NCBI RefSeq assembly: GCF_000175255.2
Contig: NC_017262.1
Location: 390,001-422,000 of the forward strand
Direction of reading: 5' to 3'
Source of the DNA: Zymomonas mobilis subsp. mobilis ATCC 10988
GTDB lineage: Bacteria > Pseudomonadota > Alphaproteobacteria > Sphingomonadales > Sphingomonadaceae
DNA: 32,000 bases
Below, one piece after another: positions 1-32,000 of this stretch. Both the position numbers and the translations under genes were made by a program. How positions within the stretch are numbered: the stretch's first letter is position 1; each line of letters starts with the position of its first letter. Below the pieces are notes generated by a model. The model made no database searches. It saw nothing but the letters and a program-made list of their open reading frames with translations, and had not been told where the DNA came from.

Positions 1-164
1 ACCATAAAATTGGTCAAAGCCAGAATGATACAGGCAATGGCCTGTTTAGAACCAGACAGAAGACCTTCCGCCGAGGCGGGCTTCCTTTGATCATCGGGAG
101 GACCAAAGGAAAAACCCGCAAAAAAGTCATGAAAGCGATGACTAATTTTTTGAAGAAAGGTCAA
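1..164 (-). CDS. MFS (EmrB/DHA2-like) efflux permease, N-terminal fragment running off the window edge
   Basis: Hand translation of the minus strand gives (L)TFLQKISHRFHDFFAGFSFGPPDDQRKPASAEGLLSGSKQAIACIILALTNFMV-. This is a short cytoplasmic head followed by a first TM helix, as at the start of EmrB-type pumps. It lies directly downstream of the EmrA-like gene in the same orientation. There is no in-frame ATG. The only candidate start is TTG at 164-162, which overlaps the upstream gene by 23 nt, so the start is uncertain. Confidence 0.5.
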   Translation of the reverse strand, partial: MTFLQKISHRFHDFFAGFSFGPPDDQRKPASAEGLLSGSKQAIACIILALTNFM

Positions 165-1356
165 TGTCAGCCTCCATCGACAAACCCACGCGCAACGGAT
201 GGGCTCTCAATTCCTTGGGATCAAGGGCAATACGGACAGGCAAACGCTGAACAACTTTGATCCAGTTACCCGTCGCATTCTGGGCAGGGATAAGAGAAAA
301 GGCAGAGCCGGTGCCGCCTGAAAAACCGACGACATGACCGTGATAGACGACATCACCACCGTAAAGATCAGATTTGACCGTTGCCGTCTGGCCAACCTTG
401 ACCTTGCCAAGCTGGGTTTCTTTGAAATTGGCATCGACATAAATCTGTTCGATCGGCACAATGGTTGCAATCGGGGTGCCGACATTGACACGCTGACCAA
501 CCTGAACTTGCCTTTGGGTCACAACGCCTGCCATAGGGGCGCGAATTTCAAGACGACTATTGTCTAAACGCGCCTGATCCAAGGCAGCTTTGGCGGCACG
601 AACTTGCGGGTTGGTGCTGACCGTTGTGTTTTTAATCAAAGCCTGATTGGCTTCAAAATTACCGATTGCTTCTTCTTTTGCGGCATGAGCCTGATCGACA
701 GCAGCATGACTTTGCAACAAAGCCGCCCGTGCTTTTTCCAAAGCATTAGAAATAGCCGTCATTTCATCCCGTGACACAGCACCGGATTCAACTAAGGAAC
801 GACGACGGTTATAGTCGGTTTCTGCCCGATGATAGGTTGACTGCGCGGACAGGTAATTGGCTTCAGCTTGCTCGACATTAGCCTGCTGCGCAACAATAGC
901 TTGGGACAAGGCATCACTGCTAGCCGAAGTCTGTCCGAATTTTCTTTCTGCTGCTGCAAAATCAGCTTCAGCCTTTGCTAAAGAAATCTTTTGGTCATCG
1001 GGATTAAGACGAACCAGCAAATCCCCTTTTTGAACCTGTTGGGTATCGGAAACAAAGACCTGCGCGACCGGCCCCGAGACCAAGGCCATGACCTGCGCGG
1101 ATTCAGCATTAGTATAAGCGTTGTCAGTTGACGCATGACGGGAACCGACCAAGAAATACCAGATACCATAGATAATCGCGATCACGATCAGCAGAATAGC
1201 TAGAGAGCGTAACCAGCGTTTTCTATTGGATTTATTCTGTTCATCCGGCTCGGAAGCGGTATTCTGGGTAGCGTCCTGTTTATCCAATGACAGCTTGCTG
1301 TCACCCTGATCTGCGGCGGCCTGAACCGTGGTATTGTTATCTGCCATAGTTGTCAC
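142..1356 (-). CDS. HlyD/EmrA-family membrane fusion (periplasmic adaptor) protein of a multidrug efflux pump
   Basis: 404-aa ORF. It has a single N-terminal TM helix (LRSLAILLIVIAIIYGIWYFLV), a long Ala/Gln/Glu-rich coiled-coil hairpin and a C-terminal beta-barrel region (QIYVDANFKETQL, GNWIKVVQRLPVRI), as in EmrA. The start is GTG at 1356; an ATG at 1347 is an alternative. Confidence 0.85.
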   Translation of the reverse strand: MTTMADNNTTVQAAADQGDSKLSLDKQDATQNTASEPDEQNKSNRKRWLRSLAILLIVIAIIYGIWYFLVGSRHASTDNAYTNAESAQVMALVSGPVAQVFVSDTQQVQKGDLLVRLNPDDQKISLAKAEADFAAAERKFGQTSASSDALSQAIVAQQANVEQAEANYLSAQSTYHRAETDYNRRRSLVESGAVSRDEMTAISNALEKARAALLQSHAAVDQAHAAKEEAIGNFEANQALIKNTTVSTNPQVRAAKAALDQARLDNSRLEIRAPMAGVVTQRQVQVGQRVNVGTPIATIVPIEQIYVDANFKETQLGKVKVGQTATVKSDLYGGDVVYHGHVVGFSGGTGSAFSLIPAQNATGNWIKVVQRLPVRIALDPKELRAHPLRVGLSMEADIDLSSKN

Positions 1357-1368
1357 TCACAAAAAAAG

Positions 1369-2835
1369 TTATGCTGCCGTAAAACCGCCACCCAAAGCCT
1401 GAATCAAAGAGACATCAAGCTGGAAGGCTCTCGCCCGAAGATCGGCGACTGCTTTTCTCAGGGTCAGGACGTTTTCCTCCCCCTGCAAAACCTCGATATA
1501 GGTCACGAGACCGCTTTTATAGCGGTTTGCTAACACATTATAGGAAAGTTCGGCATGATTAAGGGCTTGAACCGTTTGGTCAAGCTGAAGATTAAGTTGT
1601 TTTTGACTGGTTGCCGCATCAGCGACCTGCTGCAACGCCTGTGACAAGGTTTTGTCATAGCTGGCAACGGCTTCCTGATAGGTCGCCCATGCCTCGCGAT
1701 ATTGACCGGACAGGCTGCCACCTCTGAAAATAGGGAGATTAAGTGCCGCACTTGCCGCTCCCAAAGCCAGACCATGGGTAGCCATATGCTCCAAAGCGCG
1801 CGTCTGATAACCGACAATACCGTTTAGGCTGACATTGGGATAAAATTGGGTTTTTGCTACTTTGACGCGATAGCCGGCGGCTTCCGCTGTCAAACGCGCG
1901 GCCACAATATCAGGCCGCCGCCCCAAAAGATCCAAAGCCGCATTATCCGGCAAACCGACTGCCCGCAATTTCACAGATTGAGGCCGCGTGATCGCCATAC
2001 CGCGATCAGGCCCTGCCCCCATCAAAGCGGCAATCTGATGCCGAACCAGATCAATGGATTCCTGATTAGCCGTCAGATCAGCTTGGGCATTAGCCAGCCT
2101 TGCACTGGCATCTTGCATGGCTGAATCATTATCCAACCCATGCCCCAATCTTTGCTGGGTCAATTCCAATACATGGCTACGGACAGCCAATGTCCGATTT
2201 AGAACCTGCCGTTCTTCAAATAAACGAGACAGATTGGCATAGGCCGCCGCGATACTGGTCGTCAGGGTCAAAGCGGCTTCATGGGAATCCACGATGGCCG
2301 CTTTTGCTTCCGATGTGGCCGCTGCCAATTTGGCGCGATATCCACCCCAGATATCAATATTATAACGAATAGTCAGGAATGATGATCCGCCATCACCCCA
2401 ATCTCTGAAATTATCACCACCAGCGGAAGGGCTGCCTGACTTACCTTGCGCTTCCTTAATACCCTGCCGGATTTCCTGATCCCGCATTAAATGACCGGCA
2501 CCCGTTCCGACAAACCCATTCACCGAAGGCAGCAATCCAGCCCCTGCTCTTTGCTTGCTACCGGCCGCCGATAAAATGCGTGCCTTAGCAATCGCCATAT
2601 CCGGCGCTTTTGCCAAAGCCTCGGTCATCAATTGGTCAAGCTGGGGATCACCATAAGACTTCCACCAACCTTCACCCGGCCAAGCGGAACCATTACCGGC
2701 AAGGGATTGCGCCGTTGCATAATCATGCACGTCTTTTACTTTTGGCGCTTTTCCCAATTTGGGAATTGAGGCACATCCTGTCAGCAATAGCGCTGCTACA
2801 GAAATACTGGTAATGAGTGGTCGTTTAAGATGCAT
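1369..2835 (-). CDS. RND/MFS efflux outer-membrane factor lipoprotein (NodT/OprM family)
   Basis: The ORF track gives 1369..2895. An internal ATG at 2835 yields MHLKRPLITSISVAALLLTGCAS, a signal peptide with lipobox LLTGC, so I prefer that start. The two-repeat OEP architecture and the C-terminal LIQALGGG motif are typical of NodT-family proteins. The gene is 12 nt upstream of the EmrA-like gene. Confidence 0.85.
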   Translation of the reverse strand: MHLKRPLITSISVAALLLTGCASIPKLGKAPKVKDVHDYATAQSLAGNGSAWPGEGWWKSYGDPQLDQLMTEALAKAPDMAIAKARILSAAGSKQRAGAGLLPSVNGFVGTGAGHLMRDQEIRQGIKEAQGKSGSPSAGGDNFRDWGDGGSSFLTIRYNIDIWGGYRAKLAAATSEAKAAIVDSHEAALTLTTSIAAAYANLSRLFEERQVLNRTLAVRSHVLELTQQRLGHGLDNDSAMQDASARLANAQADLTANQESIDLVRHQIAALMGAGPDRGMAITRPQSVKLRAVGLPDNAALDLLGRRPDIVAARLTAEAAGYRVKVAKTQFYPNVSLNGIVGYQTRALEHMATHGLALGAASAALNLPIFRGGSLSGQYREAWATYQEAVASYDKTLSQALQQVADAATSQKQLNLQLDQTVQALNHAELSYNVLANRYKSGLVTYIEVLQGEENVLTLRKAVADLRARAFQLDVSLIQALGGGFTAA

Positions 2836-2843
2836 AAATTCTT

Positions 2844-2918
2844 CCGTACTAGATAGTACAACTTTTTTCTTGTGCGCGAAGGTGGTTTTTGTCAAGGGAA
2901 AAACCGTACCATAGAGTA
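2844..2918. promoter_or_regulatory. Candidate TetR operator sites in the divergent promoter region
   Basis: The 92-bp intergenic region holds two related 15-mers, CCGTACTAGATAGTA (2844-2858) and CCGTACCATAGAGTA (2904-2918), matching at 12/15 positions. The first contains a perfect inverted repeat, GTACTA-GA-TAGTAC (2846-2859). A second inverted repeat, GGTTTTT-N8-AAAAACC, lies at 2884-2905. Confidence 0.3.
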
Positions 2919-2927
2919 TTTTACATT

Positions 2928-3557
2928 ATGGAAATTATGAATATATCAAAGCAGTATAAAGGTACTGATCGCCGAGAAGCTATTCTGGAAGAGGCAAAAC
3001 GCTTTTTCCTTGAAAAAGGATATGCTGAAACTTCCATGTCAGCGATTGCGGCCAAAGTCGGAGGATCAAAGGGGACGTTATGGTCTCATTTTCCTTCAAA
3101 AGAAGCCTTGTTTCGGGCTGTGATTGAACGGCTGGCGGGTGAATTCCACAAAGTCTATACAGATTTGCTTAATCCACAAGCTGAAATTGAAATTACGCTG
3201 AACCAATATGGCTGTCATTTCTGTCGAAATATTATCGAACCTGATAAAAGAGCCTTGTTTCGACTAGCAATTGTTGAATGTTGGCGTTTCCCCGAAGTCG
3301 GAAAAATTTTTTACGAAGCAGGGCCTCAAACCGCCATGCGGAAATTGGCATCCTATTTTGCTTCAGCCATGGAAAAGAAACAGATCCGTCAGGAAGACCC
3401 TGAATATGCGGCCTCTTTCTTTCTTCACTCTCTATGCGCGCGCAGTAAAGCTTCCAGACTTTATAATATCCCCCAAGAAAATCTCGCGAATAAAGAAGAA
3501 ATCGAGGCCGATGTTAGTCAGATTGTTTCTCTTTTTCTCAAGGCTTACGCGCCTTAA
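2928..3557 (+). CDS. TetR/AcrR-family transcriptional regulator, likely repressor of the adjacent efflux operon
   Basis: It has the N-terminal HTH signature (RREAILEEAKRFFLEKGYAETSMSAIAAKVGGSKGTLWSHFPSKEALF) and is divergent from the efflux operon. The ORF track starts at TTG 2889. I prefer ATG 2928 (MEIMNISK), with ATG 2937 also possible. Confidence 0.85.
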   Translation: MEIMNISKQYKGTDRREAILEEAKRFFLEKGYAETSMSAIAAKVGGSKGTLWSHFPSKEALFRAVIERLAGEFHKVYTDLLNPQAEIEITLNQYGCHFCRNIIEPDKRALFRLAIVECWRFPEVGKIFYEAGPQTAMRKLASYFASAMEKKQIRQEDPEYAASFFLHSLCARSKASRLYNIPQENLANKEEIEADVSQIVSLFLKAYAP

Positions 3558-3632
3558 TTCGCTTCTATTTTTTGCCTTTTCAAAAATCTAACGCCTGTCT
3601 CTGATTTTCCCACTCTCCCGAAAGAAGTTTTG

Positions 3633-4778
3633 ATGCAGCTTGCCTTTACGCACGGACAAATCGTTACACCAGATACGATATTGACCGATCACAGTCTGTT
3701 AATCGAAAATGGCGTGGTAAAAGCCATTACCGATCAACCGCTGCCTTGCGATATCCCAACCATAGACCTGCATCATCAGATCCTTTTGGCAGGCTTTATT
3801 GATATTCAGGTTAACGGCGGTGGCGGCTGCCTTTTTAACGATCATCCTGATGTAAACTCTATTTCAAAAATTGCGGCGGCACATCGTGCTTTTGGCACCA
3901 CATCTTTACTACCCACTTTGGTCAGTGAAGAGACGACAGTGATCGAAAAAGCCGTTCATGCCATTGAAGACGCTATTCAGGCTGGCATTAAGGGCATTGT
4001 CGGCCTTCATATCGAAGGGCCTTTTATTGCAATGACGCGGCGTGGCATCCATGCAGCCAGCAAAATCCGTCCGATCAGTGAAGAAGATATCAACTTCTTA
4101 TGCGACAGCGCCCGAAAGAATAAGGATAATTTCCGAATTCTCCTGACCTTAGCACCGGAAACAATGGATGCCTCAATCATCACCAAGCTGACAGAGGCTG
4201 GAGTGATTGTTTCTATCGGTCATTCGGACAGTGATTACGGAACCGCCATGAAGGCGATTAAGGCTGGCGCAAGCGGCTTTACCCATTTATTTAATGCCAT
4301 GTCTCAAAATACCAGCCGTGCGCCTGCCGTTGTCGGTGCCGCCTTGGATAGCGATAACAGCTATGCGGGCATTATTGCTGACGGGGAACATGTCCATCCG
4401 TCAAATATCCGTCTTGCTTACAAGGCAAAGGGCGCTGACCATTTAATGTTGATAACCGATGCCATGCCCTTAACGGGATGGGAAGAAGATCATTTCCTGT
4501 TGCAGGGACAGATGATCTATCGCCGCGATGGCCGGATTACCGATGATAAAAACGTGCTGGCAGGTTCTCTGCTCGATACGGCAACGGCTTTTGCCAATAT
4601 GATCAAAATGACGGATATTTCATTGGTTGAGGCCTCTCGCATGGCCTCTCTGACCCCAGCCCGTTTTCTGGGACTGCAAGATCGCGGCAGTATAGAAATC
4701 GGGAAAAGAGCTGATCTCGTTGTTATGGATGAAGCGCTAAAACTACAATCCGTCTGGATATCCGGCGAAAAATACTAG
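3633..4778 (+). CDS. nagA: N-acetylglucosamine-6-phosphate deacetylase
   Basis: Amidohydrolase with the NagA motifs GFIDIQVNGGGG, HIEGPF, SIGHS and HLFNAM. ATG at 3633 immediately follows the TTG at 3630 used by the ORF track. Confidence 0.85.
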   Translation: MQLAFTHGQIVTPDTILTDHSLLIENGVVKAITDQPLPCDIPTIDLHHQILLAGFIDIQVNGGGGCLFNDHPDVNSISKIAAAHRAFGTTSLLPTLVSEETTVIEKAVHAIEDAIQAGIKGIVGLHIEGPFIAMTRRGIHAASKIRPISEEDINFLCDSARKNKDNFRILLTLAPETMDASIITKLTEAGVIVSIGHSDSDYGTAMKAIKAGASGFTHLFNAMSQNTSRAPAVVGAALDSDNSYAGIIADGEHVHPSNIRLAYKAKGADHLMLITDAMPLTGWEEDHFLLQGQMIYRRDGRITDDKNVLAGSLLDTATAFANMIKMTDISLVEASRMASLTPARFLGLQDRGSIEIGKRADLVVMDEALKLQSVWISGEKY

Positions 4779-4796
4779 GCCTTTCTTAGAAAGGCC
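4778..4796. terminator. Short hairpin at the convergent nagA / cytochrome c junction (possible bidirectional terminator)
   Basis: GGCCTTTC-tta-GAAAGGCC is an 8-bp perfect stem. It overlaps the last base of the nagA stop codon and the last codons of the cytochrome c gene. There is no clean U-tract. Confidence 0.3.
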
Positions 4797-5280
4797 CATG
4801 TGCCGCAATCAGTTTTTGCCGTTCGATCGTCATTTGGGGAGCCGATTTTTTGGGCAAAGCACGGGCAGCCTTCACTTCGGCAGCCGTAAAAGGCTTGATC
4901 TGCGGCATATTTTGCAAAGACATGATATAGTTTAATGCCCCCGCTATATCTTCGTCTTTCAAAGAACCCAGCGGCGTCATCACCCCCAAAAAGGGCATAT
5001 TATCGACCACAACACGCCCCGCCATACCGTTAAAGACAACCGAAAGCATATACCGACGACCATCTTCAAACGTAGCGATCTTGCCAATCCGGTTGCTTAA
5101 TTTTGGGGCAAGATTAGAAGACCCCTGTCCTTTTGGCTGATGGCAAGAAGAACAATTCGCCATATAAGGGACAATCCCGACCGGTGCCGCACTCGCCTGA
5201 CTAACAAAAACACCCGAAAGAGCCGGAAAAACCATAGAAAATAGTCCGATGACCCATTTGGAATTGATCGTCTTTTTCAT
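4786..5280 (-). CDS. Periplasmic monoheme c-type cytochrome
   Basis: It has an N-terminal signal peptide (…FVSQASAAP) and a single CxxCH heme-binding motif (CSSCH). A downstream Met-rich region could supply the sixth ligand. Confidence 0.75.
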   Translation of the reverse strand: MKKTINSKWVIGLFSMVFPALSGVFVSQASAAPVGIVPYMANCSSCHQPKGQGSSNLAPKLSNRIGKIATFEDGRRYMLSVVFNGMAGRVVVDNMPFLGVMTPLGSLKDEDIAGALNYIMSLQNMPQIKPFTAAEVKAARALPKKSAPQMTIERQKLIAAHGPF

Positions 5281-5416
5281 GGTTGTTGCCCTCTTTCATA
5301 CCCTTTTAAAAAACATCGTCAAAATAGCTATAAAGCCTAAAAACTCTGCTATAAAATTTCCTTTACAGTCGTTACCGCCTGTTATGCAATGCAGGATAAA
5401 TCGGGAATAAAACAGG

Positions 5417-6163
5417 ATGGGTCGGCTTTTTCGCTTTTTTCTCCGGATTTTTGTCTATTTTCTTTTAATCTCACTGTTATGGGTTGGGCTTTACCGCTTT
5501 GTCAGGCCACCGATTACCCTGACTATGATCATGAACCGGATAAATGGCTATGGCCTCAATCAGACATGGCGGCCGCTCAATCAGATAGATCCTATCATGA
5601 TGGATGCTGTCATCGCATCGGAAGATAGCCGTTTTTGTTCTCATCATGGTTTTGATTTTACAGCGATTGAACAGGCGGCCAAACATAATGCCAGCGGCGG
5701 CCATATTCATGGCGGTTCGACCATCAGCCAGCAAACCGCAAAAAACGCTTTTCTATGGCAAAATGGCGGCTATTCCCGAAAATTGATCGAGGCCTATTTT
5801 ACCTTTCTGATCGAACATTTTTGGACGAAGCGGCGGATTATGGAGGTGTATCTCAATATCGCCGAAACCGGACGCGGTGTATACGGGGTCGAGGCGGCCT
5901 CACAATATTATTTTCATCATGATGCCAGCCATCTTTCCGCATTGGAGGCTGCAAGACTAGCCGCCATTTTTCCTCTTCCCAAAAAACGCAGCGTCCAGAT
6001 GCCCCATGGTTTTGTGCGCCGTTATGGCAATATCATTCAAAGCCGAATCCCACTGGTTAAAAGAAATGGATTGGATCGCTGCCTTTTCACGGTCACAACT
6101 TCCGCCATATCCGGTAACAGCAGACCACAGAAAGCCCCGTCGCCACCAATAGGAAAGCAATAA
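5417..6163 (+). CDS. mtgA: Monofunctional biosynthetic peptidoglycan transglycosylase
   Basis: It has an N-terminal membrane anchor and GT51 motifs (ASEDSRFCSHHGFD, GGSTISQQTAKN, RRIMEVYLNIAE). Confidence 0.85.
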   Translation: MGRLFRFFLRIFVYFLLISLLWVGLYRFVRPPITLTMIMNRINGYGLNQTWRPLNQIDPIMMDAVIASEDSRFCSHHGFDFTAIEQAAKHNASGGHIHGGSTISQQTAKNAFLWQNGGYSRKLIEAYFTFLIEHFWTKRRIMEVYLNIAETGRGVYGVEAASQYYFHHDASHLSALEAARLAAIFPLPKKRSVQMPHGFVRRYGNIIQSRIPLVKRNGLDRCLFTVTTSAISGNSRPQKAPSPPIGKQ

Positions 6164-6941
6164 CACCGAGACCAATGCGATGACGGTCTTCCAATTCCGG
6201 TTCAGCTGACCACGCCAGAAAAGCTGTCACATCTTTCGCCATTTGATTGGTGCTGGCCTTGGTGCCATCCTTATACTCAACCTGATTTTCGCTTAAAAGA
6301 GCGAGCGGCATCGCAATATGTAACCCTTTGAAATAAGGGTTATAGAAATTACCTTCCGGCGTTTTAAGCTGCGGATAGCGTTCAGCAATTTCTTTTGGTT
6401 CGCTTTCATATCCAGTCAGCAAAGAATAGACATAGGCGGCCCCCCCTTTCCTCGCTTTGGTAATCAAAGATAGATCAGGTGCCGTCACAATGCCTTGGCT
6501 GCCTAACGGGTTATAATAAGGCCCTGTAATCCGGTCATTCCGGTTGGGCTGGCGCATCATAGCTTCGCCCGTATTCGGGTCAATATCAGGAATCCGGTTA
6601 ATCCATTCCTGACGGATACTGTCAATTTCAGCTTTGCTATAGCCGATTTCGGCTAAATCCTGAAAACGCAGTTGATTGGCACCGTGACAAGAGGCGCAAA
6701 CCGCCTGAAAAACTGTAAAACCACGCCGCAGCTGTTTTTTATCGAAATGGCCGGTTAGCCCGTCACTGGGTAATTTTAAAGATTTTAATGGCTTTTGATA
6801 ACGGGCAGCCGGATCAAATTCCTGCTTTGCTCTTGGCTGGATGACGCCCCATAACAAAACGAAACACATAGCCAAGCCCGCTAACAAACAGACAAGACGT
6901 ATAAAGCCGATACGGCGGACAAGATTGAGCATATCAGGCAT
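6093..6941 (-). CDS. petC: Cytochrome c1 subunit of ubiquinol-cytochrome c reductase
   Basis: It has the CASCHG heme motif, a C-terminal TM anchor (GLGVIAFLLVATGLSVVCCY) and follows petB. The ORF track start (6998) lies inside petB. I prefer ATG 6941 (MPDMLNLVRR), which overlaps the petB stop; ATG 6932 is also possible. Confidence 0.85.
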   Translation of the reverse strand: MPDMLNLVRRIGFIRLVCLLAGLAMCFVLLWGVIQPRAKQEFDPAARYQKPLKSLKLPSDGLTGHFDKKQLRRGFTVFQAVCASCHGANQLRFQDLAEIGYSKAEIDSIRQEWINRIPDIDPNTGEAMMRQPNRNDRITGPYYNPLGSQGIVTAPDLSLITKARKGGAAYVYSLLTGYESEPKEIAERYPQLKTPEGNFYNPYFKGLHIAMPLALLSENQVEYKDGTKASTNQMAKDVTAFLAWSAEPELEDRHRIGLGVIAFLLVATGLSVVCCYRIWRKL

Positions 6942-8190
6942 CCGTTCTTTTCTTTTCCGCTTCTTCGATAGAAGAAGGCACGGCTTTTGTTTTTTCAACC
7001 AGCGGTAAAATCGGCAAAATCACCAGAAAAAAGGCGAAATAATAAAGGGATGCCCATTGCCCTAATCGTATCCAGGGTTCTTCCGCGGGTTGCTTACCAC
7101 AAAAACCTAACAGAAGAATATCGGCCAGAAATAACAGGAAGAAACAACGAAAAACAGGGCGATAGCGACCTGATCTTACGGGTGAATTGTCTAGCCAAGG
7201 CAACAAGCCCCAAACCAGAACCGACAATCCCATGCCTAAAACGCCCCATAATTTAGCCGGTATCCCCATAAAATTGACCGTAAAAGAACGTAAAACCGCA
7301 TAAAATGGCCAAAAATACCATTCCGGTTTGATATGAGCCGGAGTTGAAAAGGGATTGGCCGGAATATAATTATCGGGATCGGTAAAAACATTCGGATAGA
7401 AAAAAACAAGGCTGCAAAAAATCAATAAAAAGACGCAAATCGCGACAAAATCCTTGGCAATATAATAAGGCTGCATCGGAACGACTTCTTCGGCTTTTTT
7501 GACTTCTATTCCGGTTGGATTACCGGAACCCTGACGATGCAATGCCCAGACATGGAGGCCAACCACAGCCAAGATAACAAAAGGCAAGGTGAAATGTAGC
7601 ACAAAGAAACGGTTCACGGTGGCAGCATTGGGCGCAAATCCGCCCAAAACCCAAATGCGAATTTTCTCACCGACAAAAGGCACCACCGAAAACAGGCCGG
7701 TAATCACTTGAGCAGCCCAATAACTCATCTGCCCCCAGACCAGACTATATCCTAAAAAGGCAGTAGCCATCGCCAGCATGAATAATAAAACGCCGATCAA
7801 CCAAACCACTTCACGCGGCGCTTTATAGGAACCGTAATAAACCCCGCGAAACATATGGATATAAAGCGCGGCAAAAAACAAACTTGCCCCCACCATATGA
7901 CCATATCGTATCAGCCAGCCAAAACCGACATAGCGCATTATCGCTTCAATAGAATTAAAGGCTTCATTACTACTGGCAACATAATGCATCGCCAATGCCA
8001 AACCGGTAATAATCTGGATAGTCAGGGCAATCCCTGCCAATACGCCAAAATTCCATAACCAGTTCAGATTACGAGGGACAAGATAGCCCTTACCCATGAC
8101 ATCATGCCATAACCGGATAACGGGCAAACGATCGTCCAGCCATCGGGTAAAAGTATTTTTGGGCTGATAAGGGGGTGGTGACAGCTTCAT
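6934..8190 (-). CDS. petB: Cytochrome b subunit of the bc1 complex
   Basis: 418-aa polytopic protein with typical cytochrome b sequence (WNFGVLAGIALTIQIITGLALAMHY, RYGHMVGASLFF, PEWYFWPFYAVLRS). Confidence 0.95.
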   Translation of the reverse strand: MKLSPPPYQPKNTFTRWLDDRLPVIRLWHDVMGKGYLVPRNLNWLWNFGVLAGIALTIQIITGLALAMHYVASSNEAFNSIEAIMRYVGFGWLIRYGHMVGASLFFAALYIHMFRGVYYGSYKAPREVVWLIGVLLFMLAMATAFLGYSLVWGQMSYWAAQVITGLFSVVPFVGEKIRIWVLGGFAPNAATVNRFFVLHFTLPFVILAVVGLHVWALHRQGSGNPTGIEVKKAEEVVPMQPYYIAKDFVAICVFLLIFCSLVFFYPNVFTDPDNYIPANPFSTPAHIKPEWYFWPFYAVLRSFTVNFMGIPAKLWGVLGMGLSVLVWGLLPWLDNSPVRSGRYRPVFRCFFLLFLADILLLGFCGKQPAEEPWIRLGQWASLYYFAFFLVILPILPLVEKTKAVPSSIEEAEKKRTDA

Positions 8191-8197
8191 AATAAGT

Positions 8198-8830
8198 TCA
8201 CCCGATAGAAATCACAGAAGGACTGATAAAACGATAAGGCGGCACAACCAGATTGGTCGGTGCAGGGCCTCTTCTGATACGGCCGGCGGTATCAAAGGCA
8301 GAACCATGGCAGGAACAGATATAACCACCATATTCGCCTCTGGGTTCTCCGGCATGACTACCTTGCGGAATACAGCCCAAATGGGTGCAAATCGCCATAG
8401 TTACCAACCAATCCTGCTTACCGGCCTTGGTTCTTTGTGCCAAAGTTTCAGGATCGCGCAGATCAGAAAGAGCAACCGCATTAGCTTCGGTTATTTCCTG
8501 CTCGGTTAAATGGCGGATAAAAACAGGCTGGTCACGCCACACGACCTTGACGGTCTGGCCGGGCGGCACCGTCGAAATATCGACTTCGGTTTTTCCCTGC
8601 TCTGATACATCTTTGGAAGGATTCATCTGGGCAATAAACGGTATCGCTGCGCCACACACGCCGATGCCCGCCAGTCCTGCCGCCGCCACATTCAAAAAAT
8701 CACGACGATCCAGACTATCAGAGGTTTCCGGCTGACCTTCGGGGAAGTCTGATTGGGTCTTTTTTAACGAGTGACCTTCGTCATCTTTCGACATGTCACT
8801 TTTTCCATTCTTCGCTTCGCTATTCTTCAT
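8198..8830 (-). CDS. petA: Rieske 2Fe-2S subunit of the bc1 complex
   Basis: It has a Tat-like motif (RRDFLNVAAAGLAG) and the Rieske boxes CTHLGC and CSCHGS. The start is uncertain: ATG 8830, or the internal ATG at 8794. Confidence 0.9.
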   Translation of the reverse strand: MKNSEAKNGKSDMSKDDEGHSLKKTQSDFPEGQPETSDSLDRRDFLNVAAAGLAGIGVCGAAIPFIAQMNPSKDVSEQGKTEVDISTVPPGQTVKVVWRDQPVFIRHLTEQEITEANAVALSDLRDPETLAQRTKAGKQDWLVTMAICTHLGCIPQGSHAGEPRGEYGGYICSCHGSAFDTAGRIRRGPAPTNLVVPPYRFISPSVISIG

Positions 8831-9269
8831 ATTCTATGGCAACCCCGCCCTACTGCCTTACGGTAAACCGACTTCTCTCTTTTTGCAGCCTTCACACTAC
8901 AATAAAAACTTTATGAGCCTTGATGTGTCATTGAGATATCAAAAATCTCTTTCAACAAGCAATAAAAGCCCTGCCCTCATACTATTCAGGCAACTTTTAT
9001 GGTTCGCTTTGCACAGGATAGGCTTGCATTGCCTCTTAACACGCTATCAGAGAAAGCTCTAATTTTTTGAATAAAACGCCCACGGGACTGACACTAAAAT
9101 GATTTTAGAATGGATGAAAACGGCTCAAATCCAGTTAAATCCTACCAAGGATAAGGCTACAGCCAGCAATAGAAATAATCTTTTGTGACCCAGCGTTCTT
9201 TAATATGACCCAACATTCTCCAGTAAAAGCAAGTTAGCGATCCTTTCACGGCTTTGGGATTGATAAAGG

Positions 9270-9790
9270 CTAGGTTCTGTTGAAAAAGGAAGGCAACCAT
9301 AATTTTACAGCCGCGACATGAAGGAAAGCGAGGAAAGATTTTCTGGGAAGATTTTTTCGTTTTATTATAAATCTATGGCGATATGTCGAAGCGGTTTCAT
9401 CCTATGAAACATCCGCTCGATATAGCGACAATTCCGGTCATGGCAAAATGGCGGGGAATATTCTCTGCTCGATTTAGGTGTATCGCAATAACAGGAAGAT
9501 AATCTCGAAAAAGCTGTTTTCTCTATATTCTTGTTTTCCCTATATTCTGTTGCCTCTCTTCTCGGCTCTTCTTGGCCAGAAAGCGGTGTATTTTGGCGGC
9601 AGGCCAATCTATCAAAGCCTTGGCTTCAAAATAATCTCAAACCATTGCCTTTCAGACCGCAATCAAGAAAAGCTTTTCACTCACCACCCAGTCATCACTC
9701 TTATCCATTCGGTAATGGCTCTTATTCGTAAAGCCGTCGCATCTTCTATCAAAGTCTTACCTTATGCCTCCCCTACTTCATTGGCCTGAC
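9270..9790 (-). pseudogene. Decayed IS5-family (IS427/IS1031-like DDE) transposase relic B
   Basis: Minus-strand translations in shifting frames give GKTLIEDATALRIRAIT (compare IDAT.L+AH), then PFCHDRNCRYIERMFHRMKPLRHIAIDL* (compare Y..RN.IERMF.RLK.FR.IATRYDK), then RKSFLAFLHVAAVKLWL (compare NFLA..HLAA..IWL). Stops and frameshifts interrupt the reading and the N-terminal third is absent. The boundaries are approximate. Confidence 0.5.
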
Positions 9791-9885
9791 TATCCGCCCC
9801 AATAACGCGGCTCACCCTTATCTGTTGCCGCCATCGGTCAGTGCAAGTTTGATCTATATGCCCAAAAAAATCATTCTAGAGCCGG

Positions 9886-10170
9886 TTATGGCTTCATCCA
9901 TTCTGCGACGGCAGCGATGTGGATGGCCGCGAGGAGCGACGTTTCCTTTTCTCGTATCGAATAGCAATAACGCGCCATGCCTTGAGGTGCGCCGAGAGGT
10001 TTTTAACGAAATGCCAGCAACGATAAGCCTATTTTGGGCAGAAGACCGATGCATTAGTCGTTTCACAAAGAATGGCTGGTCTAGCCCCCATGTCCCAGAG
10101 ATATGTTCCACCATGAACCGAGTTCAGCTTTTAGCCATCCTCTTTTCAGAGAAGCTTCGGAATTTTTGAA
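9886..10170 (-). pseudogene. Decayed IS5-family transposase relic A (C-terminal part only)
   Basis: The minus strand gives AYRCWHFVKNLSAHLKAWRVIAIRYEK, preceded by an in-frame TAG. After a frameshift it gives SLLAAIHIAAVAEWMKP*, the conserved C-terminal motifs of the same family. The upstream boundary is uncertain. Confidence 0.5.
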
Positions 10171-10320
10171 TCAATTCTTATCCTGCAAAATGCAGACAAT
10201 GGCTGGAAAATAATAATTTCAGCGTGTTTTTCGGATCGATTAAATTTTTGATATAAAAATGACGAATATCGGCCAGAAAATTTTTGGCATAATCCATCCA
10301 GCCTTATTATAGTCCCAACA

Positions 10321-10779
10321 ATGAGAATAGCCCTATTTCAACCGGATATTGCCGGTAATGTTGGAACCATCCTTCGGACGGCGGCCTGTTTCGGGGTCGG
10401 CGTCGATATCATTGAACCTTGCGGATTTGCTTTCTCCGATCGTGCCTTGAAACGTGCCGGAATGGACTATGCGAAAATTGCGCCACCGGTGCGACATAAT
10501 GATTGGAACAGCTTCCTTTCCACTCGTCCCGAACGCCGTGTCTTACTGACCACTGCGGGCGATATTCCTTTACCTGAAATGACGTTCCAGCCCGACGATA
10601 TTCTGCTCTTCGGCTCTGAATCCGCTGGCGCACCCGACTTTGTCCACCAAGCAGCCAGCCACCAAGTTCGAATACCGCTTCTCGCCGATTTCCGCTCTTT
10701 GAATATTGCTGTTTCTGCCGGTATCGCTTTGGCGGAAGCCTTGCGTCAAACAGGAGGCTTTGCCCATGAAGTCCGATGA
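10321..10779 (+). CDS. trmL: SpoU/TrmL-type tRNA (cytidine/uridine-2'-O)-methyltransferase
   Basis: 152-aa SPOUT protein (MRIALFQPDIAGNVGTILRTAACFG …LLFGSESAG… SLNIAVSAGIALAEALRQ). Confidence 0.85.
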   Translation: MRIALFQPDIAGNVGTILRTAACFGVGVDIIEPCGFAFSDRALKRAGMDYAKIAPPVRHNDWNSFLSTRPERRVLLTTAGDIPLPEMTFQPDDILLFGSESAGAPDFVHQAASHQVRIPLLADFRSLNIAVSAGIALAEALRQTGGFAHEVR

Positions 10780-11623
10780 AATGCTTTTGAATGAACAGCA
10801 ACAAGTCACTTCAGACTGGTTTCATCAGTTGCGAGATCGCATTTGCCAGCAATTTGAAGGGATAGAGCGCCAAGCCGCCAGTCCAGCGTCTTTTCAAGTC
10901 ACGCCATGGCAAAAAAATACTGAAGGCTATGGTATCCAGACGGGGCGTGGCATCCGCTCTTTAATGAAAGGACAAATTTTCGAAAAAGTTGGCGTTAACA
11001 TATCAACCGTCAAAGGCTGTTTCTCACCTGATTTCGCAAAAAAAATTCCTGGTACCGAGGATGATCCCCATTTTTTTGCAACAGGTATCAGCCTTGTCGC
11101 TCATATGGCTAATCCCCATGTCCCCAATATTCATATGAATTGCCGGTTTTTACAAACGACCAAAAGCTGGTTTGGAGGTGGGATCGACCTCAATCCCTCA
11201 ACTCCTTATGCAGAAGATACTGCCGAATTTCATCAGAGTTTAAAAACCATCTGCGATAAACATCATCCTGATTATTACAGTCGTTTCAGCGAGTGGGCTG
11301 ACCGCTATTTTGATATTCCTCATCGCCAAACGAAGCGCGGTGTCGGCGGCATTTTTTACGATTATCTTGATAGCAATTTTACAGCTGACTTTGCTTTTAC
11401 CAAAGATGTCGGGAAGGCTTTTCTGGATATTTTTCCAAAGCTGGTAGCAAGACGACAAAATAGAGCCGCTAACCAAGAAGATTTTCAGCGCCTCGCTGTT
11501 TATCGGGGACGGTACACCGAATTCAATCTTCTTTATGATCGTGGCACGTTATTCGGCTTAAAAACAGGCGGTGATGCTGATGCCGTTTTAATGAGTCTAC
11601 CACCAATGGCGATATGGGAATAA
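10766..11623 (+). CDS. hemF: Oxygen-dependent coproporphyrinogen-III oxidase
   Basis: HemF-like sequence (KVGVNISTV, HMANPHVPNIHMN, WFGGGIDLNP, RGRYTEFNLLYDRGTLFGL). The ORF track start (10706) lies inside trmL. I prefer ATG 10766, which overlaps trmL by 14 nt. Confidence 0.9.
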   Translation: MKSDEMLLNEQQQVTSDWFHQLRDRICQQFEGIERQAASPASFQVTPWQKNTEGYGIQTGRGIRSLMKGQIFEKVGVNISTVKGCFSPDFAKKIPGTEDDPHFFATGISLVAHMANPHVPNIHMNCRFLQTTKSWFGGGIDLNPSTPYAEDTAEFHQSLKTICDKHHPDYYSRFSEWADRYFDIPHRQTKRGVGGIFYDYLDSNFTADFAFTKDVGKAFLDIFPKLVARRQNRAANQEDFQRLAVYRGRYTEFNLLYDRGTLFGLKTGGDADAVLMSLPPMAIWE

Positions 11624-11626
11624 TCA

Positions 11627-12238
11627 ATGACGTTCCTCCTACTGGAAAAAGGACAACTTGCTTCTGTTGTCACTGCCTTGGAAATGACCAAGCAGCCTGA
11701 TGATAAATGGCTCTCTCAAAACGCCACAATTCTAGATATTGATAACAACCCCTATCACCTCGAACGATGGGAAGATCCACAGACAGATAGCTATCGTGAC
11801 CTTTTCCTAAAAATAGGCAGTCCATGGTTATGGTTTTCACGCTTGGAACTTGACGATCGAGCGTTAAAGGCTTTGATTACGCATCCTGAAATAGAAATTT
11901 ACCGCCTTAGGGATAATGATAATCACATTGCAGGGATGATCGAATTAGATTTTCGCAAAAAAGGAGAATGTGAAATCGTCTTTTTTGGTCTTGATGTTAA
12001 ATATATTGGTAAAAAATTAGGCCATCCGGTGATGATTCATACCCTGCATAAAGCATGGAAATCTGATATCAATCGCGTTTGGCTACATAGCTGTAGCTCT
12101 GATCATCCCGCCGCCTTGCGTTTTTATCAAAAACACCATTTTCAGCCCTATCAGCGAATGATCGAAATTCACGATGATCCTCGTTTGATAGGCTTATTAC
12201 CTAAAGAAGCGGCACCTCATATCCCTATTATTGATTAA
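11627..12238 (+). CDS. GNAT-family N-acetyltransferase
   Basis: The C-terminal half has the acetyl-CoA binding pattern (IVFFGLDVKYIGKKLG … ALRFYQKHHFQPY). It starts 4 nt after hemF. Confidence 0.7.
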   Translation: MTFLLLEKGQLASVVTALEMTKQPDDKWLSQNATILDIDNNPYHLERWEDPQTDSYRDLFLKIGSPWLWFSRLELDDRALKALITHPEIEIYRLRDNDNHIAGMIELDFRKKGECEIVFFGLDVKYIGKKLGHPVMIHTLHKAWKSDINRVWLHSCSSDHPAALRFYQKHHFQPYQRMIEIHDDPRLIGLLPKEAAPHIPIID

Positions 12239-12294
12239 TATAAAGGGATATGGAGTACCGCTTCTTTTTCAAATTAAACCGCTAGGCACTATTT

Positions 12295-13563
12295 TTAGGC
12301 TGCGCCAGGACTAGCGTCTTTCTCTTTTTGAGCAAAAACCCGCACCGGTTCTTTTTTGCCTTCAGCCACATCTTTATCAACGATGATTTCGGACACGCCT
12401 TCTAATGAAGGCAGTTCGAACATCGTATCAAGCAAGATACCTTCCAAAATAGAACGTAGACCGCGAGCCCCAGTCTTCCGTTCAATACCTTTTTTAGCAA
12501 TGGCTGCTAAAGCATCTTCAGTAAATTCGAGTTTGGCATCTTCCAGCTCAAACAACTTCTGATACTGTTTAACCAAAGCATTTTTAGGTTCGGTCAGAAT
12601 ACGTACCAGCGCGCTCTGATCAAGATCCTCTAGCGTTGCCAGAACAGGCAAACGACCTACAAATTCAGGAATTAGACCAAATTTCAACAGATCTTCTGGT
12701 TCACATTCCTGCAAAATTTCACCCGTCCGGCGTTCGTCAGGCGCAGCGACATGTGCACCGAAACCGATAGATTTCCCTTCGAGGCGGTCTGCAATAATCC
12801 GGTCGAGTCCAGCGAAAGCCCCACCACAAATAAAGAGGATATTCGTCGTATCAACCTGCAAGAATTCCTGCTGAGGATGCTTTCTGCCCCCCTGTGGTGG
12901 GACAGATGCCGTGGTGCCTTCCATCAGCTTTAGTAATGCTTGCTGGACGCCTTCGCCCGATACATCGCGCGTAATAGAAGGGTTGTCCGACTTTCTGGTG
13001 ATCTTGTCTATTTCATCAATATAGACAATGCCCCTTTGAGCACGTTCTACATTATAATCACTTGCCTGTAATAATTTCAGGATAATGTTTTCGACATCTT
13101 CACCGACATAACCAGCCTCGGTCAAAGTCGTTGCATCGGCCATCGTAAAGGGCACATCAAAGGTGCGCGCCAAAGTCTCTGCCAGAAGCGTTTTACCGCA
13201 TCCAGTCGGCCCAATCAAAAGAATATTAGATTTTGCTAGCTCGACATCAGCATCTTTGCCGCCGTGATTCAATCGCTTGTAATGGTTATGTACCGCAACA
13301 GAAAGCACCCGCTTGGCTTTACTCTGTCCGATAACATATTGGTCAAGAATCGTACAGATTTCCTGTGGCGTCGGCACGCTGCCGTCACCTTTATGCAAAG
13401 CGCCTCTGGTTTCCTCGCGAATGATGTCGTTACATAATTCAACACATTCATCGCAGATAAACACTGTCGGCCCCGCGATAAGCTTACGGACTTCGTGCTG
13501 CGATTTGCCGCAGAAAGAACAGTAAAGCGTGCTTTTGGAATCGCTGCCGCTCAGTTTGGTCAT
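12295..13563 (-). CDS. clpX: ATP-dependent Clp protease ATP-binding subunit ClpX
   Basis: It has the N-terminal zinc finger (CSFCGKS…CDEC), Walker [18 protein letters not shown] and the full-length ClpX sequence pattern. Confidence 0.97.
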
Positions 13564-13712
13564 AACATCATCCTTGGCGGCTTTTAGCCGCTTTCATCCA
13601 TTCCAAAATCGTTTTAGCGCCAGTTTTCCCCTTGCTGCAATCCGAAAAAGGAAATTTTAGCAGCAAAGGTTAAACGGATCTGTATCAAAAGACAGATTTA
13701 GCTTGGAATCAC

Positions 13713-14345
13713 TTATTCTTTTTCTTCAGAAGCAACCGGACGCTTGTCGAAGACTTTATCAATCAAGCCAAAGGCTTTTGCCTCATCCGCTTCCAAGAAA
13801 TTGTCGCGATCCATCGCTTTCTCAATCTCTTCAATCGGTTGATTGGTATATTTTGCATAAAGAGCATTCAAACGTTTACGCATCCGCAAGATTTCACGCG
13901 CTTGAATCTCGATATCAGCCGCCATACCCTGCGCACCACCTGAAGGCTGATGAATCATGATACGGCTATTGGTCGTTGCAACCCGCATACCGGGTTCACC
14001 GGCGGCCAGCAGGAAGCTGCCCATAGAGGCAGCCTGACCAATACAAAGTGTACCAACCTTCGGACGAATATACTGCATAGTATCGTGAATAGCGAGGCCT
14101 GCTGTTACAACGCCCCCCGGAGAATTGATATAAAGGAAAATATCTTTTTTAGGGTTTTCAGCTTCCAAAAACAAAAGCTGAGCGCAAATCACCGAAGCCA
14201 TATGGTCTTCGACCTGACCGGTTACAAAAATGATACGTTCCCGTAACAGGCGAGAATAAATATCGAAGCTACGTTCCCCACGGTTCGATTGTTCGACAAC
14301 CATTGGGATTAAAGCATTGACGATATCAGCGTGATCATGGCTCAT
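13713..14345 (-). CDS. clpP: ATP-dependent Clp protease proteolytic subunit ClpP
   Basis: Typical ClpP sequence ([39 protein letters not shown]). Confidence 0.97.
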
Positions 14346-14423
14346 CGAAAAACAGCGTCCTTATTATTTGGCGAAAGTTATAGATTGTCGCTCTTGCTTA
14401 CTAATTCAAGCCCAAAGATATAT

Positions 14424-15389
14424 CTATCTATCTTTCTTTTTATCGAAATTTAAAAGGCCAGATTGCGCCAGATACGCCAATCTTAACGCTTCTCGACGGC
14501 CATAAACCACTGTATCCAGTATGATACCACAGGCGAATGAAAGACTGGAAAGAATGACAAGGCCGGTTGACAGTAAAGCTGTCGGCAATCTTGGAACTAA
14601 TCCAGTATGACAATAGGTAATCATCAAAGGCACAGCCAATCCGATACCCATAATCGCCAGAAAAATACCAATAACACTAAAAAACAGCATCGGGCGTTCT
14701 AGTCTGAAAAGCGACATAATCGTCAAGAGAATACGCCAGCCATCCCGATAAGTTGATAATTTTGAAAAAGACCCCTCTGGGCGGGCACTGTAGTGCGTTT
14801 CAACCTCGGCAACCGGCATTTGTAAAGCCAAAGCGTGAACGCTTATTTCTGTCTCAATTTCAAAGCCAGTGCTTAAAACAGGAAAGCTTTTCACAAAGCG
14901 TTTTGAAAAAGCCCGATAGCCGGAAAGGATATCTGTAAAATTACGGCCAAACAGCCAGGCTAAAATACCATTGAGAACACGATTGCCGAATTGATGTCCT
15001 AGACGATAGGCTTGGTCAGAAATAGATTGCCGAATTCCGACCACCATATCCAGCCCCTGCTCACAAAGCATTTCCACCATTTTTGGAGCAGCAGAGGCAT
15101 CGTAAGTCGCATCACCGTCAGCAAGGATATAAATATCAGCATCAATATCAGCGAACATCCGCCGAACAACATGCCCCTTCCCTTGCAACCTTTCCGAACG
15201 CGTGATGGCATGATGCTGTCGCGCAATCGCAATGGTGTTATCCGTGCTGTTATTGTCATAAACATAGATATCTGCATCAGGCAGAACATGACGAAAAGCT
15301 GCCACCGTTTTACCGATGGCAGCTTCTTCGTTATGACAGGGTAACAGCACAGCTACTTTCAAAGTAGCCGTTTTTGTTTCAGGCAGCAC
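14424..15389 (-). CDS. Membrane-anchored family-2 glycosyltransferase (GtrB/ArnC-like polyprenyl-phosphate glycosyltransferase)
   Basis: It has an N-terminal GT-A domain (VAVLLPCHNEE, DNNSTDNT, ADGDATYD) and two C-terminal TM helices, the architecture of polyisoprenyl-phosphate glycosyltransferases. The start is GTG at 15389, 17 nt after the tig stop. An in-frame TTG nine codons downstream is an alternative. Confidence 0.8.
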   Translation of the reverse strand: MLPETKTATLKVAVLLPCHNEEAAIGKTVAAFRHVLPDADIYVYDNNSTDNTIAIARQHHAITRSERLQGKGHVVRRMFADIDADIYILADGDATYDASAAPKMVEMLCEQGLDMVVGIRQSISDQAYRLGHQFGNRVLNGILAWLFGRNFTDILSGYRAFSKRFVKSFPVLSTGFEIETEISVHALALQMPVAEVETHYSARPEGSFSKLSTYRDGWRILLTIMSLFRLERPMLFFSVIGIFLAIMGIGLAVPLMITYCHTGLVPRLPTALLSTGLVILSSLSFACGIILDTVVYGRREALRLAYLAQSGLLNFDKKKDR

Positions 15390-15406
15390 CTTGTCTGAAA
15401 CCTTCC

Positions 15407-16888
15407 TTATTCGTCAGAAGATTTCTTTTCGGCTTTAGGAGCCGCTTTCTTTTTAGGCGCTGCTTTCTTTTTAGGAGCGGCGGCTGCTTTTTTAGCCTTG
15501 GGTTTGTCAGAAGCCTTTTCTTTATGATCATGGTCGTGATCATGCTTACCGATGCTGTCTTCTTCAGCTTCAATAGCGGCTTCTAATTCTTCCCGCGTAA
15601 CAGCACGATCCGTGATGTTGGCTTTTTCAAACAGGATATCGACCACTTTATCTTCATAAAGCGGCGCACGAAGCTGTGCAGCCATCATCGGATCCTGACG
15701 CAGATATTCAACAAAACGCTGACGATCGGCCGGGTTATAACGCTGTGCAGCCTGAGAAATGAGCATGTTCATTTCATTCTGGCTTACTTCAACATTGTTT
15801 TTGGCACCGATATCGGAAAGAGCCAGTCCTAAACGAACGCGGCGTTCTGCGATCGCGCGATATTCATCGCGTTCTTTTTCCATTTCAGCCAAAGCGGCTT
15901 CAGAATCTTCTTCATGGCTGGCAGCATGTTCCAGCTGACGCCAAATCTGATTGAATTCAGCTTCGACCATCTGGCTCGGGACTTCAAAGCTATAGCTATC
16001 AGCCAACTGATCCAACAGCTTACGCTTCATGTAAGTGCGCGTCAGACCATTTAATTCCTGTTCAATCTGACCTTTCATCAGATCACGGAGCTGATCGAGG
16101 CTTTCAAGGCCAAGGGATTTTGCAAAGTCATCATTGACTTCAGCTTTGCGTGGAACCCGAACATCGCTGACAGTGACGTCGAATTCGGCATCTTTGCCTT
16201 TCAGATAAGGAACCGAATAATCTTCAGGGAAGGTTACCTTTAAAACACGGCTTTCGCCTTGTTTTGCACCGACCAACTGCTCTTCAAAACCCGGAATAAA
16301 CTGACCTGCGCCCAGCTCAACGCTCATATCAGAGCCGGTGCCACCTTCGAAGGGTTCGCCATCAACTTTACCAACGAAATCAACAACGACAAGGTCACCA
16401 TTTTCAGCTTTGTGATCTTTTTTCGAATCATCAAAGCTTTTCTGATGTTCTGCGAATTCTTTAATTTTCTCATCGATCACAGCATTATCAGCTTCGACCG
16501 TCAAACGTTCCAGCTTCAGATCATCAAAGGAAATTTCTGGCACTTCCGGTAAAATTTCGAATTTAACCTTCAGCTCGGCGTCTTTACCCAGTTCATAGCC
16601 TTCGGTCAGTTCGATTTCCGGCTGCATAGCGGGCTTCTCGCCTTTGTCGCTCAGTAACTTCTGAACGCCGTCTTGAAGGGCTTTGTTCAGAGCATCCTGT
16701 GCTAAAGAAGCGCCATACATTTTGTTAACCAGTTTTGCTGGAACTTTTCCCGGACGGAAACCAGGTAAGTTAACACGCGGTGCAGCTTCGGCAACTTCCT
16801 GATCGATTCTTTTACGGATCTCATCTGCCGTAATAGTCAGCGTGTAGTTCCGCTTCAGGCCTTCATTTAACGTTTCGACAGTTTCCAT
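15407..16888 (-). CDS. tig: Trigger factor (ribosome-associated PPIase chaperone) with an unusual C-terminal tail
   Basis: METVETLNEGLKR…GFRPGKVP (ribosome-binding loop) is followed by the FKBP domain and the C-terminal arm. The ORF track's 5' extension to 17029 runs through the tRNA-Leu gene, so I use ATG 16888. Confidence 0.93.
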   Translation of the reverse strand: METVETLNEGLKRNYTLTITADEIRKRIDQEVAEAAPRVNLPGFRPGKVPAKLVNKMYGASLAQDALNKALQDGVQKLLSDKGEKPAMQPEIELTEGYELGKDAELKVKFEILPEVPEISFDDLKLERLTVEADNAVIDEKIKEFAEHQKSFDDSKKDHKAENGDLVVVDFVGKVDGEPFEGGTGSDMSVELGAGQFIPGFEEQLVGAKQGESRVLKVTFPEDYSVPYLKGKDAEFDVTVSDVRVPRKAEVNDDFAKSLGLESLDQLRDLMKGQIEQELNGLTRTYMKRKLLDQLADSYSFEVPSQMVEAEFNQIWRQLEHAASHEEDSEAALAEMEKERDEYRAIAERRVRLGLALSDIGAKNNVEVSQNEMNMLISQAAQRYNPADRQRFVEYLRQDPMMAAQLRAPLYEDKVVDILFEKANITDRAVTREELEAAIEAEEDSIGKHDHDHDHKEKASDKPKAKKAAAAPKKKAAPKKKAAPKAEKKSSDE

Positions 16889-16997
16889 CTCGTAACGAAC
16901 CTTTATTTCTGAATTCTGCTTAAAGCCAAATAATATCTGCCCCGAGGATTCGGGACAAACGCTCTTCAGAAGGAAAACCTCTGAACAGTGAATGGGA

Positions 16998-17082
16998 TGG
17001 TGCGGGCGAAGGGACTTGAACCCCCACATCTTGCGATACTGGAACCTAAATCCAGCGCGTCTACCATTTCCGCCACGCCCGC
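16998..17082 (-). tRNA. tRNA-Leu (anticodon UAG), class II with long variable arm, CCA encoded
   Basis: The minus strand reads GCGGGCGTGGCGGAAATGGTAGACGCGCTGGATTTAGGTTCCAGTATCGCAAGATGTGGGGGTTCAAGTCCCTTCGCCCGCACCA. The acceptor stem is GCGGGCG/CGCCCGC and the anticodon stem-loop is CTGGA-TTTAGGT-TCCAG. Confidence 0.9.
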
Positions 17083-17228
17083 AAATAAAATCTTTTGGCG
17101 AGGTCTATAACAATAGTTTCCCCAAGAGCAAGCCCGTCATTGCTTTCTATTCGAATATTCCTGCATTTGAGGTCGATATTGCGATAAAAAATGGCGTTCT
17201 CTGAAAAAAAATGCGATAAAAACCGCCC

Positions 17229-18116
17229 ATGAGCAAGATTATCACTATAAAAAATAATTCATTGACGCTCGATATCTCGACATCGGGTGCCGAAATGCAA
17301 CGTATCGAAGATGCCGATGGCCAGCAATGGCTATGGGACGGGAATCCTGAAATATGGAGCGGCCATGCCCCTTTCCTCTTCCCAATTGTCGGCACTTTGG
17401 TTCAAAATCAGTATCGCTTGGGCGATAAAAGCTATGAACTTCCGCGTCATGGTTTTGCTCGCCGGAAAGCTTTTGATCCGATCGTTATCGAGGCAGATCA
17501 TGCCTGTTTCCGATTGAAAGATGATTCGGAAACGCGGGCTGTGTATCCTTTCCTCTTTACGCTTGATATCGACTATCGTCTGAAAGAAAATAGTTTAACT
17601 ATCGAAGCAAAAGTGACCAATAATGGCGATTCTCCTATGCCGGCCAGCTTTGGTTTCCATCCAGCTTTAAGATGGCCGCTTCCAACAGGGGCAGATAGAA
17701 AGAATCACATCGTCCTTTTTGAAAAAGCCGAGATTGGTACCATCTCCGGTGTCGATAGTGACGGTCTTTTTGTTAGCCCAAGAGAAAATCCGGTGCATGA
17801 TCGGACGGTTATCTTAAATGATGACCTGTTTAATGATGATGCCTTGATTTTTGATAAAGTTGCTAGCCGCTCTGTTTGGATGGGGGCACCCGGATATAAG
17901 GGCGCTATTGTCCGATTTCCTCTAATGCCCTCCTTGGCATTATGGATGAAACCAGGTGCCGATTACCTTTGCATCGAGCCATGGCAGGGACATTCCGATC
18001 CAGCAGGTTTCAAAGGCGATATTTTTGAAAAACCGGGTATTGTCCCGATCAAACCGAAAGAAAGCCGCTCTTTTGGTATCGAAATTCTCATCAATGTCGA
18101 TGAAGACGATTTATAA
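17229..18116 (+). CDS. Aldose 1-epimerase (galactose mutarotase-like) family protein
   Basis: 295-aa protein with aldose-epimerase fold motifs (FLFPIVG, LPRHGFAR, FGFHPA, CIEPW). Confidence 0.8.
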   Translation: MSKIITIKNNSLTLDISTSGAEMQRIEDADGQQWLWDGNPEIWSGHAPFLFPIVGTLVQNQYRLGDKSYELPRHGFARRKAFDPIVIEADHACFRLKDDSETRAVYPFLFTLDIDYRLKENSLTIEAKVTNNGDSPMPASFGFHPALRWPLPTGADRKNHIVLFEKAEIGTISGVDSDGLFVSPRENPVHDRTVILNDDLFNDDALIFDKVASRSVWMGAPGYKGAIVRFPLMPSLALWMKPGADYLCIEPWQGHSDPAGFKGDIFEKPGIVPIKPKESRSFGIEILINVDEDDL

Positions 18117-18142
18117 TTTTTATTGAAAAATAAATTTCGGCG

Positions 18143-18177
18143 AAAGGCTGCAAAGGGGAACACTTTTGTAGCCTTTT
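18143..18177. terminator. Hairpin terminator between the epimerase gene and tRNA-Gln
   Basis: AAAGGCTGCAAA-N10-TTTGTAGCCTTT forms a 12-bp stem with one G:U pair on the plus-strand RNA, followed by T. Confidence 0.45.
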
Positions 18178-18189
18178 GTCTATCAAGGC

Positions 18190-18274
18190 TAAAAATGGTT
18201 GGGGCGGCAGGATTCGAACCTGCGCATGACGGGATCAAAACCCGTTGCCTTACCGCTTGGCTACGCCCCAATAG
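18190..18274. repeat. Direct repeat copy 1 (85 bp, contains tRNA-Gln)
   Basis: Base-for-base identical to 19991..20075 (TAAAAATGG…CGCCCCAATAG). A further 4 of 5 flanking bases also match. Confidence 0.95.
18196..18270 (-). tRNA. tRNA-Gln (anticodon UUG), CCA encoded
   Basis: The minus strand reads TGGGGCGTAGCCAAGCGGTAAGGCAACGGGTTTTGATCCCGTCATGCGCAGGTTCGAATCCTGCCGCCCCAACCA. The anticodon stem-loop is ACGGG-TTTTGAT-CCCGT. Confidence 0.92.
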
Positions 18275-18454
18275 ACTTCATTAAGAGTGCAGTCTATTTT
18301 TGAAGAGCCGCTTTATAGCAAGTAAATTTCTTTTGAAAAGCCTTGCGACCAAAAAATATAGAAAAAAAACAGCGTCATCTCTCCCAAAAGGAAAAATTTT
18401 TGTCTTTGGTCGTTACTCTTTATAATTCTTCCATCCGAATAAAAGGCAGCGATA

Positions 18455-19993
18455 ATGGAATCCCCCTCTTATAAAAATTTAATCAAAGCCGAGGATGCAC
18501 AGAAAAAAGCTGGAAAACGGCTTCTATCTTCTGAATGGTATCCTGGATTTCATGTAACGCCTTTAACTGGTTGGATGAATGACCCCAACGGGCTGATTTT
18601 TTTCAAGGGGGAATACCATCTTTTTTATCAATACTATCCTTTTGCACCTGTCTGGGGGCCGATGCATTGGGGACATGCGAAAAGCCGTGATTTAGTTCAT
18701 TGGGAAACACTCCCTGTTGCCCTTGCTCCAGGGGATTCATTTGATCGCGACGGCTGTTTCTCAGGATGCGCTGTTGATAATAATGGCGTTTTGACTCTGA
18801 TCTATACGGGGCATATCGTTTTATCTAACGATAGCCCTGATGCCATTCGTGAAGTGCAGTGTATGGCGACAAGCATAGACGGCATCCATTTTCAAAAAGA
18901 AGGCATCGTCCTTGAAAAAGCACCCATGCCACAGGTCGCCCATTTCAGAGACCCTCGCGTTTGGAAGGAGAATGACCACTGGTTTATGGTGGTGGGCTAT
19001 CGAACAGATGATAAGAAACATCAAGGAATCGGACATGTCGCTCTATACAGAAGCGAAAATCTAAAAGACTGGATTTTTGTCAAAACACTGCTGGGTGATA
19101 ATTCTCAATTACCGCTGGGAAAACGGGCTTTTATGTGGGAATGTCCTGATTTCTTCTCGTTAGGCAATCGTTCTGTTTTGATGTTTTCTCCACAAGGCTT
19201 GAAGGCAAGCGGTTACAAAAACCGGAATCTATTTCAAAACGGCTATATTCTTGGAAAATGGCAAGCACCTCAATTTACGCCGGAAACATCCTTCCAAGAA
19301 CTAGACTATGGTCATGATTTCTATGCAGCACAACGTTTTGAAGCTAAAGATGGTCGTCAAATATTAATTGCATGGTTTGATATGTGGGAAAATCAAAAAC
19401 CCAGCCAACGAGATGGATGGGCTGGCTGTATGACGTTGCCCCGCAAGCTTGATTTAATTGATAATAAAATTGTGATGACGCCTGTTAGAGAAATGGAGAT
19501 TTTACGACAATCGGAAAAAATTGAATCTGTCGTAACGCTTTCGGATGCCGAGCATCCCTTTACGATGGACTCTCCCCTGCAAGAAATAGAGCTGATCTTT
19601 GACTTGGAAAAAAGCAATGCTTATCAAGCTGGTTTGGCTTTGCGCTGTAATGGCAAAGGGCAAGAAACGCTTCTTTATATCGATAGAAGCCAGAATCGTA
19701 TCATTCTTGACCGAAATCGCTCGGGGCAAAATGTAAAAGGGATTAGAAGCTGTCCGCTTCCGAACACCTCCAAAGTCAGACTGCATATATTCCTTGACCG
19801 ATCATCTATAGAAATTTTTGTCGGCGATGATCAGACCCAAGGCCTCTACAGCATAAGTAGTCGAATATTCCCCGATAAGGACAGCCTTAAAGGCCGTTTA
19901 TTCGCTATCGAAGGCTATGCCGTTTTTGATTCTTTTAAGAGATGGACATTACAGGATGCTAATCTAGCCGCTTTTTCAAGCGATGCCTGTTAA
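18455..19993 (+). CDS. sacA: Intracellular sucrase / beta-fructofuranosidase (GH32 invertase)
   Basis: It has the GH32 motifs WMNDPNG, FRDP and WECPD and no signal peptide. I recognise the 512-aa sequence (MESPSYKNLIKAEDAQKK…) as the Zymomonas mobilis intracellular sucrase SacA/InvA. Confidence 0.93.
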   Translation: MESPSYKNLIKAEDAQKKAGKRLLSSEWYPGFHVTPLTGWMNDPNGLIFFKGEYHLFYQYYPFAPVWGPMHWGHAKSRDLVHWETLPVALAPGDSFDRDGCFSGCAVDNNGVLTLIYTGHIVLSNDSPDAIREVQCMATSIDGIHFQKEGIVLEKAPMPQVAHFRDPRVWKENDHWFMVVGYRTDDKKHQGIGHVALYRSENLKDWIFVKTLLGDNSQLPLGKRAFMWECPDFFSLGNRSVLMFSPQGLKASGYKNRNLFQNGYILGKWQAPQFTPETSFQELDYGHDFYAAQRFEAKDGRQILIAWFDMWENQKPSQRDGWAGCMTLPRKLDLIDNKIVMTPVREMEILRQSEKIESVVTLSDAEHPFTMDSPLQEIELIFDLEKSNAYQAGLALRCNGKGQETLLYIDRSQNRIILDRNRSGQNVKGIRSCPLPNTSKVRLHIFLDRSSIEIFVGDDQTQGLYSISSRIFPDKDSLKGRLFAIEGYAVFDSFKRWTLQDANLAAFSSDAC

Positions 19994-20075
19994 AAATGGT
20001 TGGGGCGGCAGGATTCGAACCTGCGCATGACGGGATCAAAACCCGTTGCCTTACCGCTTGGCTACGCCCCAATAG
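19991..20075. repeat. Direct repeat copy 2 (85 bp, contains tRNA-Gln)
   Basis: Identical to 18190..18274. The sacA stop codon TAA (19991-19993) forms the first three bases of the repeat. Confidence 0.95.
19997..20071 (-). tRNA. tRNA-Gln (anticodon UUG), second identical copy
   Basis: Same 75-nt sequence as 18196..18270. Confidence 0.92.
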
Positions 20076-20196
20076 GCTTCTCGGTCGAGAATGATCTTCT
20101 TTATAACGACTGAAACGGGCTTGAAAAGTCCTGATTTCTAAAAATTTTTCTTTTCTCGACCTCAATTCGGGCAATTCCTCCGAAAGGATCTCGATT

Positions 20197-21198
20197 ATGG
20201 CTATTCTGATAACAGGCATTGCAGGCTTTATTGGTAGTTTTGCTGCAAAATCCCTTTTAGAAAGAGGCGAAGAAATAGTCGGGATAGATAATCTAAATGA
20301 TTATTATGATCCCGAGTTAAAGAAAAAACGTTTGGCAGAATTAAAAAAGCTCAAAAACGGCAAACTGCATTTTTCCCCTATCGATTTTTCGGACGGAACT
20401 CTTCTCAATAACACTCTCGAAAAATTCGATTTTGATCGCATTATCCATCTAGGTGCTCAGGCCGGTGTTCGATATTCGCTCATTAACCCCCAGATATATG
20501 GCGATTCTAACTTAATCGGCCATCTCAATATACTTGAGTTAGCAAGACATAGAAAAGTCCGGCATATGGTCTATGCCTCTTCCTCTTCTGTCTATGGCAA
20601 CCGTTCTACCCTGCCCTTTAAAGTTGATAGCCAGCCGGATTACCCAGCTTCTCTTTACGCAGCAACCAAAAGAGCGGGTGAGATGTTAAGCGAAAGCTAT
20701 GCCTATCTTTACCGTATCCCCCTGACAGGTCTCCGCTTTTTTACAGTATATGGTATTTGGGGTCGCCCAGATATGGCTATGTGGATTTTTACCAAAAAAA
20801 TCCTTCAAAAACAGCCAATTATGCTTTTTAATAATGGCGAAATGCAACGTGATTTCACCTATATTGATGATGCGGTATCCGGTTTAATTGCGGCCTTGGA
20901 CAACCCACCTCAAGATAATAACAAGATAAAATCAGGCGGCAGCCTTAATCCTCATAATCTCTATAATATCGGCAATCATCACCCCGAAAACCTGAAATAT
21001 CTTGTTGAATTATTAGAAGAGGCTTGCGGCTGTCATGCCATCAAAGAATTGCGCCCCATGCAGGCAGGTGATGTTTCCACCACCTATGCCGATATTGAGA
21101 CATCAAAGCGGGATTTAGGATTTCACCCTAAGATTACGCTGGATATCGGAGCAGGCCGTTTTGTCGAATGGTTTCGCCATTATATCACCCATTCATGA
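20197..21198 (+). CDS. NAD-dependent nucleotide-sugar epimerase (extended SDR; UDP-glucuronate 4-epimerase-like)
   Basis: It has the Rossmann motif ITGIAGFIGS, the catalytic YAATK, and overall similarity to the CapI/LpsL-type UDP-GlcA 4-epimerases. Confidence 0.85.
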   Translation: MAILITGIAGFIGSFAAKSLLERGEEIVGIDNLNDYYDPELKKKRLAELKKLKNGKLHFSPIDFSDGTLLNNTLEKFDFDRIIHLGAQAGVRYSLINPQIYGDSNLIGHLNILELARHRKVRHMVYASSSSVYGNRSTLPFKVDSQPDYPASLYAATKRAGEMLSESYAYLYRIPLTGLRFFTVYGIWGRPDMAMWIFTKKILQKQPIMLFNNGEMQRDFTYIDDAVSGLIAALDNPPQDNNKIKSGGSLNPHNLYNIGNHHPENLKYLVELLEEACGCHAIKELRPMQAGDVSTTYADIETSKRDLGFHPKITLDIGAGRFVEWFRHYITHS

Positions 21199-21311
21199 AG
21201 CTATTATAAAAAATTCAGAATTGTTAGCTCAAAAAACAGGGCTTTGTTTTCTCAATCAATTCTATATCCTTCTTTCCCCATATTTTATTTATTTTTCAAA
21301 GGTGTGGATTG

Positions 21312-21812
21312 ATGAAAGAGGCGTTTTCTTCGCCAGCCGATTCCCTTCTTTTCCTAAGGGAAGCTGAAATAAGACGGGGTATAGAACTCCTTTATTTTGG
21401 CTACTCCACTATTTATCAGTCCATTGATAGCCTGCTGACAAAAAACGGATTAGGGCAAGCGCATTATCGTTCGCTTTATTTTATTGCCAGAAAACCTGAT
21501 ATTTCAGTCGGAGAGCTACTTCGATTGCTGAATATCACTAAACAATCTCTAGGACGGATTATTCATGATTTAGAAGAAAAGGCACTTATCACAATAAGAC
21601 AAGGCGAACGGGATCGCCGATGCCGATTGCTGAAATTAAGTGATTCAGGGAAAGCTCTAGAAAGTCAGTTATTCGGATTAATTCGAGATAAAATGGCCAA
21701 GGCTTACGCGACTAGCGGAGCCGATGCTGTAACCGGATTCTGGCAATTATTAGAAAATCTTTTATCGACCGATATAAAGGATTCTGCCCTAGCCCTCCGC
21801 AAAGGCGATTAA
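21312..21812 (+). CDS. MarR-family transcriptional regulator
   Basis: It has a winged-HTH core (ISVGELLRLLNITKQSLGRIIHDLEEKALITIRQGERDRRCRLLKLSDSGKAL). ATG 21312 follows the TTG at 21309 used by the ORF track. Confidence 0.8.
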   Translation: MKEAFSSPADSLLFLREAEIRRGIELLYFGYSTIYQSIDSLLTKNGLGQAHYRSLYFIARKPDISVGELLRLLNITKQSLGRIIHDLEEKALITIRQGERDRRCRLLKLSDSGKALESQLFGLIRDKMAKAYATSGADAVTGFWQLLENLLSTDIKDSALALRKGD

Positions 21813-21825
21813 CAAGGAAATAGAC

Positions 21826-23127
21826 ATGCGTCAGGGTTTTCGAGGCGAAATAATTTCTTTTACAGATGACCCGTCCTTCTATGGGGACAAGGCTGTTTCC
21901 CATCAAAAAGATGGCATAATCGTCGTTGAGAATGGTCGTGTCATTGCACGGGATAAGGCTGAAATTATCAAGACGCAGTTTCCTGATCTGGCGATTACTG
22001 ACTGCTCCGGCTATTTAATTATGCCCGGTTTTATTGATAGTCATATCCACTACACACAGCTCGACTGTATCGCCGCCGGAGGTGAGACTTTACTTGGTTG
22101 GCTTGAAAAAAAGGTTTTTCCAACCGAACAGAAATTTTCGGATAAAGCCTATGCGACAGAAACGGCCGACTTTTTTTTAAAGGAATGTCTGCGGAATGGC
22201 ACGACCTCCACGCTTGTTTTTGCGACATCCTATTTCCAATCAGTCGAAGCGCTTTATAATGCTGCTTTAAAGGCGGATATGCGCATTATCACGGGTAATG
22301 TCTTGATGGATTTAGCGCCAAAGGCGCTTGCCGATAAAATACCAAAAAGCCTCGACGATAGTGAGAAGTTAATCCAAAACTGGCAAGGTCATGGCCGATT
22401 GGGATATGCTGTAACACCCCGTTTCGCTCTGACATCTTCTTCGGAGCAATTGGCTGGTGCAGGAAAAATACTGGGTGAATATCCCGATATTCTTATGCAA
22501 ACACATCTTGCTGAAACAAAAGATGAATGCGCTGCCGTTAAAGAACGCTTCCCGAAGGCTGGCGATTATCTAGAAGTCTATGAAAATTTTGGATTGTTAA
22601 CTGACAGAAGTGTTTTTGCGCATTGCCTATATCTATCAGATTCCGCGTTCCATCGCTTAGCTAAATCGGGTGCTGGAATTGCGTTTTGTCCGACATCCAA
22701 TCTATTTTTAGGTTCAGGATTATTCAATTTAGAAAAAGCCCGCCAGCTTAAGATCACGATGGGTTTGGGAAGTGATGTGGGTGCTGGAACCAGCTTCTCA
22801 TTACTGGCAACGATGGCTGAAGCCTATAAAACATGTCGGTTACAGAATTATAATCTTGATCCTTTTTATGCCTTTTACCTCGCGACTTTAGGCGGCGCGC
22901 GACTTCTGGGTATCGATCGCTATGTTGGCTCACTAGGAATGGGGCAAGAAGCAGACTTTATCCTCGTAAATCCGGCGGCCACGCCTTTGCTTGATCGCAG
23001 AACAAAAAACGCCTCTTTGGAAGAAAAGCTTTTTGCTCTCGAAATTATGGGGGATGATCGCGCTATTGCCGCTACCTATATCAAAGGTAAATTGGCTTTT
23101 GGCGGTATTGATCACCCCCCTATCTAG
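21826..23127 (+). CDS. guaD: Guanine deaminase (amidohydrolase superfamily)
   Basis: It has PGFIDSHIHYTQ, HLAET and GLGSDVGAGTS, and its length and pattern are typical of bacterial guanine deaminase. It lies 14 nt after the MarR gene. Confidence 0.85.
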   Translation: MRQGFRGEIISFTDDPSFYGDKAVSHQKDGIIVVENGRVIARDKAEIIKTQFPDLAITDCSGYLIMPGFIDSHIHYTQLDCIAAGGETLLGWLEKKVFPTEQKFSDKAYATETADFFLKECLRNGTTSTLVFATSYFQSVEALYNAALKADMRIITGNVLMDLAPKALADKIPKSLDDSEKLIQNWQGHGRLGYAVTPRFALTSSSEQLAGAGKILGEYPDILMQTHLAETKDECAAVKERFPKAGDYLEVYENFGLLTDRSVFAHCLYLSDSAFHRLAKSGAGIAFCPTSNLFLGSGLFNLEKARQLKITMGLGSDVGAGTSFSLLATMAEAYKTCRLQNYNLDPFYAFYLATLGGARLLGIDRYVGSLGMGQEADFILVNPAATPLLDRRTKNASLEEKLFALEIMGDDRAIAATYIKGKLAFGGIDHPPI

Positions 23128-23130
23128 AGA

Positions 23131-24861
23131 CTATTTTACGGGACAGGTGGTAGCTTCCGTCGGATCAAGATCAAGACAGCGGCCATCGACCTCCCCTTTT
23201 TTCAAAGGAATCTGCAAGAGAGCCGCTAAGCTTGGCATAATGTCGACGGTTTCAACCGGCATAGGTTGTTCAAAACCGGAGGCATGCGGCGTGTAAAAAA
23301 TAATGGGGACGCGCCGATCATAATCCCATGCTGATCCATGGGTCGCTACATATGAAACCGGTTTGGCAATAGGTGTCACGCGCGGTTTTAAAAGAACAAT
23401 CAAATCCCCCGAACGTAGTGGATCAAAAGAAGCCTTCGCTCTTTCCGCCAGATTCCATAATTCAGGTGAACGGGTTGGATATGGGATATGGGTTAATTCT
23501 GATGCGGTAAAAACCGCAGCGACCTGTGGGTGATTGGATAATTCCGATTTTGCAGCCTGAATAAGCTGTGCTTTTGTTTGCTCGGGTAAATTACGGTTAA
23601 TATACCAATCGCCTTGTGGTTCATTGGCAAAAAATAATGGCTGATTATGGCTCAATTGAAAACGTTCTGCCAACCTCAAAGAAAGCTGATCTGGCGATAA
23701 CGCGGGGTCAACGCGTTGAGCCGTCTCCACACCGCGTAATTTTGCACGTTCAGGCACATCTTGGCCACCATGGTCAGCTGTCAGAACCAAGACGTAAGGA
23801 ACACCGTTACTATCTAAGGCAGCAATAATACGGGCAATATTATCATCCAGACCCGCCATTTGGCTACACATTTCAGCCCCTTCGGTGCCATAAGCATGGC
23901 CAACAGCATCCGTTGCAGACAAACTCACCGTTAACAGATCGGGGGCATTGCTATGCCCTAATTTCAACTCATCAATCAATCCGATAGCAATATCGGTAGT
24001 TGTCCGATCATAGTCGGGGGTTACTCGAAAAGTTTTGAAATCACCGGCTTTTCTGGATGCCGGTGCCAAGCCGATAATTCTGTTATTCCCGATTTTCAGA
24101 GCCGATGCGTGATCCGCACAAACAGAAGGCATGACAGGCGCCTCATCTTGCTGCATCAAACGGGTTACTTGTTCATTCACTGTTTTTACAGTGGCAGGCA
24201 TCTCCCCCTTATGATCAGCCAGCGTTTTATACGCATTATCAGACCAAAACCATATTTGATCTGTCATATGGCCACCCATCATAATGGCGGCACGATCTTT
24301 GCCCGCTACAGAAATTACACGGCTATGGGGATTCGCTTTTTTCATCCGATCACCCAAAGTCGGCACTTTTAAATAATGAACCGATGGTTGGTAATTCTGA
24401 GGATCAGCTGAAAGAGACGGGTCTTCACTACAATAGACCTTTTTATCAGCCCTTTTGACCGAAAAATCATACCAGTTATTGGCAATAATCCCTGTTCTGG
24501 CTGGATGATCGCCTGTTAACAAAACCGAATGTCCAGGACAGGTCTCCGTTGCCGCATGACTATGGTAAGCCATGGGATAGACGACACCATTTTGTAACTG
24601 CTTCATTCCTGACCGGAAGCGGCCACGATATTCAGAAAATAAATCAGACGAAAATTGATCAACAGAAATAGCAACGATCAGGCGCGTCCCACTCCATGGG
24701 TTATGCGCTGTTTCAGAAGACGCGGCAATCTCTCCCTTGGGATGATTATCCAAAGGTTGCGTTGCCGCGATTGTTACCGATGAAAGACTGCTTGTAACTA
24801 TCGCTATCGCCAACGAAGAAAATACGGTCTTTAAAAAAGAATGATGAAGCAATGAGTTCAT
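23131..24861 (-). CDS. phoD: Alkaline phosphatase of the nucleotide pyrophosphatase/phosphodiesterase (AlkP-core) family
   Basis: It has an N-terminal signal/anchor and metal-site motifs (VSVDQF, TETCPGH, TADHGG, GSAWDYD). I recognise it as the Z. mobilis enzyme named PhoD, which is not the Bacillus PhoD family. Confidence 0.8.
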   Translation of the reverse strand: MNSLLHHSFLKTVFSSLAIAIVTSSLSSVTIAATQPLDNHPKGEIAASSETAHNPWSGTRLIVAISVDQFSSDLFSEYRGRFRSGMKQLQNGVVYPMAYHSHAATETCPGHSVLLTGDHPARTGIIANNWYDFSVKRADKKVYCSEDPSLSADPQNYQPSVHYLKVPTLGDRMKKANPHSRVISVAGKDRAAIMMGGHMTDQIWFWSDNAYKTLADHKGEMPATVKTVNEQVTRLMQQDEAPVMPSVCADHASALKIGNNRIIGLAPASRKAGDFKTFRVTPDYDRTTTDIAIGLIDELKLGHSNAPDLLTVSLSATDAVGHAYGTEGAEMCSQMAGLDDNIARIIAALDSNGVPYVLVLTADHGGQDVPERAKLRGVETAQRVDPALSPDQLSLRLAERFQLSHNQPLFFANEPQGDWYINRNLPEQTKAQLIQAAKSELSNHPQVAAVFTASELTHIPYPTRSPELWNLAERAKASFDPLRSGDLIVLLKPRVTPIAKPVSYVATHGSAWDYDRRVPIIFYTPHASGFEQPMPVETVDIMPSLAALLQIPLKKGEVDGRCLDLDPTEATTCPVK

Positions 24862-24895
24862 CCCTTAAAAAATTCTGGGAAAAACCAATAATATC

Positions 24896-24916
24896 ATCGA
24901 AATGTGACATTTCGAT
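24896..24916. promoter_or_regulatory. 21-bp perfect palindrome upstream of phoD
   Basis: ATCGAAATGT-G-ACATTTCGAT has 10-nt perfect arms. It lies 35-55 bp upstream of the phoD ATG, inside a 316-bp very AT-rich divergent intergenic region. Confidence 0.3.
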
Positions 24917-25177
24917 ATAGGGAAGTCTCTTTTTATTAAAGAGGATAACAAAATTATATTATTATTCGTTATATGATACAGATCGCAAAAAATAATTATA
25001 TATCAATATAGCTATAAAAATGGATATAAAGAAAAAGACATTATCTCTATAATAGAAGTAAATTTATTATCCTGTCCTATCATTTTATAGATACAGAAAA
25101 GCCTTATGCTTTATCCTTGTTTCGGGGATTAAATTGCGTTTAACCTCTTTTTATCGAGGAATAGAAAGAGGGATATT

Positions 25178-26401
25178 ATGACCGCCTATGCCGAAAATAT
25201 AACAGAAAGGCCGAGCCATTCTGAAAAAAAATCGGTTTTTTCAAATTTAAAATCTCAACCAGCAGATGCGCTTTTGGAATTGATCGCGCTTTGTCGTGAA
25301 GATACTCGCGAAAATAAAATTGATGTCGGCGTTGGGGTTTTTTGTGATGATCAGGGACATACCCCTGTCATGCGAGCGGTTAAAGCTGCCGAGATACAGC
25401 TTATCCACGAACAGAATACCAAATCTTATTTAGGATCCGCAGGCGATATAGAATTTTTTCGCCGACTAATTCCGGTCGTCTTTGGGAATGATTTCAAAGA
25501 TCATGAACGCTTGTCAGGCTTACAGACCCCTGGTGGGACCGGAGCTTTAAGGCTCGCTTTTGATCTCATCCATGCAGGCAATCCGAATGCAGACATTCAT
25601 TACGGTAATCCGACATGGGTTAACCACCTTCAGATCATTGCCAATACTGGTTTAAACAGCATCAGCCATCCTTTTTACAATAGAGAAAAACGTCAAATTG
25701 ATTTTGATGCGGTTCTTGACGATCTGAAGCAGGTCAAAAGGGGTGATGTCATCTTATTGCATGGCTGTTGTCATAATCCGACCGGATGCGACTTTACTTT
25801 TGATCAATGGAAAGCTCTTTCAGAAGTTATCAGTCAAAAAGGATTATTACCGGTCATTGATCTTGCCTATCAAGGCTTAGGCGATGGTTTAGAAGAGGAT
25901 GTCGCAGGTCTTCGTTGGTTGAGCCAACAAGTAGACGAAATGATCGTGACATATTCTTGTGATAAAAATTTCGGGCTTTATCGAGAAAGAACCGGCGCGA
26001 TTTTCGTGTTATCCCAAAATGCCGAAAGCCGTAAAATCGTTCAGTCTAATCTGATCGCATCAACACGAACCCATTGGTCTATGCCACCCGATCATGGCGC
26101 AGCGGCTGTTCGTATTATTCTTGAAAATGAAGCTTTATATGATTCTTGGCAGACAGAATTAAATGCCATGCAACAACGGATTAGCGGTAATCGCCAATCT
26201 TTGGCTAAGGCTGATTCCTATTTTGCGCCTTTGTTACAGCAAAAAGGTATGTTCTCGATATTACCGCTGTCACCAGAACAGATTAAAAAGCTGCGTATCG
26301 AAAACGCTATTTATATGGCGCCATCGGGTCGCATCAATGTCGCCGGTTTAACGCCGACAACGATAGATCCTTTTGTGAAGGCAATACAAAAGGTTATCTA
26401 A
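25178..26401 (+). CDS. Class-I aspartate/aromatic amino acid aminotransferase
   Basis: AspC/TyrB-like protein with GVGVF, GTGALR, HNPTG and the PLP-lysine motif SCDKNFGLYRERTG. It has a good SD (AGAGGGA) before the ATG. Confidence 0.85.
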   Translation: MTAYAENITERPSHSEKKSVFSNLKSQPADALLELIALCREDTRENKIDVGVGVFCDDQGHTPVMRAVKAAEIQLIHEQNTKSYLGSAGDIEFFRRLIPVVFGNDFKDHERLSGLQTPGGTGALRLAFDLIHAGNPNADIHYGNPTWVNHLQIIANTGLNSISHPFYNREKRQIDFDAVLDDLKQVKRGDVILLHGCCHNPTGCDFTFDQWKALSEVISQKGLLPVIDLAYQGLGDGLEEDVAGLRWLSQQVDEMIVTYSCDKNFGLYRERTGAIFVLSQNAESRKIVQSNLIASTRTHWSMPPDHGAAAVRIILENEALYDSWQTELNAMQQRISGNRQSLAKADSYFAPLLQQKGMFSILPLSPEQIKKLRIENAIYMAPSGRINVAGLTPTTIDPFVKAIQKVI

Positions 26402-26408
26402 CCTGTTT

Positions 26409-26438
26409 AAAGCCCTTCCCAAGGGAAGGGCTTTTTTA
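26409..26438. terminator. Rho-independent terminator shared by the convergent aminotransferase and DMT permease genes
   Basis: AAGCCCTTCCC/GGGAAGGGCTT forms a GC-rich stem, followed by TTTTTTATT on the plus strand. Confidence 0.7.
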
Positions 26439-27329
26439 TTAACGGGATAAGATAGATTTCACCTTTTCTCGTGACAGAACAAAACCAACCCCGACCAGTA
26501 AAAATCCGGTCAGATGCATCCATCCCAAACGCTCCCCTAAGAATGGCACCGCGATCAGGCTACCGAAAACAGGCATCAGATAGAGAAAAATGCTGGCACG
26601 ACTGGCGCCAATAATATGAACGCCTCGATTAAAAAACAAAAAGGCAAAAATAGACGGGCCAATAGCCAGATAGATTATCGCCGATAAAGAATGAGAATCA
26701 TGGAAGGGTAACCCCACCCCATAAGGAATTTGGAAAGGTAGCAAGACAAGAGAGGCTGCCACAAAACAGGAAAACAACAAAACTAACGGCGTAGTCGGCG
26801 GTTTATGGCGTAAAATGGTAGCATACAAAGCCTGGCACAGCATCGTTGCTGTCAAAAGCAAAGTTCCCCCGATTGTAGAGGCCGCCCCACCATTTCCCTT
26901 AGCGGCAATCACAAAGAGAATGCCACCAAAGGCAAAAAGCATCGCCACAATACGCTTTGGGCTTGGTTTTTCACCATAAAGAAAAAAAGCGAAAAGCAAG
27001 ATGACAACAGGGGTTGCCGATTGGATAAGCAAAGCCACTGTCGCCCCCGTGCTATGCAATCCGTAATAAGCTAAAGTATTTGATCCGGCCTGCCCTGTTG
27101 TTCCCAAAAGGAGAATAATTGGCCAATGCCTTAAAACAACGCGCCATTCTTTTTTCAAAGATGACCACACAAACGGCAAAAGTATACAGGCAGCCAAAGC
27201 CCAACGCCAAAAAGACAGACTAACAGGCGGCATAGAAGGCGGAATAATACGCCCAATAACGAAATTGCTGGCCCACATAAAAGCAGCCAGCGATAAGGTT
27301 ATCCATGCATTATTCCATAACCGGTTCAT
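26439..27329 (-). CDS. EamA/DMT-superfamily permease
   Basis: It has ten predicted TM segments in two EamA repeats. I prefer the internal ATG 27329 (MNRLWNNAW…), which is preceded by GAGGGGA, over the ORF track start at 27386. Confidence 0.8.
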   Translation of the reverse strand: MNRLWNNAWITLSLAAFMWASNFVIGRIIPPSMPPVSLSFWRWALAACILLPFVWSSLKKEWRVVLRHWPIILLLGTTGQAGSNTLAYYGLHSTGATVALLIQSATPVVILLFAFFLYGEKPSPKRIVAMLFAFGGILFVIAAKGNGGAASTIGGTLLLTATMLCQALYATILRHKPPTTPLVLLFSCFVAASLVLLPFQIPYGVGLPFHDSHSLSAIIYLAIGPSIFAFLFFNRGVHIIGASRASIFLYLMPVFGSLIAVPFLGERLGWMHLTGFLLVGVGFVLSREKVKSILSR

Positions 27330-27614
27330 GACATATCCCCTCACTTGGATTGTGAATATAATAGCTGTAACCGCACTATAATTCACATAATATTATTTTA
27401 AATAAAAATATTATTATTTTATTTACCAAAAATAAAAATTCAAATTTCAGAAAATTATAATTATTTAAAGCAATAGAATAGAGCTTCTACTCACAGGGCC
27501 GCTTTTATCAATAAAAGCAAGGTGACAAAAACTTTTCGCTTTTTCGGAAAAGAAATAGCCGTTTCTGCGTTCAAAACATTATAAACGGTAAGAGATCAGA
27601 TTGAGGAAAAACAA

Positions 27615-28247
27615 ATGAAATTATATGACTATAGCGGCGCATCCAATCCTCGGCGGGTGCGGATTTTTATTGCAGAAAAAAATATTGATATTGAAAATAT
27701 CCAAGTCGACCTTGCCGCAAAGCAGCAATTTTCAGAAGAATACCGCAAAATAAATCCCTATTGTGTCGTGCCAACCTTGTTATTGGATGATGGCACTGCA
27801 TTAGGAGAAGTGCCGGTTATCTGCCGTTATCTGGAAGAAATTTATCCTGATCCTCCTCTAATTGGTCGGACAGCCGAAGAGCGGGCAATTGTAGGAATGT
27901 GGGAAAGACGAATAGAACTGGACGGTTATTTTTCGGTTGTCGATGCTACCCGTAATAGTAATAGCAACCTTAAAGGCCACGCTTTAACAGGCGTTGATAG
28001 TTATCAACAAATTCCGGAATTAGCTGAACGCGGGAAAAAACGGACTATTCGCTTTTTTGAAGATTTCGATAGCCGTCTACAAAAGCAGGCTTATGCCGCT
28101 GGTGCTTTTTTCTCGATGGCTGATATCACAGCGGTTGTTGCCCTTGATCTGGCTAAAAAACGACTGGATATGGAACCAGATTCCAAATTGAAAGCTTTAC
28201 ACCGCTGGTATAGCGAAGTTTCTTCCCGTCCCAGTATGAAGGCTTAA
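27615..28247 (+). CDS. Glutathione S-transferase
   Basis: It has an N-terminal thioredoxin-like GST domain (SNPRRVRIFIAEK…VPTLLLDDG) and a C-terminal helical domain. Confidence 0.85.
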   Translation: MKLYDYSGASNPRRVRIFIAEKNIDIENIQVDLAAKQQFSEEYRKINPYCVVPTLLLDDGTALGEVPVICRYLEEIYPDPPLIGRTAEERAIVGMWERRIELDGYFSVVDATRNSNSNLKGHALTGVDSYQQIPELAERGKKRTIRFFEDFDSRLQKQAYAAGAFFSMADITAVVALDLAKKRLDMEPDSKLKALHRWYSEVSSRPSMKA

Positions 28248-28255
28248 GATTCTAT

Positions 28256-28290
28256 AACGGCACAGAGAACTGTGCCGTTATTCAATTTTG
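28256..28290 (+). terminator. Rho-independent terminator after the GST gene
   Basis: AACGGCACAG-AGAA-CTGTGCCGTT is a 10-bp perfect stem, followed by ATTCAATTTT. Confidence 0.6.
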
Positions 28291-28466
28291 TGAGTCGATT
28301 ACAAATATTTTAAAAATCAAAAATTTTATTATATAAATTTAAAATTCAATAAATATTGATATATTTTTATAATACAACTCCAACAAAAATAACATTTTAC
28401 CATAACCAGCTTTCCTACAGAGAGTCTTGTTGATATTTTTAGAACATAACAAGAACAAAAAGGAAT

Positions 28467-28799
28467 GTGGTTATGAGGAATTCTGAAAAGGCAATGGTAT
28501 CCCCTGATATGCTGCCTGCACTGACCCGAAATGCAGTTGCATCGACGGGATACCCGCCTGTTAAAAAGCATCTTGGATATGGCGATACCGTCAAAAAACA
28601 ACAATTATCGCATCAAAAAATAGAAAGCTCTGCGGCTAACTATTTAAGGCGCAAGGGTTATGTGCCGGTATGCCATGCCAATATTGTGGACATCACTTTT
28701 CCTCGAGATGTCTGGCTTGTCGGACAACATGTCATATCAACGGAAGATATGCTTGAAATGGCGAACATCCACGGATTCCGATCAGAAATCGTTCAATAA
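28467..28799 (+). CDS. Hypothetical 110-aa protein heading the lysis islet (possibly the gene described as zliE)
   Basis: The ORF has a GTG start 6 nt after AAGGA, with an ATG two codons in. It has no signal peptide or TM helix and no motif I can assign. It is preceded by about 175 bp of extremely AT-rich DNA. Confidence 0.45.
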   Translation: MVMRNSEKAMVSPDMLPALTRNAVASTGYPPVKKHLGYGDTVKKQQLSHQKIESSAANYLRRKGYVPVCHANIVDITFPRDVWLVGQHVISTEDMLEMANIHGFRSEIVQ

Positions 28800-28936
28800 A
28801 TCGAAGCTCAAGGGTGACCATCGATAGTGACAAGTTTCCTATTTTAAAATGGTCGCCCATATTCATTTTCAGGAAATTCTAAAATGATCGGAATCCGTCT
28901 TTCTCGACTGTTATCAGGGAATAGGAAGACTATCTC

Positions 28937-29491
28937 ATGATGACAGCCGCCGATTTTATCCGTTGGTATATCCAGCATTGGGAAGGTCAATTGTCTCTTG
29001 ATCCCAAGGATCGAGGCAATTGGTGGAATGGTCAATTAGTAGGCTCAAAATATGGCATCACCGCTGCGGCGCTTTCCAGCGAACGCCAGACATCTCATAT
29101 CACGGCTTTTGATATAGCCGGACTGACAGAAGATGAAGCTGTTAGCATAGGCCTCGCACAATATTACCATGCTTCCGGCTTGGATAAATTGCCTTGGAAT
29201 CATGTCACTGCTTCGGTGTTAGACAAGGCATGGGGATCAGGCCCCAAAACAGCCATTCGGCTCTTACAAGGTCTTATTGGTGTATCGCCTGACGGGGTTG
29301 TCGGGGATAAAACCATTCAAGCCTATCGGGATTGGATAGAGAAAAATGGCGAAGCACAAGCCGCTATTATATGGGCAAAAACACGGGAAAATTTTGATTT
29401 ATCCCTTCACCAGCCTCGATTTTTGAAAGGATGGAATAATCGGACAACCAGTTATTTACCCGATGGTCAATGGTGGTCTGCCATGACCTAA
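28937..29491 (+). CDS. zliS: GH108-family N-acetylmuramidase (phage endolysin type) with C-terminal PG_binding_3-like domain; 'secretion activator' ZliS-type protein
   Basis: The N-terminus HWEGQLSLDPKDRGNWWNGQLVGSKYGIT aligns to the GH108 signature HEGGY..DP.D.GG.T..GIT. The C-terminus PDGVVGDKTIQAY matches the VDG.IG..T peptidoglycan-binding repeat. AGGAAG lies 8 nt before the ATG. The name is from my recollection that the founding 'secretion activator' member of GH108/DUF847 is Z. mobilis ZliS. Confidence 0.8.
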   Translation: MMTAADFIRWYIQHWEGQLSLDPKDRGNWWNGQLVGSKYGITAAALSSERQTSHITAFDIAGLTEDEAVSIGLAQYYHASGLDKLPWNHVTASVLDKAWGSGPKTAIRLLQGLIGVSPDGVVGDKTIQAYRDWIEKNGEAQAAIIWAKTRENFDLSLHQPRFLKGWNNRTTSYLPDGQWWSAMT

Positions 29492-29525
29492 AAAGAACAA
29501 AACCTGAACAAAATGGAGAAAAACA

Positions 29526-29747
29526 ATGAGGCATTTTTATACAGTCATAGGCTGGATAAAAGGCCGTTTGAAAGAACGCACAACATGGGGAGGTCTGCTT
29601 ATCGTCGTTGGCACATTGCTGGGACATGACATGGGATGGATTAACAATATGGCGCAAGGGATCGGGATGGCGACCTTTGGCGGAACCCTGATTTCTTTCA
29701 GTAATCAGGATAATAAAAATATCCAGAATGAAGGCTGCCATGATTGA
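29526..29747 (+). CDS. Small two-TM membrane protein, putative holin
   Basis: 73 aa with two hydrophobic segments (TWGGLLIVVGTLLG; MAQGIGMATFGGTLISF) and a polar, weakly acidic C-terminal tail. It sits between the endolysin and the spanins. Confidence 0.5.
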   Translation: MRHFYTVIGWIKGRLKERTTWGGLLIVVGTLLGHDMGWINNMAQGIGMATFGGTLISFSNQDNKNIQNEGCHD

Positions 29748-30168
29748 GCTACCTTTAATTTGGTCTTTTATAAAAGGCTCATGGAAACCAATTTTGGCGA
29801 TATCGGCCATTTTTCTTGCGATCGGGCTGATCCATCACGATGGCTATCGGCGCGGTAAACGGCATGAACAGGCAAAATATGAAAAAGCTCTGGAAACCGC
29901 CCAGAAACAAGCCAATCTTGCCCAACAACAAATAGACGATTTGACCCGTCAGATGGGTCTTATTCAGCAAGAACAAGGCGATAAAATAAGGAATATTCAA
30001 GAAAATGCACAAAAAATGGCAACCCAGCCGGTATATAATACTGTCTGTGGCAATGCTGATGCTTCCCGCTTGCTCGACGACGCGCGTCGTGCAGCCAATG
30101 CCGGACTTGCCAGCCAATCTGATGACACCCCCGCCCCCGCTACCCGCCTTTCCTCACAATCCCGATAA
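29740..30168 (+). CDS. Inner-membrane spanin component (Rz-like i-spanin)
   Basis: It has an N-terminal TM anchor (WKPILAISAIFLAIGLI) followed by a Gln/Ala/Glu-rich coiled coil (EQAKYEKALETAQKQANLAQQQIDDLTRQMGLIQQEQ). ATG 29740 is preceded by GAAGG and overlaps the upstream stop. The ORF track start at 29728 is in the same frame. Confidence 0.6.
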   Translation: MIELPLIWSFIKGSWKPILAISAIFLAIGLIHHDGYRRGKRHEQAKYEKALETAQKQANLAQQQIDDLTRQMGLIQQEQGDKIRNIQENAQKMATQPVYNTVCGNADASRLLDDARRAANAGLASQSDDTPAPATRLSSQSR

Positions 30169-30298
30169 TAGGATGACCGCTGCCGAATGGCTTCAGGGTA
30201 GTATCAATCTTTATGAAACAGCCGGTTCTATTCGATTGCAATTATTAGCTTTACAGGCAGCGGTGCAGACCGAAAACAAAACGAACGAACCTAAATAG
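30005..30298 (+). CDS. Outer-membrane lipoprotein spanin component (Rz1-like o-spanin)
   Basis: It starts in the +1 frame inside the 3' end of the i-spanin gene and extends 130 nt beyond it. The signal peptide has a lipobox-like LPAC (MHKKWQPSRYIILSVAMLMLPAC|S). The mature part is short and proline-rich (PMPDLPANLMTPPPPLPAFP). Confidence 0.6.
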   Translation: MHKKWQPSRYIILSVAMLMLPACSTTRVVQPMPDLPANLMTPPPPLPAFPHNPDNRMTAAEWLQGSINLYETAGSIRLQLLALQAAVQTENKTNEPK

Positions 30299-30304
30299 TC
30301 AAAG

Positions 30305-31315
30305 TCATTTATTGGCATAATAAACGGCACGGGCAATGGCTCGTGTGACACAATCAGCAGCAGCAGAACCGATACGCGCCAATTCTAAATTCGCTATTTT
30401 TCCCTCAGCTATAGAAACCGCACCGGAAGACAACGCAAATAAAGTATCACCATCAAAAGGTGTATGCACTGGCCTAACAGCCCTAGCAAAACCGTCCTGT
30501 GCCATAATAGCTAATCTTTTTGTCTGGTTGCGATCGAGTTCTGCTGTTGTTGCAACAACAGCCAACATCGTATTGGCGCCGCCTTTTAAACGAAAATTCT
30601 CGGAAAGTCGCTCGATATCGGGAAAGGGATCATTATAGGATACCTGCCTGATATCGGGTTTTTCTCCTCCAAATTCCTGACCGATTTCAAAAGGCCAGGC
30701 CCAAAAATGCCGATTATCATCCATATAAGGAGAACCAACGGGATTAGCGGCGACTAAAGCGCCTACGATTATCCCATCATCCAAATCCAAAGAGGCTGAG
30801 CCAATACCGCCCCTGACATGACCAGCCAAAGCACCATAGCCCGCTCCGGCTCGTCCTAGATCAAAAGAAATATCGGCTTTTTGTAACGCGGTTTTTCCCA
30901 GTTGATAGTAAGGCGGGGTATTACCCCAATCTTTTTTGCCGCCATTCGCCAGATCATAAAGCACTGCCGTTGGAATGATTGGCACAGGATTGTGGCAGCT
31001 ATTGATATTCAACCCCTTTCCCTCTTGAGATAGGGCTACAGTTACCGCATCGGCGGCGGCCAATCCAAAAACAGATCCTCCGGTCAAAACGATAGCATGC
31101 ACGCCGCCAACCAGATTTTCGGGATCAAGCACGGCAGTTTCTCGCCCACCAGGGCCCCCGCCACGAATATCGACTGCGGCCGTCCACAAAGACGGACAGG
31201 TCAAAACGGTAACACCCGTTTCAGCGATCGGATCTTCTGATTGCCCAACTAATAGGCCGCCGACATCCGTAATCAAATTAAGGTTGCCGGTTTTGGGAGA
31301 AAATGTCTGTTTCAA
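30305..31315 (-). CDS. Peptidase family S58/P1 (DmpA-type L-aminopeptidase/D-esterase)
   Basis: 336 aa with NLITDVGGLLVGQ, GVTVL and GGSVFGL, a pattern typical of DmpA/BapA Ntn-hydrolases. The start codon is TTG, and no nearby in-frame ATG exists. Confidence 0.8.
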   Translation of the reverse strand: MKQTFSPKTGNLNLITDVGGLLVGQSEDPIAETGVTVLTCPSLWTAAVDIRGGGPGGRETAVLDPENLVGGVHAIVLTGGSVFGLAAADAVTVALSQEGKGLNINSCHNPVPIIPTAVLYDLANGGKKDWGNTPPYYQLGKTALQKADISFDLGRAGAGYGALAGHVRGGIGSASLDLDDGIIVGALVAANPVGSPYMDDNRHFWAWPFEIGQEFGGEKPDIRQVSYNDPFPDIERLSENFRLKGGANTMLAVVATTAELDRNQTKRLAIMAQDGFARAVRPVHTPFDGDTLFALSSGAVSIAEGKIANLELARIGSAAADCVTRAIARAVYYANK

Positions 31316-31465
31316 AAAAACCTGCTATTCAAAACATTTAAAAGAACGGTTTCTAGATTATTCTAAAACCAAAAATTTTCGACCGAAAGAAGTGTACTGC
31401 TTTTATTTTGATTACCAATTCCAACCGCTATCTCCTATAGTCTGATCCTGAAAAGAAGGCAGACT

Positions 31466-32000
31466 ATGACAAATATGATCGATCCTCATCTTTTGCTTAG
31501 TGCTTATGCGACCGGCATTTTTCCGATGTCGGATAGTCGGGAAACAGATGAAGTTTATTGGGTTGAACCCAAAAAACGCGGAATATTGCCCCTCGATCAT
31601 TTTCATTTATCGCGCTCTTTGGCTAAGATTATTCGCTCTGATCGTTTTTTAGTAACCGCAGACCGCGATTTTGAAGCGGTTATTGACCTTTGTGCCGAAC
31701 CAACAGAAGATCGCCCCGACAGCTGGATTAATCCCCCTATCCGTGCAGCTTATTGCCAGCTCCATAATTTAGGTTATGCCCATTCTATCGAATGTTGGCT
31801 GGATAACCGTTTGGTTGGCGGCCTTTACGGAGTCAATCTAGGCTATGCCTTTTTTGGGGAAAGCATGTTCAGTCGGGTCAGCAATGCATCAAAAGTAGCG
31901 TTGGCTTGGCTGGTAGCCAGATTGAAAGTCGGCAATTTCAGCTTGCTTGATTGCCAATTTATTACCGATCATCTCGCCTCTATGGGGGCAATAGAAATCA
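31466..32000 (+). CDS. aat: Leucyl/phenylalanyl-tRNA--protein transferase, 3'-truncated by the window edge
   Basis: This ORF is absent from the ORF track because it is open at the edge. Hand translation gives MTNMIDPHLLLSAYATGIFPMSDSRETDEVYWVEPKKRGILPLDHFHLSRSLAK…ECWLDNRLVGGLYGVNLGYAFFGESMFSR…LLDCQFITDHLASMGA, the Aat signature. GAAGG precedes the ATG. Confidence 0.9.
   Translation, partial: MTNMIDPHLLLSAYATGIFPMSDSRETDEVYWVEPKKRGILPLDHFHLSRSLAKIIRSDRFLVTADRDFEAVIDLCAEPTEDRPDSWINPPIRAAYCQLHNLGYAHSIECWLDNRLVGGLYGVNLGYAFFGESMFSRVSNASKVALAWLVARLKVGNFSLLDCQFITDHLASMGAIEI

Follow-up and report, generated by a model that had tools for sequence, protein, structure and literature searches.

A group of five + strand genes flanked by a GST gene and an S58 peptidase gene on the Zymomonas mobilis chromosome is, taken as a whole, best explained as a domesticated phage lysis module that has been vertically inherited and is now a stable chromosomal operon of Zymomonas, a reading that we consider probable rather than secure. 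The whole module is homologous to phage genes, has been passed on vertically and is under purifying selection. With similar, fairly good confidence, the cassette can be regarded as a lysis module resembling those of type 10 secretion systems (T10SSs) or gene transfer agents (GTAs), whose lytic action would free sucrases and perhaps also phage-like particles.

The cassette lies in the 32-kb window, that is, the whole stretch of DNA that was analysed, and comprises the following features:

28254..28281, + strand, intrinsic terminator hairpin of the upstream GST gene (12-bp stem with 6 GC pairs, then a T run)
28291..28466, + strand, AT-rich putative promoter/leader region of zliE (176 nt, 20.5% GC)
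28473..28799, + strand, zliE (ZMO0934), ORF1, 108 aa from ATG 28473, or 110 aa from GTG 28467
28771..28898, + strand, structured spacer between zliE and zliS (inverted repeat I2, RNA fold)
28937..29491, + strand, zliS (ZMO0932), ORF2, GH108 muramidase, 184 aa (Pfam and PHROG matches)
29526..29747, + strand, ZMO0931, ORF3, candidate class II-like holin, 73 aa (hydropathy, slot, conservation)
29740..30168, + strand, ZMO0930, ORF4, Rz-like i-spanin, 142 aa, or 146 aa from ATG 29728
30005..30298, + strand, ORF5, Rz1-like o-spanin, 97 aa (+1 frame, 164-nt overlap with ORF4)

The GST terminator hairpin, the core of which is kept in all three lineages compared, forms the left edge of the islet, while at the right edge 6 nt separate the end of ORF5 from the stop codon of the S58 peptidase gene, which is convergent; inside the operon, the start of ZMO0930 overlaps the stop of ZMO0931 by 8 nt. 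The first-pass annotation had described five same-strand genes, an AT-rich leader directly after the GST terminator, an end 6 nt from the convergent peptidase gene and a window free of integrase, terminase, capsid and tail genes, and each of these points holds; in complete genomes, no such phage genes occur within 10 kb on either side, and no att-like repeats were found at the cassette. The AT-rich leader was also considered as a sign of foreign DNA and rejected, since other intergenic stretches in the window are equally AT-rich (22-27% GC at 24.9 kb and 27.4 kb) and the GC content of the cassette (45.4%) equals that of the window (45.2%).

The endolysin is the most readily assigned member of the set. 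ZliS lies above the Pfam thresholds of both families that the first-pass annotation had named for profile searches, with 59.4 bits against Glyco_hydro_108 (cut-off 21.2) and 29.7 bits against a C-terminal PG_binding_3 domain (cut-off 24.6), and it also matches the endolysin family phrog_315 (5.9e-26). It is 61% identical to the endolysin of the metagenomic phage contig L010, and all 12 homologues compared, phage-borne ones among them, share the glutamate E16 of its WEG motif. Judged from its sequence, ZliS is a GH108 N-acetylmuramidase-type endolysin with an intact catalytic residue, and its gene is well constrained (dN/dS 0.08). Neither a signal peptide nor a signal-anchor-release (SAR) segment was found in ZliS, the N-terminus of which is hydrophilic, with no 15-residue window exceeding a hydropathy of 1.0 before residue 109; without an export signal, the enzyme needs a holin. 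A pinholin/SAR-endolysin system is rejected on the same ground, and the holin-like protein would therefore have to form holes that pass a folded 20-kDa enzyme.

The two genes at the end of the operon have the features of a two-component spanin. ZMO0930, which had been described as Rz-like, matches several PHROG families of Rz-like spanins (phrog_1152 at 2.9e-10, phrog_312 at 3.6e-7 and several further ones), and it reaches 21.2 bits against Pfam DUF2514, below the cut-off of 26. The protein has an N-terminal transmembrane helix (hydropathy peak 2.6 at residues 21-35 of the 146-aa form) followed by a predicted periplasmic coiled coil, the architecture that is predicted for an i-spanin. ORF5, in agreement with its earlier description as an overlapped Rz1-like gene, lies in the +1 frame and runs past the end of Rz; its predicted product carries a lipoprotein signal with the lipobox L-P-A-C, a serine at +2 and a proline-rich mature part containing 13 prolines, as would be expected of an o-spanin, and its matches to PHROG Rz-like families are weak (0.004 and 0.018). 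Current annotation covers only the last 41 codons of ORF5, as ZMO0929, and the full 97-aa sequence is absent from 15 billion predicted proteins, so that ZMO0929 should be re-annotated as the tail of a 97-aa lipoprotein o-spanin. The frame and its lipobox are intact in three of three lineages, and a dual-coding signature is evident, with dS of 0.19-0.28 inside the Rz/Rz1 overlap versus 1.2-1.5 outside it and a dN/dS of 0.09 in the unique part of Rz1. Both spanin genes are translated, in line with the first-pass expectation, as Rz was detected in published proteomes (+4.15 log2 on sucrose versus glucose), as were ZMO0929 peptides (+3.4 log2 on sucrose, extracellular fraction).

ZMO0931 occupies the place of a holin. 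Its N-terminus is basic and is followed by two weakly hydrophobic segments rich in glycine, at approximately residues 21-39 and 43-58 (Kyte-Doolittle 1.1-1.6), and by an acidic C-terminus, unlike the basic tail of typical holins, and no holin or other family matched it in any profile library searched. A search of 1.84 billion representative proteins yielded only five relatives. Purifying selection on this gene is the strongest in the cassette (dN/dS 0.05-0.07), and its homologues in L010 and in a second phage contig, L009, sit in the same slot, with Rz and Rz1 following directly. ZMO0931 is thus a candidate holin by its position, size, topology and conservation.

The first gene, zliE, is more enigmatic. 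Its source name is 'Expression activator protein' (Q56999) and that of ZliS is 'Secretion activator protein' (Q57000/BAA04473), names that bear out the first-pass identification of the genes as zliS, described as a stimulator of sucrase secretion, and its partner zliE. In the homologue search, ZliE was found only in Zymomonas; no family matched it in any profile library searched, its AlphaFold2 model has a pLDDT of 60, and fold comparison gave no match. The N-terminal 45 residues are variable and probably disordered, the C-terminal 60 are conserved, and the gene has a dN/dS of 0.19. The protein is detected and increases on sucrose versus glucose in a published proteome (+2.34 log2), and ZliE might act as an activator of the cassette. 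Upstream of zliE, the leader contains one promoter-like site (28338-28365), a 29-nt direct repeat (28361-28389 and 28433-28461) and two conserved blocks, CTTTCCTACA at about 28410-28419 and TTGATATTTTTAGAACATAACAAGAACAA at about 28430-28458, which are identical or nearly so in subsp. mobilis, strain AN0101 and subsp. pomaceae despite saturated synonymous sites. Downstream, the zliE/zliS spacer holds a 14-nt perfect inverted repeat around a GC-rich hairpin, followed by a T-rich run, and the RNA fold of 28760-28940 reaches -53 kcal/mol (z = -3.5). It is possibly a terminator or attenuator of zliE, a function that is uncertain because the spacer is little conserved between lineages.

The phage origin of the cassette, which had been proposed from gene content, is supported gene for gene. 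The order GH108-X-holin-like-Rz-overlapped Rz1 recurs in both L010 and L009, with identities to Zymomonas of 61-67% for GH108, 46-48% for the holin-like protein, 27-33% for Rz and 37-43% for Rz1; the Rz1 homologues of both contigs carry a lipobox, and L010 further encodes Mu_F, Baseplate_J and Phage_Wedge1. The cassette occupies the same site between the GST and S58 peptidase genes in subsp. mobilis, strain AN0101 and subsp. pomaceae. The five genes thus keep together in a housekeeping setting, not at a prophage edge, in every Zymomonas lineage seen, and the small frames are intact and under purifying selection in all three, as the first-pass reading required. The dN/dS values of the cassette are 0.05-0.30 at dS of about 0.6-2.7, values similar to the 0.05-0.11 of the flanking genes. 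One housekeeping site in three lineages, together with purifying selection, indicates that the cassette is domesticated and not decaying.

The regulation of the cassette links it to the sucrases, as judged from published transcriptomes and proteomes that were re-read here. ZMO0929-0934 move with sacB/sacC and with the phage structural genes ZMO0378-0400 across temperature contrasts, this co-regulation recurs in three other transcriptome studies, and in stationary phase ZMO0929-0932 are induced like a single operon. On sucrose versus glucose, SacB and SacC each rise by +3.9 log2, the portal by +4.1, the major head protein by +3.0 and the tail-fibre protein by +3.6, while neighbouring genes are unchanged; translation is seen for ZliE, ZliS, Rz and the Rz1 frame, and ZliS changes by +0.75 log2, which is not significant. 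The cassette, which had been called an orphan, is therefore one by position, with housekeeping genes around it, but not by regulation, because its induction coincides with that of a conserved phage structural cluster beside sacBC. No export signal is apparent in the first 50 residues of SacB or SacC (maximal 10-residue hydropathy 0.76 and 0.51, respectively), the genes of which lie about 560 kb from the cassette, and numerous proteins of the cytoplasm and the inner membrane, e.g., SecY, FtsA and RecN, are present in the extracellular fraction of adapted cells. Previous work, available through second-hand citations and limited to gain of function, indicated that zliE and zliS promote both the formation and the secretion of levansucrase and invertase, and sucrose-grown Z. 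mobilis cells also release a heterologous beta-glucosidase. Regulated lysis as the basis of this 'secretion' fits the signal-less SacB and SacC, the co-regulation and the presence of cytoplasmic proteins outside the cell. Co-induction with phage structural and plasmid prophage genes counts against it, as sucrase release could then be no more than a by-product.

A possible course of events can be outlined. Sucrose, 30 C and stationary phase would induce the cassette, probably in part of the population; ZMO0931 would then open the inner membrane, ZliS would reach and cut the peptidoglycan, and the spanin formed by Rz and Rz1 would disrupt the outer membrane, so that cytoplasmic contents, including the signal-less SacB and SacC of the same regulon, would be released. 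Phage-like particles would probably be freed as well, as by unlinked GTA lysis genes. Both lysis itself and its confinement to a subpopulation are what we infer from these data. Among the points against this reading are that ZliS is not significantly sucrose-induced, that sacBC is not adjacent and that the holin is assigned by position, size, topology and conservation.

By its current definition, a T10SS is a holin/endolysin/spanin set that lies outside a phage and is coupled in transcription to the cargo, and we propose that the cassette may be one. It lies outside any prophage (housekeeping neighbours within 10 kb in three lineages), its coupling to the cargo is visible in published RNA and protein data, and by hydropathy SacB and SacC have neither Sec nor Tat signals. 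The concept itself is already established from Serratia, Yersinia and Rhodobacter, and zliES would be a further example, not a new principle; in the literature, no paper was found that applies lysis secretion to zliES. As proposed for the cassette, the ChiWXYZ operon of Serratia marcescens (SmaLC) and YenLC of Yersinia entomophaga combine holin, endolysin, i-spanin and o-spanin outside a prophage and are coupled in transcription to cargo that, as with SacB/SacC, folds in the cytoplasm without any export signal; in these systems, the expressing cells lyse and so release it. In contrast to both, the Zymomonas order places the endolysin first, the holin is of a near-orphan family, the cargo is distant instead of adjacent, the regulon includes a phage structural cluster, and zliE has no homologue outside Zymomonas. 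The endolysins differ as well, since Serratia ChiX is reportedly an L-Ala-D-Glu endopeptidase and ZliS is a GH108 muramidase. With ZMO0931 as the putative holin, the logic of lambda S-R-Rz/Rz1 would also be shared, namely a holin, a cytoplasmic endolysin and a two-component spanin; as in lambda, the gene of the o-spanin is in the +1 frame relative to that of the i-spanin, and the regulator-like zliE is upstream as Q is just upstream of the lambda lysis genes. Unlike in lambda, Rz1 is overlapped, extending past the end of Rz, instead of embedded, and the cassette is outside a phage genome, fixed and conserved in a bacterial genus.

A possible alternative, to which we give well below even chances, is that the cassette primarily provides lysis for a phage-like element that has been domesticated or split, either a GTA-like particle or an old prophage, whose structural genes are ZMO0378-0400, from terS to the tail fibre. 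ZliE would then be a former late-gene activator, in the position of a lambdoid Q, and sucrase release a side effect or later co-option. TerS, TerL, a 743-aa portal and the following gene (ORF99) directly follow sacB-sacC-lon-ZMO0377, and these four are syntenic in two lineages with dN/dS of 0.03-0.09 at dS of 0.9-1.6, like SacB and Lon, which accords with such an element. So does the co-regulation of the whole cluster, including its major head protein and S74 tail-fibre protein, with the cassette at both RNA and protein level, from which flanking genes are exempt; sequences were read for these first four genes, and the rest of ZMO0381-0400 was taken from annotation names and expression data. 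In a delta-oxyR strain, moreover, ZMO0932 is up together with plasmid prophage genes. The motif CCTAC-N(0-8)-CTTGTTG precedes both zliE and terS, but it is post hoc, having been derived from the same two sequences that it finds. Against such an element, no homologous lysis cassette is found beside related portals in IMG/VR contigs, the literature search turned up no report of particles, and the cluster is judged to lack its own lysis genes from annotation names only. Furthermore, portal and terminase in Zymomonas belong to the P22/F116 type, whereas L010, with the closest lysis module, is Mu-like and baseplate-bearing; as the lysis module and structural genes are of different phage types, a common origin of the two loci is not established.

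The closest precedent for such an arrangement is the GTA of Rhodobacter capsulatus, in which the lysis genes rcc00555/556 (endolysin, holin) are unlinked from but co-regulated with a domesticated, vertically inherited structural cluster, and the producing subpopulation lyses. Its module is HK97-like, whereas in the Zymomonas cluster the portal is P22/F116-like and the large terminase is of the Terminase_3 type; spanins are present in Zymomonas, and its cluster is known from genes and expression alone. The score of ZliS on the NCBIfam model 'holin-associated N-acetylmuramidase' (GTA-type muramidase), which is in favour of a GTA-like element, is weak at 41 bits against a cut-off of 240. Particle release, which the first-pass annotation had mentioned as an analogy in passing, may be the primary or an additional job of the cassette. 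More tentatively still, a single regulon might make SacB/SacC, a domesticated P22/F116-like particle (ZMO0378-0400) and the unlinked lysis cassette, all three driven by ZliE as a former late-gene activator, which would amount to sucrose-triggered altruistic lysis. If so, the particle could represent a novel type of gene transfer agent or an element akin to tailocins, and sugar availability would control the release of both public goods and phage-like particles.

It is improbable that ZliS acts without lysis, a little muramidase locally remodelling the peptidoglycan so that periplasmic sucrases cross the wall and outer membrane, with holin and spanins gating or assisting. Non-lytic models have been put forward for TtsA of typhoid toxin and, at first, also for Serratia ChiX, the earliest descriptions of T10SSs were non-lytic, and zliS was co-expressed with a Zymomonas sucrase in Komagataeibacter as a 'secretion-activating factor' without its holin, which would require a holin-independent effect; the fairly constant levels of ZliS protein would also agree. 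However, SacB and SacC lack a signal to enter the periplasm, the full spanin pair is under selection and strongly induced, SecY, FtsA and RecN are found in the extracellular fraction, and the archetypal Serratia and Yersinia systems proved lytic when re-examined. Typhoid toxin is itself listed among holin/endolysin-mediated exports. The present cassette has an apparently full set of lysis genes and signal-less cargo. The Salmonella Typhi TtsA, a phage-endolysin-type muramidase outside a prophage that is needed for typhoid toxin export, likewise promotes a specific export, but it works alone, without holin or spanins, on a toxin that reaches the periplasm by Sec.

A functionless prophage remnant whose expression would follow, like that of other phage-derived DNA, from a general response to stress or growth phase is close to refuted: cassette expression does parallel that of plasmid and chromosomal phage genes, and att sites and integrase are gone, but five frames intact in three lineages at near-saturated synonymous sites with the low dN/dS given above, conserved promoter blocks, an overlapped frame kept with its dual-coding signature and a fully ameliorated GC content all contradict it.

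Regulated lysis by a domesticated module offers a testable mechanism for a 30-year-old puzzle, namely the export of levansucrase and invertase without signal peptides and the role of ZliS in it, and it is from ZliS that GH108 proteins took their misleading 'secretion activator' label. If true, it would add a sugar-regulated T10SS with a GH108 endolysin from an alphaproteobacterial non-pathogen to systems so far known mainly from enterobacterial pathogens. The cassette probably accounts for the 'cellular remodelling', so far without explanation, by which sucrose-adapted cells become able to release heterologous glycosidases, and in Z. mobilis as an industrial chassis it could be tuned for protein release or deleted against lysis. 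The published omics data had apparently not been read as lysis co-regulation before, and they also draw attention to a conserved, sucrose-induced phage particle cluster that has apparently gone unexamined so far.

The gap between the GST gene and the convergent S58 peptidase gene of Zymomonas mobilis holds a compact phage-type lysis cassette, and the proteins encoded in the window are exact matches to those of strains such as CP4/ATCC 10988 (Z. mobilis chromosome). The first-pass annotation had placed five genes here in one direction, behind an AT-rich leader and ending 6 nt from the peptidase gene; all five are present on the + strand at the positions it assigned, the leader upstream of zliE measures 176 nt with 20.5% GC, and the 6-nt gap is correct. 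The islet and its boundaries are as follows (ZMO numbers are those of strain ZM4).

28254-28281: terminator hairpin of the GST gene, left boundary of the five-gene islet
28473-28799, + strand: zliE (ZMO0934), 108 aa
28937-29491, + strand: zliS (ZMO0932), 184 aa
29526-29747, + strand: ZMO0931, putative holin, 73 aa
29740-30168, + strand: ZMO0930, Rz-like i-spanin, 142 aa
30005-30298, + strand: unannotated ORF, Rz1-like o-spanin, 97 aa
Stop codon of the convergent S58 peptidase gene: right boundary of the islet

The AT-richness of the leader is usual for intergenic DNA in this genome, and the GC content of the cassette equals that of the window; the islet therefore bears no marks of recent arrival. 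No convincing direct repeats, and none of att type, were found around it, and no tRNA gene lies closer than about 8 kb. Some 8.5 kb upstream, two tRNA-Gln(ttg) genes (18196-18270 and 19997-20071) bracket a 512-aa GH32 gene (18455-19993), which is sacA (ZMO0942), encoding an intracellular sucrase.

Database names identify the products of the first two genes as ZliE, the "expression activator", and ZliS, the "secretion activator", both from Kondo et al. 1994; the first-pass annotation was right about zliE and zliS. ZliS scores above the Pfam cut-offs for both Glyco_hydro_108 and PG_binding_3, matches a PHROG endolysin family at 6e-26 and retains the WEG motif's invariant Glu, while neither a signal peptide nor a SAR segment was found in it. 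ZliE matched no family in Pfam, PHROG, NCBIfam or PADLOC, and no homologue was found outside Zymomonas, phage contigs included; its AlphaFold2 model is poor (pLDDT 60), and a Foldseek comparison of that model with BFVD and PDB yielded no match with E below 0.3.

The ZMO0930 protein carries a transmembrane helix at its N-terminus and matches several Rz-like spanin PHROGs (best 3e-10); a tblastn search of the phage collection with this protein returned no match. The 97-aa ORF begins within ZMO0930 in the +1 frame, extends 130 nt beyond its end and encodes a lipoprotein signal (…MLMLPA|CSTT…) followed by a proline-rich mature part. Only its last 41 codons are publicly annotated, as ZMO0929, which is thus a misannotated tail of the ORF, and among 15 billion predicted proteins the full lipoprotein form is absent. 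Four independent results establish the 97-aa ORF as a real gene: the frame and its lipobox are intact in three lineages (subsp. mobilis, the divergent strain AN0101 and subsp. pomaceae); in the 164-nt overlap, "synonymous" divergence is depressed in both frames (dS 0.19-0.28 versus 1.2-1.5 in the non-overlapping parts); homologous overlapped lipoprotein genes occur in two unrelated contigs; and ZMO0929 was found by mass spectrometry (PMC7428164). The unique part of the ORF has a dN/dS of 0.09.

In ZMO0931, a basic N-terminus is followed by two weakly hydrophobic segments rich in glycine and by an acidic tail; the protein matched no holin family in Pfam, PHROG or NCBIfam. A word-based search found Zymomonas proteins alone, while exhaustive profile searching across 1.84 billion representative proteins gave five relatives, one of which pointed to a further contig with a lysis module (L009). 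The best available evidence for the putative holin role of ZMO0931 is the constant slot of its family directly upstream of the spanin genes, and its dN/dS (0.05-0.07) is the lowest of the cassette genes. A 160-aa relative (P0058) contains three tandem copies of a unit made of RLKERTTW and the two segments, and its matches are phrog_8494, of unknown function (3e-10), and a holin PHROG (0.002); this triplication suggests that the ZMO0931-type unit is a modular membrane hairpin. The observation of an islet with the genes of a lysis cassette is borne out, with family matches for endolysin and i-spanin and a conserved o-spanin frame.

The closest relatives of ZliS outside Zymomonas (54-61% identity) are in metagenomic phage contigs. 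One of these, L010, bears Mu_F, Baseplate_J and Phage_Wedge1 genes, and its lysis module runs from GH108 through a 105-aa gene and a 78-aa homologue of ZMO0931 to Rz and an overlapped Rz1, whose lipobox is LSAC; L009 has the same order. This shared order indicates that the Zymomonas cassette derives from a phage lysis module acquired as one unit; compared with the module of L010, it is without the 105-aa gene and has zliE added upstream. The lysis region of a GC-rich phage contig (L011/L012), which encodes an endolysin sharing 54% identity with ZliS, includes an Acb2/Tad1-hairpin (anti-CBASS/Thoeris sponge) gene two genes downstream of that endolysin (L011:10899-11129, same coordinates in L012).

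The order GST, cassette, S58 peptidase is identical in subsp. mobilis strains, AN0101 and subsp. pomaceae; beyond the two flanking genes lie SecA, ArgJ, MlaD and other housekeeping genes, and no phage gene flanks the cassette in the window. Synonymous sites are close to saturation versus pomaceae (dS up to 2.7), all five cassette genes have dN/dS of 0.05-0.30 (flanking genes 0.05-0.11), and conservation in all three lineages extends to two blocks (28410-28460) in the promoter and leader of zliE. The objections that the cassette might sit at a prophage edge in related genomes, or that its small ORFs might be unconserved or untranslated, both fail on this shared housekeeping site, the dN/dS values and the conserved leader blocks, and on the detection of ZliE, ZliS, Rz and ZMO0929 as proteins. 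Strain-specific insertions nearby have left the cassette untouched: an RVT_1 reverse-transcriptase gene and a 131-aa gene between mlaD and a cold-shock-domain gene in the AN0101 lineage (L007:12162-13058, L008:5385-6281), and an IS (DDE_Tnp_1) upstream of the locus in one subsp. mobilis strain (L001:3384-4180).

The work of Kondo et al. 1994 on zliE and zliS is cited for stimulated production and secretion of levansucrase and invertase; the genetics, as described in citing papers, is of gain-of-function type, and zliS has been used elsewhere without its holin in another host. The sacB region was located with a SacB probe that is validated only by its outcome, a 98% match over 423 residues to a Zymomonas contig on which sacC and then lon follow. 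No N-terminal signal-like segment was found in SacB or SacC. In four transcriptome studies, zliE, zliS and/or ZMO0930 move with sacB/sacC. In one study ZMO0929-0932 behaved like an operon that ethanol represses during exponential growth and that is switched on in stationary phase. In a sucrose versus glucose proteome, Rz rose by 4.15 log2, ZliE by 2.34, and SacB and SacC by 3.9, while the cassette-flanking genes were unchanged and ZliS protein showed no significant sucrose induction (PMC7428164). ZMO0929 rose by 3.4 log2 in the extracellular fraction (PMC7428164), and that fraction of cellobiose- and sucrose-adapted cells was enriched in SecY, FtsA, RecN, rRNA methyltransferases and plasmid-encoded proteins (PMC7428164 supplementary file 6). 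The presence of cytoplasmic and inner-membrane proteins outside the cells is more in keeping with lysis or vesiculation than with selective secretion. Moreover, sucrose-adapted cells let out a heterologous beta-glucosidase by a mechanism that the authors left open (PMC7428164).

A type 10 secretion system (T10SS) is defined by a holin/endolysin/spanin cluster outside a phage, transcriptionally coupled cargo and lysis of the expressing cells. Owing to the signal-less SacB and SacC, their co-regulation with the cassette, the extracellular proteome and the beta-glucosidase release, the zliES cassette fits this current definition, with the holin and lysis being predicted. A literature search, with subscription journals outside its scope, found no paper tying zliS or ZMO0929-0932 to holins, spanins or T10SS; the principle of lysis-based release is already known, and the cassette would add a further case.

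Alternatively, the co-regulation of the cassette in the omics data could be a general phage-gene response; ZMO0932 is up together with plasmid prophage genes in a delta-oxyR strain. A plasmid prophage as a sharer of this cassette was ruled out, because no Zymomonas plasmid carries a ZliS paralogue, and zero PADLOC matches ruled out a defence system. The proposal in the first-pass annotation that the reported "secretion" is regulated lysis is largely supported by co-regulation, signal-less sucrases and the extracellular proteome, and the cassette would account for the old "secretion activator".

A phage structural cluster, ZMO0378-0400, lies directly past sacB-sacC-lon-ZMO0377 and moves with the cassette in the same published omics data. 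Its readable genes are located as follows.

L014:16346-20684 and L013:12957-17325: cluster genes in the Zymomonas sacB region

The first four encode a small terminase (7e-44), a large terminase (3e-47), a 743-aa portal of P22/F116 type (4e-107) and a 99-aa protein, and annotation names point to a major head protein and a tail-fibre protein with an S74 domain elsewhere in the cluster. On sucrose, portal, head, tail-fibre and other cluster proteins rose by 2-4 log2, whereas lon, ZMO0377 and ZMO0401 did not (PMC7428164), a paper whose main text is without the word "phage". A sucrose-induced regulon of sucrases, lysis cassette and conserved phage particle cluster is indicated. The four readable genes are syntenic in two Zymomonas lineages with dN/dS of 0.03-0.09 at dS 0.9-1.6, being constrained like SacB and Lon, which is not how an ordinary prophage behaves, and the closest IMG/VR portals are only 51% identical. 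The cluster may be a GTA-like (gene transfer agent) or otherwise domesticated particle. On the AN0101 contig, the cassette lies about 560 kb from the cluster and sacB, and is an orphan by position but probably not by function. Like unlinked GTA lysis genes, it may release phage-like particles, a strong lead with the cluster read in its first four genes.

The position of zliE is that of the late-gene activator in a lambdoid phage. Its leader contains a 29-nt direct repeat (28361-28389 and 28433-28461), and the Rfam search for a known RNA in it gave only a noise-level CrcZ match (21.5 bits versus a cut-off of 95). The zliE-zliS spacer (28771-28898) holds a 14-nt perfect inverted repeat around a GC-rich hairpin (RNA fold z = -3.5); this poorly conserved spacer possibly acts as a zliE terminator or attenuator, which would agree with ZMO0934 being reported as a separate transcription unit. 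A short AAGAACAAAA motif lies just upstream of the zliE and holin starts (28444-28460, 29486-29513) and is kept in AN0101; a k-mer screen for a shared upstream motif linked only these two regions. The conserved zliE promoter block had no match in L014, and CTTTCCTACA as a promoter motif shared with sacB or terS occurred at chance level. The window has one copy of the pattern CCTAC-N(0-8)-CTTGTTG, which precedes zliE (28414-28432), and elsewhere among 106 loci the pattern occurs only upstream of terS (L013:12960-12973); as a pattern derived post hoc, it is only a lead to a possible shared zliE/terS operator. In addition, a palindrome, GTAAATTCTG..TTAATAGAATTTAC, is kept in two lineages at the terS start (L014:16325-16350, L013 ~12980-13005), which makes it a possible operator or a site related to packaging.
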